Of a stretch of DNA of 64,000 nucleotides, positions 1 to 64,000 are shown in pieces. The stretch covers positions 3,648,001 to 3,712,000 of the forward strand of contig OY970368.1 of the NCBI GenBank assembly GCA_963718615.1. The letters run 5' to 3'. This stretch comes from an uncultured cyanobacterium. GTDB lineage: Bacteria; Cyanobacteriota; Cyanobacteriia; PCC-9006; JAAUQQ01. Below the pieces are notes generated by a model that saw nothing but the letters and a program-made list of their open reading frames with translations, had not been told where the DNA came from and ran no database searches. Both the position numbers and the translations under genes were made by a program. Position 1 is the stretch's first letter, and the number at the start of each line of letters is the position of its first letter.

Positions 1-1484
1 GGAGGTCGAGCCAAAGAAATGCTCATGGCGGCTGAGAGTTCGTCATCCGCTCCCATCAGATCGTCGAGCAGATCATCATCATCGTCTCCAATGATGTGAA
101 CTCGCCGTTTCGGCTTGGTCGCCGCTTTTTTGGGCGATTCACCATCATCAAACTCTTCGCGTCCTCCAACCTTGCCCCGGCGACTCGGCTTCGCAGGTGG
201 TGCAGGACGACGAGGCCGCTCCAGATCCGGCAGAACCGGTGGGATGGCTGCAACTTCGATATCTTCGTTCTCTTCGGACTCGTTGCCGCTGACCTTGCCT
301 TTCTCAGGCCGAGAAGGAGGCCGAACTAACTTAGGCCGCTGAAGTTCAACGATTTGAGGAGGGGCTGAGCGCTGATTGCGATCGCCTCCCATATCCTTGG
401 CCTTGACCGGTCGCGAAGGAGCAGATGGACGACTGGGACGTGGCTTATCTGATGAGGCCCCTGGTCCTCCGCCTTGAGTACCTCCTTGAGGCCCAGGCGC
501 ACCCGTACCCGGTGAGGTTGGCCCTCCGTCTGGACGGACCGCTGCAGGCCGCTGGACAATCTTTCTGGGTTCGCGAGACTCCGTTCTAGCAGCCTCACCC
601 TGGCCTGAATTCGGTCTGATGATTTCGGGTTTGACGACTTCAGGTTTAATGATTTCAGGCTTTTTGGCCTCCGGTCGGCCCCCCTCTCCCGCAGGAACTG
701 CTCGTGGTTCACTGGCCTTAGAAGAAGACCCCATGGGCCGCGAGGGTGGAACCAGCGAAGGGGGTTTGGGTCGAGCAGGGGCAGGAGCGCTACTCGCAGA
801 CCGTTGGGGGCGGCGTGAAGTTGAGGAACCCCTGTTGCTGGAGCTTCCATCATTGCCATCATTTGAAGCATGGGCCGCGATCGCAGTTCCCGATTCAACC
901 CGGCCATTACCGCCTTCGGGGCGAGTCCCCTCCGGTCGGGTCGCTTCAGGACGCTTGGTGTCTGGACGCACTGCTTCAGGTCGCATGGGGGAAGACGCCT
1001 CGGCTTCGGGCCGGAGCGCCACAGAGCGATCAGGAGATGGGGAAGACTGCGGCTCTTCCGGTAGGTTGTCGGTCTGCGAGGAGGTCGCGGGGGGCACCGG
1101 CGCTTTGAGTTCAGCGGGGCGTTCGGACGCGCTGGATCCATCCGTTCTCAGCTCTTGGGAGACTGACTCTGAGGACTCGGCTGGGGTTGCATGGCGGCGA
1201 ATTTCAAGAATCTGCTGCTTTTTCACGGCAGGTTTAGGCTTAGGCTTCCGGTCTGAGGACAAGGCGGGCGTCGAGGAGGGCTTGGCAGAACTACGAGGGG
1301 TTGAGGAACGGGCGCTAGCTAGCTTGGGCGCTTGGGCACGAATCTTATCGGCCTCGTCATCACTAATCGTACTGCTATGGCTTTTAACCGCAATGCCCAG
1401 TTGTTCGCAGGCGGTTAGTATGTCTCTATTCTCCAGATTCAGTTCCTTTGATAACTCGTATATCCTGACTTTGCCGTTGTTCAT
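1..1484 (-). CDS. infB: Translation initiation factor IF-2, N-terminal part (runs off window start)
   Basis: Minus-strand ATG at 1484 gives [23 protein letters not shown], the cyanobacterial IF-2 N-terminus, followed by a Pro/Arg/Ser-rich linker; lies downstream of nusA. Not in the ORF track because it has no stop in the window. Confidence 0.93.
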
Positions 1485-1842
1485 CCACGATTTCCTCTGT
1501 GATCCGGTGTGTTTTTGTTAACGTCCCATAACGGTCTACCGCCTTCGATTAACAACAATAGACTGGAACCAAACGGGGCAATTGGTAGCGCAGGTAACTG
1601 TGCTGGCCCGCTAATAACGATAGGGGGTTAACCCAAAACAGGCAAGCATTCTACAGCAGAGGGCTTCTAGATTTCTCCGAGAGCCCTATGCTGAAGAGAA
1701 TTAAAGTCTGTCATGGGCGGCAAGAATTGCCCTCTCCTAGTTTATCGTGTTCGCTCAGGAACGTCGGCCTGAATTGCGATCGCCTTTACAACTTTTCCCC
1801 GACCTTGCCTCCCATCTTGGCTAAATGGCTGACTGCGTGGCT

Positions 1843-3327
1843 CTACTCTTCTTCTGCCGCTGCCTTCATGTCGTCCTCAAACTCGTCGTCCTCGTCGTCT
1901 TCGAACTCCTCTTCATCGAAGTCATCGCCAAATTCATCCTCATCAAACTCGCTGTTTTTCCCGTCTTGGGACAGGGCTCTGCTCACCTGATCTCCTGCAT
2001 CGAGCTCATCCCCGTCGATGTCTTCAGATTCATCGAGACCTCGTTCATCTGTCTCTGCGTTCGGTGTGAAGTCAGATCGAGACGAGCGATCGGAGGCTCC
2101 TACTTCTTCTTCCTGCTCTTCAAAGGCTTCATCAGGATAATCGTCGTCGTCTTCTGCGACAACCACCATGTCAGGAATGACGTAGGCGTTAAAGTCATAT
2201 TTCGCAATATCTTTGATGTCAATTTTCCAGCCGGTGAGGCGAGCTGCAAGACGGACATTTTGGCCTTCTTTGCCAATGGCGAGACTGAGCTGATCTTCGG
2301 CAACGAGTACATGGGCCTGACGCGCTTCCGGGTCAACGAGGCGTACCATATCGACCCGTGCCGGGCTGAGGGCATTGGCAATATAAGTTGCTGGGTCTGG
2401 TGACCAGCGAATCACGTCAATTTTTTCGCCACGCAGTTCGTTGACCACCACCTGAATCCGTGATCCCCTTGCACCAATGCAGGCCCCGACCGGGTCTACA
2501 TCTCGCTCTAGGGTATCGACTGCAATCTTGGTGCGAGGACCAACATGGCGGGAGGGAGGATTCGCTTCCCGAGCAACCGCGACAATCCGGACAACTTCAT
2601 CCTGAATTTCGGGGACTTCGTTTTCAAACAGGTAAACCACCAGTCCGGCATTGGCCCGAGAGACAATAATTTGGGGGCCACGACGGGGGGTCTCCGCAAC
2701 TTCTTTCAAAAAGACTCTAAAGGTTGCATTGGCCCGGTAGTTATCGTTGGGCAACTGCTCACGGCGGGGTAATTCCGCCTCCACGGGCGGGCGGCCAAAG
2801 CCACTGCTGACTTCCATGATCACGGACTGGCGCTCAAACCGTAGCACCTTGGCATTGAGGACAGGGTCTTCGACATCTTGAAATTCTTCTTGGATCATCC
2901 GCCGCTGAAAGTCCCGCAGTTTTTGGGCCAGGACCTGCTTGGTTTGGATGGCGGCCATCCGTCCAAAATCCTCCTTTTCAGGGGTGACATCGACCACGAC
3001 TGTATCGCCCAACTGGGCTTCAGGCGCGACTTCACGCACCACTTCTAAGGCTATTTCGTGGTCAATATTTTGCAGCTCTTCGACAATGGTTTTGGCGGCT
3101 AGGATCCGGAATCCTTCTTCATCAACATCGAGTTCGACGCTGAAATTTTGGAAATATTCTTCGTCAAAGCCAATGTCTTCGCCCATGCGCTGAGTGCGGC
3201 GATAGCGTTCATAACCTTTCAGTAAAGCTTCTTGGATGGCGGCTTCGACCACTGTGGGGGGAAGTTTTTTCTGTTCGCTGATGGCGTCGATCATCAGCTT
3301 CAGATCCGGTAAAGTCAAGAGCGTCAT
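1843..3327 (-). CDS. nusA: Transcription termination/antitermination factor NusA with acidic C-terminal tail
   Basis: FGRMAAIQTKQV, GPRTKIAV, DPVGACIGARGSRI, LSLAIGKEGQNVRLAARLTGWKIDI; ATG at 3327 preferred as start. Confidence 0.97.
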   Translation of the reverse strand: MTLLTLPDLKLMIDAISEQKKLPPTVVEAAIQEALLKGYERYRRTQRMGEDIGFDEEYFQNFSVELDVDEEGFRILAAKTIVEELQNIDHEIALEVVREVAPEAQLGDTVVVDVTPEKEDFGRMAAIQTKQVLAQKLRDFQRRMIQEEFQDVEDPVLNAKVLRFERQSVIMEVSSGFGRPPVEAELPRREQLPNDNYRANATFRVFLKEVAETPRRGPQIIVSRANAGLVVYLFENEVPEIQDEVVRIVAVAREANPPSRHVGPRTKIAVDTLERDVDPVGACIGARGSRIQVVVNELRGEKIDVIRWSPDPATYIANALSPARVDMVRLVDPEARQAHVLVAEDQLSLAIGKEGQNVRLAARLTGWKIDIKDIAKYDFNAYVIPDMVVVAEDDDDYPDEAFEEQEEEVGASDRSSRSDFTPNAETDERGLDESEDIDGDELDAGDQVSRALSQDGKNSEFDEDEFGDDFDEEEFEDDEDDEFEDDMKAAAEEE

Positions 3328-3360
3328 AACGGAGCATCCTTTAGGTGAAGTGGATTTGAG

Positions 3361-3407
3361 GTCCAAAGAAATTCAAAGCGGTCCAAAGCGGTCCAAAGCG
3401 GTCCAAT
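3361..3407. repeat. 10-bp tandem repeat (GTCCAAAGCG-like, about 4-5 units)
   Basis: gtccaaagaa attcaaagcg gtccaaagcg gtccaaagcg gtccaat between rimP and nusA. Confidence 0.8.
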
Positions 3408-3425
3408 AAATATGGGTTCGGGTGC

Positions 3426-3887
3426 CTATTCCGCATCCATCAGTTGGACTTGGGCGATGAGCGATCGCGGAATCTTAACCGCACGACCCTTCTGATTGAG
3501 ATGAACGTAGTCCTCATCGCGACGAATTAAACTCCCTTGCCAAAAACTCTGCCCCTTAAAGGTCTCGGTTGTTTGCACGGAAACCGGAAACCCCTTAAAC
3601 GAAACAAAATCCCGATCGGTTCCCAGGGTTTTCGAGATCCCTGGACTGGAAATCTCCAGGACGTAGGCGTCCGGAACGATCTCGCTTTCATCTAAGGCCG
3701 CTTCCAGGGCACGGCTCATGCGCTCGCAATCCTCCAGACTTGTGTCTTGGGTGAGGTTTCGCACATCTAACCGGAGGACCGGCGGGGATTGATTGGTTTG
3801 AAAAACCGCATGCACTACCTCCAACTGCAACGAGTCTGCCAGGGGAGCTGCAATTTCGAGAATTTGAGGTATGAGCGGATGGGCCAT
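3426..3887 (-). CDS. rimP: Ribosome maturation factor RimP
   Basis: SLEDCERMSR, YVLEISSPG motifs; first gene of rimP-nusA-infB. Confidence 0.95.
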   Translation of the reverse strand: MAHPLIPQILEIAAPLADSLQLEVVHAVFQTNQSPPVLRLDVRNLTQDTSLEDCERMSRALEAALDESEIVPDAYVLEISSPGISKTLGTDRDFVSFKGFPVSVQTTETFKGQSFWQGSLIRRDEDYVHLNQKGRAVKIPRSLIAQVQLMDAE

Positions 3888-3928
3888 AAACCGGAGCGGG
3901 GAAAGATCAAAAAAGACAGGATTTCAAT

Positions 3929-3953
3929 AAAAAAAGCGGGCCGCAACCCACTT
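3929..3953 (-). promoter_or_regulatory. rimP leader terminator-like hairpin
   Basis: Minus strand AAGTGGG-TTGCGG-CCCGCTT followed by a U-tract, ~40 nt upstream of rimP; resembles the widely conserved rimP leader hairpin. Confidence 0.6.
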
Positions 3954-4051
3954 CCTAAGCACTATTAGGATGTGTCAGATCGACAGGGACTTCTAGGCAA
4001 TTTTACTTGACCTATACCATTTGCCTATCCATCTACTCGCGCTATTATAGC

Positions 4052-5548
4052 TCAGTTATTCCGCCTTTGAGACAAGGACTCAACCGTTGGCGGAAATCCG
4101 GCTTGGCGACTGAGCTGCTGTGCTTCTTCTAGCACGGCTTCAAAGTCAGCTTCGGAAATACGGCTGACATAATTAAATTTGAATTCTTCGAGCAGATCGC
4201 AGAGTAAGGTCTGGATTTCCTGAAGGGTATTGTGGTCAGAAAGGGCATCGGTGAACGCCACTGTGAAATGGCGCACCAGTTGCTCCATCAGGTCAGCCCC
4301 ATTGGGATCCGGCAGGGTGAGGGTGCTGTAGGTGCCTTGAGAAACGGTGGTGATCGCCTGGGAGACGCCAGAGGCGAGCTGCTGGGTCAGCTGTTGGGGA
4401 ACAAAGCTAAAACCGGGCAAATTTTGCAGCAGTTGGTAGGCGGGCAGGCGCTGTAGCGTGTAGAGCAGATTGTGCTGAAGTAAGGCTTCTAGGTCGGGCT
4501 GCACCCGAGGGAGCACTTGGTAAACCAACAGTTCTGAGAGTCGTCGGGCCAGCACCTCGATTTCATTGGTATCGTTGAGATCGACATAGGGGGTTTGGCT
4601 AAGGTTGAGGAGCGATTTGAGATCACCGCGCCGAATGCTCTGTTGAGCTTGATTGATGCTTTGAACTGCAATCACCTCAAGCAGCTCTCCCGCAAAGACA
4701 CTGATAAAGCCGCGACTAATCTGACTCCGCAAGGGTTCGAGGTCGATTAGACGAGCGGACTGGAGCCGCAGGGATAGGGGAATGATGCGCAACCAGCGTA
4801 GAAAGGGTAGGAGCAGCAGCAAATCATACCAACGCCACAGCAGGGCCTCTCGCCAGCTGAGGCTGGGGTGTCGGCGGCGAATCCTATAGATCCGAATCAG
4901 CAGTTCTAGACCGAAGAAAATCTGGAAGGGTAGGTCCAGTCTCCAAAAGCGATCGCGCCATTCCCCGTTTTCACCAATGGTGCGATAGTAGTTGGTCTCA
5001 ATCAGCGGACGAATTTTCTCATTAAAAAAGGCCAGTTCTTCAGGCCAGCGTTGGGGGGTCAGCGTCGTAGGACTCCAAAGCTGGGCAAAGGCGACCTTAG
5101 CGGATTCTGCTTCGTAGCGATCGCGCACCCGATTTTTGATTCTTTCCAAGGTTCCCGACTTACCCGCCACCGCGAAGGGATTTTCATCCACCATTTCGCG
5201 ACTCAAATTTCTTAGGATTTCTAAGTCCTGACGCACTTTGGGTGAACTGGGACCGGCCTCAGGATCGCGCAGATCTTGCTCCAGTGTATTGACTCGGTTG
5301 AGATAGTCGGTGGTGAATCGATTGGGGGTGATGCCTTTGAAGCGATCGTAAAAAGTCGTAATCGGCGGGAGCGGTAGCTGGATCGGCTGATTGGCGATTT
5401 GCAACGTGCCGTGGAGCCAAAAATTGCGCCAGGGCACATAGCTCAGATCGAAGAGGGCTAGGGCATAGTTAAAGGCGACCAACAGCGCTAGCAAACGCTC
5501 GGTCCAGAGGATCAGGGGATGGATGCGGGGCGCTTTTCGCAGCGGCAT
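4052..5548 (-). CDS. Conserved cyanobacterial membrane protein, function unknown
   Basis: Long ORF with TM segments (ALFDLSYVPWRNFW; WRWYDLLLLLPFLRWLRII); start at 5548 (MPLRK) inferred. Confidence 0.75.
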   Translation of the reverse strand: MPLRKAPRIHPLILWTERLLALLVAFNYALALFDLSYVPWRNFWLHGTLQIANQPIQLPLPPITTFYDRFKGITPNRFTTDYLNRVNTLEQDLRDPEAGPSSPKVRQDLEILRNLSREMVDENPFAVAGKSGTLERIKNRVRDRYEAESAKVAFAQLWSPTTLTPQRWPEELAFFNEKIRPLIETNYYRTIGENGEWRDRFWRLDLPFQIFFGLELLIRIYRIRRRHPSLSWREALLWRWYDLLLLLPFLRWLRIIPLSLRLQSARLIDLEPLRSQISRGFISVFAGELLEVIAVQSINQAQQSIRRGDLKSLLNLSQTPYVDLNDTNEIEVLARRLSELLVYQVLPRVQPDLEALLQHNLLYTLQRLPAYQLLQNLPGFSFVPQQLTQQLASGVSQAITTVSQGTYSTLTLPDPNGADLMEQLVRHFTVAFTDALSDHNTLQEIQTLLCDLLEEFKFNYVSRISEADFEAVLEEAQQLSRQAGFPPTVESLSQRRNN

Positions 5549-5747
5549 AGTCCTGAGGAAAATGTCAATCCGAGTATGGGGGTTGACGCCCGGCCTGGCA
5601 ATCCCCTCCCAGAGATTTAAGCAGCGGTTCTGTATTTTATGGATGGGGATGATGCGATCGCACCCAATCTCAAGACGCCTTCTCATGGGAAGTACGGAGT
5701 CGAGATTCATGTCATCGGTGCGAGACGCAATCCACACGTAGGGAAAG

Positions 5748-5797
5748 AAAAAACCCCAGCTCATCGCTGGGGGTCAACTCAGGGTGCATCTATATCT
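5748..5797 (-). ncRNA. Candidate ~50-nt small RNA (NtcA-repressed, NsrR1-like architecture)
   Basis: Minus strand TTGCCA-N16-CATAAT promoter, then ATAGATGCACCCTGAGTTGAC and an intrinsic terminator CCCCAGC-GATGA-GCTGGGG-TTTTTT; no ORF inside. Confidence 0.5.
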
Positions 5798-5802
5798 ATT
5801 AT

Positions 5803-5816
5803 GTACAAAATATTAC
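5803..5816. promoter_or_regulatory. NtcA binding box
   Basis: Perfect GTA-N8-TAC (GTACAAAATATTAC). Confidence 0.6.
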
Positions 5817-6187
5817 CCTTGGCAATAGGTTTCTGCGTTCTTTGCAAAAAAAATATCCAGAAAATCTACGGAGCATACGCAAATATCCCTGAATCCCCCG
5901 ACCTGCTTAGACTTGAGTAATTACGCGGTGATTCTCTCGAAGGGATGGTTTCCATAAAGAATGCTTAATACTTGCTTCTGAAATTTGTTACGGAGAGAAA
6001 ATAGCGACGGCTTCAGACTTTGAGACAAAATTCGTGTGATCAAGATCACCTTGCTCTAGAGCCAATGGCATGGGCAGGAGGCTGGAGAAATAGGGCTCTA
6101 CGCTAGAATCTCAAAAGATTCTTCTTAACTTCTCCTCGTCCCCCCGCTAGTTCGCCCTCACAGTTGTCCTGAAACAGTGGTCTGTCG

Positions 6188-6460
6188 ATGCCAGAATCCT
6201 TCAATGATTTAGTTCCGGTTGCGACCGACGCAGATGCGTCCTCATCCATGGCCTCCGCCAGCGATGCAGCGGCGATCGCCCTCACCTTGGAAACTTGGAG
6301 TGCAAGTCTGGGATTGTCGATTCCTGCGACCTGTCTACCCGGTGTTGTGGAACAATGGGGCAACTTGGCGGCGATCGCCCAACCCCTCCTGGCGTTTCCC
6401 ATCCCCCAAACCCTAGATCCCGCTCCGAGATTCACGCCCCAGGAGCCAGATCCATGCTGA
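6188..6460 (+). CDS. Small DUF4089/AtzG-like amidase partner subunit
   Basis: LGLSIPATCLPGVVEQW...PLLAFPIP...PAPRFTP; stop overlaps the amidase ATG (ATGCTGA). Confidence 0.7.
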   Translation: MPESFNDLVPVATDADASSSMASASDAAAIALTLETWSASLGLSIPATCLPGVVEQWGNLAAIAQPLLAFPIPQTLDPAPRFTPQEPDPC

Positions 6461-7875
6461 ATTGGCCCTTTTCCGATGCCCAGGTTTTGGATATCCAGTT
6501 TCTCGATGCCCATCAATTGGCTCAGGCCATTCGGACAGGCGAGCTGACGGCGGAAGCGGTGATGGAAGTGACGCTGGCTCAGCTTACCGCCAAAAATCCT
6601 GCCATCAATGCCTTTACCGCAGTGTTAGCAGACTCCGCCTTGGCGGCGGCCCAGGCCGTCGATGCCCAACGAGCCGCAGGGCAAGCGCTCGGCCCCTTGG
6701 CAGGGGTTCCCTTTGGGGTCAAAAACCTGTTTGACGTAGCAGGGCTGCCCACCCTGGCAGGGTCTCAGATTAACGCGGCCAACCCAGGTGCGCTGGAAGA
6801 TGCGACGGCGATCGCCCGTCTCAAGGCAGCAGGCGCGATTTTAGTCGGCACGCTCAATATGGATGAGTATGCCTACGGTTTCGTCACGGAAAATGCCCAC
6901 TTCGGCCCCACCCACAATCCCCATGATTTGAAGTTAATCGCTGGGGGCTCCTCGGGGGGATCGGCGGCGGCGGTCGCGGGAGGGCTGGTGCCCTTGAGCT
7001 TGGGCAGCGATACCAACGGTTCGATTCGGGTTCCGGCGGCACTCTGCGGTATTTTGGGTTTGAAGCCGACCTATGGCCGCTTGTCACGGGCGGGCACGTT
7101 TCCCCTCTCGACGAGTTTGGATCACATTGGGCCGTTTGCCCGGTCGGTTCGGGATTTGGCGCTAATATTTGATCTTTTGCAGGGACCAGACGATCGCGAT
7201 CCGGTCTGTACTGAACGAGATCCTGAAGGGTGTTTAGAGCATTTGGGCAAGGGCCTTGAGGGATTGAGGATAGCCATAGCAACAGATTATTTCCAGCAGG
7301 GCGCGATGCCAGAAGCCCTGGCCGCAGTCCAGCAGGTGGCCCAATCGTTGGGCGTACAACAGGAAGTTATCATCCCCGAAGCAGCCAGCGCTAGGGCCGC
7401 AGCGTTTGTGATTACGGCGAGCGAGGGGGGACAGGTACATCTAGAAAATTTACGGCGCTGTCCCATGGCGTTTGATCCGGCAACGCGCGATCGCTTCCTC
7501 GCAGGGGCTCTGGTGCCCAATGCTTGGTATTTGCAAGCCCAAAAGTTTAGACGCTGGTATGGCGATCGCGTTCACGAGCTGTTCAAAACGGTCGATGTGA
7601 TCATCGCTCCCACAACACCCTGTTTTGCAACCCCCATTGGTCAAGCACTCGTAGAAATTGCAGGCCAAGAAATCGCGGTTCGGCCTCATCTAGGATTGTA
7701 CACACAACCCCTTTCCTTGATTGGTTTGCCGGTGATTTCGGTACCGGTTTGGTTAGAGGGGGCGACCTTGCCGCTGGGGGTACAGTTGATCGGCGCACCC
7801 TATCAGGAGGCCAAGCTGCTCCGGGTTGCCGCTTGGCTGGAGGCGCGGAAAGTGATCGGATACAGACCTGCGTAA
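6454..7875 (+). CDS. AtzE-family amidohydrolase (amidase signature)
   Basis: GVPFGVKNLFD, NMDEYAYGF, GGSSGGS, LGSDTNGSIRVPA. Confidence 0.88.
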   Translation: MLNWPFSDAQVLDIQFLDAHQLAQAIRTGELTAEAVMEVTLAQLTAKNPAINAFTAVLADSALAAAQAVDAQRAAGQALGPLAGVPFGVKNLFDVAGLPTLAGSQINAANPGALEDATAIARLKAAGAILVGTLNMDEYAYGFVTENAHFGPTHNPHDLKLIAGGSSGGSAAAVAGGLVPLSLGSDTNGSIRVPAALCGILGLKPTYGRLSRAGTFPLSTSLDHIGPFARSVRDLALIFDLLQGPDDRDPVCTERDPEGCLEHLGKGLEGLRIAIATDYFQQGAMPEALAAVQQVAQSLGVQQEVIIPEAASARAAAFVITASEGGQVHLENLRRCPMAFDPATRDRFLAGALVPNAWYLQAQKFRRWYGDRVHELFKTVDVIIAPTTPCFATPIGQALVEIAGQEIAVRPHLGLYTQPLSLIGLPVISVPVWLEGATLPLGVQLIGAPYQEAKLLRVAAWLEARKVIGYRPA

Positions 7876-7888
7876 GGGTTTTTAAGGG

Positions 7889-7937
7889 AGGGTATCTCGC
7901 CGGAAGAAGATGAATCAAATCCTTCCGGCACAACCCT
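7889..7937. terminator. Long hairpin between the convergent amidase gene and tRNA unit
   Basis: GCCGGAAG...CTTCCGGC stem (7899-7929) extended by AGGGT/ACCCT. Confidence 0.55.
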
Positions 7938-7938
7938 A

Positions 7939-8012
7939 CGAGAATGGCAGGAGTCGAACCTGCAATCTTTGGTTTCGTAGACCAATGTGTTTTCCAATTC
8001 CACTACATTCCC
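7939..8012 (-). tRNA. trnR: tRNA-Arg(ACG), atypical array-type sequence, no encoded CCA
   Basis: Acceptor GGGAATG/CATTCTC, anticodon arm TTGGT-CTACGAA-ACCAA, T arm GCAGG-TTCGACT-CCTGC. Confidence 0.88.
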
Positions 8013-8027
8013 AAATTAAAAGTACAG

Positions 8028-8076
8028 CCTAGAACATCGGTTTTGGAGACCGAAGTGTTGTTGTCACACCATCTCT
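8028..8076 (-). pseudogene. Degenerate tRNA-Trp(CCA) remnant
   Basis: Intact anticodon arm TCGGT-CTCCAAA-ACCGA and 5' T-stem CTAGG; T-loop and 3' acceptor strand are missing. Confidence 0.65.
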
Positions 8077-8223
8077 ACATACACTCTGAACAAACTAATA
8101 AAATTCTAAGGTTTCAAGATTCAGGGTTGGATGCGATCGCCACATCCCTCATCGAGGCTAGTTATCAAAATCTTTTGGGCTGGCTTTGAGGTAACTTGCA
8201 TCTCTCTTTGCCTGCCTAAATAT

Positions 8224-8243
8224 ATACTACACAACGTACTACA
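8224..8243 (-). promoter_or_regulatory. Direct-repeat operator overlapping a -10 box upstream of the tRNA remnants
   Basis: Minus strand TGTAGTA-cgttg-TGTAGTAT containing TAGTAT; second copy at 9231-9249. Confidence 0.55.
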
Positions 8244-8281
8244 GAGCGTCAAGGGGAGCAGTGGAACCGTGCTGAGATTTT

Positions 8282-8692
8282 CTAACCCGATAGAAAGACT
8301 TGAGATTGAGTCATGGCCCAGAGTTTGTGGAGAAGACGCTCGATGCGATCGCTCACCACCGCCAAAAACATCCCCTCATGGGCATCCACATCCGCCGCTA
8401 ACCACACCCCGCGCAAGCAGACTTCGTAGGAGGTCTCATCCACGGGATAAAGGTCAACCCCTGCGGCTAGGCCATCGGGGCAATGCTGGGCCTGCTCCCG
8501 ACAGATTTCGATTTCTAGCGCCGCTAAACCGGGGATATCCCGAGGCAGTAAAAACGACGCACTGCTGGTTTCTACCCGCAGATTTTGTCCGAGTCGTACG
8601 GCTAGCACAGCCCGCTGGGCAACCAGGGTTTCCAGGGAGTCCGCTAGCCGTTCTAACTGCAACTCGCTATCGGCATAGGTCAATTTCAACAT
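8282..8692 (-). CDS. Alr0857-family conserved cyanobacterial protein
   Basis: MLKLTYADSELQLERL...ASFLLP...YEVCLRGVW...IERLLHKLW. Confidence 0.75.
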   Translation of the reverse strand: MLKLTYADSELQLERLADSLETLVAQRAVLAVRLGQNLRVETSSASFLLPRDIPGLAALEIEICREQAQHCPDGLAAGVDLYPVDETSYEVCLRGVWLAADVDAHEGMFLAVVSDRIERLLHKLWAMTQSQVFLSG

Positions 8693-8712
8693 TATGGATA
8701 AGCTCCTAATAC

Positions 8713-8748
8713 TAAAAACCCCCGCTTCTGGTGAGTCAGAAGCGGGGG
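8713..8748 (-). terminator. Intrinsic terminator
   Basis: CCCCCGCTTCTG-loop-CAGAAGCGGGGG followed by TTTTT on the minus strand. Confidence 0.8.
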
Positions 8749-8769
8749 CAGAAACGCTAAGGTTTCCAG

Positions 8770-9054
8770 TTAACTCAACGTAGCCGGGCTAGGCCAAAGG
8801 GGCTGACGCTGAGATCCGCTTCTGGGGATTTTGAGATGGCGTTCAAGGACGAGAGCTATGAATCTAAAACGATTAATTTGGGTCGCTTTGGGAGCGAGGC
8901 GATCGCTAGACCACTCCATCTCGAATGAGTCCTGTGGGATCGAATTCGGCATGGCACAGCCATAGAAAAGACCCGTGCACAGCGCCTTAAGCACACCCGT
9001 GCCGAGCAGGCGGCAGGTAGGCTGAAGGAAGGTGACGGGTAAACTGCGTTTCAT
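8770..9054 (-). CDS. Small conserved hypothetical protein
   Basis: MKRSLPVTFLQPTCRLLGTG...GLFYGCAMP; followed by a terminator. Confidence 0.6.
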   Translation of the reverse strand: MKRSLPVTFLQPTCRLLGTGVLKALCTGLFYGCAMPNSIPQDSFEMEWSSDRLAPKATQINRFRFIALVLERHLKIPRSGSQRQPLWPSPATLS

Positions 9055-9230
9055 GGCGCGTTGGAAGTTTGAAGGGATTAAAAGACTGAAAAGGGTGATC
9101 AAATAATCAACAAATAATCAATGGGACTGAAGTTTTTCTCTAAAGCTATTGTATCTGGGCTATTTTCCCTAAACTAGCTGTTTTCCCTAAGCCATTAAAA
9201 CAACAGCCCTGGAAAAACTGATTATTCTAG

Positions 9231-9249
9231 ATACTACTCGGATACTACA
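9231..9249 (-). promoter_or_regulatory. Second copy of the GTAGTA direct-repeat operator
   Basis: Minus strand TGTAGTAT-ccga-GTAGTAT upstream of the 9054 ORF. Confidence 0.5.
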
Positions 9250-9472
9250 GGAATTGTCTAGCCCTAATTTGTGAAAGTTTTAAGCGGAAGTCTGGCCCAA
9301 GGCCGTCAAATCCGTCGGCAAAAGTCCGGTTAAACGTACCCCCTACCGGTTTGCAGTCGCTTAAACTTAAGATACGCTGGCCTGAGTATCGGTTACGGCA
9401 AAATTTTAATGCGCCGTCGCTGACCCCCTTGGCCCACCCATTACTCACTTATGCGGGAGTAGGATTCGACGA

Positions 9473-10495
9473 ATGGCATCTGAAAAACTTTGGCAACGTT
9501 CTGAGCTCATGGGAACCCAGGTTATCACCCGTGACACGGGAAAACGCCTAGGGGTGGTCGCCGAAATTTTGGTAGATGTCGACCGTCGGGAAGTCATCGC
9601 CCTAGGCTTGCGGGACAATATTTTGTCTCGGGTCGTGCCGGGGGTGCCCCGCTATCTATATTTATCTAGCATCCGTCAGGTCGGGGATGTGGTCTTGGTG
9701 GATTCTGATGAGGCCATTGAGGACATTGATATTAGTCCCTACAGCCTGATGGTCAATAGCGAGGTCATTACGGAATCGGGTGAACCCTTGGGGCGGGTGC
9801 GGGGGTTCCAGTTCAATATCGAGAACGGAACGCTAAAGTCATTGGTGATTGCCTCCCTGGGATTACCCTTTGTGCCAGAGGGGGTTCTAAGTACCTACGA
9901 GTTACCCATTGATGAAATTGTCAGCAGTGGTCCCGATCGCATCATTGTCTTTGAAGGCGCTGAGGAACGGTTGCAGCAAATCACTGTGGGGGTGCTCGAA
10001 CGGTTAGGCATTGGCTCGCCGCCTTGGGAGCGGGATGCCGAAGACAGCTATGTTTTGCCCACAGTTCCAGCGGAAAATCAGTTGGGGACTGGATTACCTA
10101 CCCAAGCTTCTCAACCCCAAACCAATAGTAGCTATGGTCAACAATCCTACGGTAAGCCCTACCGGGCTCCAGCGGATGATTCCTGGGATGATGATAATTG
10201 GGAGCGGGAGCCCGAACCTATTCCCCGCGAACTGCCCCGTCAAGAGCCCCAGCGTCGCTATTTAGAAGCGGAGGCAGAGCCAGAGTCGGGGTGGAGTGAA
10301 GCTTCGGGCAATCGGGAAATCTACACGGATGACTACGGTTATGAGGATGACCCTGCCTACAATCCCCCGGGCCGTCCCGCTGAGCCCCTGGGAGATGCTT
10401 GGGCTGACGACAACTCGGCCTACAAGCCGAAAAAACTGGAGATTCCGGAGAAACAGCCCCAGCCTGAACCCGAATATGAGGATGGTGGTTATTAG
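9473..10495 (+). CDS. PRC-barrel domain protein with acidic tail
   Basis: Two PRC barrels (GTQVITRDTGKRLG; SEVITESGEPLGRVRG). Confidence 0.88.
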   Translation: MASEKLWQRSELMGTQVITRDTGKRLGVVAEILVDVDRREVIALGLRDNILSRVVPGVPRYLYLSSIRQVGDVVLVDSDEAIEDIDISPYSLMVNSEVITESGEPLGRVRGFQFNIENGTLKSLVIASLGLPFVPEGVLSTYELPIDEIVSSGPDRIIVFEGAEERLQQITVGVLERLGIGSPPWERDAEDSYVLPTVPAENQLGTGLPTQASQPQTNSSYGQQSYGKPYRAPADDSWDDDNWEREPEPIPRELPRQEPQRRYLEAEAEPESGWSEASGNREIYTDDYGYEDDPAYNPPGRPAEPLGDAWADDNSAYKPKKLEIPEKQPQPEPEYEDGGY

Positions 10496-10624
10496 CCTGG
10501 ATTACTAATCTGGGTTATTAATCTGGGTTCTTGATCGAGGGGAATAATGGGCTTGGAGTCGGGCGATAAACCCATAGTTGCGAAAGTCACGAAAAGAGTC
10601 GCGAAGGGAGAGCCATAACCCTAA

Positions 10625-12034
10625 ATGTTTGATTCATCTCCTGCCCACCCATCGCTCCTTTATCCCCAAGCCATGGCCGACCTCAAGGCCAAGAATTTTC
10701 AGGCCGCGCTGACGGGATTTAATCAGGTCCTGAAGCTAGAGCCAACATTTGCGCCGGGCTTCTTGGGACGGGCGATCGCCCAGTTTCACCTGGGTTTGGT
10801 TCGTGCTGCCATTGCCGATGCCCAGCGGGCAGCTCAGCTCCAGCCCGGCCTAGCTGCGGCCTACGAGCTGATGGGCAAGGCCCAGTCCCAGTTGGGGAAT
10901 AGCGCTCAGGCGATCGCCGCCTACAAACAAGCGGTCCATCAATACCTGGCCGCAACGCCGCCGGACAAAGTTCGTGCCCAAACCTGCATTACCCAAGCCG
11001 AACAGCTTCAACAACGACTGGAGCGTCCTAATCTGGCGGTAACGATTGATCCCTCCCTGTCACCGGAGGCTTATCTGCAACGGGCGATCGCCCGGATGGA
11101 ACAAGGAGATCTAGCGGCGGCCTTAATCGATCTCAATTGGCTCCTCCAGTTTGAGCCTAGCAATTTGGAAGCTCTCTGCCGTCGAGCAGAGGTGTCTGGA
11201 CAACTAGGTCGTAAGAACGATGCCGTGAGGGATATGGCTCAGGTGCTGAAGCTGGATCCCGATAGTCGCGAACTCAAATTGCGTCGGGCCTGTCTGCGGA
11301 TGACTCTGGGGGATGCTCAGGGGGCGATCGCAGAACTCACCGCCCTCATGGAGCCCGATCAGCCCAATACCCAAATTTTTCTGCATCGCGGACGAGCCCA
11401 TCAGCAGCTGGGCCACTGGGACGATGCCTTTAAGGATTATTCTAATGGGTTGGGTGCTGGGGTGGATGAACCGGCGCTGTATCAGGGGCGAGCGGAAGTT
11501 CGTTGGGAAACGCGGGATTTGGAGGGGGCGATCGAGGACTACACCCAGGCGGCAACGCTGTGGCTCAATCGCGGTGCGGGCGATCGCTATCAGCAGCTTC
11601 TCGAACGCATCGACCAACTCCGCCAAGCCCATGCGGCCCAGGAAGCAGAAAAAGCAGCAGCCCAAGCACGACAGATTCGGGTGCCGATTTTGTACCGTCG
11701 TCAGGGGGCTCCAGTGGTCGCGGCCCTAGTGAATGATCGCCATTCCATTGAGTTAACCATTGCTACATCGTCAACCTTTACGGTGTTGCCGCGATCGCTG
11801 ATTGCTCAACTAGATTTCACCCCAACGGGTATGGTTTGGTGTCAAGGCTTAGATGGGCAGGTCGAACAGGCAGAGGCGGGTTATGTGCAAAAGATTCAGG
11901 TGGGGGGAGCGATCGCCCATTTTGTCAGGATTGTAGTGGCGGAATGGGATGCGGTTGGTTTTTTAGGTCAGAGTTTTTTCGGCGACTATGACTTGCATAT
12001 CTTGCCTGATGAAATTGAGTTTAACCGTCGCTAA
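10625..12034 (+). CDS. TPR-repeat protein with a C-terminal retropepsin-like domain (catalytic Asp absent)
   Basis: Multiple TPRs; tail RVPI...PVVAALVN...LTIATSSTFT...GFLGQSFF. Confidence 0.75.
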   Translation: MFDSSPAHPSLLYPQAMADLKAKNFQAALTGFNQVLKLEPTFAPGFLGRAIAQFHLGLVRAAIADAQRAAQLQPGLAAAYELMGKAQSQLGNSAQAIAAYKQAVHQYLAATPPDKVRAQTCITQAEQLQQRLERPNLAVTIDPSLSPEAYLQRAIARMEQGDLAAALIDLNWLLQFEPSNLEALCRRAEVSGQLGRKNDAVRDMAQVLKLDPDSRELKLRRACLRMTLGDAQGAIAELTALMEPDQPNTQIFLHRGRAHQQLGHWDDAFKDYSNGLGAGVDEPALYQGRAEVRWETRDLEGAIEDYTQAATLWLNRGAGDRYQQLLERIDQLRQAHAAQEAEKAAAQARQIRVPILYRRQGAPVVAALVNDRHSIELTIATSSTFTVLPRSLIAQLDFTPTGMVWCQGLDGQVEQAEAGYVQKIQVGGAIAHFVRIVVAEWDAVGFLGQSFFGDYDLHILPDEIEFNRR

Positions 12035-13125
12035 GCCCGTGCCATCCAATGCTGCCACCAGGCAAATAAAAGACGATGATTCTGTTGCACTAAGAAATAG
12101 AAGTAAACCGACAGAATCATTAATAAACACCATCCACCGATGCCGTTATAGGTATCAATAATGAGCTGATCGCTCCAGCCAAACTGGTCGCTCAATATAT
12201 TCATATCTCCCCCGGCATGGTCCGCACCGCCCCAGAGCGATCCCCAGGGAATTGACTCGACGCCCCGACGAATCTGCCGCCAGGAGGAAAGCTTGCCAAA
12301 GAATGTAAAAGCAGCCCCTAGAACCACCGGATAACGGTAAAAATCCCAGCGCCAATAGGCCGGTAGGGGGAAATAGAAACTCACCATCATCAGCGTACAG
12401 AGATAAAACTCTCCGCCAATGCCGCCAAAGGCCAGCCACATTTCAAACCGATCCGCAGACATCCACCAGGTCATATAAACCTGTAGCAAGGCCAAGCCAA
12501 TCGCCAGAACCATGGGCCAGCGCTGTCGTTCTTTGTATCCACTCCAACCCAAAAGCCCGAGCAAAACCAAAATACCAAAATAGACAAACAGCGATCGCTC
12601 CGGTTCCACATTGGTCCAGCCAATCGGCAATGGAATTGCCTTCCGTCCTGATAGCCAAGCCACGATCGCATGGCCAAATTCATGCCACCAAATATTGATG
12701 CCGTTGAGCAGCATACGGGGGATAGGCATCGCGTTGAGCAGGAGCGCGATCGCCCCCAATCCCGGCAACACAATCGCGTTGGCAATGCGATTATTAAAGG
12801 AACATAAATCCGTATCTTCCTTCGTCAAATGATGCCGAGGCATCAGTAGTTTCTGGGTCCAAGCAGCTTGTTTGGGCGCATGCAGACCATAAATATAAAC
12901 GGTTTCAATCGCTGCGACCTGGGGATGTTGAGGATTCAACTGCTCTAGCAGTTTATAAATCTGAGCCGCTGCTTTGGCACCCTTGGGGGCTTGGTGAACC
13001 TTTAAGCCAATGTGCAACTGTTGGTTCTTGATACAAAGCTGCGCGTCAAAACCCGCTTGGCGCAGTTCTTGCAGCAAAATCGGCATTAGATCATCCGGGG
13101 AAGCAGGCACGGCAAAACGCTCCAA
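12031..13125 (-). CDS. M50-like membrane metallopeptidase
   Basis: HEFGH within a multi-TM region, downstream GGDM; start uncertain (13086 possible). Confidence 0.7.
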   Translation of the reverse strand: MERFAVPASPDDLMPILLQELRQAGFDAQLCIKNQQLHIGLKVHQAPKGAKAAAQIYKLLEQLNPQHPQVAAIETVYIYGLHAPKQAAWTQKLLMPRHHLTKEDTDLCSFNNRIANAIVLPGLGAIALLLNAMPIPRMLLNGINIWWHEFGHAIVAWLSGRKAIPLPIGWTNVEPERSLFVYFGILVLLGLLGWSGYKERQRWPMVLAIGLALLQVYMTWWMSADRFEMWLAFGGIGGEFYLCTLMMVSFYFPLPAYWRWDFYRYPVVLGAAFTFFGKLSSWRQIRRGVESIPWGSLWGGADHAGGDMNILSDQFGWSDQLIIDTYNGIGGWCLLMILSVYFYFLVQQNHRLLFAWWQHWMARA

Positions 13126-13199
13126 CTCGCGTCCGTCCTAGAATGCCCCACTGCGCGCAACTGTGCGCCTTCAGCTTGAGATCGTTAGAGCTTAGCTTG

Positions 13200-13754
13200 T
13201 TAGACAAAGGCTCGCATTTTTTCAATCAGATGATCGAAATAGGGGGCGATCGCCTCCGCCTCCCCCGACACCTGCTTCAAACTCTCTACCTTCAACGCCT
13301 CTAGCCCCGTCACCATAGCAGGCAGCGGCACCTGGAGCTCTTCATAGAGTACCTGCATGTAATGCAAGCCTTCGGCGCTCGTAAACTCAACGCTGCCGCT
13401 AGCCAACCCATAGGTAACACAGCGAAGAAAATGCCAAAAATCTCGCCAACAGGCCTCCGCCCGGAGTTCTGGATAAAGCGCACCGCCCGCTGCCGTAATG
13501 CCTGGATACTTCACCAAAACCTGCTCTCGGGCCGCCGTAACAATCTCGCTGGCCCCCTCTCGCAATTGCTGAGCCGCTTGGGTGAGCGAGGTCTGGTCAA
13601 ATTCCGCCAATTCGTCATCGGTGAGGTAGCGGCCCCCATCATCGGCAGCCTTGATCGAGGCCATTGCCTCCTCCCTCTCCGATAGTCCCTCGGTCTTTAC
13701 AATCCGCGCCTTGGGAATCAGTTCTTTGGCGCGATCGCTTAATTGGAAGGTCAT
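13200..13754 (-). CDS. Allophycocyanin-like phycobiliprotein (AplA-type)
   Basis: ADDGGRYL, GGALYP, ACWRDFWHFLRCVTYG globin-like phycobiliprotein pattern; divergent from cpeB. Confidence 0.75.
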   Translation of the reverse strand: MTFQLSDRAKELIPKARIVKTEGLSEREEAMASIKAADDGGRYLTDDELAEFDQTSLTQAAQQLREGASEIVTAAREQVLVKYPGITAAGGALYPELRAEACWRDFWHFLRCVTYGLASGSVEFTSAEGLHYMQVLYEELQVPLPAMVTGLEALKVESLKQVSGEAEAIAPYFDHLIEKMRAFV

Positions 13755-14061
13755 AGCGCAAATCCCAAACGAATAACTAAAACAGCGCAACCAAAACGCA
13801 CAACTCAGCCTAACCGGTCTGTATCCAGAGATATCCTCTCTTTCATTAAAGCACTGTTTCCAGCCCTGGATAGCCCTGTAAATCTCTCCTAGACAAGGTT
13901 TTTCAGCTTCGTTATCGCAAACGTAACAAAATGTTGCTTAGTTTTTAATCCTGGAGACAGAGCCCGCAGTCATCCACTACTGTCGTTTCTAGTGAAATAC
14001 AGACGGCGGCCCCCGGAGCTGGCTTACCGGAACGCTTGCGGACCGCAGCCATTGCCCGTAG

Positions 14062-14667
<606 letters not shown>

Positions 14668-14720
14668 TTGAATTGCTGCGGCATTTCCTTGGCTTTTGGC
14701 TTTTGGCTAGATTCGTTTGA

Positions 14721-15275
<555 letters not shown>

Positions 15276-15328
15276 GGTGCTGACGTTATCGTCATGGACT
15301 GGAGCTAATCAAACATAGCTCTACCCTT

Positions 15329-15387
15329 CTGGGGATTCTAGGTCAAGGCTAGGTCAACAAGACCTGTAGCTGGCTTAGGGTCCCCAG
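15329..15387 (+). terminator. Long stem-loop at the 3' end of cpeBA (transcript stabilisation/attenuation)
   Basis: CTGGGGA...TCCCCAG outer stem with inner AGGTC/GACCT. Confidence 0.55.
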
Positions 15388-15410
15388 CTTCTGTTTGCCT
15401 CATCAGAACT

Positions 15411-16697
15411 ATGGATAAGCGTTTTTTTAGCATGTTTGGGCTCTCCGAAGCAGAGTCCATTGCGTTGCTCGATACTCCCTTAGATCAACTACAAGCAGGA
15501 GAGTCGCGCTATGTGGCTGCCTGTGAGTTGGTCAATTTCCCTTCAGAGCAGTCGATCCAGGCGCTGATGCGGGCCGTGCAAAACACCCATGCGGATCTAG
15601 AAAATCGCATTGTTCGCCGCAAGTCTGTGGAAACCCTTGGGCGGCTCAGTGCGGTTCAGGCCCTGCCGTTGATTCGAGCCTGTCTCGCTGATGAGGATTG
15701 CTACACCGTCGAAAATGCTGTTTGGGCCATTGGCGAAATTGGCACCCAAGATGCGGCGATTTTGGATGAAATTGCGCAGTTACTGACCCGACCCGAGCAA
15801 ACCTATCGAGTGATTATTCACACGTTGGCAAAGTTGAACTATCACCCGGCGGTCAGCCGCATTCAAGCGTTTGTCGGCCATGAAGATCAGGCGATCGCCA
15901 GCGCAGCGATCACCGCCTTAGCACGGCTGACGGGCGATCGCACCTCCCTCGATCGTGTTGTCGAGCTGCTGTTTCATCCCAATGTTTATACCCGCCGTTT
16001 GTGTATCCAAGATCTAGCAGACGCCCAGCATTATGCAGCCATTCCAGAGATTGCTCAATCTCCCGTTTCTGTGGTGTTTCGGCTACGAGGCATCCGGCTC
16101 TTGGCGGATGCCGGGAGAGCGGTGGATGCCTTGGATTTTACGCAGGATATCCAACCCTGGCTCGATCGCACGATTCGCGATCATCCCCAGGACCTGAAGC
16201 TGGTGCATGAATATGATCAACCGCCCACCCTTGAGTTTTTGCTCAATGAGCTCTATCAAACCGATTTTGGCCGCTGTTATTTAGCCAGCCAAACCTTGCT
16301 GAATGACCACCGTAAAATTGCACCGGATGCTTTATTGGTCGCCTATCGAGAGCAAGCCTATGGGGATTATGGGGGACATTACCATGTGATGAAACTGCTG
16401 GGGTGGCTTAAGGCTGAATCGGCGTTTGATTTGCTGCTTCAAGAGGGCTTAAATCATCCGCAACCCCAGTTTCAAAAGTCGCGGTTTGCAGCGGCGATCG
16501 CCCTCGGTGAGTTAGGTAATCCTGAGGCGATTCCTAACCTAAAAGACTGTCTAACCTCCCCTCTCTGGACCTTAAAATATGCAGCACTTCTCGCCCTAGA
16601 ACAGTTGGGAGACCGGAGCGGTCATGGGATCGCAGCCCAAGATCCCGATTGGCTCATTCAGGCCCGTGCGACCCATGCCACTTGTTTCAATTTCTAG
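15411..16697 (+). CDS. cpeY: Phycoerythrobilin lyase CpeY (HEAT repeats)
   Basis: MDKRFF, RRKSVETLGRL, HEYD, TDFGRCYLA, DYGGHYH; directly after cpeA. Confidence 0.85.
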   Translation: MDKRFFSMFGLSEAESIALLDTPLDQLQAGESRYVAACELVNFPSEQSIQALMRAVQNTHADLENRIVRRKSVETLGRLSAVQALPLIRACLADEDCYTVENAVWAIGEIGTQDAAILDEIAQLLTRPEQTYRVIIHTLAKLNYHPAVSRIQAFVGHEDQAIASAAITALARLTGDRTSLDRVVELLFHPNVYTRRLCIQDLADAQHYAAIPEIAQSPVSVVFRLRGIRLLADAGRAVDALDFTQDIQPWLDRTIRDHPQDLKLVHEYDQPPTLEFLLNELYQTDFGRCYLASQTLLNDHRKIAPDALLVAYREQAYGDYGGHYHVMKLLGWLKAESAFDLLLQEGLNHPQPQFQKSRFAAAIALGELGNPEAIPNLKDCLTSPLWTLKYAALLALEQLGDRSGHGIAAQDPDWLIQARATHATCFNF

Positions 16698-16706
16698 AGT
16701 CCTCTT

Positions 16707-17312
16707 ATGAGTATTGACGTATTGTTCGAGCAATTAAAACATCCCAATCCCAACCTGCGCGAACGGGCGATTTTGGAACTGGCTGATATGCGGGATGAAC
16801 AAACGATTCCCCGTTTGATGGCGGTATTGGATGAAGAGGACGTGGTGTTCCGTCGAGCCTCGGTGAAGGCGCTCGGTGCGATTGGCTCGGATGCGGTTCC
16901 AGCCCTGGTGGAGGGGTTGCTCCACAGCGACAATGTGACCGTGCGGGGCAGTTGTGCTAAGGCCCTAGCCCAGGTTGCAGTTAATCATCCCGATGAGCCC
17001 TTTCCCCACGAAGGGTTACTGGGCCTCCAGCAGGCTTTAGAAGATCTCAATCCGGTGGTTCATATTGCCTCGGCCATGGCCCTAGGGGAAGTAGGCGTGC
17101 CTGCGGTGGAAATTTTAATTGAAGCGGTTCAAAACACCGAAAATCTAGGCATGGCTGTTGCTGTCATTAATGCCCTGGGTGCCATTACCGATGAGCGATC
17201 GGCAGTGGTGTTGGCCGCGATCGCCAACGACGAAACCGCAGATACCTATCTCCAGGAATCAGCCATTAGCGCCCTGTCTCGACTGGAATTGGTCAAAAAT
17301 TTTCGTCGTTAG
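16707..17312 (+). CDS. cpeZ: Phycoerythrin lyase chaperone CpeZ
   Basis: LKHPNPNLR, RRASVKALG, VRGSCAKALAQ; follows cpeY. Confidence 0.85.
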   Translation: MSIDVLFEQLKHPNPNLRERAILELADMRDEQTIPRLMAVLDEEDVVFRRASVKALGAIGSDAVPALVEGLLHSDNVTVRGSCAKALAQVAVNHPDEPFPHEGLLGLQQALEDLNPVVHIASAMALGEVGVPAVEILIEAVQNTENLGMAVAVINALGAITDERSAVVLAAIANDETADTYLQESAISALSRLELVKNFRR

Positions 17313-17574
17313 CTAGTTTGCTGCACTGGGAGGCGATCTGACAGGTCAGAGAACAGGTCAACTCCCGGTTTGCCGCAATGCGCACACAAAGAATCTGTTG
17401 GTTGTCCGCCAGTCGCTGCGCTACTTTTTGATAACAGTGGGGTTTGGCTTCCGCCGCCTCAATGGGATTGATAAAAGGACCAAAGTGGTAAATCCCTTGG
17501 GTTTCATTGGTCACTACAATAATCCAGTAGCCCAGATTTAAAAACTTCAGAACAGACGCAACCAGACTTTTCAT
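17293..17574 (-). CDS. DUF1816-like small protein
   Basis: YWIIVVT...YHFGPF...EA pattern. Confidence 0.55.
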   Translation of the reverse strand: MKSLVASVLKFLNLGYWIIVVTNETQGIYHFGPFINPIEAAEAKPHCYQKVAQRLADNQQILCVRIAANRELTCSLTCQIASQCSKLANDENF

Positions 17575-17707
17575 CGCCTTCGCTCCTCAGGCAACACCAG
17601 TTCGAAATCAGCCGGAATCCATTTTCAGGGCTTGTCCCTTAGGATGCCCATAGCTTCACGGCCTTAGGCCACGATTTCAGACTTGGTGGGCTCCCACTCT
17701 CTCTGCC

Positions 17708-18568
17708 TCAGGTATTTTCCAGTTGGCCAATGGCCAGGTCTAGGATGGGCTGGAGTGCCGTGCCCGTGGCTTGAGCCAAAGCGGTTTTGAGCGGTATCAG
17801 GGCGGCTGGATCGCCAATTTTCATCAACGCTAAAGCGGCGGCTTTACGGGTTTCTGAACTGTCATGCTGAAGCAAACCCAGCAGGGGCTCAACCGCTGGT
17901 CGGTAGGCCAAATTGCCCAGGACCGCCGCTGCTTCGCTGCGCACGTCTTCGATATCGTCGTTTAATGCTTGAATCAGCAGCTCAAAGGCTCGCTCCTCCG
18001 GGTCTTCCTGGGCAATCTTGGCGATCGCCCCAATCACCGCCGATCGCACCTCAGGCACCGGAGAATCCGCCACCTCATAAAAAGCGTCCTTGGCTTCAGC
18101 CCCAATAAAAGCAAGCGCCCAAGCCGCATGGCCTTTCGTCGTTTCTGGATAATCCGGTGAGGCTAAAACAGCCAGCAACGGCGGTACGGCTGCGCCCCCA
18201 ATTTGAGCAAGGGCTCCCGCTGCGGAGCCATGAACCACCGTATCTTCATCCTTGAGCAGTGCCTGAACCAATGTTGGAACCGAGCGGGGATCTTTAATCA
18301 ACGTCAGCGTCTTGGCACAGGCCCGACGCACCACCGGATTGGCATGTTCCGCCAAGGCCGCCATCAAAACCGGCGCGGCAGGTTGACCAATTTCCCCCAG
18401 GGTTTCGGCAATGCGCAACCGGACGACGCCCCGAGGATCGGAAAAGCTCTCCACTAAGGCTTCAAGGGTAGCCGTATCGTTTGCATCAAAGCATTGCTCT
18501 GCCTGCTGGCCATTGACTCGGGCGATGAGGGCATCCGTCTCTGCTTCGGGGTTGGGCAATGGAATCAT
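17708..18568 (-). CDS. cpeF: HEAT-repeat bilin lyase, CpeF/MpeV-like
   Basis: ETDAL, DPRGVVRL, NPVVRRACAKTLTLI, DEDTVVHGS, TTKGHAAWALAFIG; inside the PE cluster. Confidence 0.7.
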   Translation of the reverse strand: MIPLPNPEAETDALIARVNGQQAEQCFDANDTATLEALVESFSDPRGVVRLRIAETLGEIGQPAAPVLMAALAEHANPVVRRACAKTLTLIKDPRSVPTLVQALLKDEDTVVHGSAAGALAQIGGAAVPPLLAVLASPDYPETTKGHAAWALAFIGAEAKDAFYEVADSPVPEVRSAVIGAIAKIAQEDPEERAFELLIQALNDDIEDVRSEAAAVLGNLAYRPAVEPLLGLLQHDSSETRKAAALALMKIGDPAALIPLKTALAQATGTALQPILDLAIGQLENT

Positions 18569-18611
18569 GGCAGTATGGGAACGATTTGAACCAAGCAAAA
18601 AAGACGCAATT

Positions 18612-18860
18612 TTAGGTCGCGGCGCTCAGGGTCGCCTGCTGTTGCTTGAGGCTTTCTAAGGTGGCGTCAATGTGGGCGAGTTCAGGTTCTAGTTGAGACA
18701 TAACGCTGCTCTTGGGCATTTTGGCCCGTTTTGCCACAGCGAGGGTATCGTTGACTAGGCGATCGCGATACTGTTCAAACTCAGTAATTAGCTCGTTAAT
18801 TTCTTCCAATGTCGGCAGGGTCGCCCCATTAGGGGTTGCGGAATCAGGCGGTTGAGTCAT
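18612..18860 (-). CDS. Small coiled-coil protein associated with PE clusters
   Basis: EFEQYRDRLV...AKRAKMPK...LEPEL; co-oriented with cpeF. Confidence 0.65.
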   Translation of the reverse strand: MTQPPDSATPNGATLPTLEEINELITEFEQYRDRLVNDTLAVAKRAKMPKSSVMSQLEPELAHIDATLESLKQQQATLSAAT

Positions 18861-19106
18861 GGGTCGTCTTGAATTGAAATGAGGTTAATTCAGAGGTTAA
18901 TTCAAAAAAAGCTAGATGAATCAAGCCTCTAGTCTTTCGATCTTCTCAGATTTTCGACCCCGCAGGCAAACCCCTGAGCGGTTATCAACAACCTTGTATA
19001 AAACCTTAAAACTCCACAGAACCTGATTAGACTGTGCTGATGTTTCGGATTCTGACGGTAGAGACGAATAGTTCTATTCCCTCATTTACCCAGGAAGGAC
19101 AGCGGA

Positions 19107-20354
19107 ATGCTCAGGATGCCCACGGTTGGCTTGCAGCGTCAGGCCCATCAGCATAAAGCCCATCAGCATAAAATCCATCAGCAGACCTCCCTTTTCCATC
19201 TTCCCGCTTTGCGTCCGCCCCATCGGTCACCGGAGGCATCGTTTCCCATGGCTCAATCTCATCAGTTACAGGCTCAGCAGCGTCAGGATTTAGAGCAAGT
19301 GTGGCAACAATTGCTAGACCAAGCCCTCGACCCCTGTCGGTTGCCCGAGCATCGCCTTCAGCGCCTCAGCGCCATCAAGGATATGGGTCGCCTGGGATGG
19401 TCCCAGAGCGTTGAGCCCCTGGGCCGTTGCTTAGAGGAGGTCGAAGATCCCACCATTATTGAAGCCGCCGTGCGTGCCCTGGGGGAATTGGGGTGTCAGT
19501 CTCGGCCCCTGCTGGCTCGCATCTTGCTGCTGCTCGAAGATACACAGCAGAGTCGCCGCGTTATTCTCTATACCCTAGTCAGTCTGCTGGAGCAGGTTGG
19601 CGCAGACACGGCCAGCAGCTTAACAGATGCGCTGCATGCTGTGCTGCCAAACTTGCTCGTGGATGCAGATGAAACCATCGTGAGTGTGGCGATCGCCGTT
19701 CACCACCGTTTAACGGGCGACCCAGCAGGCATGGATCGGCTGATCCACAATCTACATCACAACGATGAAACCATCCGCCGAGCCGCCCTCGAAGACCTCT
19801 GCCTCGCAAAATATACCCCTGCACTGAGCTATTTAGCCCAAACCCAATCTCTATTGCTCCCCCCCTTGCTGCGACTGGAGCGCATGCGATGTCTGGCTGA
19901 CGCAGGATTTGCAACGGGGAGTCTGACCCTCGTCGATGTGGAACAGGGGTTTGACCAAGTCTTTGATGAAATTGCTAGCACCTATAGCACTCCGCCCTCC
20001 ACTCATCTTTCCCCCAGCCCTCTCTCTCCCAGCCAACAGCAACAGGCTTACGAGCATCACATTGAATTGCTCGATCGCGACCAACCCCAAACCCTACCGC
20101 AGCGGCTGGCAGCGGCGATCGCCCTAGGCCACGCTCAACAGCATTCAGCGGTGCCGTTTTTAGAAACCACCCTCTACACCACCACCCTTTGGTCCCTTAA
20201 ATATGCTTGCCTTGTGGCGCTGCACCAACTTGAACAAACACCCCCCCTCCATCGTCATACCAATGCAACAGACTGGCTGATTCGTGGCAAGGCCCTCAGC
20301 CTTTTGAATGTTGCAAGAAAGTCACAAAAGCTACTTTCTTCTCGGGATAAATGA
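19107..20354 (+). CDS. Divergent CpeY-like HEAT-repeat protein with an internal deletion
   Basis: Aligns by eye to CpeY (MGRLG, RVILYTL, RLTGD, LADAG, AAAIALG, WSLKYA, DWLI); start may be 19248. Confidence 0.7.
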   Translation: MLRMPTVGLQRQAHQHKAHQHKIHQQTSLFHLPALRPPHRSPEASFPMAQSHQLQAQQRQDLEQVWQQLLDQALDPCRLPEHRLQRLSAIKDMGRLGWSQSVEPLGRCLEEVEDPTIIEAAVRALGELGCQSRPLLARILLLLEDTQQSRRVILYTLVSLLEQVGADTASSLTDALHAVLPNLLVDADETIVSVAIAVHHRLTGDPAGMDRLIHNLHHNDETIRRAALEDLCLAKYTPALSYLAQTQSLLLPPLLRLERMRCLADAGFATGSLTLVDVEQGFDQVFDEIASTYSTPPSTHLSPSPLSPSQQQQAYEHHIELLDRDQPQTLPQRLAAAIALGHAQQHSAVPFLETTLYTTTLWSLKYACLVALHQLEQTPPLHRHTNATDWLIRGKALSLLNVARKSQKLLSSRDK

Positions 20355-20733
20355 GAGAGACTAGCTCGATTAACGGCAAAATCATGCTAGGAATTAAAAT
20401 GAAAGCTAAGCGGGTTTTTCTCAGAAAGCGATCGCCAAACCCCTTGTTCTGTATCCAATTTAGCCATTTCAGGACCATTTGACTTAAGTTTCTTCACACT
20501 CCCTGAGAAGTGGATGCAAAGGTTGACCACCCTGTCAACCCCGTGTTATCTTTTTTTATATAAACACCCCGACCCACAAAACAGCTTGAGCGCTTATAGC
20601 AGGTTTGGCTTGAGGCGGATAGAGTCGTTGAAAAGGGTCTGTTCACAGCGCCATGAAGAGTCATCCTAGAGCAGGCTTCTAGGAAAGGCGATCCATCTGG
20701 TCCTGTGAAGTGTACAGAGGAGGATGATCCACA

Positions 20734-20907
20734 ATGTCAAGTGAAAAGAAGCTGTCCTTGAGCATGGAGCAGGAATTTAGCCTGCGCAAATATCAAGCCC
20801 AAGTAAAGGGGGTAAGCCGCGAAGAATTAGAGGATTTATTCATCGAAATTGTCCGTCAAAAGATGGCCCAGGAAAACCTGTTTCGAGACATGATGCGTAG
20901 CGCCTAG
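20734..20907 (+). CDS. nblA: Phycobilisome degradation adaptor NblA (57 aa, below ORF-track cutoff)
   Basis: MSSEKKLSLSMEQEFSLRKYQAQVKGVSREELEDLFIEIVRQKMAQENLFRDMMRSA; strong GGAGG ribosome-binding site. Confidence 0.88.
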   Translation: MSSEKKLSLSMEQEFSLRKYQAQVKGVSREELEDLFIEIVRQKMAQENLFRDMMRSA

Positions 20908-21006
20908 ACATACAAAGTTGTATTGGCGAATACTATCGAATCGTTAAGTTTCTTTGGATTGAGTTTGTTGGAATTGAATTTCTTTGTCTGTTAAGCAAGT
21001 TTTTGT

Positions 21007-21030
21007 AGCCTCCCTCAGGAGGCTTTTTTC
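21007..21030 (+). terminator. Intrinsic terminator after nblA
   Basis: AGCCTCC-CTCA-GGAGGCT-TTTTT. Confidence 0.8.
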
Positions 21031-21223
21031 TTGAGGAGCGCAAGGATCCCAGGGAAGGGTTCAAAAATCAAACCAGACGAGAACCGCTGATGGTTACCAT
21101 CAGCGGCAATCAAGCCCTTAGGAACGAGAATTAATTCAGATTGAATGGCAGGGGCGTGCACTCCCCCCCAAAGCAGGATCTATGATGCACCTCAATTGGC
21201 TTGAGGTTCTTAAACTCTCTTTC

Positions 21224-21763
21224 CTAAGCAACTCGGCGCTCCAGATATTGGCCAATCATCTGCTCTTCTCCAGCCCGCGAAATGATCGTCTGGCGTGTCC
21301 GATAATCCCGGTTTACGAGCTTAATCTCTTCCTCAAACAAAGAGTTATCGTATTCTGTCCGTAAAACCATGGTACGCGGATTCGGAAAATCGTACTGAGC
21401 CGTAACCGGTTGGGGGGTGGCAAAACCGCGATCGCGATACAACACCTGCCCCTGCACACCAAACACCGTAGAGCCGTTGACCGTCTTCTGGCTAGGACCT
21501 GCGTAATGACTGTCCCAGGTAATACTCACACCAAAGGGAAGCGCCTGATTGACGGGCAATCCATGGGCACTAGATAGGGCCTGAAGCTCTGGGGTATCGG
21601 CATCCAAAAATCGAATGGTGAGGTCACTGACAACCTCCTGAATCACTCCATTTTTGAGCGTGTAGTAGCGACGCTCCGAGCGCCACTGCCCCACAGAATC
21701 CCGAAAAAACTGAATCGCTTGGTCTTCTACGCTGGGATTGGCGATCGCTAAAGATGGCTTCAT
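21224..21763 (-). CDS. CpcS/CpeS-family phycobiliprotein lyase (CpcV-like)
   Basis: FF..S.GQWRSERRYY, YRDRGF, LRTEY, FEEEI, RTRQT. Confidence 0.8.
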   Translation of the reverse strand: MKPSLAIANPSVEDQAIQFFRDSVGQWRSERRYYTLKNGVIQEVVSDLTIRFLDADTPELQALSSAHGLPVNQALPFGVSITWDSHYAGPSQKTVNGSTVFGVQGQVLYRDRGFATPQPVTAQYDFPNPRTMVLRTEYDNSLFEEEIKLVNRDYRTRQTIISRAGEEQMIGQYLERRVA

Positions 21764-22091
21764 AGAGGCAAGTCAAGGCTAAAGATAGTTCAATGCAAAG
21801 AGCGTGCGCGATCGCAAGCTTTCGCAAGGATTCTTCTTTCTAATGTAACACCGCTTAACAAAACTGCTGTGTCAAACCCTACAAAATCTACCTGGGGTGG
21901 GAGACCCAGGGCTACAAAAATTAAGGGTAAAGCACCTGAAATACCAGCATCGTAGTCCTGGTCCTAGGCTATGGGTTTTTCTTTAGGGAGTTAGTACCTA
22001 TCGCGTGAACATGATAGTCTTGGCTAGATATGCGGCTTCAAGTTCCGGACTAAAAGCGCTTAGTAATGTAGGTTTTGATCTCCCAGAAGCC

Positions 22092-22850
22092 ATGTCTCCC
22101 GCAAAATTACGAGTTGCCCAACTCTCAAAAGTCTTTGATTATCGAACTAAACGATTAACCGTTCTGGAATCGATTGATCTCAATTTATACCCGAATGAAT
22201 TCGTATGTTTAGTGGGACCTTCCGGTTGTGGAAAATCGACCCTGCTAAACATTATTGCAGGGCTAGTTTTGCCTTCTGGGGGTGAGGTTTGGGTCGATGA
22301 GCATACGGTTTCAGGTCCTGGTGCAGACCGAGGCATGGTATTTCAAAGCTACTCCTTATTTCCCTGGTTGACGGTTGCTAAAAATATTGATTTTGGCCTA
22401 AAGTTACAACGCCTTTCAAAAGCAGAGCGGCGAGAACGAATTGCTTACTATTTAGATGTTGTGGGTTTAAGCCACTTTGCGGATGCTTACCCAAAACAAT
22501 TGTCCGGTGGCATGAAGCAGCGGGCGGCGATCGCCCGCGCCCTAGCCAATGAACCGGAAGTGTTACTGATGGATGAACCTTTTGGAGCCTTGGATGCCCA
22601 AACCAAAGAGCAAATGCAGCAGTTTATGCAAGCCATTTGGGAGCGCACCCAGATGAGTATCTTGATGGTCACCCACGATATTGAAGAGGCTATTTTTTTG
22701 TCTCATCGGGTCTATGTAATGGATACCCATCCCGGTCGAATTAAGCAAGAGATCTCAATTCCCCTCCCTGAACATCGGGAACTCGCACTCAAATCCGAGA
22801 TCTCTTTTATGCAAATTAAACGACAAATTACACAATTGATTTCCCATTAA
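22092..22850 (+). CDS. NitT/TauT-family ABC transporter ATP-binding protein
   Basis: GPSGCGKST, LSGGMKQR, LLMDEPFGALD, VTHD. Confidence 0.92.
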   Translation: MSPAKLRVAQLSKVFDYRTKRLTVLESIDLNLYPNEFVCLVGPSGCGKSTLLNIIAGLVLPSGGEVWVDEHTVSGPGADRGMVFQSYSLFPWLTVAKNIDFGLKLQRLSKAERRERIAYYLDVVGLSHFADAYPKQLSGGMKQRAAIARALANEPEVLLMDEPFGALDAQTKEQMQQFMQAIWERTQMSILMVTHDIEEAIFLSHRVYVMDTHPGRIKQEISIPLPEHRELALKSEISFMQIKRQITQLISH

Positions 22851-22876
22851 CGCTCCGGTCTCTCTTTCTTAGCCCC

Positions 22877-23734
22877 ATGAAAACCGACGTTGTCTCTCCC
22901 CCTGCTTTATCCCCTTCCACCGCTGTTCAACACCGTCGGTTGCGAACCTCCACCTTCTGGAGCATTCGTCGAGGGATTCCGCTCTGGCTCAAGATTCTCA
23001 TGCCCTTGATTGGTGCAGGCATTCCCCTGCTTCTGTGGTCAATTCTGAGCTATAGCAGTTCCGTTTCACCGATTTTTTTACCTGCTCCTACACAGGTTCT
23101 ACAAACCGGCTGGACGTTGCTAACGGAAGGGGAATTACTGACTGATATTTTGGCCAGTATGAGCCGCGTTTTGCTCGGTTTTTTGGCCGCAGCCCTAGTT
23201 GGAATTCCCATGGGAATTTTGATGGGTACCTTTCACAGTATGGAAGGTTTATTTAGCCCGATTGTTGGGGCCGTTCGCTATATGCCGGTAGCGGCTTTTG
23301 TACCGCTAGTTGTGATTTGGGTGGGACTTGGAGAACCGGCGAAGATTGCGATCGTCTTTATGGGAATTGTGTTGTATAACGCTATCATGGTGGCAGACGC
23401 AGTCAAGTTTATTCCCGATGAGATTCTCAATGCAGCCTATACTCTAGGGGCAAACCGACGCGTGCTACTGTTTAAGGTGATTTTACCAGCGGCACTTCCC
23501 AGTATCTTAGACACCCTGCGGGTTAATATTGCAGGGGCCTGGAATTTTTTAGTCTTAGCTGAACTCATTGCCGCTCAGACAGGCTTAGGCTTTCGGATTA
23601 TTCAATCTCAGCGCTATCTGCAAACCGATAAAGTTTTATTTTGCATTGCAACGATTGGCCTGATTGGAATATTAACCGATCTTCTGTTGAAACAGCTTTC
23701 ACGGCTTATTACGCCTTGGTCTGATTCTCGCTAG
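22877..23734 (+). CDS. NitT/TauT-family ABC transporter permease
   Basis: FLPAPTQV, AAYTLGA (EAA-like), AELIAAQTGLG. Confidence 0.9.
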   Translation: MKTDVVSPPALSPSTAVQHRRLRTSTFWSIRRGIPLWLKILMPLIGAGIPLLLWSILSYSSSVSPIFLPAPTQVLQTGWTLLTEGELLTDILASMSRVLLGFLAAALVGIPMGILMGTFHSMEGLFSPIVGAVRYMPVAAFVPLVVIWVGLGEPAKIAIVFMGIVLYNAIMVADAVKFIPDEILNAAYTLGANRRVLLFKVILPAALPSILDTLRVNIAGAWNFLVLAELIAAQTGLGFRIIQSQRYLQTDKVLFCIATIGLIGILTDLLLKQLSRLITPWSDSR

Positions 23735-23974
23735 GATAAATGCTGATCGGCACAGTCTGAATACAGACATATAAAGCTTAGGGACAAAACCTCATACAAA
23801 AAACTTTAAATTAGATTGGCTTCAGTGGCATTTCTATTGTAGAATTCAACCCAATTCACTGCACCTAAAATCCGAGAGCCCCTGAATAATTCAGTGCGAA
23901 ACACAGGTTGAGATTCTGAGCGAATCCTTCTCCTTTTCTTTCTCTCGGCTCGATCAACTCAGGACATTTTCAAT

Positions 23975-25003
23975 ATGCGTAGAAGAACCGTTATTCAGTC
24001 TTCAGCTCTACTGGCCCTGGGCACCTTATCTGCTTTTGGCCTAAGTAGTTGTCAAAATGCCTCCACGTCCCAATCAGGCAATCCATCAAAGTCTACCGCG
24101 ACATCCCAGAAACCTTTACAGGTGGCATTAGTTCCTTGGATTGGCTGGGGTCAGGCTCAGATCGCCCAAGTCAAAGGCTTTTTTGAAACTGAAGGTATTG
24201 CTGTAGAACAAACCGTTTTTCAAACGGTGAGCGAGGTCAATACCGCCTTTGTCGCCAAGAAAATGGATCTCGCTTGGTTGGTTGCAGCAGATCTGATTGT
24301 GCTGTCTGCACAGGCTCAGAATCTCAAATTCATTTGGACCTCAGACTATTCAGGGGATGTGGATAGTGTGGTGGGTCGTCCGATTGCCGGAGCGGAAGAG
24401 GCCAAAACTCGAAAATTTGCGCGGGAAGATGTTCCCTATGAAATTGTATTTCTAGGGAAGTACCTAGAATCATTGGGCTTAACGGAAAAGGATGTACAAA
24501 TCTTACCGTTGAGCACGCCCGATGGGACAACCGCTCTGATTGCGGGTAATGTTGATGCTGTGGCAACCTATGAGCCTTTTTTAAGCAATGCTCTTAAGGA
24601 AAATCCAGAGACTCAGGTCTTGTTTTCTCCTAAAGGAACCAACATTATTGTCAATGGTTTGGCTGGACATGGCGATCTGCTAAAAGAGCGTCGAGAGGAT
24701 GTTCTCGCCTATCTGCGGGCACTGAACCGGGCGGTCGAATTTTGGAAGACGAACCCCGAAGAAGCTAATGAAATTGTAGCAAAGTGGGTCGGGATTACGT
24801 CTCAAGAGGTCGCAGCATTGCTGCCGAAGATTGATCTGTTTGACCTGAAGGCTAATCAATCGATCGCCTTTGGGGCGAATAGTCCTTTGAAGGTAGCCAA
24901 GAGTATTGATGTGGCTGCACCGATTCTTGTGGGTGCGGGAAAGATTAGTCAAGCCGCTGCGGGCGATCGCTTTGTCGATCCCTCATTTGTCCAAGCGCTT
25001 TAG
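23975..25003 (+). CDS. ABC transporter substrate-binding lipoprotein (SsuA/THI5-like)
   Basis: MRRR N-terminus, lipobox LSSC, WIGW, DAVATYEPF. Confidence 0.85.
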   Translation: MRRRTVIQSSALLALGTLSAFGLSSCQNASTSQSGNPSKSTATSQKPLQVALVPWIGWGQAQIAQVKGFFETEGIAVEQTVFQTVSEVNTAFVAKKMDLAWLVAADLIVLSAQAQNLKFIWTSDYSGDVDSVVGRPIAGAEEAKTRKFAREDVPYEIVFLGKYLESLGLTEKDVQILPLSTPDGTTALIAGNVDAVATYEPFLSNALKENPETQVLFSPKGTNIIVNGLAGHGDLLKERREDVLAYLRALNRAVEFWKTNPEEANEIVAKWVGITSQEVAALLPKIDLFDLKANQSIAFGANSPLKVAKSIDVAAPILVGAGKISQAAAGDRFVDPSFVQAL

Positions 25004-28000
25004 GCCATCCCTTGCTGCATCAGTTTGCAAAATAAGTTAAGCTGCACCATCTGATCTAGGGTGGTGCAGTGCGCCGTGGCGATCGCCGGACTCGCCACCA
25101 CGATGGCTAAACACTGTGCCCGCGAAACCGCAACATTGAGTCGATTGCGATTGAGCAGAAATTCAATTCCACGGGGAGCATCTTCGGTGCGACTGGCGGT
25201 CATGGAAACAATTACAACTGGCGCTTCTTGTCCTTGAAACTTATCAACCGTGCCGATGCGAGCAGACTCTCCCAGTCGATCTTGAAGTTTACGAACCTGC
25301 AAATTGTAAGGAGCAACAATCAAAATATCTTGGGGGGTAAGGCGACCTTGAAGCTGACCGCGATCGCTAACATAAGGAATCCCCAATAGTTGCTGAACCA
25401 GGGCTGCAATAACTTCAACCTCTTCAAGACTGACCTGGGTATTGTCCTCATGGGGCACCGGCAGAAACGCCAGCCCCCGAGACCGATTTAAACGCCAATT
25501 GTGACCCTGAAGTTGTGAAAAATGGAGACCATGATGCTGGGTTTCGGGATGATGGTCCAGTCGATTTTCGTAAACCGATCCTGAAATAAAGCGACAAATT
25601 TGAGGCTCCATGCGATAGCTAAGGCCTAGAAAAATGCCCAGATCGGGCGGAATCGTCGCTTTGTCTCGCAGCCAATACCCCAACGCCGAGCCACCGCTTT
25701 CGCCGGGATGGCTTCCTTGGATTGGTTGTTCGAGCTGCATCGGGTCACCAATCAAAACTAGATTGTCTGCACAACGGGCCATGGCAATTAAATTTGCCAA
25801 CGCAACCTGTCCAGCTTCATCTACAAATAAATAATCAAATTGGGCGATCGCATCGGTTCGACAAAGCTGAAAAACCGTAGCACCCACGAGGCCATAATTA
25901 GGCGGTAAGGCTTCGCTGATTTTAGCTTTGAATTCAATTCCGGTATAGCGATCGCCCGTCTGCCGTTCCCCACCAACTTTAGCAATTTTACAACTGGATT
26001 TTGTCTCCGTCTGGAAATAGCGTTGAACGCGAACTAACAAATTGAGAATCACATCATGACTATTGGCTGAAATCGCCACCGATTTGCCCTGCTGAATCAG
26101 GTTCAAAATGATATGAGCAGCGGTGAATGTTTTGCCACTGCCGGGGGGGCCTTGAATACATAACGTACTGCGATCGAGCTGGGCGATCGCCCGCAAGCTT
26201 CCCGTCAATAAATCCTCCCCATCGACCAAGATAGGTCCTCCTCGATGGTGGTGAATGCGGGGCGATCGCCGCTCTAAAAAATCAGCCAAGGCAGGCTGAA
26301 GCTGTCCTGTGGCTTGCCACTGCTGAACCGTTTCTAGGATAGCTTCGGCAATATAATTTGTCGGAATTACGGTAACATCTAGCACGCTCAATCGTGCCGG
26401 TGGCTCCCAGTTTGGGGACTGTTCACGCACGGTCTTCAGCTTTGTATCACTCAGGGTTAGAATCGCTCGACCTCTAACTGTGTCTAGCTCAGCCAGGGTA
26501 CAGTCCTTGAGTAATTCTGTATTGGGGGTAAACCAACAGGCTGTTTTGTCCCGGAGCCGGGTTTCTTGGTCAGGATTAAATTGATACTCGTAGGCCCAGG
26601 AGCGGCTACGAGGGGTGGGGCGAAAGGGAGGGGTTGCTGTTCGCTCTAGCCCTGCCAAACAATCGAGTTCCTCATACAACTCATCTTCGTCTTGGGTGAG
26701 CCAGGTAAACCGCTGCCACCAAAAAGGCTTGGCCTCGCGACGGTGGAATTGGAGTAAATGGGCTAATAAAGCTTGAGTGGATTGACTGAGTTGAGTTTGG
26801 GACTTTTCTAGAGGTATTTTAGGCTCGATTTCAGCTTCTGACGAGTGCAACAATTCTAATGCTAGCTGGGCTGCGGGTGTAGGAGTCTTCGAGTTTTCAA
26901 GATTTGAATTTTCAAGGGTGGCTTGTGTTTCAGTCTCTCGATTGGGACAATAGCGAATGCCGGACTGGGATTGGAGCGATCGCAACCAATCTGCTAAGGC
27001 TTGAGTTGAATCACAATCATCCCGATTGTAATCTCGAATTTCCCGCAGAATGTTGGAATCTTCCGGCGTTTCTCCCGCTTCTCCCCGTTGCCATCGCCAT
27101 TGCCATTGAAAATATTGAACCACTGAAGCCTGGGCATTTTTCACCTCACCGCCACGGGCATGCCAGTAAAGATGCTCCAAGTTCTTAATGGAATAGGACG
27201 GTTCACCCACACACAATCCCTGGCGAACAACGCGATACAAATCCACAAAAACCTCCGCGCGTAGCAGCGCATCGAGCTCCTCCTCACGGGTGCCATAACG
27301 CCCCATCAAGCGTTTTAGCGCGGTAATTTCATAGGGCGCATAGTGGTAGACATGCATCATCGGATTCTGTTGTCGACGCATCCAAATCCAATCGATAAAT
27401 CCTTCAAAAGCTTGCCGTTCCGCAGCAGCATGATGGGCCCACCAATCCCGAAACTGTCGTTGCCCCTGCTCATCCATAAAAGTCACACCCCAAAGATATT
27501 CCAGCCCTGCTCCCCCCTCCGCCAAGGGATAACCTTCCAAATCAAAAAACACATCCCCAGGGCTGGGTGGGGGTAAGAGCGCAAGACCACTACGGGGTTG
27601 ATCGGCAGGAGGATAGAGGATTTCATAGGGGGGGCGATCGCCTGCTCGGTTCCGCTGCAGCCGCGCTTGACGCACCAATTTTTCATAGGTGGGACGAGCC
27701 AGCTTAGGGATCTTTTGAATTGAATCCGCAACTGCCAGATCTTGGACTGTTCGAATGCCTGCGGCTTCCAATCGCTTGATTTGAGTTTGGGTAATCTGGG
27801 CCACTTGACTCAAATGGTCTAACGCCAGCAATCGCTCCCGTGCCGCCTCTGCCCAAATCCCATGATCACCCAGTTGTGGAACCGGCGGTTGCTGATGATC
27901 AAATTTCGACATCATGGCCAAAAAGGCCTGTTTCACCTGACGATAATAGTGAAAATAATCGTCTGTTCGAAAGCATTGCCGTTCGCCCGTTCCTAAAACC

Positions 28001-28497
28001 AGTTCAAACTCAGCCGGACGAACCTCTTGAATCCGTTCTAGCAAATCACAATAGGCACAGGATTGTAGGACAAAATAGGGCTTCGGATGTAGCGCCAACT
28101 TGCACTCCAGAGGCAGGTAGTGCCAACTGCCCCATCGCGATCGCCCCTCCACCCGCACGAGAAAATCGGCATAGCCTAACCAATTTTGGTGGGCGATCGC
28201 CCCCTGATAAATCAGCGGTTTTCCCGCCGCCATCGCCGCTAACGTGGCCTGAAACCCACCTCGACTATCAATTTCATAAATCTCTGCTCCGACTCGCCGC
28301 AGGGATTCCACATAGGAGCGTTCGTGGTCTTCCCCCAACTGTTGGAGGATCCGCATCATCTCATCCGGTGCCGGTTTCGGAAGGGCCATTTCCGGATATT
28401 CAAGGGCGTAGCGCTCCATCCAGATCGCAAATTCGCTTTGGACGAACTGAATCAAGTCACGGGGAGAATAGAGAAGTTGGCGATCGCGTTTCTGCAT
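25000..28497 (-). CDS. TM0106-family RecB-like nuclease / RNase H-like / Upf1-like SF1 helicase fusion
   Basis: ADFL...LECK (PD-(D/E)xK), FFDLEG, YSIKNLE, YNRDDC, QGPPGSGKT, DEAGQ, TVDKFQGQE, RLNVAVSRA. Confidence 0.88.
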   Translation of the reverse strand: MQKRDRQLLYSPRDLIQFVQSEFAIWMERYALEYPEMALPKPAPDEMMRILQQLGEDHERSYVESLRRVGAEIYEIDSRGGFQATLAAMAAGKPLIYQGAIAHQNWLGYADFLVRVEGRSRWGSWHYLPLECKLALHPKPYFVLQSCAYCDLLERIQEVRPAEFELVLGTGERQCFRTDDYFHYYRQVKQAFLAMMSKFDHQQPPVPQLGDHGIWAEAARERLLALDHLSQVAQITQTQIKRLEAAGIRTVQDLAVADSIQKIPKLARPTYEKLVRQARLQRNRAGDRPPYEILYPPADQPRSGLALLPPPSPGDVFFDLEGYPLAEGGAGLEYLWGVTFMDEQGQRQFRDWWAHHAAAERQAFEGFIDWIWMRRQQNPMMHVYHYAPYEITALKRLMGRYGTREEELDALLRAEVFVDLYRVVRQGLCVGEPSYSIKNLEHLYWHARGGEVKNAQASVVQYFQWQWRWQRGEAGETPEDSNILREIRDYNRDDCDSTQALADWLRSLQSQSGIRYCPNRETETQATLENSNLENSKTPTPAAQLALELLHSSEAEIEPKIPLEKSQTQLSQSTQALLAHLLQFHRREAKPFWWQRFTWLTQDEDELYEELDCLAGLERTATPPFRPTPRSRSWAYEYQFNPDQETRLRDKTACWFTPNTELLKDCTLAELDTVRGRAILTLSDTKLKTVREQSPNWEPPARLSVLDVTVIPTNYIAEAILETVQQWQATGQLQPALADFLERRSPRIHHHRGGPILVDGEDLLTGSLRAIAQLDRSTLCIQGPPGSGKTFTAAHIILNLIQQGKSVAISANSHDVILNLLVRVQRYFQTETKSSCKIAKVGGERQTGDRYTGIEFKAKISEALPPNYGLVGATVFQLCRTDAIAQFDYLFVDEAGQVALANLIAMARCADNLVLIGDPMQLEQPIQGSHPGESGGSALGYWLRDKATIPPDLGIFLGLSYRMEPQICRFISGSVYENRLDHHPETQHHGLHFSQLQGHNWRLNRSRGLAFLPVPHEDNTQVSLEEVEVIAALVQQLLGIPYVSDRGQLQGRLTPQDILIVAPYNLQVRKLQDRLGESARIGTVDKFQGQEAPVVIVSMTASRTEDAPRGIEFLLNRNRLNVAVSRAQCLAIVVASPAIATAHCTTLDQMVQLNLFCKLMQQGMA

Positions 28498-28560
28498 GGG
28501 CAACCAGAACCGAATAATACCCTTGTTCTATATACGCTTATTCTGTATTGTTCCACAACC

Positions 28561-28857
28561 CTAAACCCCTTGCGAGTTCAACCGAGACGAAAACCCCTCC
28601 CAACTCAGCCCCTCCTCCAACACTTGGGGATTGTGGGGTTGGTAGGGGCCTTGGAGACGGGCGATCGCCAAAATCTCCGCAGCATCCGGCAACACAGGCA
28701 CATCCGGGTCAAACTGAGTCGATCGCATCAGCGAACTCGAAAACCCCCGATAGACCATCACCTGATCCAATTCCCCCTCCACCACCGCATCGACCAATAA
28801 AACCTCTTGGGGATGCTTCAGCGTGTACTGCTCTAGTTGGAGTCCTCGGTTTTTCAT
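28561..28857 (-). CDS. Conserved cyanobacterial/plastid hypothetical protein
   Basis: LEQYTLKHPQEVL, YRGFSSSLM, DPDVPVLP, GPY. Confidence 0.75.
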   Translation of the reverse strand: MKNRGLQLEQYTLKHPQEVLLVDAVVEGELDQVMVYRGFSSSLMRSTQFDPDVPVLPDAAEILAIARLQGPYQPHNPQVLEEGLSWEGFSSRLNSQGV

Positions 28858-28907
28858 CCTACCCCTCTATGGCATTTCCCCAGTCGCTCACCTCTAGTCG
28901 CTCACCT

Positions 28908-29513
28908 CTAGTAGCTCGCCGCCGAGCGCCCATGGCGACCAAGCCGGACCAAGACAAAATAGGCAAAGTACAACACATAAAGCACTAGCCCCACAATTCC
29001 CACAAATCCTAGAAATCCCGGTGTGGCTCCCCCATGGAACATCTGCTTAAAGCCCCAAGGGGGATCCAGCCAGAGTTTGCAGAGGGGTTGGCTATTGAGT
29101 AATGCTGCTTTATCCACAAAGGCACAGCGCAGGAAGACAAGGCTAAAGACCGTTCCGAGCCCACAGTAGAACGTCACTGCCCAACGCCAGGTATTGAGCG
29201 CTACCCGTAGGGGCCGCCAAGCCCGCATATCGGCAATATCTTCATTCAGGTCTGCCCAGAACCAAAGGGCAACCGGAATCAACAGCCGCGCGATCGTCGC
29301 CGAAATAAAGCTAATCGGTAATGCTGCGATCATCAAGTACACCGTAATCGCCAGCAAACTCGACACCCGCCAGTAAATCACCATCAGCCGTTGAATCGCT
29401 TCAAATCGTTGGACAAACGCCCAGATTGACAGAATCAGCGGAATCAGAACCGTGAAGAGCAAGGCTAGCCGGTAATCTAGCCAAACCAGGGGGCGAAGAA
29501 ACGCTTCAGTCAT
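28908..29513 (-). CDS. DUF3177-family membrane protein
   Basis: LVWLDYRLA, YWRVSSLLAIT, WFWADLNE. Confidence 0.85.
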   Translation of the reverse strand: MTEAFLRPLVWLDYRLALLFTVLIPLILSIWAFVQRFEAIQRLMVIYWRVSSLLAITVYLMIAALPISFISATIARLLIPVALWFWADLNEDIADMRAWRPLRVALNTWRWAVTFYCGLGTVFSLVFLRCAFVDKAALLNSQPLCKLWLDPPWGFKQMFHGGATPGFLGFVGIVGLVLYVLYFAYFVLVRLGRHGRSAASY

Positions 29514-29758
29514 AGGACCTGCTGAGGAGAAAACAAAAAGGGACAGGAACCCTGCCGTCGCATATTGTACGCCCTTGCCGCAGGCTGTCCACAGTTATCC
29601 CAGCCCTTAAAAATCAAACAACGAAAATTAGACAAAGAAAATTAGACAAAGAAAATCGGACCTCTAGAGAAGGTCCGACGCTCTGATACTGAATCCCTAA
29701 GAGAGCTAGGTTCAACGCATTCAATTCAACGCATCAGGTTCAACCCATGCCGCCGATA

Positions 29759-29980
29759 TTAGTCTTCATAAACGCGGCATTCGACCGCTTCAGGATTCTC
29801 TTCACAATAGCGCTGGAAAGAGGTTTGCTCGGGTTCCTGTTTTTGGTGGGAAGCTTCAGCTTGCAGCTCTTCTACCGCATCCCAGGCAGCGGCACACTCG
29901 GGGGAGTTAGCACCGTTGACATCACAGGCCTGACGCGCTTGGTCACGTTCCTTTTCGATTTCTTTCTGGAGGTCGGTCAT
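29759..29980 (-). CDS. cp12: Calvin cycle regulator CP12
   Basis: AC...ECAAAWDAVEELQAEASHQ, YCEENPEAVECRVYED. Confidence 0.95.
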   Translation of the reverse strand: MTDLQKEIEKERDQARQACDVNGANSPECAAAWDAVEELQAEASHQKQEPEQTSFQRYCEENPEAVECRVYED

Positions 29981-30575
29981 AATTTTGTCCACCTAAATGA
30001 ACTTCTAAGACAATACATCGTTACCGTTTCGGGCGTTACCCCGATATTAGCAGTCCCATAGGTCAGAGCTCCTATCTTCTACCGGAAGTGAAATATTTCC
30101 GGTAACAACGGGACTCCCTAGAAAACTATACCGGAGCAGCGTTTAGCGATCATGAACCCCTTGAAGACCATACCAATGACCTACGGCAGGTATTGTAGCC
30201 TGGTTCACCATTTTCGGGTGATCAACCGCGTATAGGCTTGCCTGGGGCAGAGCTGTCGCTGGTTCTGGAGCACCTTGCCAATCAAGGCATCATCTGGGGT
30301 TCAGTCTCTTTTGAAGAGGATTCCCTCTCCGCATCAAAACTAGCACAGTCCTCCAATTACGCGGGGGTAACCCGTTGCGATCGCAGAGGCGATCGCCTCT
30401 AGGATCGAGGGGTTTGTCGAGGCTGTCGTGAACTGTGGGACGTAATCGTGGGAAACTGATTTCCTACAACAGCGTTCTGATTGGGTTGCGCTCCGCTCCC
30501 GGTCGTTTGGCCGTGGGGCTTCTGAAGCTTCCACAAGCCACGGTACAAAGATCTAGCAGTTAGGTTCAAGACGCG

Positions 30576-31853
30576 ATGGTTGAGCCATCCCCCCCAAGTT
30601 CAATGAAGTGGGCGAGCGCCCTATCCACCCGCCCGTCCCTAGAGGCTGCGGTGGACGAGGTGATCGCGGCAACTCAAGCAGACCTTGGGGCTCCCGCAGA
30701 TTTAGCCTTGGTCTTTATCTCATCAACCTTTGCCAGTGAATATCCCCGACTCCTACCGCTACTCCAGGAGCGATTGCCCGTGGCGGCGCTGATTGGCTGC
30801 GGAGCTGGGGGGATTGTGGGGAATCGGATTGAGCAAATCGGCAAGATACCTCTGGACCCAGAGCAGATTTCAGAAATTGAAGATGAACCGGCGTTGGCGC
30901 TTTGCTTGGCGTCCTTACCGGGCGTCTCTGTGAAGGCGTTTTGGCTCGATGAAGAAGAATTGCCGGATTTGGATTCTCCGCCCCAGGCTTGGGTCGATTA
31001 TGTGGGAGTCCCGCCTGAGACCAGACCAGAATTTATTTTGATTGCGGATCCCTTTACATCACAGATTAGTGATTTGCTCCAGGGGTTAGATTTTGCCTAT
31101 CCTGCTTCAATCAAGGTGGGAGGCATGGCCAGTGGCGGCACCGCGAATCGCGCTAATGGTCTCTTTTGCAATGACCAATATTATGAAGAAGGTACGGTGG
31201 GCGTGGCGTTGAGTGGCAACATCACGATCAAGGCGGTGGTGGCCCAAGGTTGCCGCCCGGTCGGGCCAATCTTCCGGGTGATTGAGGGAGAACGCAACAT
31301 TATTTTGCAGATAGAGGAAGAATTGGGCGATCGCCCCCTCGATGCCTCTCCCCTAGAAGCTCTCCAAGGTCTATTGCGGGAACTCACCGAAGACGATCGC
31401 GAGCTGGCCCAACATTCTTTATTTGTGGGCGTAGCCTATAGCGAATTTCAGACCCATTTAGAACAGGGGAATTTTTTGATCCGCAGTCTCGTGGGCATTG
31501 ACCCTCGGGTGGGGGCTGTGGCCATTGGCGATCGCGTTCGACCAGGACAACGCATTCAGTTCCATTTGCGAGATGCTGAAGCCGCAACCCGAGATCTGGA
31601 GCGTTGTCTCGAACAGCATAGTAAGGCTATGGGAAACCAGTTGCCCTTAGGGGCTTTAATGTTTTCCTGTATTGGCCGTGGAGCTGATCTCTACGATGCC
31701 GAAAATGTCGACTCCAGTATTTTGCTGCGCTACCTTCCGCCTGTAGCGGTCGGTGGGTTCTTTAGCAATGGAGAAATTGGTCCCATTGGCCGAAATACTT
31801 ATCTACATGGCTATACGTCGGTTTTTGGTTTGATTTATGAGCGGAATGCCTAG
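30576..31853 (+). CDS. FIST signal-transduction protein
   Basis: MKWASALST, VAQGCRP, QFHLRD, FSCIGRG, GFFSNGEIGP, LHGYT. Confidence 0.9.
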   Translation: MVEPSPPSSMKWASALSTRPSLEAAVDEVIAATQADLGAPADLALVFISSTFASEYPRLLPLLQERLPVAALIGCGAGGIVGNRIEQIGKIPLDPEQISEIEDEPALALCLASLPGVSVKAFWLDEEELPDLDSPPQAWVDYVGVPPETRPEFILIADPFTSQISDLLQGLDFAYPASIKVGGMASGGTANRANGLFCNDQYYEEGTVGVALSGNITIKAVVAQGCRPVGPIFRVIEGERNIILQIEEELGDRPLDASPLEALQGLLRELTEDDRELAQHSLFVGVAYSEFQTHLEQGNFLIRSLVGIDPRVGAVAIGDRVRPGQRIQFHLRDAEAATRDLERCLEQHSKAMGNQLPLGALMFSCIGRGADLYDAENVDSSILLRYLPPVAVGGFFSNGEIGPIGRNTYLHGYTSVFGLIYERNA

Positions 31854-31882
31854 AGTTTGCTGATAGCTCGCTTAGAGTTTGC

Positions 31883-33142
31883 CTAGACCTCACTGGCAGA
31901 AGCCGTCGCCTCTAGGGCCCCCGAAAGATAGCGATCGACCAAGGGCAAGATTTTGTCAGCCTTCACGGGTTTTCCGACAAAATCAGTGGCTCCCACCATC
32001 TTGGCCCGGACTCGATCAATCACCCCATCATTGCCGGTCAAAATTACAATGGGCACCTCTCTAAAGGCTGAAACCCGCCGAATTTGCTTACACAGCTCAT
32101 AGCCATTGGCGACAGGCATAACCAAATCTAAAAAGATCAGTGCGGGTTTTTGACGCAAAATGGTCGCGACCGCCTCAACAGCCTCCTGCACACAAATGAC
32201 TTGATAGCCTGCTTCCGTCAGCATTTGCTCCATGAGATAGCAAATTTGTGGACTATCATCCACACAGAGAATCGTTTTCCCTCTGTTTTTTCCGACTGAG
32301 GCGGCTGAGGACCCTGGTCTGGATGGACCCGAAGAGGAAGCTCGGGTGGTAGTTTGGGGGACCGTTCCTGTCCGGCCAAGCTGGGGTTCGGGCAAGTCGG
32401 GGACTTGCTCTAGGGTAATAATGTCTTGGTCTTTATAAACCGCTAGCAGTCGGGCCAGGGTGGTCAAATCTTTCTGCATTTTGACCGCTAAATCCCGCAC
32501 GGAACGCTTGCCGTTGAGTACCGTCAGAAATCGTTCGTGGGTAGGTGGGATGGAGCGCCCATGCTGACGCATCCCTTCCTCATTAATTTGAGGAGCGCAG
32601 TTAGGAGATTGCAGTCCCAGTTCCGTCACTTGCCAAGCCCGGAAGCTCGCATGCGCTCGCGCAATGGACTCATCATAGGAGCCCAGAACGGTCACAGGCG
32701 ACTCTGGCATCTCCTGTTCTTCGGTGTCGCAACTGACCTCAACAATACTAGAAGCTGCTAAAAACGCATCAAATAGGACCTCATTTACCGTGTTGTCGAT
32801 GGCAAATTGCATCGATTTCCGCGTAATCCGCCGCTGCTCGTATAGCTGGGTCAAGATGTAATGCTCTAGCTGAACTGGCTCCCCTTCGATGGAGAATTCG
32901 ATTGATTTGGGCGGAATGCGCAACTGTCGCAACTGTCGATACCAGCGTCGCCAGCGATGATTTCCCCCTGAAGCCCAAACTACTCTGCCCGAGGCAAAGT
33001 AAAGACTCCATTCCTGCTCCACATCCGTTTTGATGCCGAGCTTGCCTTGACCTTCACTTTGGATGATTTGTTGAATCGTACCCGCTAGGTTTAGGGCGGT
33101 GAGACCGTTTTTGACTGGATATATGCGTTCTGCTGTCGCCAT
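31883..33142 (-). CDS. PatA-family response regulator (N-terminal PATAN/DUF4388 + receiver)
   Basis: CVDDS, FLDLVMP, GATDFVGKP receiver; N-terminal SLYFASGRVVWASGG. Confidence 0.88.
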   Translation of the reverse strand: MATAERIYPVKNGLTALNLAGTIQQIIQSEGQGKLGIKTDVEQEWSLYFASGRVVWASGGNHRWRRWYRQLRQLRIPPKSIEFSIEGEPVQLEHYILTQLYEQRRITRKSMQFAIDNTVNEVLFDAFLAASSIVEVSCDTEEQEMPESPVTVLGSYDESIARAHASFRAWQVTELGLQSPNCAPQINEEGMRQHGRSIPPTHERFLTVLNGKRSVRDLAVKMQKDLTTLARLLAVYKDQDIITLEQVPDLPEPQLGRTGTVPQTTTRASSSGPSRPGSSAASVGKNRGKTILCVDDSPQICYLMEQMLTEAGYQVICVQEAVEAVATILRQKPALIFLDLVMPVANGYELCKQIRRVSAFREVPIVILTGNDGVIDRVRAKMVGATDFVGKPVKADKILPLVDRYLSGALEATASASEV

Positions 33143-33414
33143 AATTCGAGGGATTGTCTGGTTGTACCCCTTTTGCCCTGACTTCTCAACAACCTAAAAC
33201 ATGAAGGGGAATGGGTTGTGGCTGCACGTCTGAACTTGCACGGGTGGTAATTGCGCAAGGACAATTTAGGTCCAATTAGGTTTAGAGTGCCCGGATTATG
33301 GTGAGGCGAATCAATACACCAAAAAACGTCGTAGAAAGAATATTCTTTCTACTGCGCTCACCCTGCTACCGCTAGGGTTCTATCTGGCTTGCTCCCGAAG
33401 GGAGCTGAAAACCT

Positions 33415-33732
33415 CTAGGCTTCTTCAGAGGAATCTGTAGTTTTTTCGCTTGGGGATGAATTGTAGAGTGCATCTAGTTTGCTGCGCACTTCGTCGATGG
33501 GAAGCGATCGCATCACCAAAAGCGGCTCATTGAGCAATTCTCCCGCATTATTAAATAGCTCCGGATGGGGCGTTCGCTGAGGTCTGGGCGGCTCGGGGGA
33601 TTGAGGGTCGAGTCCTTGGGCGGGCATGCCCCGCTGAGAATCGCGCCCCAGAACAAACATATTGCGAATTAAGTTCCCCACAGCCAGCACTGCCAGGACG
33701 GTGAATACCAGCATATAAAGCAGATGCAGCAT
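33415..33732 (-). CDS. DUF2973-family protein
   Basis: MLHLLY..., HPELF...EPLLVMRS. Confidence 0.8.
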   Translation of the reverse strand: MLHLLYMLVFTVLAVLAVGNLIRNMFVLGRDSQRGMPAQGLDPQSPEPPRPQRTPHPELFNNAGELLNEPLLVMRSLPIDEVRSKLDALYNSSPSEKTTDSSEEA

Positions 33733-33922
33733 GGAAGATCCTCCAATCATTTCAATATCCTCAGGGGAAGCGGTCAACGGGTTAACTAAAAACTAAAAAA
33801 CTTAACTTGATGCTATGGGGGGGCTCCAATGGGTTCAAAATTCGTTCAAAACTGATTAAAGAATGATTAAAAAACTAGCTGGATTGACGCCCGGTTTACA
33901 AAATTCGTTTAGCAAAATTTGT

Positions 33923-34249
33923 TTAGCTCTGAGAGGAAGTTGAGCGGTGCTGTACAGTCATGCCGACTTGCCAACACTCCAACACCAGTTGGTGCCAAGG
34001 GACAAGAATCGACGTTTCAATGCCTGCTTTGCCGCCGGTCGCATTGAGGAGGGCCTGGGCGGAACTCACTTCTTTCTGAGTCTGTTGAATCCGGGCTAGC
34101 AATTGGGCCTGCTCTTGGGCCTCTAGAACATTAACCTCTTCTGTTTCCAGTAGCCGACGCGTCCGTCCAAACCAAAATTGAAAATCTTCGAGCAGGGGTT
34201 GGAGCACTGCTTTGAGTAATTCGGGTTCAGAGACTGAAGGGTTGAGCAT
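33923..34249 (-). CDS. DUF2605-family protein
   Basis: LLEDFQFWF, PWHQLVLECW. Confidence 0.8.
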   Translation of the reverse strand: MLNPSVSEPELLKAVLQPLLEDFQFWFGRTRRLLETEEVNVLEAQEQAQLLARIQQTQKEVSSAQALLNATGGKAGIETSILVPWHQLVLECWQVGMTVQHRSTSSQS

Positions 34250-34507
34250 GACAGCACAGTTGAGCCAATATAAACAACAGGACTGAGGTGGACTGAGGTC
34301 AAGGGTTCTCCATGCCTGTTGCTCTAAATATTAACGTGATTTACTGGGCGTAATGAACCTTCTTTAGGTTTACTTATCAGCTTGGGGGTCTGGGGTCGGC
34401 ACCGGTTTGCGAGCAACCGCTAAGATAAGACAATGGACGGCGGTCCAGTAAAATGTGCTGCTGGCGATCGCCACCCAATTCGTTTCGTTTCATTCATTTC
34501 TCAAGTT

Positions 34508-36316
34508 ATGCCCCCCGCCTCCGCCGCAGAACCCATCCGTTTATCCAAGACCAGTGAGTCTGAACAGCTAAAGAAGATTCGCCACACCACCTCCCATGTG
34601 ATGGCCATGGCGGTGCAAAAGCTGTTTCCCAAGGCTCAAGTGACCATTGGTCCTTGGACGGAAAATGGATTTTATTATGACTTTGATACGCCGGATGCCT
34701 TTACGGAAAAGGATCTGAAGGCCATCAAAAAGGAGATGGTCAAGATCATCCATAAAAAACTGCCGGTGATTCGCGAAGAAGTGAGCCGCGAGGAGGCAGA
34801 AATCCGAATTAAGGCCCTAGGGGAGCCCTACAAGCTGGAAATTCTCGCTGGAATTCAGGAGCCCATTACGCTCTATCACTTGGGTGAGGAGTGGTGGGAT
34901 TTGTGTGCCGGTCCCCATGTGGAGAGCACGGCGGAGCTGAATCCGAAGGCGATCGCCCTAGAATCTGTCGCGGGAGCCTACTGGCGCGGCGATGAAACCA
35001 AAGCTCAACTCCAGCGCATCTACGGCACTGCTTGGGAAACGCCGGATCAACTGGCGGAATATCAGCGCCGCAAGGAAGAAGCCCTGAAGCGGGACCACCG
35101 CAAGCTGGGTAAGGAACTCGGTCTGTTTTTATTCACGGATATCGTTGGACCCGGTTTGCCCCTCTGGACTCCCAAGGGCACGATACTGCGCAGCACCCTA
35201 GAAGACTTCCTCAAGCAGGAGCAAACGAAGCGGGGCTATCTGCCGGTGGTAACGCCCCACATTGCCCGTGTCGATTTGTTTAAAACCTCCGGGCACTGGC
35301 AAAAATACAGCGAGGACATGTTTCCGATGATGGCGGAAAATGAGGCCGCTCGCTTGCAGGAACAGGGCTTTGTGATGAAGCCGATGAACTGCCCGTTCCA
35401 CATCCAAATCTATAAGAACGAACTGCGGTCTTACAAAGAATTGCCCATGCGTTTGGCGGAGTTTGGCACGGTCTATCGCTATGAGCAGTCCGGTGAGTTG
35501 GGGGGCTTGACCCGCGTCCGGGGCTTTACCGTGGATGACTCCCATCTGTTTGTGACACCAGAGCAGCTCGACGAAGAATTTCTCAGCGTGGTGGATTTGA
35601 TTCTAGAAGTCTTTAAGAGTTTGCAGCTCAAGAACTTCAAGGCCCGCCTCAGTTTCCGCGACCCCGAATCGGACAAGTACATCGGCACCGACGATGTCTG
35701 GGAAAAATCCCAAAATGCCATCCGCCGGGCTGTGGAAAAGCTGGGCATGGAACATTTCGAGGGCATTGGCGAAGCGGCATTTTACGGTCCCAAGCTGGAC
35801 TTTATCTTTACGGATGTCCTGGAACGGGAGTGGCAACTGGGGACCGTGCAGGTGGATTACAACCTACCGGAGCGATTTGACCTGGAGTATGTCGCTGAAG
35901 ACGGCAGCCGCCAGCGTCCCGTGATGATCCACCGGGCTCCCTTTGGCTCCTTGGAGCGCTTGATTGGCATTTTGATCGAGCAATATGCGGGAGATTTTCC
36001 GCTTTGGCTGGCTCCCGAGCAGGTGCGGCTGCTGGCCGTGACGGAGGACTTTTTGCCCTTCTGTGAGAATGTGGCAAATCAAATGCGATCGCTCGGCGTC
36101 CGGGTTGCCGTGGATCGGGGGGGCGATCGCCTCGGAAAAATGATCCGCAATGCCGAAAAAACCAAAATCCCCGTCATGGCCGTAGTCGGCGCGAAGGAAG
36201 TGGAAAATAATGCGCTCAATATTCGCACCCGCAGGTCTGGAGAATTGGGGGAGCTGACGGTGGCAGAGGTCTTGGAACGGCTGAAGACGGCCCTGGCAGA
36301 ACGGGGAGAGTTTTAG
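34508..36316 (+). CDS. thrS: Threonine--tRNA ligase
   Basis: RHTTSH, DLCAGPH, RDHRKLG, KPMNCP, YRYEQSGEL, AFYGPKLD, IHRA. Confidence 0.97.
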   Translation: MPPASAAEPIRLSKTSESEQLKKIRHTTSHVMAMAVQKLFPKAQVTIGPWTENGFYYDFDTPDAFTEKDLKAIKKEMVKIIHKKLPVIREEVSREEAEIRIKALGEPYKLEILAGIQEPITLYHLGEEWWDLCAGPHVESTAELNPKAIALESVAGAYWRGDETKAQLQRIYGTAWETPDQLAEYQRRKEEALKRDHRKLGKELGLFLFTDIVGPGLPLWTPKGTILRSTLEDFLKQEQTKRGYLPVVTPHIARVDLFKTSGHWQKYSEDMFPMMAENEAARLQEQGFVMKPMNCPFHIQIYKNELRSYKELPMRLAEFGTVYRYEQSGELGGLTRVRGFTVDDSHLFVTPEQLDEEFLSVVDLILEVFKSLQLKNFKARLSFRDPESDKYIGTDDVWEKSQNAIRRAVEKLGMEHFEGIGEAAFYGPKLDFIFTDVLEREWQLGTVQVDYNLPERFDLEYVAEDGSRQRPVMIHRAPFGSLERLIGILIEQYAGDFPLWLAPEQVRLLAVTEDFLPFCENVANQMRSLGVRVAVDRGGDRLGKMIRNAEKTKIPVMAVVGAKEVENNALNIRTRRSGELGELTVAEVLERLKTALAERGEF

Positions 36317-36366
36317 AGCGTTGAACGATGACCGCTAGAAAATAGCTGAATCAGAGGCCAAACCGT

Positions 36367-37332
36367 TCATCCCCGCTGGCTCACCAGCCAATTCATCACC
36401 CGCTCACCCAACCGCACATTGCTCAACCGATCGATTTCGCGAATCCCCGTGGGGCTCGTGACATTCACCTCCGTGAGCAACCCGCCAATTACATCAATCC
36501 CAACAAAATACAACCCATCCCGCTGAAGAGCCGGTGCCACCTGTCGACAAATTTCCAGATCGCGATCGGTCATCACAGTTGCGTCTGCACGCCCCCCCAC
36601 CGCCATATTGCCGCGAAACTCGTCCGCCGCTGGCACCCGGTTGACTGCGCCCAAGGGTTCACCCTCAAGCAGAATAATCCGCTTGTCTCCCTCCCGTGCC
36701 GCCGGTAAATAGGTCTGCACCATGACTGGAAATCGGCCTCGATGGGTGCTGATTTCGATCATGGATTTGAGATTGCGATCGCCCCATTCCAAAAACAAAA
36801 TCCCTTCCCCCGCCTTACCATCTAGGGGCTTGAGCACTGCCTTCTGGTGCTCCTCAACAAATTTTAGAATCTCCGACATCCCTGTACTGACTTGGGTGGT
36901 CGGGATTACCGACTGAAATTGTAAGGCATACATTTTTTCATTAGCCTTGCGCAGACCATTGGGTGAATTGATCACCAAGGTTTTTTCCGGGTCTACATAA
37001 TCCAAAATGTAGGTCGCGTAAAAGTAGGCCGCATCCGCTGGCGGATCCTTGCGCATGAAAACAGCCTGCATGTCTTCCAGCGGCAAAAACACCGACTCCC
37101 CTAGCTGATACCAAGGAGATGCCGCCTGCCACCGCTCCTCGCCCAGGGTCACGGGAATGAGCTGAACCGGTTGCAGCCTTGCCCAAGCTTTGCCCTGGAT
37201 GACGCTGAGTTGGCCAAGTTGACCGATCCAGACTTCGTGGCCCCCTTGCTGGGCGGCTTCCATCATGGCAACGCTGGAATCATGGCCAGGGTCAAGGCGA
37301 TCGATCGGGTCAATAATAAAGGCAACTTTCAC
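36367..37332 (-). CDS. gshB: Glutathione synthetase
   Basis: MRKDPP, ANEK, GDKRI, FRGNMAVGG, EVNVTSPTG. Confidence 0.96.
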   Translation of the reverse strand: MKVAFIIDPIDRLDPGHDSSVAMMEAAQQGGHEVWIGQLGQLSVIQGKAWARLQPVQLIPVTLGEERWQAASPWYQLGESVFLPLEDMQAVFMRKDPPADAAYFYATYILDYVDPEKTLVINSPNGLRKANEKMYALQFQSVIPTTQVSTGMSEILKFVEEHQKAVLKPLDGKAGEGILFLEWGDRNLKSMIEISTHRGRFPVMVQTYLPAAREGDKRIILLEGEPLGAVNRVPAADEFRGNMAVGGRADATVMTDRDLEICRQVAPALQRDGLYFVGIDVIGGLLTEVNVTSPTGIREIDRLSNVRLGERVMNWLVSQRG

Positions 37333-37439
37333 AGCAAAGGTCTCACAATAGCGTGGATGGAAATGGCATCAGAGACGAGGACATGGCAATACCACAGCAA
37401 TACTATGGCCATACCATGTCCCCATTGGCTTAAGTTAGG

Positions 37440-37706
37440 CTAAGCGGCTTGCAGCAAGGAATCCAGTTTGCCATTGCGATCGAGCGCATGAATATCATCA
37501 CAGCCCCCCACATGTTGATCATCAATAAAAATCTGGGGAACACTACGGCGTCCAGCAGCCCGCTCTGACATTTTGCTCCGAGCCGCTTCGTCACCATCAA
37601 TAACGTATTCGGTATATTCGACTCCCTTCTTAGCGAGCAGCGCCTTGGCGCGGATGCAAAAGGGACAAGTTCTCCAGGTGTAAATTTCAACGTTGGCTTT
37701 GTGCAT
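37440..37706 (-). CDS. grxC: Glutaredoxin 3
   Basis: CPFC, SVPQIFI, GGCDD; upstream of gshB. Confidence 0.93.
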   Translation of the reverse strand: MHKANVEIYTWRTCPFCIRAKALLAKKGVEYTEYVIDGDEAARSKMSERAAGRRSVPQIFIDDQHVGGCDDIHALDRNGKLDSLLQAA

Positions 37707-37894
37707 GGGATACCTCTTTTGCGCAGAATATTCAGTCGGTCTGTCACTCGGTGGGTGGCAAAACGACCCAATTGTTAAGGAATATGTCCGACTCCATTTT
37801 ATCCAGATCAAAAGGCCTCTGCGTCAACAGAGGCCCAAATTTCCTAACTTGATTCGGTCATTATGGCGTTATGTCATGGCGTTACGTCGCCCTC

Positions 37895-38821
37895 CTAAGC
37901 TTCCACAACGACCTTGGCCTGCTTCCGCTTGCGCCAAGCGAGACCGCTCATCATGCCGACAACGGCAAGACCTGCGACCGGTGAGGATTCCGGCACGGGC
38001 TGAGCGCTCTTGACGTTCCCCAGAATTTGACCATCAAGGACGACGCCATCGTTACCGCATTCTGCAAACAGGTGAGCTACAAAGTTACCAATTTGCAGAC
38101 TAGACTTCTCGACGCTGAATCCGAAAGTATATTTGCCCACAGCCCCAAAGTTACCGAAATCTAAATCGGAATCAAAGCTGTCTAGCATCGTAACACTACT
38201 GGCATAGGTACCAGATTTCATGTTGGTGCGAGCGGCAGCATTTTGATTGAAATAGGTTGTATTGGCTTCCAGGTCTCCAAACGAAGCTTCGCCTTTTTCA
38301 TTTTTAGAAACCTTGAGGCCACTCACAGTATTGGTATTTTGCTTGATACTGGAATAGCCTTGATTGACCGTCGTTAGACTTTGAGACGTCACATCGCTAT
38401 ACAATCCTATCGATTGGGTTGTATCGTTCTGGGCAAATTTCACTGCATAGAGATCACTAGACCCTTCCGCATTGGCGAAGTTATCCGTATCAGCAAAGTT
38501 AATGAAGAGATCGCCATAACCAATGCTGCCCCCCCGAGCGCCCTTAGATAAATAACCATCCAGCGACAAATTACTATTTACAGCAAAGACCACTTTGTCG
38601 TCGTATTCCCGAAAGGCTAAGCCATAAAATTCAAAGGCGCTCTTATTACCAATCACACTACCTTCAGTTCCATCCTTAAAGGAATCAATGGAGTAGTTCC
38701 AGCCGTTAAAGATTTCACCAGCCTGAGCTGCTTGGGGTGCAACCACGGCACAGCCTAATGCAGAAGCAACGAGCAATAGGGTTCTGATGGACTTGATCGC
38801 TTTGGAGTTGAGTACGTTCAT
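37895..38821 (-). CDS. PEP-CTERM-like exosortase-targeted surface protein
   Basis: Signal peptide AQAG, GWNYSIDSF, ECGND, C-terminal VPESS + TM + RKRK. Confidence 0.82.
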   Translation of the reverse strand: MNVLNSKAIKSIRTLLLVASALGCAVVAPQAAQAGEIFNGWNYSIDSFKDGTEGSVIGNKSAFEFYGLAFREYDDKVVFAVNSNLSLDGYLSKGARGGSIGYGDLFINFADTDNFANAEGSSDLYAVKFAQNDTTQSIGLYSDVTSQSLTTVNQGYSSIKQNTNTVSGLKVSKNEKGEASFGDLEANTTYFNQNAAARTNMKSGTYASSVTMLDSFDSDLDFGNFGAVGKYTFGFSVEKSSLQIGNFVAHLFAECGNDGVVLDGQILGNVKSAQPVPESSPVAGLAVVGMMSGLAWRKRKQAKVVVEA

Positions 38822-39230
38822 AATTTTCACCGCCGTGGAATACATCTGAGCAAAATGCAGCGGTAGATGCACAGGTTTTTAAGTAGACGTTGTTTCGCGA
38901 CTCAGAGTGACTGTTATGTGTCGCTTACGTGCAACATCCTGGCACGGGGTCATGGCAAAGCGGTATAGAACCGACCTGATTTTATGAGAAATAGGCAAAG
39001 ACTGGCAGTCTATCTAAAGTCCAAATCAATTGCTTTTTCTCAAAACTTCAAGGGTGAAAAATTAAGGATTTTCACGGAGTAGGAATGGCTGAATGTATTT
39101 CATATACGAAATTTGTGCGGAAAAAGAGCGATCGCCCTTGCGCCCTCCCTTAGATTGCCCTCAGAGAAGCCCAAAAATTGCACCTCAATCCTATGACTGA
39201 GGCGCATAACCAAGGGCTCAAACTAGATTT

Positions 39231-40916
39231 TTACTCGGCTATGGCATACTGAACTAATTGGCCTAAGCGCTGGCGTAAAGTTTCGAGACCCAGGCGATCG
39301 CGGGCAGAGACAAATAGCGCTTGGGGATATTCTTCTTTGGCTTCTTCCAAACGATCGAGATCCACCAAGTCGACTTTATTTAACACGAGTAAAATAGGTC
39401 CCGGCGTCACGGGCATATCGGATAAAATCGACATCACCGCCCGAATTTGACTTTGCCAAGCGGGATGGGAAAGGTCCACCAAATGCAACAAGGCATCCGC
39501 CTCGGTCACTTCCTCCAGGGTTGCACGGAAAGCATCCACCAAGGAGGGGGGAAGCTCGTGGATAAATCCCACAGTATCAGTCAGTAGAATTGTCCGGTGA
39601 TTCTCCGCCTCAGTATCCGAAATCCTGAGCTTTCGCGTTGTGGGGTCGAGCGTTGCAAAAAGCTGGTCGGCTGCATAGACATCGGAATGGGTCAACGTAT
39701 TAAGCAGTGTTGACTTCCCTGCATTGGTATAGCCGACCAAGGCAATGGACGGGACCGACTGGCGCTGACGGTGTTGCCGCAGTCTGGCCCGGTGAGCCTG
39801 AAGTTCATCCACCTGCTGTTGAAGCCGAGAAATCCGACGCTGGATGGCCCGACGTTCGGTTTCGAGCTTGGTTTCCCCTGGACCACGGGTGCCGATACCA
39901 CCGCCCAACCGAGACATGGCCAAGCCTCGACCCGCTAGCCGAGGCAATTGGTATTCCAACTGAGCCAGCTCCACCTGGAGTTTACCGGCTCCGGTCTTGG
40001 CTCGCTGGGCAAAAATATCGAGAATGACTTCCGTGCGATCGACTACCCGCAGTCCAATGCGTCGCTCCAGGTTGCGCACTTGCATGGGGGATAAATCGCG
40101 GTTAAAGACAATCAAACTGGCTCCCACGGTTTGAGCGGCCAGGGCAATTTCTTCGATCTTGCCGTCGCCGACAACGGTTTGGGGGTGGGGTTGCGATCGC
40201 TTCTGCTTCACCACATCCAGCACATCTCCGCCCGCCGATTCGACCAAGCGTTTGAGTTCGGCGAGGGTGTCTTGAAACTGAAGGCGATCGTCTCGATTCG
40301 TCTGTAGCCCGACAATGAGGACGCGATCGTGACCCGGTTCGACTTCCTGGGCTTGGGCTTGGCGGCGAAACTCTGCTTCTAAGCCTTCAACCAGATCGAG
40401 AAAATCCTGTTCGGCGAGGTCCTCCAGCGGTTGCGGCGGCGAAATACTCCAACGGGCCTCCGGATGGGGAATCAAGTGGGCCAAATAGACGCTGTCGACA
40501 TAACCCGTCGCTCCGCCGCCGCGTCGCGTAAAACCCTGTCCTGTCAATGCTAGGGTCACCAAGGCATCAAGCCGCTGCAGCGCCATGGCCGTAAGCTGGG
40601 CTTCATTGGGGGGCGTCGGTTTGAGTTCCGTGGTGATGCAACGAATTCCGCAGAGCCGTTCCGCACCGTAGCGCGGCAGTTCCAGGGGCGAAATTTGGGT
40701 TTGGCGAACCGTACCAACCCCCACCCGAATGACCTGGCCCCGGCGATTGAGATAGACCGAGACCGGCTGACTCAGATCCGTGCTGAGCGCGGCGATCCGC
40801 TGGGCAAATTCTGGGGTGGTGAGGCGATCGCCCGGTAGTCGCTGCTGATAAAGCCGCTGGAGTTGCTTGAGCTGGTTGGGCTTGAGGCCCTTGAGGTTGC
40901 CGTAGACAGTCTCGAT
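39231..40916 (-). CDS. hflX: Ribosome-splitting GTPase HflX (ATC start codon)
   Basis: GPGETKLE, GYTNAGKS, LFATLD, DTVGF, NKVD; frame extends to ATC-GAG-ACT-GTC-TAC-GGC-AAC (xETVYGNLKGLK) preceded by AGGAG and an in-frame TAG. Confidence 0.93.
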   Translation of the reverse strand: METVYGNLKGLKPNQLKQLQRLYQQRLPGDRLTTPEFAQRIAALSTDLSQPVSVYLNRRGQVIRVGVGTVRQTQISPLELPRYGAERLCGIRCITTELKPTPPNEAQLTAMALQRLDALVTLALTGQGFTRRGGGATGYVDSVYLAHLIPHPEARWSISPPQPLEDLAEQDFLDLVEGLEAEFRRQAQAQEVEPGHDRVLIVGLQTNRDDRLQFQDTLAELKRLVESAGGDVLDVVKQKRSQPHPQTVVGDGKIEEIALAAQTVGASLIVFNRDLSPMQVRNLERRIGLRVVDRTEVILDIFAQRAKTGAGKLQVELAQLEYQLPRLAGRGLAMSRLGGGIGTRGPGETKLETERRAIQRRISRLQQQVDELQAHRARLRQHRQRQSVPSIALVGYTNAGKSTLLNTLTHSDVYAADQLFATLDPTTRKLRISDTEAENHRTILLTDTVGFIHELPPSLVDAFRATLEEVTEADALLHLVDLSHPAWQSQIRAVMSILSDMPVTPGPILLVLNKVDLVDLDRLEEAKEEYPQALFVSARDRLGLETLRQRLGQLVQYAIAE

Positions 40917-40952
40917 AGGTCGATGCTCCTAGGGGGATAACAGGCTTATTTT

Positions 40953-41441
40953 TTAGGATAGCGATTTTTGATAAAGGCGATCGCATCGAGCGGTTTCGAT
41001 TTCACTGGGATCCCGTTGCTGGTAGCCGCTGGCTTCGTAGAGCGCGACGGCTCCAGCAAGAACGGTAGCGGTTTCCAGCCAAATTTGTGCAAAGCCCCGC
41101 TGGCGAATTTCAGCTTCGAGGGTTTGCAACAGATAGCGGCCTAGACCCTGACCACGAACGCTGGGATGGAGGTACATTTTGCGCAATTCGACGGCCTTGT
41201 GACCTCTAGAAATGGGATAAAACCCAATGGTTCCCACGACCATTCCGGCCTGTTCTGCCACCCAAAAGGCTCCCCCGGTTTGCCAATAGGCCCGTTCAAC
41301 GTCAAGGACATCGCGATCGACCCCGTCCGGATCGCAGCAGAGTCGGAATTCTGCCAAGACTTGGGCAATCAGTTGAGCGGCGGGGTGGCGATCGCGGGGC
41401 TCCCAGTCTCGAATCCAAAAATCACGGTATTGATAAGCCAT
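40953..41441 (-). CDS. GNAT-family N-acetyltransferase
   Basis: ELRKMYL, RGQGLG, LYEASGY. Confidence 0.88.
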   Translation of the reverse strand: MAYQYRDFWIRDWEPRDRHPAAQLIAQVLAEFRLCCDPDGVDRDVLDVERAYWQTGGAFWVAEQAGMVVGTIGFYPISRGHKAVELRKMYLHPSVRGQGLGRYLLQTLEAEIRQRGFAQIWLETATVLAGAVALYEASGYQQRDPSEIETARCDRLYQKSLS

Positions 41442-41451
41442 TGCCAATATC

Positions 41452-41491
41452 TCCTGACCGTTAACTCCTGACCGTTAACCCCTGACCGTTA
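41452..41491. repeat. 14-bp tandem repeat x3
   Basis: tcctgaccgttaac tcctgaccgttaac ccctgaccgttag. Confidence 0.8.
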
Positions 41492-42079
41492 GCTATGGAT
41501 TCTGGGGGCAGGGTGCAGCGTTGCCAAAAGCTGGCTTTCCACCGTTGCCAGCTCCCATAAACGCTGTTCAACCTCCCATTGAGGAGAGGCTTGGGTCGCC
41601 AAAATCCAGTAGGCTCCATAATGCCGGGCCTCCGAGGCCATGAGCGCCCTGTAAAAGCTGGCGAGCTTTTGGTCTGGGCAATGCTCCGCTAAGAGACCCA
41701 AACGTTCGTGGCTGCGGGCTTCGATCAGGGCGGCAACCAGCAGCGAGTCCAGAAACCGTTCTGGCTCTTGGCGACGAATTTCGGCCTTGAGCTTACTGCC
41801 GTAGGGTGAGGGCACTAGCGGTCGCAGGGGGATCTGGCGTTCTTCTAGGATTTGGTTGACCTGGTCAAAGTGGTCGAGTTCTTCGCGGGCGATCGCCGTC
41901 AGTGCCTTAATCAACGGTCCGTGGGAGGGATACCGAAACATCAAATTCAGTGCCACCCCGGCAGCCTTGCGCTCGCAGTGGGAATGGTCCAGCAAAATCT
42001 CGTCCAAATTCCCCAGGGATTGGTCAATCCAAGCCACCTGGGTGGGAGACTGCAAAAACTTGATGCTAGCGGCGGGCAT
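41489..42079 (-). CDS. miaE: tRNA-(ms2io6A37) hydroxylase MiaE
   Basis: DHSHCERKAA, EELDHF, IEARSHER, SEARH di-iron motifs. Confidence 0.92.
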   Translation of the reverse strand: MPAASIKFLQSPTQVAWIDQSLGNLDEILLDHSHCERKAAGVALNLMFRYPSHGPLIKALTAIAREELDHFDQVNQILEERQIPLRPLVPSPYGSKLKAEIRRQEPERFLDSLLVAALIEARSHERLGLLAEHCPDQKLASFYRALMASEARHYGAYWILATQASPQWEVEQRLWELATVESQLLATLHPAPRIHS

Positions 42080-42153
42080 AGGAAATTCTAAATAGGAAAT
42101 GCTGAAACCGTTCTGCATACCTTGAGTTGGGTCTCAGATCCAGAATAGCCCGA

Positions 42154-42627
42154 CTAGGACTGAGGCTGAAGATGCCAGACCAACGCTTGTAACCCAAGTC
42201 GATAGCTATTGGCCCCAAATCCGCTAATTTGGCCCACTGCCACTGGGGCGATAAAAGAATGATGTCGGAATTCCTCTCGCTTGTAGAGATTGCTGAGATG
42301 GACTTCGACCGTGGGAATCCCTACACCGGCGATCGCATCCCGCAGCGCCACGCTGGTATGGGTGTAGGCCCCTGCATTAATCAACAGCCCTTGATATTGA
42401 CCCACAGCACCATGAATAGCATCCAAGAGCACGCCCTCGTGGTTGGATTGAAGAAAATCGACAGAAACTCCGAGGGAAATTGCTAACTCCCGGAGATCAT
42501 CATCAACCGCTGCAAGCGTAGTCTTGCCGTAAATGCCTGGCTCCCGTTGACCCAACAGGTTTAGGTTGGGTCCGTGGATAACCAAAATACTGGGATGGGG
42601 AGGTGAACGATGGGGAAATGAACTCAC
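42154..42627 (-). CDS. aroQ: Type II 3-dehydroquinate dehydratase
   Basis: [36 protein letters not shown]. Confidence 0.96.
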
Positions 42628-42635
42628 GCGATCGC

Positions 42636-42770
42636 CTAGCGATATCGCCGATCATCTACAGGAATCGGAATCAGCTCCGGTTCGGGTTCCACATCGGGTC
42701 CAAGGAGAGCCTCCACCAAGCGGCGAGCCCATTCCTTGAGCTTTTCCAAAATCTTATCAATATAATCCAT
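42636..42770 (-). CDS. Small conserved cyanobacterial protein (44 aa)
   Basis: [38 protein letters not shown]; GGAG upstream. Confidence 0.7.
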
Positions 42771-43069
42771 GAACTGGAGAACTCCTTGCTCGACATCCCA
42801 AACCTGTGAATGCGCCCATCGATTGTGATGCACGTAAGACAAAAGAATGGGGGGACATGAGTTTAGTCACGTTTCTTTCATGTATGGGAGATCATAGCGA
42901 ATCCTCGCCGAATTGGACAAGGGTATTACGCAGATTCCTGCCCTAGAGACCATGGAGAGCCCCTCAAAATCACTGAGGCTCCCCAGCCAAATGGCTGAGT
43001 CAAATTTTTTTATGCAAAAGTGATGACCTGGTCAAAACCTGTGCTACGATTCATAACCGTGGATAGCGA

Positions 43070-43151
43070 GGGTCGATGCCCGAGTGGTTAATGGGGGCGG
43101 ACTGTAAATCCGCTGGCACTGCCTACGCTGGTTCAAATCCAGCTCGGCCCA
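43070..43151 (+). tRNA. trnY: tRNA-Tyr(GTA)
   Basis: GGGTCGATGCCCGAG...GCGGA-CTGTAAA-TCCGC...GGTTCAAATCC, long variable arm. Confidence 0.97.
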
Positions 43152-43160
43152 TCCACGTCT

Positions 43161-43232
43161 GCCCGTGTAGCTCAGTGGTAGAGCACACCCTTGGTAAGGG
43201 TGAGGTCACGAGTTCAAGTCTCGTCACGGGCT
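43161..43232 (+). tRNA. trnT: tRNA-Thr(GGT)
   Basis: GCCCGTGTAGCTCAG...CACCC-TTGGTAA-GGGTG...AGTTCAAGTCT. Confidence 0.97.
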
Positions 43233-43436
43233 TCTGAAGACTGGCGATTCCGTCTTGACTGAATCATCAGTCTAAATCATTGATAGTTTTTTTGATGGTT
43301 TTTACCCCGTGAGAAATTTCCGGTAGATTCACCGAATCTTTATGGTGGAAGCTCAGGATCCCTGAGGTCTCTCCTGTAAAGAGGATTGTCAACTCAGCCC
43401 TTTAGCGCTGGTCTGCATCCCCTTACGAGAGCCTGC

Positions 43437-44855
43437 ATGGTTGCCTCATTTTTTTTGCTCGTGCCCTACGGCCTCGTGCTGCTTTGGGCCGTTGTGCTTT
43501 TGGTGTTAACTGCCTTTTTGCTGTTGGAATGTGTGGCAGCTTGGTGGTCCTCTAATTCTGTGGCTGATTTTGCGATTGCTTTTGCGACTGATTTACCGGT
43601 TGATTCGGTGGCAGGTTCAGCGGGCTTAGGAAGAAGTAATACGTTGGGCCATCGTCAACCTCGGCCATTATCCCCTCGGCCCAGCGTGGCGGTGCTCGTG
43701 CCAGCCCACAATGAGGCGTCAGGCATTGAGCAGACCTTAATTCAGATGATTCCCCAACTGAATTCTACCGATCGGCTGGTGGTGGTGGCTGATAATTGCA
43801 GCGATGCAACTGCGGCGATCGCTCGTCAACTGGGAGAAACCCAAGCCTCTACCCAAATTCTTGTCCTAGAACGTCACAGCGAGACGGAGCGGGGCAAGGG
43901 CTATGCCCTGGACTATGGTCTACGGGCGCTGGCCCAATCCCCTCAGCCCCCTGATGTGGTCATTATGGTGGATGCGGATTGTTGGGTTCAGCCTCAAGCC
44001 CTAGGGCTCCTGGCGGCCATGGCCTGGCGCACCCAGCAGCCGGTTCAAAGTGCCTACACCCTGACACTGCCCCCTGGTATTACGACCGAAACCGCATCCC
44101 TCAAGGATCAGGTGACGCGGTTTGCCATGCAGGTCAAAAACCGAGTGCGCTTGCAAGGCTTGGCTCAGCTCCATCTGCCAGTTTTGCTGACCGGGACCGG
44201 GATGGCTTTTCCTTGGTCGGTGCTTCAAAAGGTCGATTTAGCCAGCGGACACCTGGTAGAAGACATGAAACTGGGTCTAGATTTGCTGTTAGCGGGATAT
44301 AAGCCCCAGTTTTGTGGCGCAGCTCAGGTCACCAGTGCGCTACCGGCTTGTCAAGCCGCAGCCCATAGTCAGCGCACCCGCTGGGAACATGGGCGGTTGA
44401 CGTTGATGCGAGATTATTTGCCTCGACTGGTGGTGGCGGCGATCGCCCAGCGACGACTGGGACCCTTGGTCTTGGCGCTCGACCTCTGCGTTTTGCCGCT
44501 TTCTTTGCTGACGGTGATGGTTTTTGGAGTTTGGAGCCTAGCGCTGGTGTTGGCCTGGGTCTGGGGGCTGCGGGAAGCGCTGGCGATCGCCAGCCTTGCC
44601 CTGGGATTCCTCGTCCTCGCCACAGGATTGAGCTGGAGCCGCTTTGGGCGTCAGGATCTGCCCGCTCGGCAGTTATGCCAAATTCCGCTGTTTATTCTCT
44701 GGAAATTACCCATCTATCTTCAATTTCTCATCCGTCCCCAGCGCCAATGGATTCGCACCGGGCGCGATGGAGGAACGGAGCTTGACCAACAAGCGCCCCA
44801 GGATGGACTCGAACCATCGACCGACTGCTTAGAAGGCAGTTGCTCTATCCGCTGA
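43437..44855 (+). CDS. Glycosyltransferase family 2, membrane-bound
   Basis: VPAHNE, ADNCSD, GKGYAL, DAD, LVED, QRTRW; start uncertain. Confidence 0.88.
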   Translation: MVASFFLLVPYGLVLLWAVVLLVLTAFLLLECVAAWWSSNSVADFAIAFATDLPVDSVAGSAGLGRSNTLGHRQPRPLSPRPSVAVLVPAHNEASGIEQTLIQMIPQLNSTDRLVVVADNCSDATAAIARQLGETQASTQILVLERHSETERGKGYALDYGLRALAQSPQPPDVVIMVDADCWVQPQALGLLAAMAWRTQQPVQSAYTLTLPPGITTETASLKDQVTRFAMQVKNRVRLQGLAQLHLPVLLTGTGMAFPWSVLQKVDLASGHLVEDMKLGLDLLLAGYKPQFCGAAQVTSALPACQAAAHSQRTRWEHGRLTLMRDYLPRLVVAAIAQRRLGPLVLALDLCVLPLSLLTVMVFGVWSLALVLAWVWGLREALAIASLALGFLVLATGLSWSRFGRQDLPARQLCQIPLFILWKLPIYLQFLIRPQRQWIRTGRDGGTELDQQAPQDGLEPSTDCLEGSCSIR

Positions 44856-44866
44856 GCTACTGGAGC
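44794..44866 (-). tRNA. trnR: tRNA-Arg(TCT)
   Basis: GCTCCAGTAGCTCAG...ACTGC-CTTCTAA-GCAGT...GGTTCGAGTCC. Confidence 0.96.
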
Positions 44867-45129
44867 GGGTGCCGCTATCGTAGCAAACTCTTAGGAACTC
44901 TGTCCCCTGATGGCATCGAACCCGTCAAACGCTGCATTAAACCTCGGTCAAACGCACCGTGCACAATCCCCAGGGAAACCGCCAGAGAAAACCCGATAAA
45001 TCCGCTCTCAACGCCGATTAGGGAGAGTTCCCCGTGTTACCGTTGAAGGGGAAGAGAATCGCAATGCTACGGATTTTTGTCGCACCCGCCTTCCAACCCA
45101 TTCCTGTTCATTTCTAGGCTTCGCTGACT

Positions 45130-46536
45130 ATGCCTCCGAGAAAATTGTCTGATGACGACAAGGTTGCCATTGTTGAGCTCTATCGACAGCCCGGTGAAAC
45201 CACAGGGACAGTCTCTGAGAGATATGGGGTGAGCGTTAGCACCATTAGTCGGCTGCTCAAGGTTGAGCTGCCCTCGGGGGAATACGAAGCCCTGGTTCGC
45301 GAAAAGCGGAGCGGTGGGAGTAACAAAGAGGAGGAAAGCGAGGTTACCGCTGAATCCGATGATCCAATCGGTCCATCTAGTGAAAAAGGTAGAAGATCCA
45401 CGGTGCGATCGCGTCGAACAATCAAAAAGGCTTCAACCGTTAAAAAATCTGCAACGGCAGGCAGGACGGTCAAGAAAAGATCGGTGAGCGAGTCTGAGCC
45501 GGAAGACTTAGATTTAGACCTAGATTCAGAAGATCTAGATGTAGAGCCCGTGGCGATGCCAAAGGTCACTGAAGTGCCGGAGGTCGTTGCCACTAAGGTC
45601 GTTAGGTCGAAGCGCCCCACCAAGCGGGAGCGACCCAAGCCGGAACCTCCCAAGACTGAGCTATTGGGGCCAAAAGGCGGTGAGCTGGACTTCTCTGAGC
45701 CGGAGATGGCTGAATCTGAGCTCTCTAAGCCTGAAATTGCTAGACCTGAAATTGTCAGAGCTGAGACCCCTAAGCCTGACCTGCCTGAAATCATTGAAGT
45801 CGTAGAAGCTCCGGTGGTGAACAATCCGCCCGCGCGACCCAAACCGGTGCTAGCTTCAACCCGTCGCCGTCGTCGTCGCTCTCAATCGGAAGAAGACACT
45901 GAGAATATTGCCCAGCTAGATTTGCTTTCTAGTCCAGTGGCGCAAGCCGAGGAGCCTCCTACCCCCTTCGCTCTAGCCGAGACGCTGGATGAGGATTTGG
46001 ATGAAGATTTGGATGAGGATTTGAACGAACCTTTGGACGAACCCTTGGACGAAGATCTCGCTGAGAATCTAGAGGACTTAGATGATGAGGATCTAGAGGA
46101 CGAGATCGAAGACGATGACGACTTTGATGATGACTTTGATGAGGACGAGGACGACGAGGATGAAGATGAAGATCAGGTTGGCCTTTTAACCCGACGCCCA
46201 GGCTCGGCGGCGGAATTGCTCCAAGTGTTGCCACTAGGGGAGGCCGATCTGGCTCGGATGCTTTATCTGGTCGTCGATCGCACAGCGGATTTGGTGACTT
46301 GCCCGATGCAAGAGTTCAATGATCTAGGCCAGGTGCCAGCGGACGAAGAGACGCGGCAAACCCTGCCGGTGTTTGACAACCATCGGATTGCCCGCCGATT
46401 TTCGAAGCGTAATCAGCGCGTTATCAAAGTCCCAGATGGACGGCTGTTGGCGAAGACTGCGCCCTGGCTAGAAGCCAAAGGTATCACGCGATTTTTACTG
46501 GATGGCCAGGTTTACGCGCTGGACCTCAACTCCTAA
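45130..46536 (+). CDS. N-terminal HTH protein with a long acidic linker and conserved C-terminal domain
   Basis: RYGVSVSTISRLLK HTH; D/E tract; LPVFDNHRIARRFS...KVPDG...KGIT. Confidence 0.75.
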   Translation: MPPRKLSDDDKVAIVELYRQPGETTGTVSERYGVSVSTISRLLKVELPSGEYEALVREKRSGGSNKEEESEVTAESDDPIGPSSEKGRRSTVRSRRTIKKASTVKKSATAGRTVKKRSVSESEPEDLDLDLDSEDLDVEPVAMPKVTEVPEVVATKVVRSKRPTKRERPKPEPPKTELLGPKGGELDFSEPEMAESELSKPEIARPEIVRAETPKPDLPEIIEVVEAPVVNNPPARPKPVLASTRRRRRRSQSEEDTENIAQLDLLSSPVAQAEEPPTPFALAETLDEDLDEDLDEDLNEPLDEPLDEDLAENLEDLDDEDLEDEIEDDDDFDDDFDEDEDDEDEDEDQVGLLTRRPGSAAELLQVLPLGEADLARMLYLVVDRTADLVTCPMQEFNDLGQVPADEETRQTLPVFDNHRIARRFSKRNQRVIKVPDGRLLAKTAPWLEAKGITRFLLDGQVYALDLNS

Positions 46537-46546
46537 GCTCAGCCGC

Positions 46547-46756
46547 TCAGCGATTCACAAGACCCTGAACGGCCACCGCCCCCACCATTCCAGCCATGGC
46601 ACAAAAAGCGAGCAGGATGCCTACGGGTAAATTGATCAACGGGAAGGCCAAAAACTGGAGTGAGATGGGGGTGTAATTCTGGATGGCGAGGATGGCGATC
46701 GCCCCCACCCACAACGCACAGGTGACAGTCGCCAGCAACGGCAGTAAATTTTTCAT
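46547..46756 (-). CDS. LapA/DUF1049-like small membrane protein
   Basis: Two TM segments with QNYTPISLQFL...LPVG. Confidence 0.7.
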   Translation of the reverse strand: MKNLLPLLATVTCALWVGAIAILAIQNYTPISLQFLAFPLINLPVGILLAFCAMAGMVGAVAVQGLVNR

Positions 46757-46778
46757 AGGGTTCAATCCAGGCTTGATA

Positions 46779-47627
46779 TCAGTCCGGTATGGACAATGCT
46801 AGCTGATAAATTTGTCGCCGGGGCAGGGCGAGCTGGTCGGCCAGTTGGCGGCTGGCGCTGGAGCGAGACAGCCCTTGGCTCAAAAGTTGGGTCAACTCGG
46901 TTTTGATGGCTGCATCGGAGAGTTGAAGCGTTTCTAGGATCGCTCCGGCAACGATCAGCGTATATTCTCCTTGGGGAGGGCGAGTTTCGGTGTGGGCGAT
47001 CGCCTCTCCCACCGTGCCCCGCCAAAATTCTTCATGCAGCTTGGTTAATTCACGGGCAAGAACCATAGGTCGGTCGGGACCAAAGCGATCGCCCAAATCC
47101 ACCAAAGTTGCCCGCAGTCGATGGGGAGATTCGTAGAATACCAGCGTGCGCGGATCGGTTTTGAGCTGATCAAGGGTCTGGCGTCGCGCTTTGGATTTGG
47201 CGGGTAAAAATCCTTCAAACGTAAACCGTTCCGTTGCGATTCCGGCGGCACAGAGGGCAGTGGTTACAGCGCTGACGCCTGGGATCGGCACGACGGGAAT
47301 TTGGGCGGCAATGCAGGCCCTCACCAGATCCGCACCGGGGTCGGAGATTACAGGAATTCCCGCATCACTGACGAGGGCGATCGCCGCTCCTGCTTCTAAT
47401 CGCGTCAGCAAATCGGGGATCCGACGACTGCGGTTGTGCTCGTGATAGCTAAGTTGGGGGGTTTCGATTTGAAAAGCCTGGAGCAGTTTGCCCGTGTGGC
47501 GGGTGTCCTCTGCGGCAATCCAGTCCACAGCTTTGAGAATTCGCACCGCTCGAAACGTCATGTCCTCCAAATTGCCAATGGGGGTGGCGACAACGTAGAG
47601 GGTGCGGGGCTGGGGCTCGGAAGGCAT
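46779..47627 (-). CDS. rsmI: 16S rRNA C1402 2'-O-methyltransferase
   Basis: VATPIGNLED, AEDTRH, SDAGIPVISDPG, YESPHR, RELTKLHEE. Confidence 0.96.
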   Translation of the reverse strand: MPSEPQPRTLYVVATPIGNLEDMTFRAVRILKAVDWIAAEDTRHTGKLLQAFQIETPQLSYHEHNRSRRIPDLLTRLEAGAAIALVSDAGIPVISDPGADLVRACIAAQIPVVPIPGVSAVTTALCAAGIATERFTFEGFLPAKSKARRQTLDQLKTDPRTLVFYESPHRLRATLVDLGDRFGPDRPMVLARELTKLHEEFWRGTVGEAIAHTETRPPQGEYTLIVAGAILETLQLSDAAIKTELTQLLSQGLSRSSASRQLADQLALPRRQIYQLALSIPD

Positions 47628-47630
47628 GGA

Positions 47631-47694
47631 GTGATTGAACGGTGATTGAACGGTGATTGAACAGACAGTGATTGAACAGACAGTGATTGAACAG
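47631..47694. repeat. Tandem GTGATTGAAC(AGACA) repeats, 5 units with 11/15-bp period
   Basis: gtgattgaacg x2, gtgattgaacagaca x2, gtgattgaacaga. Confidence 0.85.
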
Positions 47695-47713
47695 AGTCTT
47701 TTCAGTTGGACTC

Positions 47714-48901
47714 TCAGTTTACGGCCCTTCGCCAAAGATAGTAGCGATCGCAAAACTCATCCAAATCCTCCTGTAGCTGCGCGAGGGAACAACCCGTCGC
47801 GAGGCTGGTGGCGATCGCACTCCCCCCGGCGGCAACCCCTTCTTTCACAAAACCGGCTTCGTAGGCCCGTAGGGCTCTATGGCGAGAGCGGGAGAAGTCT
47901 AAGTCCGTCGCCAGGAGAATGGGCGGGGGTGGGTTGGAAAAGCGATCGCCAATGGCCCGCGCCAAACCTGGGGTATCGCCCGAGGGATCGGCGGCAACCC
48001 AGCGGGTCGTACCAATGGCGATGTTGTCTGGGTTCCAATGTTTTTTTTGAAGGGATGAATGAGTCTGAGGCGACAGCGTCATCAGGGCTGCGGCAATGGC
48101 GTACACCGCTAGCATTTGCGTACCGCCGGCCAAGAGAACGCCGTGGGTTGGGCTGAGGGCAATTGCCATTCCTGCCACCACAAGCTGCATCGGATCCCCC
48201 ACTGCCGCCGTAATTTCAACGGCATTTTTCTGTCCCCGAGGTGGGTCACCCAGGGCTTGTTTTAATCCCTGGTGGGCGATCGCAGCCTTTTGGCCATGGT
48301 TACAGTGCGGATGACTGCTATTTACCCGCCCCTGGGCCGCAACCCCAAGACCCAAGAGCACCGCCAGGGCACTCGTGGTTCCCCCCACGACACATTCTCC
48401 TAGCACCCAATAGGAACCTGAGGGCGATCGCGCCGCCTGGGCAGTTCCCCAGGCTAACCCCGCTTGCAAGAGATGGTGCGCCCTGTCCAAGGGCAAGGCG
48501 GCTCCCGTGCTCACACAACGGGCAACTTGGCCTTGCAGATCCACTTGTAAAACGCCGGGGCAGGGGGGGAGTGACAAGGGCACCGGCAAGCCCGCATCCA
48601 AGAGGGTTACCGGAATCTGTCCCTGCTCCACGAGGGCACGGGTAATGAGGACTGGCGACACCCCTGCGGTCAAGGGCGGCAAGGGATAACGGGGGGGGCC
48701 GCTGAGCCCCTGGGCTAAAAACTCTGCGTCGGCAAGGGCAGTCCAGCGGCGATCGCTCGGCGTCTGACCCGCTGCCGAAATGCCAGGGATCAAAGCCGTT
48801 TCCGTAAATCCCAAAACACAACCGAGGGACCAAGGCTGTCCTCGAAACCGAGCTAGCCAAGCCTCGCCCCGCTGCCGTTCGGTATAGATTTGGATTGACA
48901 T
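47714..48901 (-). CDS. cobT: Nicotinate-mononucleotide-dependent phosphoribosyltransferase CobT (cyanobacterial/archaeal type)
   Basis: TETALIPGISAAG, GECVVGGTT, GDPMQ, LAGGTQM, GFVKEGV. Confidence 0.88.
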   Translation of the reverse strand: MSIQIYTERQRGEAWLARFRGQPWSLGCVLGFTETALIPGISAAGQTPSDRRWTALADAEFLAQGLSGPPRYPLPPLTAGVSPVLITRALVEQGQIPVTLLDAGLPVPLSLPPCPGVLQVDLQGQVARCVSTGAALPLDRAHHLLQAGLAWGTAQAARSPSGSYWVLGECVVGGTTSALAVLLGLGVAAQGRVNSSHPHCNHGQKAAIAHQGLKQALGDPPRGQKNAVEITAAVGDPMQLVVAGMAIALSPTHGVLLAGGTQMLAVYAIAAALMTLSPQTHSSLQKKHWNPDNIAIGTTRWVAADPSGDTPGLARAIGDRFSNPPPPILLATDLDFSRSRHRALRAYEAGFVKEGVAAGGSAIATSLATGCSLAQLQEDLDEFCDRYYLWRRAVN

Positions 48902-48905
48902 TACC

Positions 48906-49733
48906 CTATTCGGTTTCTAGTTCCAGCATGACCTGAACCCAATTCGGGGGATCGGGCACCCGCAGCCCCAGCCGCTTGAGCAAAAACCAAGCTGCCAGGT
49001 GAACCGCAAACAGATAAATCAAGCCATTGATCACCACCAGAACCACGGCCAAGATCTGCACCACCTGCAAATCGGGTTGGATTAATAACCCCAACCGAAT
49101 CGAGACCCAGCTAATCAGCTTGGTGACTTGGGTGGTGACATAAATCCAGAGGTCTTCGCCCAGGAGCACCGAAGTGAGCGCCACCCGAAAGAAAAATCCA
49201 ATGGTGTTAATAATCGTGCCGAGAAAAATAGACAGACCCCAGCCCGCACCCCGTCGCCAGCAACAGCCAAATAACACCCCCAATAATCCTGACGGCATTA
49301 GAAAAAACAGACTCCGTACGGGTCCCATAAACACCGTTAACAGCAAACTGGAGACCACGGTCGCCATCCAGGCCGCCCGCAGATTCCAGCGGAGATAGAC
49401 TAGGGCAATCGGGATGGGAAAACAGATCCGCCAAATTGGCCCCAGGGGAAAATAAAAATTGATCAGCCACAGCAAACTGGTTGTGCTAGCCAAAAACGCC
49501 GTTTCGACTAGGGCAACGGGGGGCTGCACTAAGGTTGTGGGGCGGAGTAAGGGAACCATCGGGGCCGCCGGGGGACTCCAGGTCTCTCCAGAGGGAATAG
49601 CTCCATCGACCCACTCCTGCCAGCTATCGCTGTTACTGTCCATAGGACGGTCGGCGGAACCGGCCTCCAGAGGCCCCGACTCCGGCGCGGCGGATTGGGG
49701 ATCGTGGGAATTTGAAGCAGCGGGTTTGGACAT
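48906..49733 (-). CDS. DUF2232-family membrane protein
   Basis: LVETAFLAS, PIPIALVYLRW, MGPVRS. Confidence 0.82.
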   Translation of the reverse strand: MSKPAASNSHDPQSAAPESGPLEAGSADRPMDSNSDSWQEWVDGAIPSGETWSPPAAPMVPLLRPTTLVQPPVALVETAFLASTTSLLWLINFYFPLGPIWRICFPIPIALVYLRWNLRAAWMATVVSSLLLTVFMGPVRSLFFLMPSGLLGVLFGCCWRRGAGWGLSIFLGTIINTIGFFFRVALTSVLLGEDLWIYVTTQVTKLISWVSIRLGLLIQPDLQVVQILAVVLVVINGLIYLFAVHLAAWFLLKRLGLRVPDPPNWVQVMLELETE

Positions 49734-49753
49734 GGGCAAAGGTTAAACACAAA

Positions 49754-50458
49754 TTATCCAACTAACGCCTCTAGGGCGGCCAGATCCGGGATTTGCATGA
49801 TGTCGCGATCGCGCACCACCAATCCCTTCTTCTCTAGCTTACGCAGCACCCGCGTCACCGTTTCACGCGCCAGACCGCTGAGGCTGCTGAGTTCCCGGTG
49901 AGGAAAGGCAGGAATCACCCAGCCGGAGCCCTCGGGTCTGCCTTGGCCATCCACCAAAAACAGCAGCACATCCACCAACCGCGCCGTACTGTCTGCTTCC
50001 CGCAGTCGCAGTCGCCGATTGACCTGCCGCAGCCGAGAGGCTAAGAGCTGAGACAGATGCACCCCCGCTAAAGGTTCCGTATGCAGCAAGTCCAGAAAAT
50101 CCTGGGCCGGAATACTACAGATATGCGTATCCAACAGCGTAATCACATCCGTGGACCGGGGAATGGCATCCAACGCCGCCATTTCGCCAAATAGATCGCC
50201 GTTGGTTAAAAGATTGAGCGTGATTTCCTTACCATCGAGATTGTGGGTCCTGACTTTAACCCAACCCTCCAAAATAAAATGGATCGAGGCTCCCCCATCA
50301 TTCTCAAAGACAATGACATGGTTGGCCGGATAGCTCCGGAGAACCGGGTGAGCGATCGCACGCTCCACTGATTCCACGGGTAATCCCTTAAATAAATTGC
50401 AGTGCTTCAGCAAGATCGGTCGCCAATCAGCGTCGAGGGAGCCATGCCGGTAAGCCAT
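49754..50458 (-). CDS. Crp/Fnr-family transcriptional regulator
   Basis: FGEMA, PRSTDV, C-terminal GLARETVTRVL HTH. Confidence 0.9.
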   Translation of the reverse strand: MAYRHGSLDADWRPILLKHCNLFKGLPVESVERAIAHPVLRSYPANHVIVFENDGGASIHFILEGWVKVRTHNLDGKEITLNLLTNGDLFGEMAALDAIPRSTDVITLLDTHICSIPAQDFLDLLHTEPLAGVHLSQLLASRLRQVNRRLRLREADSTARLVDVLLFLVDGQGRPEGSGWVIPAFPHRELSSLSGLARETVTRVLRKLEKKGLVVRDRDIMQIPDLAALEALVG

Positions 50459-50905
50459 TCACACGTAAACTCTGGGCAGAGGAATTTCATCGTCATCATA
50501 CGTCAATCCCTGGACCGATGGACAGGGCAAGGCACTCGGCATTCCCAAAATAAGACCGATCCCAAAGGCTTGCATCGGTCACCTCAGCCCCTAAGATATT
50601 TCCAGTTTTAAGATATTCCCGGTATTCCCGGTTTGAAGGTCCAGATCGAAATCCCAAACCAGGGTTTAGATGCCCTGATGTCTTAGGGGCAACCGCCCCC
50701 TAAGGGGCAGCTCCCGCAGCTCCAACAGGGGCTTTGGCATACGCAAATGGGGGTGCGATAAATCTAACACCCGGTGTTAAGCTAGGCACGAAAGCAAGAT
50801 CTTGATGGTTAACCCTTTCGTGGCAGCCACAGCCTCTACCCAGTATCATTGGCCAATTTAGCTGGGTGGAAAGAAGACCTTTAGCCATCCACATGAGGTG
50901 CTGGC

Positions 50906-52642
50906 GTGAACTCCCACAGCGACCAAATTCGCTCCCTTATTTTAGAGATTGATGAGCTATTGCACGGTAGCTCCCGCAATCTGTTCTGGACTCTTTCGGG
51001 CGATCGCGCTCGACATCAGGAAACGCTCCAGCATTTGCGCCGTTATCTCTCAACGCTGCAAAATGCCATTCGCAAAGCCAGAATTCGCAATCTCCCAGCG
51101 GGTTCTGACGATTTGCCGATGCTGCTGCAAGCCAAGCCCAAGACCAGCAGTATCCATCCCCATGGTCCAAAGGCCCTCAATCCCTTTGCCATTCCAGGCC
51201 CGCTCGACGCTGTTTCCCCAGCAGAGGATCAAGCCACCCGGATCCATCCTTTGGCGGAGTCCGATAGGATAAAGGAGACCCCTGAACTGGAAGTTCGTCC
51301 CCTGAGTTACCAAGATTCAGATCAGCTCCTTCAACAGCTCAGCGACGAGCTGACCCAGCTGCGCGATAGCCTCATTGGCCCGCTCAAGGCTGAGGTCCAG
51401 CGGTTGCAGCTCCAGCGCCAGCAGTTGCAGCAGGAAGTAACGCAGCTGGAAATTCGGCGTGCTCAACAGCAATCGCCCTTCCAGGAGAAGTTGCTACAAG
51501 AATTCCTCCAAACGTTGATGGGGCGCTTGCAGGAGCGGATGGTGAAGCAGATTTCCACCATTCTGCAACAGATGCTGCCGCAAATTCTCGCCAGTCAGAC
51601 AGGGGCCGCGCTGCCTGCGGAAGAAATTCAGCGGATTCAACAGCTCCAGCAGCGGGCCAATGCCCTGCTGGGCAATCTGGATTCGACGCTGCAAATCTTT
51701 TCTCAAACCCTTGAACAAAATATCCAAACCTACCAGCAGTCGTTGGCGACGGGTCTGGAGCGAATGCACAGCATGGGGCGTCAAGGGGAAGTGATGATGT
51801 CGACGCTGGTGGACCGCCTGGCGGACCAAATGGAAACCCAGACGGCTCGCTATCTCCAAAGTCCAGCTCCAACACGCAATTTACCGGCGACAGCAGGTTT
51901 CCAATCCATGTCGAGTACGGGCATTGCCAGCCGGACCCCAATCCCTGTTCCTGGGACAACGAATCCTGGGACGACGGAAGCGACTGGGGAGCCTGCCCTA
52001 CCGCCGACAGCCCGTGCCACGCCAGACAGCGCCAATCGGAACGCCAGTTCTAAGGCCAATCCGAACGCCGGTAGTTTAGATGATTTTTACGCCAGCTTTG
52101 CGGCTTCAGCCGCAGCCTCGGTCTCCGCAGATTCGGCCAGTTCAGTAGATTCGGTAGGTTCGGCGACGGCCACTGAAGTCGCTGTTGCAACCCCTCGCGA
52201 GGTCTTACCTAGTCCGGCGATCGCCCGCACGGCGGATCTCGCAGCTCAACCAGAATCCTACGGCAGTTTAGAAGAAGCTCTGTTTGGCCATCTGCCCGAA
52301 GGGGAGCAGTTTTGGTTAATCCCAGGAGAGACTCAGGCGATCGTCACTCCAGCACCAGCCATTCCAGTACCAGCCGCTACTCCCTCCAGGACTACGCCGG
52401 TCAGCAGAACGGTGAATAGGAGCGTCACGACAACCCCGACTCACCCCCCGGAAGCCCAAACGATTCGTTCTTTGAATGAGCTGATCGATCGGACCTTTCG
52501 GGATTTAGAGAGTCTTAATTTGCTGGGCAGTCCCGGCAATACCGCCACGGCGATGCGAGCTGCCGCCGTTCAAGCTTCCCCTACCCCGCTGGGCTCTGGT
52601 GTCATGGTTGACGCCAAAAAAAAAACAGCTCCGCGCTCCTAG
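50906..52642 (+). CDS. Coiled-coil/low-complexity protein; possible N-terminal half of a frameshift fusion
   Basis: Gln/Leu-rich heptads, then P/T/A/S linker; ends DAKKKTAPRS across an A10 run. Confidence 0.75.
   Translation: MNSHSDQIRSLILEIDELLHGSSRNLFWTLSGDRARHQETLQHLRRYLSTLQNAIRKARIRNLPAGSDDLPMLLQAKPKTSSIHPHGPKALNPFAIPGPLDAVSPAEDQATRIHPLAESDRIKETPELEVRPLSYQDSDQLLQQLSDELTQLRDSLIGPLKAEVQRLQLQRQQLQQEVTQLEIRRAQQQSPFQEKLLQEFLQTLMGRLQERMVKQISTILQQMLPQILASQTGAALPAEEIQRIQQLQQRANALLGNLDSTLQIFSQTLEQNIQTYQQSLATGLERMHSMGRQGEVMMSTLVDRLADQMETQTARYLQSPAPTRNLPATAGFQSMSSTGIASRTPIPVPGTTNPGTTEATGEPALPPTARATPDSANRNASSKANPNAGSLDDFYASFAASAAASVSADSASSVDSVGSATATEVAVATPREVLPSPAIARTADLAAQPESYGSLEEALFGHLPEGEQFWLIPGETQAIVTPAPAIPVPAATPSRTTPVSRTVNRSVTTTPTHPPEAQTIRSLNELIDRTFRDLESLNLLGSPGNTATAMRAAAVQASPTPLGSGVMVDAKKKTAPRS
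52616..52625 (+). other. A10 slippery site linking the two ORFs in the -1 frame
   Basis: The -1 frame opens after TGA 52609-52611 and stays open through ATG 52687 to 54453. Confidence 0.6.
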
Positions 52643-52686
52643 AACCGCCTAGTCAACCGCATCAGCCCGTCCAGCCTGATCTTCTG

Positions 52687-54453
52687 ATGGGTACCACGGC
52701 GGGCTGGTATCTTGGACTGGAGTTTTCGACCCAAGGGTTGCGGGCTGTTCTGTGTAACCCGGTGACGGGGACGAGCTATCCCCTGTTTTGGCAAGGCATG
52801 GTGGCGGCTAATCGCCTGACGGAGCCGGTGTGGCAATTGGCGGCGATCGCCCATCTCCCCTCCAGTTTTAGCAGTAACCCAGAAGCGGTTGATATTCAGC
52901 TCCCCCTAACCGGTTTACCGGCTCCCGATGGCGTGTTGCTGTGCGATCTCAAGGCGGCCTTTGAAGTGGGTCTTCCCTATATTTCCGACAGCACGCACGA
53001 TTGGGAACCCCAGCTAGACTGGTATTTTCAGGCGGCTCAGCCCCAGCGGACCCTAACTCCGCAAGCGGCTATTTCTTTGACCTTGGCGCTCAAGGTGTTG
53101 ACCCAGTTGCTGAGCACCCTCCAGCCCGAACGCACCCTGCCCCAGATGGGCACTTGGTCCTGTGGCGCGGAAGGATTAACCGCAGCCCAAACGGCCCAGT
53201 CCCTCGGCAGTCTGGAAGGCGTCATTATCAGTTGTCCTGCGGCTTGTAATGAAGCCTATCGGTTTAACCTGCGCGAGGCTGTGCTGACGGCTGAACTCGT
53301 GACCCAGCCAGAACAAATAACTTTTTTGGAGGTGCCGATCGCCGCCCTCCTAGCCGAGTTCAATCCCGATTGGGGACACCGTTTTGTCTCGACCGATTGG
53401 CAAGGGGCAACGCTGGTTGTCCATGCCGGAACTAGCGCCACTGAACTCGGTTTGGTTTGTTTGCCGAACACGCTGCACAATCTCACCCATGAAGATTTTA
53501 AGCTGCGTCGTTTTGAGTATGGTGCGATGGCTTTGCAGCAGGATATTGCCTGTCAGCTCTTGGCTCCGTTCATTCCAGAACCCCATTTGGGACTAGATAT
53601 GACCGTTTTGCCAATTCCAGGGGAGCCAGATTGTACGGTGCGATCGCAACTCCAGCGCCAGCTCTATCAATCCCCCGCCGGTCTGATGCTCCTAGAGGGC
53701 AGCGCCTATCTCCAGCAAGTGTTGCAACGCCAAGAGCGGATCACCTTTGAGTTTGGTCCCTATGCCTGTACGTTCTCCCAAAAAGCAATGGATACCAAGG
53801 TGACTCAACCCTTTGTCATTCGCCTAAACCGCGAACTGAATCGGCTCTTTAGTGAAGCCGGTGTAGTGGCAGAAGGCATCACCCAGGTCATTTGTACCGG
53901 CAACGGTATCACCCAGCCTGCCATTGGGCAGTGGCTCAAGCAAAAACTTCCCCAGGCTCGATTCATCCAGTCAGAACGGCAAATGGAAAAGCTGATCGAC
54001 CATCGAATTGCCTATGGTCTAGTGAGCCTGCCCCTCTATCCTCAAGTGTTGGATCGAAATACGCAGCAGTATAGCGATTACTTCTTGCTGATGGAACTGT
54101 TGCGATCGCTCCCCCTCGAAGCCTTGACCCTCGACGAGATTCTGGGACATTTAGAAACGTTGGGCATTAATACCCATGCCTGCAAGCCCAGGGTGTTGGC
54201 AATTTTGCAGGGGCAAATTCCGTCGGGACTTGTCCCGGAACCCGCAGATATCTGGGCGTCCCGTCGCAATGCGGACTATCAATCCCTCCAGATGAAGCCC
54301 TTGTTTCGTCAGATTTCGGCCCAAAGTTTCCAAATTGATCAGGAGCAGCGTCAGCGCTTTCTCGATTATTGGGCCAAGGTAACAGCCCACACGCAACAAA
54401 CGCTGGAAGAACCCTATAGTTTGGGGTTGGGAGTATCGGTGATGGGGTCGTGA
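52687..54453 (+). CDS. Divergent Hsp70/actin-like ATPase-fold protein
   Basis: WYLGLEFSTQG (degenerate GIDFGT), YRFNLREAV, LEVPIAA, VHAGTSATE, VICTG. Confidence 0.68.
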   Translation: MGTTAGWYLGLEFSTQGLRAVLCNPVTGTSYPLFWQGMVAANRLTEPVWQLAAIAHLPSSFSSNPEAVDIQLPLTGLPAPDGVLLCDLKAAFEVGLPYISDSTHDWEPQLDWYFQAAQPQRTLTPQAAISLTLALKVLTQLLSTLQPERTLPQMGTWSCGAEGLTAAQTAQSLGSLEGVIISCPAACNEAYRFNLREAVLTAELVTQPEQITFLEVPIAALLAEFNPDWGHRFVSTDWQGATLVVHAGTSATELGLVCLPNTLHNLTHEDFKLRRFEYGAMALQQDIACQLLAPFIPEPHLGLDMTVLPIPGEPDCTVRSQLQRQLYQSPAGLMLLEGSAYLQQVLQRQERITFEFGPYACTFSQKAMDTKVTQPFVIRLNRELNRLFSEAGVVAEGITQVICTGNGITQPAIGQWLKQKLPQARFIQSERQMEKLIDHRIAYGLVSLPLYPQVLDRNTQQYSDYFLLMELLRSLPLEALTLDEILGHLETLGINTHACKPRVLAILQGQIPSGLVPEPADIWASRRNADYQSLQMKPLFRQISAQSFQIDQEQRQRFLDYWAKVTAHTQQTLEEPYSLGLGVSVMGS

Positions 54454-54528
54454 GGAAATCTGGGATTTTAGGATTTTGGCAAGATTTGCGGGAATGGAAC
54501 AACCTTTGCTAAAATCATCAAACGACCG

Positions 54529-54600
<72 letters not shown>

Positions 54601-54607
54601 TTTTTTG

Positions 54608-54631
54608 AAACCCAGATATTTCCTGGGTTTT
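54608..54631. terminator. Terminator hairpin between tRNA-Val and the convergent Uma2 gene
   Basis: AAACCCAG-atatttc-CTGGGTTT. Confidence 0.65.
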
Positions 54632-54640
54632 GTGTTTTTG

Positions 54641-55348
54641 CTAGGCCAACGCCTCTGGATCAATCCCCAACGCTAGCAATTTCTCCGTTAGCCGAGCGGC
54701 CTTTGCCTCTGCCGCTGCCGCCCGCTCCGCCCCCGTCGGCAAGATCTTGCCATCGCGATCGCACCACCGCAGCCAAGTCGTCTCCACGCCTTCAAACCTT
54801 CCCTCCCACAACGTCAGCCCCAACCCCACCTGAGCCAACCAGGGCTCCTCCAACGCCACATATTCACCTTCCCGCAGCCCAAACACCCGCAACGGCTCAT
54901 CTCCAAGTTGTTGCAACGGATCAAACACGACGTAATAGGTTACCCCCAGAAACGCATAATCTCTGAGCTTACTGCCCAGCTCATTCCCTTCCCGATTCGA
55001 AACAATTTCGATCGCCACATCCGGCGATTTACCAAATTCCCAAACAAAATACGTCCGATTCTTCTTCTCTCGAAAATCCTGGGGAGCCTCTACATCCAAA
55101 CTCACAAATACATCCGGCACAATTGGCGGACGGTTCACCGACGAAAAAATCCCAATATCCGCATCTGCCACAAAGGAACGCTTCATGCCCCAACTCACCC
55201 AAGAGCTATACAGCACCTCCACTAAAAACCGCTGTAGCTTAGCTGAGAAGAAGTTATCCACTGGGGTATTGTCCTCGATCACCAAATCGTCAACGTTAGG
55301 CAGCAGTTCTAGCTGGGGAATTGCGTTTTGGGCAGCACGCTGTGTCAT
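54641..55348 (-). CDS. Uma2-family (DUF820) putative endonuclease
   Basis: VPDVFV, PDVAIEIVS, YYVVFDP, WLRWCD, C-terminal LGIDP. Confidence 0.9.
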   Translation of the reverse strand: MTQRAAQNAIPQLELLPNVDDLVIEDNTPVDNFFSAKLQRFLVEVLYSSWVSWGMKRSFVADADIGIFSSVNRPPIVPDVFVSLDVEAPQDFREKKNRTYFVWEFGKSPDVAIEIVSNREGNELGSKLRDYAFLGVTYYVVFDPLQQLGDEPLRVFGLREGEYVALEEPWLAQVGLGLTLWEGRFEGVETTWLRWCDRDGKILPTGAERAAAAEAKAARLTEKLLALGIDPEALA

Positions 55349-55415
55349 GGAACAGACCTAAAAGTGACGGGAGCAGACAGCCTAAGCCTAACAAATCTAC
55401 TGTTGTCTGATATAG

Positions 55416-56900
55416 CTATTGTCTCTGATCCAGCCAATCCTCTGCCAGATCACACCAAGCTTGCACATAGGGACGATGCTCTGGATTGAGGGGGTCGATC
55501 GTGCTGACTTCGGGATAGGTGGCCTGAAATTTTTCATCCACAGGTTGCCAGGATTCGATTTGCAAGGTCTCACCTCGAACCAGAATGGTATCGCGGCAGT
55601 CTCCAGTTTTTTCTTCTGAGTTGTTAGCTGCACTGATGGGGGGCTGCGATACTGGAGTCGAGATGCGAGGAAGGGCTACTCCGGTTAGTTGCGTTTGCCA
55701 ACGCGATAGGGCTTGTCTACCCAATCCCAGAGTGCCTAAAATTGCGACCGTTGGAAAAAGTAGGTAAAGAAGAATGAACTTGAGCAGGGGTTCAGATGCT
55801 TTTAACGGACGAACCCAGATAGGCCAGATGTCTTGATGGTTGCGGCTATCGCTGGAAGATGAATGAGTTTCGATCGCTTTGCGTCCAATAGCAATTGTGG
55901 CGGCTTGGCTATTAGGGATTTGGTTGATAGGGATTTGGTTGATAGGGATTGTTGAGGGAGCGTTTGAGGGTTCTGTAAGCGCTAAGGGCTGATTGTCTGC
56001 GATCGCACCATAGGGGGTTTTGGGCTTCTCCCAGCGGGGTAAGGGAGCTTGTAGCGTCTTGCACAGAGTCAGCAGTTCTGACGCGGAGGGCCGCTCTTGG
56101 GGATTGGGTTGGAGCATCATCGTCAAGAGATCTCGGAAACTGGGACTAATCTCTAGGGCTTGTTGCCAGGGATGAGGTTGAGCAGCGGTTTTGTTGAACC
56201 AGTCAGAGTTGAGTTGGGGAGAGGTGGGTTGGGTCAGTTGGGTAACAGAGAAATCGTTGGTCTGACCACTCAGTAGAACAAGAAGGGTGACGCCGAGGGC
56301 ATAAATGTCGCTTGCGGGTTCGGCCTGTCCGTTTTCTTGCTCGGATGGGCTATAGCCGGGATGTTGGCCAAGGGCCTTGATCTGGGGCGTTGTGGCAGTT
56401 TTGGCGAGAGCGCGCTTAGGGCCACCGAAGTTAATGAGGACAGGCTTTGCGGTTTCTGCGCAGAAGATTAAGTTATCGGGGCAAATATCACCGTGAGTAA
56501 TTTTGCGGGTATGGAGATAGTCGAGAACCGGGAGAATGTCTTTGAGGAACTGGTGGACTTGAATTTCTGCGAAGGGTCGTTGGAGGTGGCTTTGGTAGCT
56601 GCTGCCGTTGATCCATGTTTGGACGAGGATGCGTTGGGGATGTTGTCCTGGGGTGATTTTGAAGTAGGTACGGTATCGGGCAATCTGGGGGTGGTCGAGG
56701 GCAATGAGGCGAAGGGCTTCGGCTTTAAGGGCAGCTTTGGCGGTTTCAAATTCTTGGGGGTGGGCAAAGCTGCGGGGGGTGAAGAGTTTGAAGGCGTAGA
56801 CCTTTTGGTCTTTTGAGTCTATGGCTTTGATGCTGTAGCCGAAGGCGCTTTTCCCGAGGAGTTCGAGGGACTGGTAGCCTGGAATGGAGGGAAGATTCAT
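55416..56900 (-). CDS. Membrane-anchored Ser/Thr kinase-like protein, probably a pseudokinase
   Basis: HGDICPDN, INFG in place of DFG, GYSPSEQ, SDIYALG; one TM segment. Confidence 0.8.
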   Translation of the reverse strand: MNLPSIPGYQSLELLGKSAFGYSIKAIDSKDQKVYAFKLFTPRSFAHPQEFETAKAALKAEALRLIALDHPQIARYRTYFKITPGQHPQRILVQTWINGSSYQSHLQRPFAEIQVHQFLKDILPVLDYLHTRKITHGDICPDNLIFCAETAKPVLINFGGPKRALAKTATTPQIKALGQHPGYSPSEQENGQAEPASDIYALGVTLLVLLSGQTNDFSVTQLTQPTSPQLNSDWFNKTAAQPHPWQQALEISPSFRDLLTMMLQPNPQERPSASELLTLCKTLQAPLPRWEKPKTPYGAIADNQPLALTEPSNAPSTIPINQIPINQIPNSQAATIAIGRKAIETHSSSSDSRNHQDIWPIWVRPLKASEPLLKFILLYLLFPTVAILGTLGLGRQALSRWQTQLTGVALPRISTPVSQPPISAANNSEEKTGDCRDTILVRGETLQIESWQPVDEKFQATYPEVSTIDPLNPEHRPYVQAWCDLAEDWLDQRQ

Positions 56901-56955
56901 GGCGACAGCAGGGTGTTAGGGAAACAAAGAAGCTCTACAAGATGTGGCTGAGCTA

Positions 56956-57987
56956 TAGCGTTTCTCAGTTGGATGGCTGATAGTAACAGCCATGGGTAAA
57001 CCACCCCACACAGTCTTCAGGTGTGATCGCGTCGAGTGCCTCCGTAATGGCGAGGTCAAGGGCTTCATAGGTGCGAGCCTCCTGGGTACGTAAGAACTCT
57101 TTGACCTTGGACCAGCCGTTCTCAATGGGATTGAAATCAGGAGAATAGGGAGGCAGATAAACCAGTCGCGCACCCGCGGCCTCAATGGCTTCGCGAATCC
57201 CTTCGACCTTGTGAGAGCTGAAATTATCCATTACTACGCAGGCTCCCTTCCAGAGATTGGGCACCAGGATCTGTTGCACATAGGTCGTGAAGGCGTGCTT
57301 GTCATTGCCTCCTTGAAAACTGAAGGCGGCAATAATGCCTTCGATGGATAATGCCCCCACTAAAGTGACATTCCGTCCTTTGTTGACAGGGGTTTTTCCA
57401 TAGGCGCGTTCGCCCTTGGGAGAACGGGCATGGTGACGGGTCATGGCCAGATTCACGCCAGCCTCGTCCACAAAAACTAGGTCTTCAAGCTTGACTTCCC
57501 CGAGCTCAGTCCAAAATTCAGCTCTGAGTTGTTGGACTCGTTCGCTCTGCCGTTCACTGGCGTGGAGAGTCTTTTTTTTCGCGTTAGATTCAGTCGTTGG
57601 GTGATTCGCCCCATCGTTGCTCGACTCACCTTCACCTCTAGCTTTTGCACAACTTGCTCACACAACTCTTCTAAGGTTGCATCGTTGTTGGCTTCAATCA
57701 TTTGAGCTACTTGCAACATTTGAGCTGCATTGAGTTTTGCTCTCGCTCCTCCTCCATGAGCTCTGGACTCACAGCTACCCGATTCTCGGTAACGCTTGAG
57801 TAAACGATGCACCATACTCGCACTGACTTGAAAGCGCTTGGCAATCTGAGGTTGGGAGACGCTCCCTTCCTCATACGCTGCAACAATCCGCTCACGCAAG
57901 TCCAACGAGTAGGCTTTCATTTATGGTTCCTCTGGGTTCTACGGGGCTCCCCATCTTTAGTCTAGGCTACTCATTGGAGAAACGCTA
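56956..57987 (-). mobile_element. IS630-family insertion sequence (1032 bp) with TA target duplication
   Basis: Inverted ends TAGCGTTTCTC / GAGAAACGCTA, each flanked by TA (56954-55 and 57988-89). Confidence 0.92.
56965..57920 (-). CDS. IS630 transposase, two ORFs joined by a -1 frameshift
   Basis: MKAYSLDLRERIV HTH ORF; A-AAA-AAG slip (T8 at 57572-57579) gives RKKKTLHASE...VFVDEAG, VMDN, YSPDFNPIE (DDE). Confidence 0.9.
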
Positions 57988-58016
57988 TATTCCTGAAAAT
58001 CGATTTGATCACGCCC

Positions 58017-58157
58017 CAAAATCTTTTCTAGCATCTCGACTAAAACTGGGAAAAATTCCTACACAGTCTGCCAGACCAAATCCAGATCAACTGCATCATA
58101 TTGATGAATGACGATATTGCTCATAATATCTCTGAGGTGCTGTCTGTCTCGTGTCAT
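58017..58157 (-). pseudogene. HepT/DUF86 toxin remnant
   Basis: MTRDRQHLRDI joined directly to MSNIVIHQYDAVDLDLVWQTV*; central part deleted, premature TAG, Rx4H Arg lost. Confidence 0.72.
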
Positions 58158-58491
58158 AGATGGTTTGGGCGAAGGTCAAGATCTGCTGTTTACGTTCTAG
58201 GTTTCTACTGGTTTCGAGGCCTTTTCTGCTCACGAGATCGACTTTTCGCTGAAAAATTTGGGTGAGTTGGTCTTGCATTTCAGTGAAGTCGAGGAGAGTG
58301 TGGCGGGCGGTGTCGCTGAAGTCAACGAGGATATCGATATCGCTGGTTGTTGGGTTGAAGTCGGTACGAAGAACTGAGCCAAAGAGAGCAAGGCGAGTGA
58401 TTTGCCACTTTTGGCAGAAGGTGATGAGTTTTTTCTCGGGTAGATCAAGCTGAATGGTGGATAAGCAGCGAAATGGGGGGGAGGTTGTCAT
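58096..58491 (-). CDS. Minimal nucleotidyltransferase (MNT/MntA-type antitoxin)
   Basis: LFGSVLRTDF...SDIDILVDF, RKVDLV. Confidence 0.87.
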   Translation of the reverse strand: MTTSPPFRCLSTIQLDLPEKKLITFCQKWQITRLALFGSVLRTDFNPTTSDIDILVDFSDTARHTLLDFTEMQDQLTQIFQRKVDLVSRKGLETSRNLERKQQILTFAQTIYDTRQTAPQRYYEQYRHSSI

Positions 58492-58707
58492 GGTGTTGGT
58501 GGGGTCAGGTCTAACAAGGGCTGACCTAGAGGCTCCTTTACTGGTCTATTGTTTGTTTCAGTTTAGCGTTTTGCTTATTCTAGAGTGTGTCGGTGGAGGG
58601 CCAGCAGCCAGACGTTCACCGAATTTACCAGCATGGCTGCTGGCGGTTGATTTTTGGATCCGGTTACCCCGATCGCCAAAACAGGGCTGTTCTTCCGAAG
58701 AACTGTC

Positions 58708-59361
58708 TTACCAACGAGAAGGATTATCTGGATGGAGTTGGTCTTGTTTCCAGGTTTTGGGATTGTCCAGGATATATCGACGAATCCGCGTCATTGCGGC
58801 CTCGTTACGAATGATATGGTCGTAAAATCGGCGTTGCCAGACGGGAACCCCAGGGGTCTGGCGTAGGTGGTTAATGCGTCTGGTGGTGGTGGATTTGAAA
58901 CCGGCCATCAGCGAAGAAATCGATTTGGGCCGCATGGTTACCCCGTAGGGACGAACTGCGTTCGTCCTGCCTTGGGCGATCGCATGGGCCTGCGCGGACG
59001 AATGGCTGTCCGTCCCTACGGTTGGTACGGATGAATGGTTGGTTGTTCCTACGGCCTGCGCGGACGAACGGCTGTTCGTCCCTACGGTTGGGGGTTGGAT
59101 TTCGATCAGGGCGTGGAAATGGTTGGGCATGATGACCCATTCATGGAATTTGAACGTGGGTCGAATTTGTTTCGATCGCAACCATTCCTCCACAACAATT
59201 TCACCCCACGGGGTGAGATGCATTTCGGCATTTTTGATCGTTCCAAACAGGTTTTGCCGTTGGTAGGCGCAGGTGGTGATGAAATAGAATCCGGCGCTGC
59301 TGTAATCGTGGCCCGACAACCGCATGGAACGACGTTGATGGCGATCGGGGTTGTATGGCAT
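58708..59361 (-). CDS. REP-associated tyrosine (HUH/Y1) transposase, RAYT-type
   Basis: RRSMRLSGHDYS, YFITTC, VIMPNHFHALI, FKS, WQRRFYDHIIR, YILDNP. Confidence 0.88.
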   Translation of the reverse strand: MPYNPDRHQRRSMRLSGHDYSSAGFYFITTCAYQRQNLFGTIKNAEMHLTPWGEIVVEEWLRSKQIRPTFKFHEWVIMPNHFHALIEIQPPTVGTNSRSSAQAVGTTNHSSVPTVGTDSHSSAQAHAIAQGRTNAVRPYGVTMRPKSISSLMAGFKSTTTRRINHLRQTPGVPVWQRRFYDHIIRNEAAMTRIRRYILDNPKTWKQDQLHPDNPSRW

Positions 59362-59708
59362 TGAATTTTTTGATAATTCCCACATTCCCAGAATGCCCCA
59401 CCGCCACCCATGAAAAACGTAGGGACGAACCGCGTTCGTCCGCCAACGCCGACACCAACGCCAACACCAACACCCACGTCAACGCCCACACAATCGCACA
59501 TCCAAAAACCCAACCCCCCCGTAGGGACGAACCGCGTTCGTCCGCCAACGCCCACACCCACGCCCACACCCACGCCCACACCAAAACAATCGCACGTCCC
59601 AAACGATCGCACATCCCAATTGATCCCATCACACCATTGCGACATTTGGAATTGCGCCATACACCTGGACAGGACGAACGGCTGTTCGTCCCTACGGTTC
59701 GTCCCTAC
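58945..59708. repeat. Cluster of GTAG-type REP palindromes (GTAG-GGACGAA-N5/6-TTCGTCC)
   Basis: Copies at 58945(+), 58996(-), 59029(-, degenerate), 59062(-), 59419(+), 59521(+), 59672(-), plus a half copy at ~59698. Confidence 0.88.
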
Positions 59709-59762
59709 GGTTGATTGATAACCAATGGGGCATTGTCGGATGGATTTTGCAAAAAAATTCGA

Positions 59763-59777
59763 TCGCGCTGCGCGCGA
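59763..59777 (-). promoter_or_regulatory. GC hairpin with GCA triloop (DGR-type cis element candidate)
   Basis: Minus strand TCGCGC-GCA-GCGCGA about 75 nt after the kinase-FGE stop. Confidence 0.55.
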
Positions 59778-59852
59778 GGGCGAGAACACCTTAACAAGTT
59801 GTATTTTCAACTAAAAATTGCACAGAGGGCAAAAAGGCAAGAGAGCAAAGGG

Positions 59853-61604
59853 CTAAGTCCTCGGGGCGGCCCACACCACCCGAAAACCGAAGTCGTTGAG
59901 GCGGAGGCCGGGGGGCGCGTTCCCGTTGCGCCGCGCGGAGCGGCAGTACCCCGGACCGCCGAACCAGGAGCCGCCGCGTAGCACATACAACTCTTGATCC
60001 CCAGTCATCCAAGCTGAACCATCCGTTGGCGCTCCATTATAGCTGCCATGCCATCGATCAGCGCACCATTCCCACACATTTCCATGCATGTCATACAACC
60101 CAAAGCCATTGGGTAGAAAACTGCCCACCTCAGTGGTCTGTTCTCGAAACTGGCCCCTGCTGCCTTTGCCGTAGGTGCAGGTGCCGTCGTAATTCACGTG
60201 GCCCGATGTGATCGTTTCGCCAAAGTAAAACGGCGTTGTCGTCCCCGCCCGACAGGCATATTCCCATTCCGCTTCGCTCGGCAACCGATACGCTCGCCCC
60301 GTCTGCTCACTCAGCTTTTTACAAAACTCCTGGGCATCGTTCCAGCTCACACTCTTCACCGGACGCTTCTCGCCTTTGAAGCGTGACGGATTCCCCCCCC
60401 TCACCGCTTCATACTGCGCCTGGGTCACTGCATACTTCCCTAGGCAAAACTCGGGCACCTGCACCCGATGGCGTGGCCGCTCATCGCTACTGGCGCTTTC
60501 CTCTCCATCCGCTGCTCCCATCCAAAACTCACCGCCAGGGATGTACACCATCTCCAGCACAACCCCATTACCCAAATCTTCGATAAACTGCTCCGCCGAC
60601 CGGGTCTCGCGCTCGGTGATCTGGCCCCGTTCATCCATCCGCACTGTCTTAAATCCAAACCGAACAAGGTTGAGGCCGTTGGCGGGGGCTGGGGGCTGGA
60701 CGAACGGCGGTTCGTCCCTGCGGGGTTGTTGGGGTGGCGGTGAATTACGGGGCGACGGCGATTGGGGCGGTTGGGGTTGGGGGATTGGGGCATTTAATAA
60801 TTGCAAAAATTCAGCCATCGTTTGAGGCCGCTGCTCCGGCTCCAGCGCCATTCCCCGCACAATCGCCTTATTCAGCCATCCGCTCAACTGCAGCACATGC
60901 TGTCGAGGATCAACCAGCTTTTGATTCATCATCTTGCGATTGAGACAGGGGGTCGGCGGCTGCCCCGTCACCAAAAAATACAGCGACGCCGCCACCGTAT
61001 AGATATCCAGCGTTGGCCCCACAACCCCCGTCATCTGCTCCCAAGGCGCAAACGCCACATTTAGCGACTGGGTAGAAGCATTGGGCATCACCTCCCGCGC
61101 CAAACCAAAATCAATCAGCATCGCCTGCCTTCGGTCCGTCAGCATCATATTCCCCGGATGGGCATCCCGATGGACCAACCCTTCCCCATGGACCACCCTC
61201 AACGCATCGCCAATTTGCCGAATATAGGCAACCGCTGCCTTTTCCGACAAGGGACCTTGGGTTAGCACCACATCAAATAAATTCTGCCCCTGCACATATT
61301 CCATTACCAGACAGGGTAGCTTTGTTCCAAAACAGGCTTCAAAACAAACATCCTGAACCGCCACAATATGGGGATGTCGCTTCTGACTCAGCCTTGCGAG
61401 CACCCGAGCCTCACCAATAAACTTCTCCACATATTTCTCATAGTCTGGCTCCTTGCGGAGCTTATCGTTGGGCGTCTTGATCACAAGCTGTTGCTCTAGC
61501 AACGTATGGTAAGCGCGATAGGTCACCCCAAACCCACCTTCACCCAAGGTTTCTCGGATGACATACTTGCCACCTTGAATTTTATGACCTCTCGCCCAAA
61601 CCAT
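59853..61604 (-). CDS. Ser/Thr kinase fused to an FGE-sulfatase (C-type lectin fold) domain
   Basis: GEGGFG, VIK, HRDAHPGN, DFG; MVYIPGGEFWMG, RLPSEAEWEYACRAG, GLYDMHGNVWEW, RGGSW...GFRV. Confidence 0.92.
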   Translation of the reverse strand: MVWARGHKIQGGKYVIRETLGEGGFGVTYRAYHTLLEQQLVIKTPNDKLRKEPDYEKYVEKFIGEARVLARLSQKRHPHIVAVQDVCFEACFGTKLPCLVMEYVQGQNLFDVVLTQGPLSEKAAVAYIRQIGDALRVVHGEGLVHRDAHPGNMMLTDRRQAMLIDFGLAREVMPNASTQSLNVAFAPWEQMTGVVGPTLDIYTVAASLYFLVTGQPPTPCLNRKMMNQKLVDPRQHVLQLSGWLNKAIVRGMALEPEQRPQTMAEFLQLLNAPIPQPQPPQSPSPRNSPPPQQPRRDEPPFVQPPAPANGLNLVRFGFKTVRMDERGQITERETRSAEQFIEDLGNGVVLEMVYIPGGEFWMGAADGEESASSDERPRHRVQVPEFCLGKYAVTQAQYEAVRGGNPSRFKGEKRPVKSVSWNDAQEFCKKLSEQTGRAYRLPSEAEWEYACRAGTTTPFYFGETITSGHVNYDGTCTYGKGSRGQFREQTTEVGSFLPNGFGLYDMHGNVWEWCADRWHGSYNGAPTDGSAWMTGDQELYVLRGGSWFGGPGYCRSARRNGNAPPGLRLNDFGFRVVWAAPRT

Positions 61605-61691
61605 TGCAGGACCCCCCAAACGCGCACGAAATACTGACACGCCCGCCATTCTGGCATAGACCCCTTTATTCTTCCCACAAGTCGCAAGTCG

Positions 61692-62318
61692 CTAGAGCCG
61701 GGGCGACAATTCAGTCAAGCCAATCCCAAACAAAAACGACATCACTAACTCCAGGTCAGACGGCACCGCATAGGTATTGATATCCTTATCCACCCGGCGT
61801 GCTCCGCGATCAAACACCCCAAACTTCCAGGTATCCCCCGTCGTCACAGCCCCGTACAACACAGCCGCCTCCGACTCCACCCACTGATCTAGGGCAATTA
61901 ACTCCACCGCAAGCTGCGTAAACCCTCGGGCCAAATCAGAATTTTTCGCCTCGATCACCAACAAATTGCTGGTTGTCGGTACGAAGTAATCAAAGTTTCC
62001 CCGTAGCCAAGGGCTAACCCGCACAGGATATTCAATTTTGAGCGGCACCTTCAGCGCTCGGCAAATCGTTTTCAGGATTGGGAAAATCAAACATTCCCGC
62101 CGAGCCATTTCAGAGGATGGACTCACCAACGCGAGATTTTCTAAGAGCTCCTGCCGCAAGGGTCCAAGGTCAATGGGCAACTGTTGAGGCAGAGCCAACG
62201 ACACATTCTGCAAGGTTACATCCAGTTCCGCCAGAATATCTGACGTGTCAAAGGGCATTTCTGCATACTTGCTGAATGTGTAGGTTGCTGCTGGATCTAG
62301 GATGGGCGATCGCACCAT
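61692..62318 (-). CDS. Conserved cyanobacterial protein with a restriction-endonuclease-like motif
   Basis: NFDY...VIEAK, GFTQLAVELIALD, YGAVTTGDTW. Confidence 0.72.
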   Translation of the reverse strand: MVRSPILDPAATYTFSKYAEMPFDTSDILAELDVTLQNVSLALPQQLPIDLGPLRQELLENLALVSPSSEMARRECLIFPILKTICRALKVPLKIEYPVRVSPWLRGNFDYFVPTTSNLLVIEAKNSDLARGFTQLAVELIALDQWVESEAAVLYGAVTTGDTWKFGVFDRGARRVDKDINTYAVPSDLELVMSFLFGIGLTELSPRL

Positions 62319-62469
62319 ATCAAGTTCCTCGTCTCCCAGACACCAAGTATTTTTCCAAGGTGTTTTTCCCTATTGTAGTCGGGGTGAATCCATTGCCATG
62401 GGCCAAGCCGTTGGCAATGGATTGAGCAATGGATTGAGCAAATCGCCGGTGTCTCAGCAACGGCTGCGG

Positions 62470-64000
62470 TTACCCCGCCCGCAACGCCAATGCCTCACGG
62501 GCCTGTTCGCGATCATCAAAGTGGATTTTCTCGGTCCCAAGGATCTGATAATCCTCATGGCCCTTACCCGCAATCAAGACCCCATCACCGGGTTTTGCAT
62601 CCAGAATGGCCCGCCGAATCGCCTCCGCCCGATCCGCCGTCACCACAGGATGGGCCTCTGCCGGAATCCCTGCCAGCACATCCGCCAGAATTTTTTGCGG
62701 ATCCTCCGTACGGGGATTGTCTGAAGTCACATAGACCACATCGGCCAGGCGGGCGGCGATGCCGCCCATGAGGGGACGTTTGGTGCGATCGCGATCGCCC
62801 CCACAGCCAAACACACAAATCATCCGCCCCGGAATAAACGGACGAGACGCCTTCAGCAAATTCTCCAAACTATCGGGTGTATGGGCATAGTCCACGATGA
62901 CGCTGATCTCCTGGTCCGGGCTGAGCTGTACCCGCTCCATCCGCCCCGGTACCCCTTGGAATTGGGGCAAGATCTCTAGCATTTTGCCCAGATCCAAGCC
63001 TAAATGCAGTCCGGCCCCCAGCGCCCCGAGGAAATTGGCAAGATTAAATTGACCGACCAACGGCAGCTGAAATTCTCCCGAGCCTTTGGGCGTATGGACT
63101 ATGCCGCTAACGCCTGCGGGACCATAGCGGAGGTCGCTGGTCCAGAGATCGGCTTGGTCTGGGACTTTTGGGTCTGAGACTGTCGCTGCATCTGGGGCAA
63201 CGCTATAGGACCAGGCTCTTTCACGGCTGGATGGATGACCGAGGCGATCGAGCAATTTCTGCCCATAGGGATCATCCCGATTGATCACCGCTCGACCCTT
63301 GAGATAAGCCTCGCTAAACAGCAACGCCTTGGCCTCAAAGTAATCCTCCATCGTCGGGTGATAATCCAGGTGATCCTGGGTCAGGTTCGTAAACACCGCC
63401 ACCTCAAAGGGACAACCCAACACCCGCCGCTGCTCTAGGGCGTGGGAACTGACCTCCATCACCCCGGCTTGACAGCCCGCCGCTACGGCTCCGGCCAATT
63501 GCTCCTGTAGGTCTGCGGCAAAGGGCGTTGTGTGGGCCGCTGTTTTTTGATACCCCGGCCAGCGGGCATAGAGCGTGCCAAACAGCGCCGCCGGAACCCC
63601 TAGCCCATTCAGCCAAAATTCCACCAAGTGAGTCGTTGTCGTTTTGCCATTGGTCCCCGTGATGCCCACCAAGTTAAGCTGAGCAGCGGGATTGCCATAG
63701 AACCCTGCGGCAATCTGGGCACAGGCCGCAACCATATCTGCGGCAATGATGAGGCAGGGATTCAGATTGGGGGCAGGATCTTCGAGACTCAGGGGCCGTT
63801 GGGCCAGGGCTTGAGGGGAAATCACAGCGGCGATCGCCCCACCCCCCAAGGCACTCGGCCAAAACTCCCCCCCATCCACACGGGTTCCCGGCATCCCTAA
63901 AAACACATCGCCCGCTGTCACCCCATGGGAATTGGTGCTCAGACCTTTGACTTCCTGATCTAGAGCAGGGTGGTCCGGCAGTGTCAGACCGGGAATGGCG
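62470..64000 (-). CDS. murE: UDP-N-acetylmuramoyl-dipeptide--DAP ligase (start beyond window end)
   Basis: GITGTNGKTT, MEVSSH, TNLTQDHLDYH, DYAHTPD, DNPR, AGKGHE. Confidence 0.97.
   Translation of the reverse strand, partial: AIPGLTLPDHPALDQEVKGLSTNSHGVTAGDVFLGMPGTRVDGGEFWPSALGGGAIAAVISPQALAQRPLSLEDPAPNLNPCLIIAADMVAACAQIAAGFYGNPAAQLNLVGITGTNGKTTTTHLVEFWLNGLGVPAALFGTLYARWPGYQKTAAHTTPFAADLQEQLAGAVAAGCQAGVMEVSSHALEQRRVLGCPFEVAVFTNLTQDHLDYHPTMEDYFEAKALLFSEAYLKGRAVINRDDPYGQKLLDRLGHPSSRERAWSYSVAPDAATVSDPKVPDQADLWTSDLRYGPAGVSGIVHTPKGSGEFQLPLVGQFNLANFLGALGAGLHLGLDLGKMLEILPQFQGVPGRMERVQLSPDQEISVIVDYAHTPDSLENLLKASRPFIPGRMICVFGCGGDRDRTKRPLMGGIAARLADVVYVTSDNPRTEDPQKILADVLAGIPAEAHPVVTADRAEAIRRAILDAKPGDGVLIAGKGHEDYQILGTEKIHFDDREQAREALALRAG

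Follow-up and report, generated by a model that had tools for sequence, protein, structure and literature searches.

An A10 run joins two overlapping open frames

The window, which is the whole 64,000-nucleotide stretch of cyanobacterial DNA analysed here, contains two overlapping open reading frames, ORF1 and ORF2, that meet at a run of ten adenines (A10; gacgccAAAAAAAAAAcagc). The features of the locus are as follows.

48906-49739, minus strand: DUF2232 membrane protein, the second conserved neighbour
49754-50458, minus strand: Crp-family regulator with a cNMP-binding domain and HTH (Pfam), divergently transcribed
50820-50849, plus strand: promoter-like match upstream of ORF1, a weak hint
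50906-52642, plus strand: ORF1, GTG start, 578 aa, ending ...DAKKKTAPRS before its stop
52609-52611, plus strand: TGA in the ORF2 frame, closing that frame 4 nt 5′ of the run
52612-52686, plus strand: ORF2-frame linker RQKKNSSALLEPPSQPHQPVQPDLL, open, 5′ of the sole candidate start codon
52616-52625, plus strand: A10 run, read AAA AAA AAA A in the ORF1 frame, the proposed slippage site
52640-52642, plus strand: TAG, the ORF1 stop, 14 nt (5 codons) 3′ of the run
52687-54453, plus strand: ORF2, 588 aa counted from its ATG, a divergent nucleotide-binding domain of the Hsp70 type plus a C-terminal extension
54606-54632, plus strand: terminator-like hairpin and T tail 3′ of ORF2, a weak hint

ORF2 lies in the -1 frame relative to ORF1 ((52687-50906) mod 3 = 2), and the two open frames overlap by 28 nt. 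The first is open for 1719 nt 5′ of the run and ends 14 nt 3′ of it, while the second opens 4 nt 5′, reads RQKKNSSALLEPPSQPHQPVQPDLLMGTTAGWYLG after its TGA, and continues without a stop for 1825 nt 3′, until 54453. By computation, a single shift at A10 yields a product of 573 + 609 = 1182 aa. The zero frame contains an A_AAA_AAA slippery heptamer within AAA AAA AAA A, and the run offers this heptamer in every phase. Between the run and the conserved WYLG motif of ORF2, the only ATG, GTG or TTG in the window is the ATG at 52687, located in frame and six codons 5′ of the motif; because it is present, ORF2 could start alone here. The 6.1-Mb genome (52% GC) contains 19 A/T runs of at least 9 nt, five of them of length 10, and A10 at 52616-52625 is the only one that joins two long open frames so closely. 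Its length is the value given by the assembly: no reads span the run, three DNA contig sets aligned to the locus stop short of it, and a true A11 or length variation in the DNA cannot be excluded.

ORF1 consists of a conserved N-terminal segment and coiled coil (approximately residues 1-320) followed by a low-complexity stretch rich in Ala, Ser, Thr and Pro. Its N-terminal 335 aa align to 17 relatives with 29-41% identity. No Pfam or NCBIfam family matched ORF1, and its profile returned only coiled-coil noise from PDB sequences.

Among 54 loci with long flanks, 41 have a Crp-family homologue upstream on the opposite strand, and a DUF2232 neighbour is present in 31 (the latter by Pfam on one representative copy, that of L105). 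We found no transposase domain at the locus. Transcription signals carry little weight: a scan of 50400-54800 gave one promoter-like match against 1.7 expected by chance, with none between ORF1 and ORF2, and four terminator-like matches against 4.5 expected. No conserved RNA structure was detected beside the run, with mean folding-energy z values of 0.05 for the 45 nt upstream and 0.39 for the 60 nt downstream (n=53). RNA polymerase can slip on long runs without a stimulator, while efficient -1 ribosomal shifts usually have one. The genome encodes both tRNA-Lys(CUU) and tRNA-Lys(UUU), a state that has been linked to the use of polymerase slippage in Thermus (review PMC5009743).

ORF2 has an Hsp70-type nucleotide-binding fold

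An AlphaFold2 model of ORF2 (pLDDT 84.6, pTM 0.89) adopts a two-lobed nucleotide-binding fold. When this model was compared with the PDB using Foldseek, the top matches were the nucleotide-binding domains of the Hsp70 proteins Ssz1, BiP and DnaK (E ~1e-13, probability 1.0) at only ~13% identity. By predicted fold, ORF2 is thus an Hsp70-type nucleotide-binding domain of the ASKHA superfamily. The window's protein has no Pfam match and does not reach the HSP70 model threshold, and 25 relatives gave only weak matches, to HSP70 in 5 (best E-value 8e-06) and to PilM_2 in 6. We did not recognise an Hsp70 substrate-binding domain in ORF2. The family consensus retains DxGTTG-like and GG-like motifs. 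In the window the first phosphate-binding motif is degenerate (WYLGLEFSTQG vs the family consensus WYLGIDxGTTG), with E-F-S-T-Q in place of D-x-G-T-T, while the nearest relatives retain D-I-G-T-T.

The first-pass annotation, made from sequence alone, had placed the A10 run, assigned ORF2 to the -1 frame opening 4 nt 5′ of it, and predicted a 1182-aa product, all of which held exactly. Its proposal of a degenerate Hsp70/actin-like fold also held, by AlphaFold2 and Foldseek. Its remark that the ATG at 52687 has no obvious ribosome-binding site was the reader's judgement only, with no score behind it.

The run is conserved at the joint across cyanobacteria

The family is widespread in cyanobacteria: of 201 evenly sampled genomes, 112 have a match, a single one each. 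It has no curated name, and we found no report of it in the literature searched, which did not cover the supplementary cluster tables of Antonov et al. 2013, where it might be listed. We assembled 173 unique orthologous loci from two sets, 97 unique loci and further genomes from an evenly drawn class-level sample. A run of A9-A11 occupies the same joint in 108 of the 173 (87 A10, 15 A9 and 6 A11): 69 of the 97 unique loci and 43 of 80 further class-level-sample genomes, 39 of these 43 being new. Such runs are otherwise rare, since 1.07 Mb of fetched loci contain 63 A/T runs of at least 9 nt, of which 53 are the run at the joint and only about 10 lie elsewhere. Where the run is missing in L034, L037, L039 and L040, KKK is absent as well. 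The nucleotide-level conservation of the run exceeds the demands of the encoded protein, and at the level of the family we regard chance, assembly error or a dead gene as very improbable accounts of the A10 joint.

Other layouts exist. Thirty loci are in-frame fusions that keep the run, and 49 of the 173 are plain fusions without it, which shows that family members can do without a run. A further 13 are truly split and run-less; in Symploca and Caldora, for instance, there is a gap between the genes and an ATG start. It follows that the halves are able to function as two separate proteins.

Frames, stops and start codons among relatives

Of the 106 run-bearing loci of known frame, 60 place the Hsp70-like part in the -1 frame, 30 keep it in frame and 16 have it at +1. 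Each of these classes has A10 as its most frequent length (31/40, 18/21 and 6/7, respectively, in the first set), and the flanks vary at fixed A10 (agtc-A10 vs aaat-A10 and agc-A10), so the frame is often set by changes in the flank while the length is held. Close relatives within Microcoleus are divided, with 5 in frame and 8 in the -1 frame. A10 is retained by most of their out-of-frame loci, where the flank is what changes; some neighbours share a flank and are one A apart, L081 (A10, in frame) and L100 (A9, -1) being an example. In an ORF2-domain tree of 96 rows, the presence or absence of the run needs at least 10 changes, and the frame among run-bearing loci at least 17, with ORF2 intact throughout. 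This is a FastTree topology with 26 of 93 inner branches unresolved, and the 17 frame changes may be inflated.

Out-of-frame layouts with the run recur in 76 loci from many independent assemblies (many of them short-read, to judge from contig names), and ORF2 is intact in all. In all 44 split loci tested, the ORF2 frame has no stop between the run and WYLG (54-382 nt, median 163). Its opening lies 8-294 nt 5′ of the run's end (≤39 nt in 33), and the ORF1 stop begins 1-91 nt 3′ of the run (≤10 nt in 33). No ATG, GTG or TTG lies between the run and the domain in 8 of these 44 and 5 of 29 further split loci. These 13 of 73 loci, which lack an independent start codon for ORF2, include L030 and L048, two of the window's three nearest relatives; the remaining 60 do have some candidate start codon. 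Among 18 loci taken to be in-frame, the +1 frame meets a stop 0-3 codons 3′ of the run in 18/18, and the -1 frame does so 1-21 codons 3′ of it in 17/18.

Some clades seem to conserve a third-frame product, an inference from sequence without protein data. In frame ORF2+2, a basic tail bearing RGFG or RGFD lies at a fixed distance in 9 loci that represent all three layouts (L042, L108, L112; L057, L062, L076; L055, L061, L069). L148 (RGFG) brings the count to 10, and GFG variants occur in L188, L190 and L203. Read in the ORF2 frame, these bases encode residues that are not conserved (pairwise identity 0.26 vs 0.40), and the background of RGF[GD] is 41 occurrences in 2.14 million six-frame residues. 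Of the 108 run-bearing loci, only 10 have the RGFG/RGFD tail, or 13 if the GFG variants are counted, and it is absent from the window.

These comparisons bear on the broader claims of the first-pass annotation. Its expectation that orthologous pairs would share a poly-A/KKK end was exceeded by far (108/173). The accompanying expectation of the same -1 phase failed in part (-1 in 60, 0 in 30, +1 in 16), and many relatives carry both parts as one fused gene, whether or not they have the run. A short coiled-coil protein and a long recoded Hsp70/actin-like form are supported by the conservation, the open frames and the missing starts, with slippage itself inferred; some clades also seem to have a conserved third-frame product. 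The suggested "set ratio" and "scaffold or cytoskeletal system" remain conjecture.

A proposed model of programmed slippage

We consider it likely that ORF1 and ORF2 form one recoded gene, in which A10 in the linker is a conserved programmed slippage site; slippage itself is inferred, in the absence of RNA or protein data. Across the family, a coiled-coil module at the N terminus is followed by a long linker of low complexity and, at the C terminus, by an Hsp70-like ATPase-fold domain. Standard decoding in the window would stop five codons past the run and give the 578-aa coiled-coil protein. In a fraction of products, one extra A in the mRNA or a -1 shift would lead into the ORF2 frame and give the 1182-aa fusion. 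The agent is most likely RNA polymerase, again by inference without RNA data. Stuttering on A10/T10 would produce mRNAs with a few extra A's, or perhaps one fewer, relative to the DNA. The RNA:DNA hybrid within RNA polymerase is 9-10 bp, the same length as the A10/T10 tract. One such mechanism would serve all three layouts and the conserved third-frame tail. By analogy with tau and gamma of dnaX, the short and long forms may co-assemble through the coiled coil, with the slippage rate setting the number of ATPase heads.

The anatomy of the locus, the conservation of the run, the fold of ORF2 and the missing start codons in 13 of 73 split relatives stand independently of this model. Against it, the evidence for slippage is only indirect, an independent start of the window's ORF2 at ATG 52687 remains possible, and we found no demonstration of slippage by cyanobacterial RNA polymerase in the literature searched. 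A bolder reading, which we offer only as a possibility and which also rests on inferred slippage, is a bacterial counterpart of viral P/V/W-type stuttering, with three proteins sharing a coiled-coil N terminus: one that would end immediately, one with a short basic RGFG tail and one with the Hsp70-like ATPase. The default frame could then have moved at least 17 times without loss of a product, because all three frames would be read in every species. The slippage rate would set the stoichiometry of an undescribed coiled-coil/Hsp70-like assembly in more than half of the sampled cyanobacterial genomes.

Alternative explanations

Among the alternatives, a ribosomal shift comes closest, though we judge it unlikely. 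Here the mRNA would be uniform and the same proteins would arise from -1 programmed frameshifting on A_AAA_AAA with tRNA-Lys, or from two-way sliding on poly(A). The heptamer is present in the run in every phase, the -1 layout is more frequent than either other (60 of the 106 with known frame), and ribosome sliding on lysine-coding A stretches, which could reach both other frames, has been described in E. coli (PMC4363877). However, a one-way -1 shift fails for the 16 loci that need +1 and for the 30 in-frame loci with the run and nearby stops, and since the phase varies among -1, 0 and +1, it cannot be the general mechanism. The absence of conserved structure on either side of the run and the two tRNA-Lys species in the genome also speak against the ribosome, as does the preferred length of 10, which matches the polymerase hybrid; a ribosomal site needs only 7.

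Still less probable is a phase-variable tract at the DNA level, where slipped-strand mispairing would switch the long form heritably on and off and the assembly would show the majority state. The differing frame states of close Microcoleus species (5 in frame vs 8 at -1) and of neighbours one A apart with an identical flank (L081, L100) fit this view, which would also account for the missing start codons. Yet A10 is the commonest length in every frame class and flanks often set the frame; moreover, on/off switching predicts neither the immediate stops in the unused frames of in-frame species nor the RGFG tail where the third frame is not the standard one. We least favour, and hold very unlikely, the reading that nothing is programmed and that the locus comprises neighbouring genes with their own starts, a broken gene, or an A10 that is a homopolymer error for A11. 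In its favour are the ATG at 52687, the truly split pairs elsewhere, the frequency of fused single genes (49/173 without and 30 with the run) and the lack of read coverage over the run. Against it, the out-of-frame run recurs in 76 loci of many independent assemblies with ORF2 intact, 13 of 73 split loci have no start codon, and all 44 tested loci have an ORF2 frame without stops back to the run. Even a true A11 here would leave an in-frame form of this slippery run.

Relation to known recoded genes

Programmed slippage is known from few cellular, non-mobile bacterial genes; dnaX, Shigella mxiE and a small number of chelatase and other genes are the usual examples. If the preferred reading of programmed slippage is correct, it adds to these a single-copy gene of 112/201 evenly sampled cyanobacterial genomes, with the ten-A length of its site held across deep divergence. 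The three layouts would be a natural experiment on the trade-off of slippage rate, run length and default frame, and on whether cyanobacterial RNA polymerase stutters.

In Thermus thermophilus, dnaX gives tau and gamma by transcriptional slippage on a 9-base A/T run (review PMC5009743). The cyanobacterial gene likewise has a homopolymer run in its coding region and inferred long and short products that share their N-terminal part, and the 30 in-frame loci have exactly the Thermus dnaX layout, with stops near the run in both non-zero frames. Most members, including the window, reverse this arrangement: the short form is standard and the long form would arise via slippage. They also differ in belonging to an unrelated protein family, in preferring A10 and in lacking experimental proof of slippage. 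Two-ORF dnaX genes with A7-A10 runs make up 12 of a 17-gene cluster, with Chlorobium and Chloroherpeton named (Antonov et al. 2013, PMC3711429). There, too, overlapping ORFs are joined at poly-A, with the zero-frame stop past the site and a shift required for the long product; in-frame and two-ORF layouts are found in both dnaX and the cyanobacterial family. Unlike two-ORF dnaX, this other gene family interchanges three layouts at least 17 times within one phylum, and its third-frame product seems conserved in some clades.

OrfA/OrfAB transposases of IS elements use -1 frameshifting or transcriptional realignment at an A-rich slippery site (PMC5009743). The arrangement of an upstream ORF and a downstream out-of-frame ORF giving a short and a fused product, inferred here, is similar, but the cyanobacterial locus is a single-copy chromosomal gene with conserved neighbours (Crp regulator, DUF2232), without a transposase domain or a flanking stimulatory structure. 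Magnesium/cobalt chelatase genes also carry poly-A frameshift sites (Antonov et al. 2013; chlD, PMC9227772), and in reporter tests their efficiency rises with run length (A7 10%, A9 40%, A11 63%; Antonov et al. 2013). They resemble the present gene as chromosomal, non-mobile bacterial genes with an A-run frameshift site, the shift being inferred in our case. In contrast to the chelatases, which use only -1, this other family holds its run at about 10 and apparently uses all three frames.

The ORF2 model superposes on the nucleotide-binding domains of Hsp70/DnaK, from which ORF2 differs in its ~13% identity, sub-threshold Pfam scores, altered D-x-G-T-T and lack of a recognised substrate-binding domain. 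An uncharacterised coiled-coil and Hsp70-like protein with a conserved Crp-type neighbour is a target for cell biology in filamentous cyanobacteria. Annotation pipelines at present split the gene into two "hypothetical proteins", the second often given a wrong or impossible start.

The joint in the window

Two long open frames meet at a homopolymer of ten adenines (A10): ORF1, the upstream coiled-coil gene, and ORF2, the downstream Hsp70-like gene. The A10 sits in a 28-nt stretch that both frames share.

Features at and beside the joint (window positions)
48906-49739, minus strand: DUF2232 membrane protein, a conserved neighbour present in 31 of 54 loci with long flanks
49754-50458, minus strand: Crp-type/cNMP-binding regulator, divergent and upstream of the gene, found in 41 of the 54 cyanobacterial loci that have long flanks
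50906-52642, plus strand: ORF1, GTG start, 578 aa, ending in ...DAKKKTAPRS and a stop
52609-52611, plus strand: TGA closing the ORF2 frame
52616-52625, plus strand: A10 run, read from the sequence
52687-54453, plus strand: ORF2, 588 aa, in the -1 frame relative to ORF1

Past the TGA at 52609-52611 the ORF2 frame is stop-free via RQKKNSSALLEPPSQPHQPVQPDLLMGTTAGWYLG as far as 54453, and a -1 shift or one added A at the run gives a product of 1182 aa (573 + 609). The first-pass annotation had described the A10, the two frames, their -1 phase and the 1182-aa product, and this description held in full. The genome (6.1 Mb, 52% GC) carries 19 A/T runs of at least nine, five of them of length 10, and only the joint A10 lies between a long frame ending just 3′ and a long frame opening just 5′. 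A sugar transferase (Bac_transf) is found 3′ of the gene in 25 of the 54 loci with long flanks and is absent there in the window.

Three DNA contig sets matched the locus, with shares of 0.05-0.10, and no RNA run with the locus was listed. The four DNA pieces within 51600-53600 (51706-51891, 52032-52277, 53115-53399 and 53395-53429) leave the A10 uncovered, so no statement can be made on DNA or RNA run length. Both a true A11 and an independent start of ORF2 at the ATG at 52687 remain open possibilities for the window itself. A promoter and terminator scan returned matches at no more than chance level.

The encoded proteins

ORF1 contains a conserved N-terminal segment and a coiled coil, spanning ~320 residues, and continues as a low-complexity part rich in Ala, Ser, Thr and Pro. 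None of ORF1, ORF2 and four fused relatives reached the threshold of a Pfam or NCBIfam family. Against PDB sequences, a profile built on the N terminus of ORF1 returned coiled-coil noise only (best E 0.00055, to Max), and the protein atlas held only unnamed cyanobacterial clusters. The AlphaFold2 model of ORF2 (pLDDT 84.6, pTM 0.89) finds Hsp70 nucleotide-binding domains as its top PDB matches (Ssz1, BiP and DnaK; E ~1e-13, identity ~13%), and the "degenerate Hsp70/actin-like domain" of the first-pass annotation is thereby upheld at the level of the fold. Among 25 relatives, Pfam reports HSP70 in five (weakly) and PilM_2 in six. Public annotations of the family are nearly all "hypothetical protein", with a few "molecular chaperone".

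The window copy of ORF2 reads LEFSTQG where the family consensus is IDxGTTG, and this substitution suggests that its ATPase activity may be impaired. The WYLG motif reads WYLGLEFSTQG at 52705-52737, against WYLGIDFGTTG in relatives, and a later motif is GNG in the window against GGT in the consensus; the motifs are kept in the window's nearest relatives. ATP hydrolysis may have been lost in this copy, an inference from sequence alone.

Distribution of the run and its layouts

The ORF2 protein is present in 25 of 41 genomes (40 related genomes plus the window's own), and in each of five genomes checked the ORF1 protein is encoded immediately 5′ of it, on that same strand. In a first sample of 20 loci, 12 have the two parts in different frames, with open-frame overlaps of 13-145 nt; all 12 overlaps contain A9 or A10, ORF2 being -1 in ten and +1 in two. 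The other eight loci form one long ORF (1319-2611 aa), four with an in-frame A10 at the corresponding place and four without a run. A wider scan with one genome per species gave 383 relative-encoding stretches, the best 80 of which were taken; after dropping four duplicates, the window plus 96 loci made 97 unique loci.

Because the top 80 had been selected for likeness to the window, we also sampled the class evenly, and the family occurs in 112 of these 201 genomes (one match per genome). Here 98 of the 112 family-bearing genomes were examined at the joint, the omitted 14 all being weak or partial matches, and the run is present in 57 of the 98. This sample supplied 80 further joints, four of them repeats of earlier loci: 43 carry the run (22 -1, 10 in frame, 10 +1, 1 unknown), and of those without it 35 are fused and two split.

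The run at the joint and the frame of ORF2 relative to ORF1 (97-locus set; all unique loci)
A9-A11 run at the joint: 69 of 97; 108 of 173
Run, ORF2 -1: 40 of the 69; 60 of 108
Run, in frame: 21 of the 69; 30 of 108
Run, ORF2 +1: 7 of the 69; 16 of 108
Run, frame unknown: 1 of the 69; 2 of 108
Run of A10: 56; 87 of 108
Run of A9: 10; 15 of 108
Run of A11: 3; 6 of 108
Fused without run: 14 of 97; 49 of 173 (plain fusions)
Split without run: 11 of 97; 13 of 173 (truly split)
Cut by contig end: 3 of 97 (97-locus set only)

The two loci of unknown frame (L122 and L176) meet contig ends, and L066, L114 and L124 are truncated. The 80 loci total 1.07 Mb and contain only 63 A/T runs of at least nine, 53 of them the joint run. 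A conserved poly-A in orthologous pairs, with the same -1 phase, had been put forward as a check on the recoding proposal; the run is kept in 108 of 173 loci, the -1 phase only in 60. The truly split loci and plain fusions without a run indicate that the halves can work apart or joined, and that the run is optional in the family rather than necessary.

Several single loci depart from these layouts. In L064 (~7869) the run has decayed to A7 G AA G and ORF2 is +1, and in L094 a single in-frame TAA (2684-2686) separates the two parts. In the truly split L111, L113 and L120 (Symploca, Caldora), a gap of 110-125 nt consists of short tandem repeats, GGGAGAC/GGGAGAT-like units followed by CAATTAG/CAATTCC heptamers, and the ATG of ORF2 lies just 5′ of the motif.

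Frames, stops and starts around the run

In 44 split loci the run was searched blind to frames. The ORF2 frame is open from the run to the WYLG motif in all 44 (54-382 nt, median 163). It opens 8-294 nt 5′ of the run end (at most 39 nt in 33 of 44), and the ORF1 stop starts 1-91 nt 3′ of the run (at most 10 nt in 33 of 44). No ATG, GTG or TTG occurs between run and motif in eight of these loci and in five of 29 further split loci (13 of 73), and in those genomes the Hsp70-like part therefore cannot initiate alone. Among 18 loci scored as in-frame, a stop in the +1 frame comes 0-3 codons past the run in all 18, and one in the -1 frame comes 1-21 codons past it in 17. The exception, L093, was later set aside for a second frame break: at ~4141-4354 it has an A10 and the break ~200 nt further on, and its near-twin L092 is unlike it. 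RNA folding, applied in 53 loci to the 45 nt 5′ and the 60 nt 3′ of the run, revealed no conserved structure on either side.

Evolution of the run and the frame

The ORF2 domain tree, made with FastTree, has 96 rows (L052, a short domain piece, was omitted) and leaves 26 of its 93 inner branches unresolved. Run-bearing loci occur over nearly the whole tree. Presence against absence of the run requires at least 10 changes, and frame among run-bearing loci at least 17. Within Microcoleus, five species are in frame and eight are -1, mostly with A10 and differing in the bases immediately 5′ of the run. The constancy of a mutation-prone tract at ten bases, whichever of the three frame classes it is in, speaks for selection acting on the tract. 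The ORF2 frame is intact in all out-of-frame species, which speaks for expression of ORF2 from the out-of-frame state, an inference from sequence without RNA or protein data.

A basic tail in the third frame

One clade encodes, in a frame that runs two bases ahead of that of ORF2, a basic tail of 20-27 residues directly after KKK, carrying RGFG or RGFD at a constant distance. In the +1 layout (L042, L108, L112) ORF1 ordinarily ends in this tail, whereas in the in-frame L057, L062 and L076 and the -1 L069 nothing but a shift leads to it. A second clade, in the -1 layout, also has it (L055, L061). Mean pairwise identity is 0.40 for the tail against 0.26 for the unconserved residues that these bases encode in the ORF2 frame; between the two clades the values are 0.41 and 0.22. 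Across 2.14 million six-frame residues from the loci, RGF[GD] is seen 41 times. A peptide conserved in a non-standard frame is hard to account for unless that frame is read, although this is inferred from sequence, without protein data. In the later sample RGFG occurs also in L148, while L188, L190 and L203 carry GFG variants. These three and L160 have basic third-frame tails with MGFG, LGFG or KGFQ, resembling the RGFG tail elsewhere, and hint that a third product could be more widespread than the strict motif count. The RGFG/RGFD tail is absent from the window.

Mechanism and competing explanations

Programmed slippage at the run, with the polymerase as main agent, is the likely reading, in the absence of RNA or protein evidence. 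A single process would have to account for the -1, 0 and +1 layouts, and sometimes for the third frame, and polymerase stuttering on a long A/T tract would do so. Slippage on runs of nine yields mRNAs with one or more added bases, and Thermus dnaX uses polymerase slippage, with stops near in both other frames (PMC5009743). The polymerase hybrid of 9-10 bp (PMC5009743) matches the preferred A10 length at the joint. Antonov et al. 2013 (PMC3711429) describe dnaX as two ORFs joined at A7-A10 runs, naming Chlorobium and Chloroherpeton; this is the reverse layout found in the window. By analogy with dnaX, and as inference only, short and long forms would co-assemble via the coiled coil, and the slippage rate would set the number of ATPase heads.

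A ribosomal mechanism in place of the polymerase is considerably less likely. Ribosome sliding on poly(A) (PMC4363877) is not excluded for the run; a one-way -1 ribosomal shift accounts neither for the 16 +1 loci nor for the in-frame loci. The window's own genome encodes both tRNA-Lys species. Phase variation by switching at the DNA level would likewise account for the absent start codons and the frequent frame flips. It would not lead one to expect a length fixed at ten whatever the frame class, the stops in unused frames or the third-frame tail, and we consider it unlikely.

That nothing is programmed at the joint appears very unlikely. Assembly error was rejected as a general explanation, the out-of-frame state being found repeatedly (76 loci), and so was a pseudogene, ORF2 being intact everywhere but in L093, with its second frame break ~200 nt past the run. 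Independent ORF2 initiation fails as a general rule on the 13 of 73 split loci without a start codon, and a protein-level requirement for KKK on its absence wherever the run is missing.

Novelty and other runs in the genome

A search of the open-access literature found nothing on the family or the run; supplementary cluster lists (PMC3711429), which it did not cover, might include the family. Sharma et al. 2011 (Mol Biol Evol) reportedly surveyed disrupted bacterial ORFs. The inferred mechanism is of a kind already known, and what seems new, as far as checked, is the family itself, how widely it occurs and the way its three layouts interchange.

Two further runs of the same genome lie outside the window. 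One, an A10 at G000:C1:599824-599833 on the minus strand (L129), is inside a 2137-aa polyketide synthase with KS, AT and four carrier domains; it is in frame, C-terminal to the carrier domains, and the other two frames stop 18 and 65 nt on. This synthase gene may also be prone to slippage. The other, an A9 at G000:C1:1356260-1356268 (L130), is in frame and falls near residue 575 of a 1152-aa ammonium-transporter/histidine-kinase/receiver/cyclase fusion, between the HisKA and HATPase domains, and the other frames stop 9 and 83 nt on.

Follow-up and report, generated by a model that had tools for sequence, protein, structure and literature searches.

The window, a 64,000-nucleotide stretch of a cyanobacterial chromosome, contains a kinase-FGE gene on the minus strand (59853..61649), an uninterrupted ORF of 598 aa identified by the ORF list and the Pfam families Pkinase and FGE-sulfatase. 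The Ser/Thr kinase domain covers aa 29-263 (60861..61565, minus strand; Pfam PF00069, E 6.9e-34), and its translation shows the Gly-rich loop, the VAIK-type Lys, and the HRD and DFG motifs, a combination of domain and motifs that predicts a Hanks-type Ser/Thr protein kinase. The catalytic loop reads HRDAHPGN and had been called atypical in the preliminary description of this DNA. It does depart from the canonical Hanks loop, yet no other form is as frequent in the top 120 homologues, where 26 of the 97 sequences bearing such a motif have it; the His in place of the catalytic-loop Lys is shared with 49 of these 97. The FGE-sulfatase/C-type-lectin-fold domain occupies aa 366-593 (59871..60554, minus strand), where the match to PF03781 (E 1.4e-56) assigns it to this domain family. 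Sequence comparison places the domain nearest, among solved structures, to PvdO (3.6e-45) and to 2y3c (6.7e-27), a Treponema variable protein of a diversity-generating retroelement (DGR), and the scores of the gene against the NCBIfam equivalogs (PvdO, EgtB, and GldK) are all far under the cut-offs. Homologues are named [quoted passage not shown]. A search for a close orthologue found none; the protein forms a singleton cluster, with a best full-length match of 53% identity. The encoded protein is a soluble Ser/Thr kinase with a C-terminal FGE-type lectin domain.

The 3' end of the gene holds a variable region (VR) of ~124 nt (59856..59979, minus strand), which lies inside PF03781 and ends 3 nt before the stop codon. 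Its terminus (CCCCGAGGACT; 59856..59866, minus strand) is IMH-like in comparison with 16 pairs of VRs and template repeats (TRs) of relatives, in which the VRs end in ..AGGAC or ..GGGAC and the matching TR positions read ..AGCAC or ..AGTAC. A pyrimidine-rich tract directly 3' of the stop (59824..59852, minus strand) is common to eight FGE paralogues of the same genome and to the VR flanks of the relatives. Beyond a further stretch of ~45 nt, a terminator-like scan located a GC hairpin (59763..59777, minus strand) with a TCGCGC/GCGCGA stem (six pairs, five of them G-C), a 3-nt GCA loop, and a T run behind it; equivalent hairpins with GCA, GAA, GGA, or GTA loops follow the paralogues of this genome and the VRs of the relatives. 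The CCGAGGAC end next to the stop, together with the pyrimidine tract and a 3-nt-loop hairpin, recurs at 16 VRs from nine working DGRs of relatives and is also seen at the eight paralogues, a conservation that bears out the earlier proposal that the tract and the hairpin are target-flank elements. At the kinase-FGE gene, the VR end, the tract, and the hairpin are all intact. The hairpin stands ~76 nt past the stop, a distance at the upper limit of those in the relatives, and may be a DGR target hairpin and/or a terminator, the latter role being suggested by the T run that follows.

As the preliminary description had it, the gene stands directly upstream of a RAYT/REP locus. The REP-associated tyrosine transposase (RAYT) gene (58708..59385, minus strand) was recognised by NCBIfam NF047646 and Pfam Y1_Tnp, and scores 77.5 bits in two stretches against the NF047646 cut-off of 80. 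Two REP hairpins lie within the RAYT ORF (58949-58967 and 59062-59081), a pattern search found a cluster of three between the gene and the RAYT (59423..59691), and a further pattern match (60698..60717) lies in frame in the Pro-rich linker of the kinase-FGE gene, where it is read as RRDEPPFV. The search with a fixed 5-nt loop returned nothing, and that with a variable gap returned six copies in the window against 0 expected, the true loops being 3-4 nt. Paralogue F5504332 has a REP copy at the same distance from its stop as the linker hairpin, three FGE genes have in-frame REPs in their linkers, and a REP flanks a VR in one relative. Across the genome, 12 of the 53 REP hairpins are found within 1 kb of 12 FGE/VR loci, against 0.31 expected and corresponding to about six independent events, and each of the two RAYT genes has an FGE gene no more than ~2 kb away.

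Adenine signature of the variable region

All the features named in the preliminary description (the ORF, its RGGSW...GFRV end, GC-rich tail, and codons, the tract, the hairpin, and the RAYT/REP elements) are present at their positions. The last 130 nt of the gene have a GC content of 73.8%, against 57.0% for the whole gene and 52.3% for the genome, and the variable codons are of the NNC/NNT type, both as described. The RGGSW...CRSA.R...GFRV frame of the protein is generic to FGE domains, since PvdO and the non-DGR paralogues have the same; therefore, the DNA comparison with a TR relic carries the weight. A non-coding TR copy is located on the same chromosome at G000:C1:5133908-5134003, 1.43 Mb from the gene, and agrees at 32 of 33 bases with the template that had been predicted from the gene. 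Within the first 57 nt, 11 of the 15 adenines of this copy but only 1 of its 42 other sites are changed in the gene (Fisher p = 8e-8), in support of the adenine-specific signature on which the claim of a DGR target depended. The proposal of a non-coding copy retrievable by BLASTn thus holds for the copy itself, with nearly A-only differences over 57 nt, but not for an adjoining RT. The non-A sites of the VR are identical to those of four paralogues at 40-42 of 42 positions, whereas the 150 nt upstream are just 65-81% identical.

The TR copy is truncated: in 9/9 comparisons, the TRs of the relatives are matched up to about position 75 only, the end segment is missing, and no spacer RNA follows at C1:5133908-5134003. 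It is the lone TR-like copy on the chromosome, where no intact template repeat covering the whole VR and bearing an IMH*-type end was found. Beyond the first 57 nt, the relic departs from every VR at many non-A sites and, against the kinase-FGE VR, also differs in length by one codon, so that the 3' half of the VR rests on the cross-genus comparison. As a positive control, TR/VR pairs were recovered at 9/9 loci of the relatives; the 16 pairs measure 115-134 nt, and TR adenines account for 78-100% of their mismatches. The kinase-FGE VR, one codon longer than all nine of the relatives' TRs, aligned to each of them at full length, with mismatches at 16-22 of 26-33 A sites and at 12-24 of 88-96 non-A sites (p 3e-8 to 1e-3). 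The cognate TR of the kinase-FGE VR is lost. Judged from the sequence, the gene ends in a genuine variable region of the DGR type, and the TR-adenine pattern, the 3' position in a C-type-lectin/FGE fold, and the IMH-type end with its hairpin indicate the history of a DGR target. The only sequencing run retrieved was a seagrass metagenome that shares 5% of the sampled words and does not represent this strain; it matched in short pieces, mostly below 95% identity, at conserved motifs of the FGE domain and at REP-like stretches, and no contig spanned the VR.

Missing components and a spacer RNA relic

The nine RT-bearing cassettes of the relatives (L023-L031) have the order target(VR), avd, RT, TR, and spacer RNA; avd adjoins the RT in 9/9, and the RT, TR, and spacer share one orientation downstream of a target in 7/9. 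RT-less TR-spacer modules also lie beside targets in relatives (L033, L034, and G017:C317), with the target directly after the spacer, and relatives run such modules in genomes that have RTs elsewhere.

The genome studied here is a single contig of 6.1 Mb, the chromosome, scored 100% complete. Only the chromosome is assembled, and an RT could reside on an unassembled plasmid or phage. The search of the chromosome contig with PF00078 (RVT_1) gave zero matches and zero candidates; the same search found RTs, DGR-type among them, in 18 of the 31 genomes of the relatives set. In tblastn with the DGR RTs of nine relatives against the chromosome, the best E value was 0.11. A match of 46 aa (E 0.11-0.14), present in ~13 copies in the genome, and another of 26 aa (E 0.95) beside the FGE gene F6033610 were taken as noise or a repeat family. 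An Avd of the relatives' type is absent from the chromosome (best E 0.74). TIGR02436 picked out a single locus, at 1.88 Mb, which was not accepted as a DGR part: it has no RT, TR, or FGE gene around it, and its product is not similar to the Avd of the relatives. Contrary to the expectation of an RT beside the template, the complete chromosome has neither an RT nor a relatives-type Avd. Of the components expected in an active DGR, the chromosome contig as sequenced yields no RT, no intact TR, no TR-attached spacer, and no avd.

Rfam reported no family at positions 58000-60200 of the window (E <= 1) and none in the DGR loci of three relatives (gathering score), so the spacer RNA was modelled from scratch with a covariance model (R1) built from nine relatives. 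R1 detected a DGR spacer RNA relic (58583..58704, minus strand; 47.4 bits, E 1e-9), the sole R1 match in the 6.1-Mb genome, and an nhmmer spacer profile likewise gave a single genome match (E 6.2e-4). The relic lies 1.15 kb downstream of the kinase-FGE gene and abuts the RAYT/REP cluster; the FGE gene is on its upstream side, and the gene after it encodes an MntA-like nucleotidyltransferase. In the relic, 45 model positions, corresponding to the inner stem-loop, are reduced to 1 nt, and it is not attached to any TR. The R1 scores are 71-160 bits in the relatives except for two weak ones (38 and 53), compared with 47 for the relic. A relic with this score could also derive from a separate TR-spacer module, as RT-less modules of this kind exist in the relatives, and such a source would count against a cassette origin.

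Origin of the variable region

We consider the kinase-FGE VR genuine but fossil, the gene being a former cassette-adjacent (cis) target of a since-dismantled DGR, with a probability of roughly three in four. In the cassettes of related cyanobacteria, the RT copies the TR RNA with adenine errors, and the resulting cDNA replaces the VR; the GC-rich end of the VR and the hairpin downstream direct this replacement. The kinase-FGE gene would once have been the adjacent target of such a cassette, and avd, RT, and TR would have been lost at the site now taken by the REP cluster and the RAYT. The spacer relic 1.15 kb downstream points to a former adjacent cassette, which weakens the earlier interpretation of a remote target diversified in trans. 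With the machinery lost, the ligand-binding tip, hypervariable in the past, has probably become frozen; the binding surface would be fixed and the protein would act like any ordinary sensor kinase, with a single specificity. The hypervariability that had been proposed is unlikely at the present day because the RT and Avd are absent, the TR copy is truncated and without a spacer, and the spacer relic would belong to a former cassette. A speculative extension, which we regard as unlikely, is a mechanistic link between REP/RAYT elements and DGR target loci, by which these elements would be what dismantles cassettes and "freezes" VRs. If REP/RAYT, which acts on single-stranded hairpin DNA, did favour DGR target hairpins, it would offer a recurrent cyanobacterial route for fixing a selected specificity while losing the mutator.

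The gene might instead always have been a remote target, with the spacer relic derived from an independent TR-spacer module or from that of another gene and only incidentally close. Relatives do carry RT-less modules by their targets, the other relic of this genome, at 5.13 Mb, is of that module type, and PMC7517822 describes remote variable proteins as common among cyanobacteria. However, the target in such modules comes directly after the spacer, whereas the relic here precedes the MntA-like nucleotidyltransferase gene and has the FGE gene upstream, as in the target-avd-RT-TR-spacer order; furthermore, a sole spacer match less than 1.2 kb from one of ~12 FGE loci is improbable by chance, and we give this account only a small share of the probability. 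Smaller still is the share of a target that remains active in trans, as in the preliminary description, served by an RT type that escaped detection or by an RT that sits, with an intact TR, on a plasmid or prophage missing from the assembly. The intact ORF and cis elements, the one-contig assembly, and the relatives that run RT-less modules with RTs elsewhere all fit such a supply, but neither the HMM nor tblastn with nine close DGR RTs revealed an RT, no relatives-type Avd was found, the lone chromosomal TR is truncated and spacer-less, the lone spacer has a 45-position deletion, and the distance of the hairpin from the stop is at the upper limit of those in the relatives. A history without any DGR, in which a conserved FGE-domain end resembles the repeat through protein constraint and GC-rich codon use, agrees with the generic motif found in PvdO and non-DGR paralogues but is highly improbable, as constraint leaves unexplained the synonymous-site identity (of the 42 non-A sites of the TR relic, 7-17 are changed in paralogues F3273042, F4110781, and F5612516, but 1 in the kinase-FGE gene), the adenine pattern that runs in one direction, the sharing of the non-coding 3' flank, and the spacer relic.

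Under the reading of a fossil target of a dismantled cassette, the locus would give a concrete picture of the retirement of a mutator, with avd, RT, and TR gone, REP/RAYT elements in their place, a spacer stub, and an intact target with its cis elements. The 3' end of a gene can reveal it as a DGR target even when the genome has no RT left. This genome keeps about eight DGR target genes and one orphan fragment, fossil targets that RT-based surveys would overlook.

Comparison with known systems

The kinase-FGE locus resembles the L023-L031 cassettes in the full-length VR-TR alignment with adenine bias, the VR end, the tract, the 3-nt-loop hairpin, and the fit to the spacer RNA model, and differs from them in a genome without avd, RT, or an intact TR, in a VR one codon longer, and in the ~45-nt stretch between the tract and the hairpin. 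In the case of the cyanobacterial variable proteins of Vallota-Eastman et al. 2020 (PMC7517822), the excerpted text describes Ser/Thr kinases with C-terminal CLec (FGE) domains, which share with the present protein the N-terminal Hanks-type kinase, the C-terminal FGE/CLec domain, and the VR at the 3' end, and also genome-dispersed paralogues and nearby IS200/IS605-family transposases. The paralogue all3226 is reported there to have remnant TR-VR homology with no RT nearby, and the removal of the diversification components after variant selection is suggested, an idea with which the retirement picture agrees. Compared with the cases in this excerpt, the RT and Avd are missing here from the whole chromosome and not just the locus, two separate non-coding relics are present (the truncated TR 1.43 Mb away and the spacer with an internal deletion by the gene), and the protein has no close orthologue, its best full-length match being 53% identical. 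Since this protein class and the decay of DGR loci have already been described, our example adds detail and no new principle; what is newly seen is the spacer RNA relic near the kinase-FGE gene (58583..58704), abutting the RAYT/REP cluster.

In Bordetella phage BPP-1 (Guo et al. 2011, PMC3240598), a GC-rich inverted repeat past the VR is presented in the excerpted text as a conserved requirement for retrohoming, and in the kinase-FGE gene the end of the VR is likewise GC-rich and is followed by an inverted repeat rich in GC. Phage hairpins of the BPP-1 type are described there with 7-10 bp stems, 4-nt GRNA loops, and a position 4-34 bp from the VR. In contrast, the hairpins here and in the relatives have 5-6 bp stems and 3-nt G-N-A loops, and that of the kinase-FGE gene stands ~76 nt past the stop, is followed by a T run, and may act as a terminator. 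Degraded DGR loci are known from Dore et al. 2024 (PMC10907252) and from the Anabaena sp. 90 remnant (PMC7517822), in which, as far as the excerpts describe them, transposons and MITE-like repeats similarly lie inside the loci and degrade them. In those loci, redundant components or a lone RT stay, whereas here it is the RT that is gone, and what stays is the targets and their cis elements.

Variable 3' end of the kinase-FGE gene

The kinase-FGE gene (59853..61649, minus strand), whose 3' end and downstream flank are the subject here, is an ORF encoding 598 aa, in which Pfam recognizes a protein kinase domain at aa 29-263 (E 6.9e-34) followed by an FGE-sulfatase domain at aa 366-593 (E 1.4e-56). 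Its homologues carry the database name 'bifunctional serine/threonine-protein kinase/formylglycine-generating enzyme family protein', and in a database search the protein was a singleton cluster with 53% identity to its best full-length relative. The loop HRDAHPGN, unusual compared with the textbook kinase loop, is the commonest form in the top 120 homologues (26 of the 97 motif-bearing ones). We found all the features recorded in the preliminary description at the locus: the C-terminal peptide, the NNC/NNT codons, the pyrimidine tract after the stop (59824-59852), and the downstream hairpin of six pairs with a 3-nt loop and then a T run (59763-59777). The GC content reaches 73.8% in the last 130 nt, compared with 57.0% in the whole gene and 52.3% in the genome. 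A 208-aa ORF (61692-62318, minus strand) lies 43 nt upstream on the same strand; neither Pfam nor NCBIfam gave a match to it, with E values up to 1 allowed.

FGE domains in general have the RGGSW...CRSA.R...GFRV frame, and it is present in PvdO, the closest solved relative of this FGE domain (E 3.6e-45), followed by the Treponema variable protein 2y3c of a diversity-generating retroelement (DGR; E 6.7e-27). The protein motif alone is no proof of DGR origin and, being generic, made a test at the DNA level necessary. The C-terminal 260 nt and flanks of 11 full-length FGE matches (12 FGE matches exist in the genome) were searched against the own genome. This gave a single non-coding match, a relic of a template repeat (TR) at G000:C1:5133908-5134003 on the chromosome, 1.43 Mb from the window and between two tandem small FGE genes, with an Asn-codon-rich frame, no start, and stops on either side. 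When the first 57 nt of the relic are compared with the kinase-FGE gene, 11 of its 15 adenines are mismatched, as against 1 of the 42 remaining positions (Fisher p = 8e-8); such an adenine-restricted difference is the classical DGR signature, and it bears out the earlier proposal of a DGR-written variable region (VR). The paralogues F5504332, F5131862, F5132766, and F5134147 show the same pattern: they are identical to the kinase-FGE gene at 40-42 of the 42 non-adenine sites but at 4-7 of the 15 adenine sites, and the 150 nt just upstream of the VR share only 65-81% identity. As a control for protein constraint within the genome, three further FGE paralogues were compared with the relic, and they mismatch it at 7-17 of the 42 non-adenine sites. 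The template sequence predicted beforehand was remarkably accurate, agreeing with the relic at 32 of 33 bases.

Decayed relic and lost template

Past ~57 nt, the TR relic departs from every VR at many non-adenine sites, and it lacks the end segment and the spacer; therefore, it is truncated, decayed, and not cognate to the kinase-FGE VR. It also differs from the gene in length by one codon, and relatives' TRs align to it only up to ~position 75 in 9/9 comparisons. The expected non-coding copy thus exists, with near-adenine-only differences over 57 nt, but it is not the cognate template. The relic lies between the second and third of three tandem small FGE genes with VR-type ends (G000:C1:5131000-5136000), after a 390-nt gap filled with short dispersed repeats, and a perfect 15-bp inverted repeat links its end to sequence lying 37 nt beyond it. 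Elsewhere (G000:C1:944546-944669, minus strand), an orphan VR-type gene end of ~42 codons, with an IMH-like end, a pyrimidine tract, and a hairpin with a T run, is preceded by stops and has no upstream FGE domain.

In 30 related cyanobacterial genomes and the own genome, RVT_1 matches occur in 18 of the 31, the own genome having none; many of these ORFs are ~370 aa long and directly adjoin FGE genes. Self-comparison of nine such loci revealed TR/VR pairs in all nine (16 pairs, 115-134 nt, 81-91% identity), with 78-100% of the mismatches at adenines of one copy. The avd gene is just upstream of the reverse transcriptase (RT) gene in 9/9 cassettes, and RT, TR, and a conserved downstream spacer are co-oriented in seven, the RT being inverted in two. 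The relatives' VRs end in ..AGGAC or GGGAC (..AGCAC or AGTAC in the TR), and the stop is followed first by a tract rich in pyrimidines and then by a GC hairpin (5-6-bp stem, 3-nt G-N-A loop) with a T run. The kinase-FGE gene carries every one of these elements: VR end, tract, and hairpin with T run. Furthermore, its VR aligns over the full 124 nt to 9/9 relatives' TRs (best, locus L026), with mismatches at 16-22 of 26-33 adenine sites and 12-24 of 88-96 others (p 3e-8 to 1e-3), so the whole VR was written from a canonical template, now lost.

Two relatives' loci, L033 (G018:C33) and L034 (G003:C46), carry TR-spacer modules directly before FGE targets and no RT, with DGR RTs elsewhere in their genomes and an adenine share of mismatches of 0.69-0.89; these modules look like ones served in trans. 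In locus L032 (6290-6640), the 3' end of an FGE gene continues without a break as a TR-type end and then an intact spacer that scores 127 bits, the product expected if VR-TR recombination deleted the intervening RT. Its host, G016, is a complete genome without an RVT_1 match, the second RT-less genome in the group.

Spacer stub and the REP/RAYT block

The own genome is a single contig of 6,095,823 bp, scored 100% complete and free of N. This contig, the chromosome (a plasmid would fall outside its scope), contains no PF00078 candidate; the nine relatives' DGR RTs reached at best E 0.11 in tblastn, and their Avd found no homologue (best E 0.74). The sole TIGR02436 four-helix-bundle match, at 1.88 Mb, was rejected as a DGR part, having no DGR context. 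Present-day diversification in trans, the earlier inference, is therefore probably wrong, given the lack of an RT and an Avd homologue on the one contig searched and the truncated relic.

The spacer parts of two of the nine relatives' TR-plus-spacer queries matched inside the window, and a profile of all nine spacers, run with nhmmer, gave one match in the genome (58612-58692, E 6.2e-4). The spacers share a fold of 34 pairs, of which 14 show compensatory changes, and their covariance model has its sole genome match at 58583-58704 (minus strand; 47.4 bits, E 1e-9 genome-wide). This stub covers the model end to end, with 45 positions of the inner stem-loop replaced by one base. The model was found in 11 of the 31 genomes, the own included; relatives score 71-160 bits, except for two weak matches in G003 (38 and 53 bits). 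The stub begins 3 nt past the stop of the RAYT gene (58708..59385), and the minus-strand order is kinase-FGE with its VR, tract, hairpin, REP cluster, RAYT, spacer stub, and MntA-like nucleotidyltransferase. Compared with the relatives' target-avd-RT-TR-Sp order, the simplest reading is that the kinase-FGE gene would be a former cassette-adjacent target, whose avd, RT, and TR would have been lost at the place now taken by the REP/RAYT block. We put the probability that this VR is a fossil, formerly cis, DGR target at roughly three in four.

Two ORFs, one HTH and one DDE_3, make up a split IS630-type transposase (56965-57920, minus strand), which has as neighbours the MntA-like nucleotidyltransferase (58096-58491) and another Ser/Thr kinase (55416-56900), the second in the window. 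RAYT matches NF047646 (77.5 bits), the match being broken into two stretches by a pair of REP hairpins (58949-58967 and 59062-59081) inside the ORF, which is still open; three more hairpins precede the gene. The only other RAYT of the genome (C1:3277107-3277616, 33% identical) precedes a different multidomain FGE gene by ~2 kb. With the pattern GGACGAAC, a 2-6-nt loop, and GTTCGTCC (<=1 mismatch), REPs in the window span 58949-60717. Genome-wide, 12 of 53 REP hairpins lie within 1 kb of 12 FGE/VR-type loci (0.6% of the genome), compared with 0.31 expected, or about six independent events once inherited copies and the RAYT cluster are taken into account. The hairpin at 60698-60717 is in frame in the Pro-rich linker of the kinase-FGE protein, read as RRDEPPFV, and those at G000:C1:5505159 and 3273926 sit in two paralogous FGE genes at near-equal distance from the stop (about 282-302 codons), so a mobile-element hairpin was carried along as coding sequence. 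The REP/RAYT enrichment at VR loci is a side observation.

Comparison with published DGRs

Text searches, covering passages of papers, returned no published report of an RT-less cyanobacterial genome keeping a VR gene family. An RT lineage confined to cyanobacteria is noted by Wu et al. 2018 (PMC5758913), and Dore et al. 2024 (PMC10907252) mention DGR loci degraded by transposons and MITE-like elements. In phage BPP-1, retrohoming requires a GC hairpin downstream of the VR, and the hairpins described there, at a distance of 4-34 bp, combine 7-10-bp stems with 4-nt GRNA loops (Guo et al. 2011, PMC3240598). By comparison, the stems of the present hairpins are shorter, their loops are 3 nt long, and they carry a T run; the kinase-FGE hairpin lies ~76 nt from the stop. 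Kinase+CLec proteins are the most frequent DGR targets of cyanobacteria in the account of Vallota-Eastman et al. 2020 (PMC7517822), which also describes remote targets, IS200/IS605 transposases near 9 variable proteins in 6 species, and one paralogue that lacks an RT but retains remnant TR-VR homology. The DGR-written kinase-FGE VR is a further example of an already known kind.
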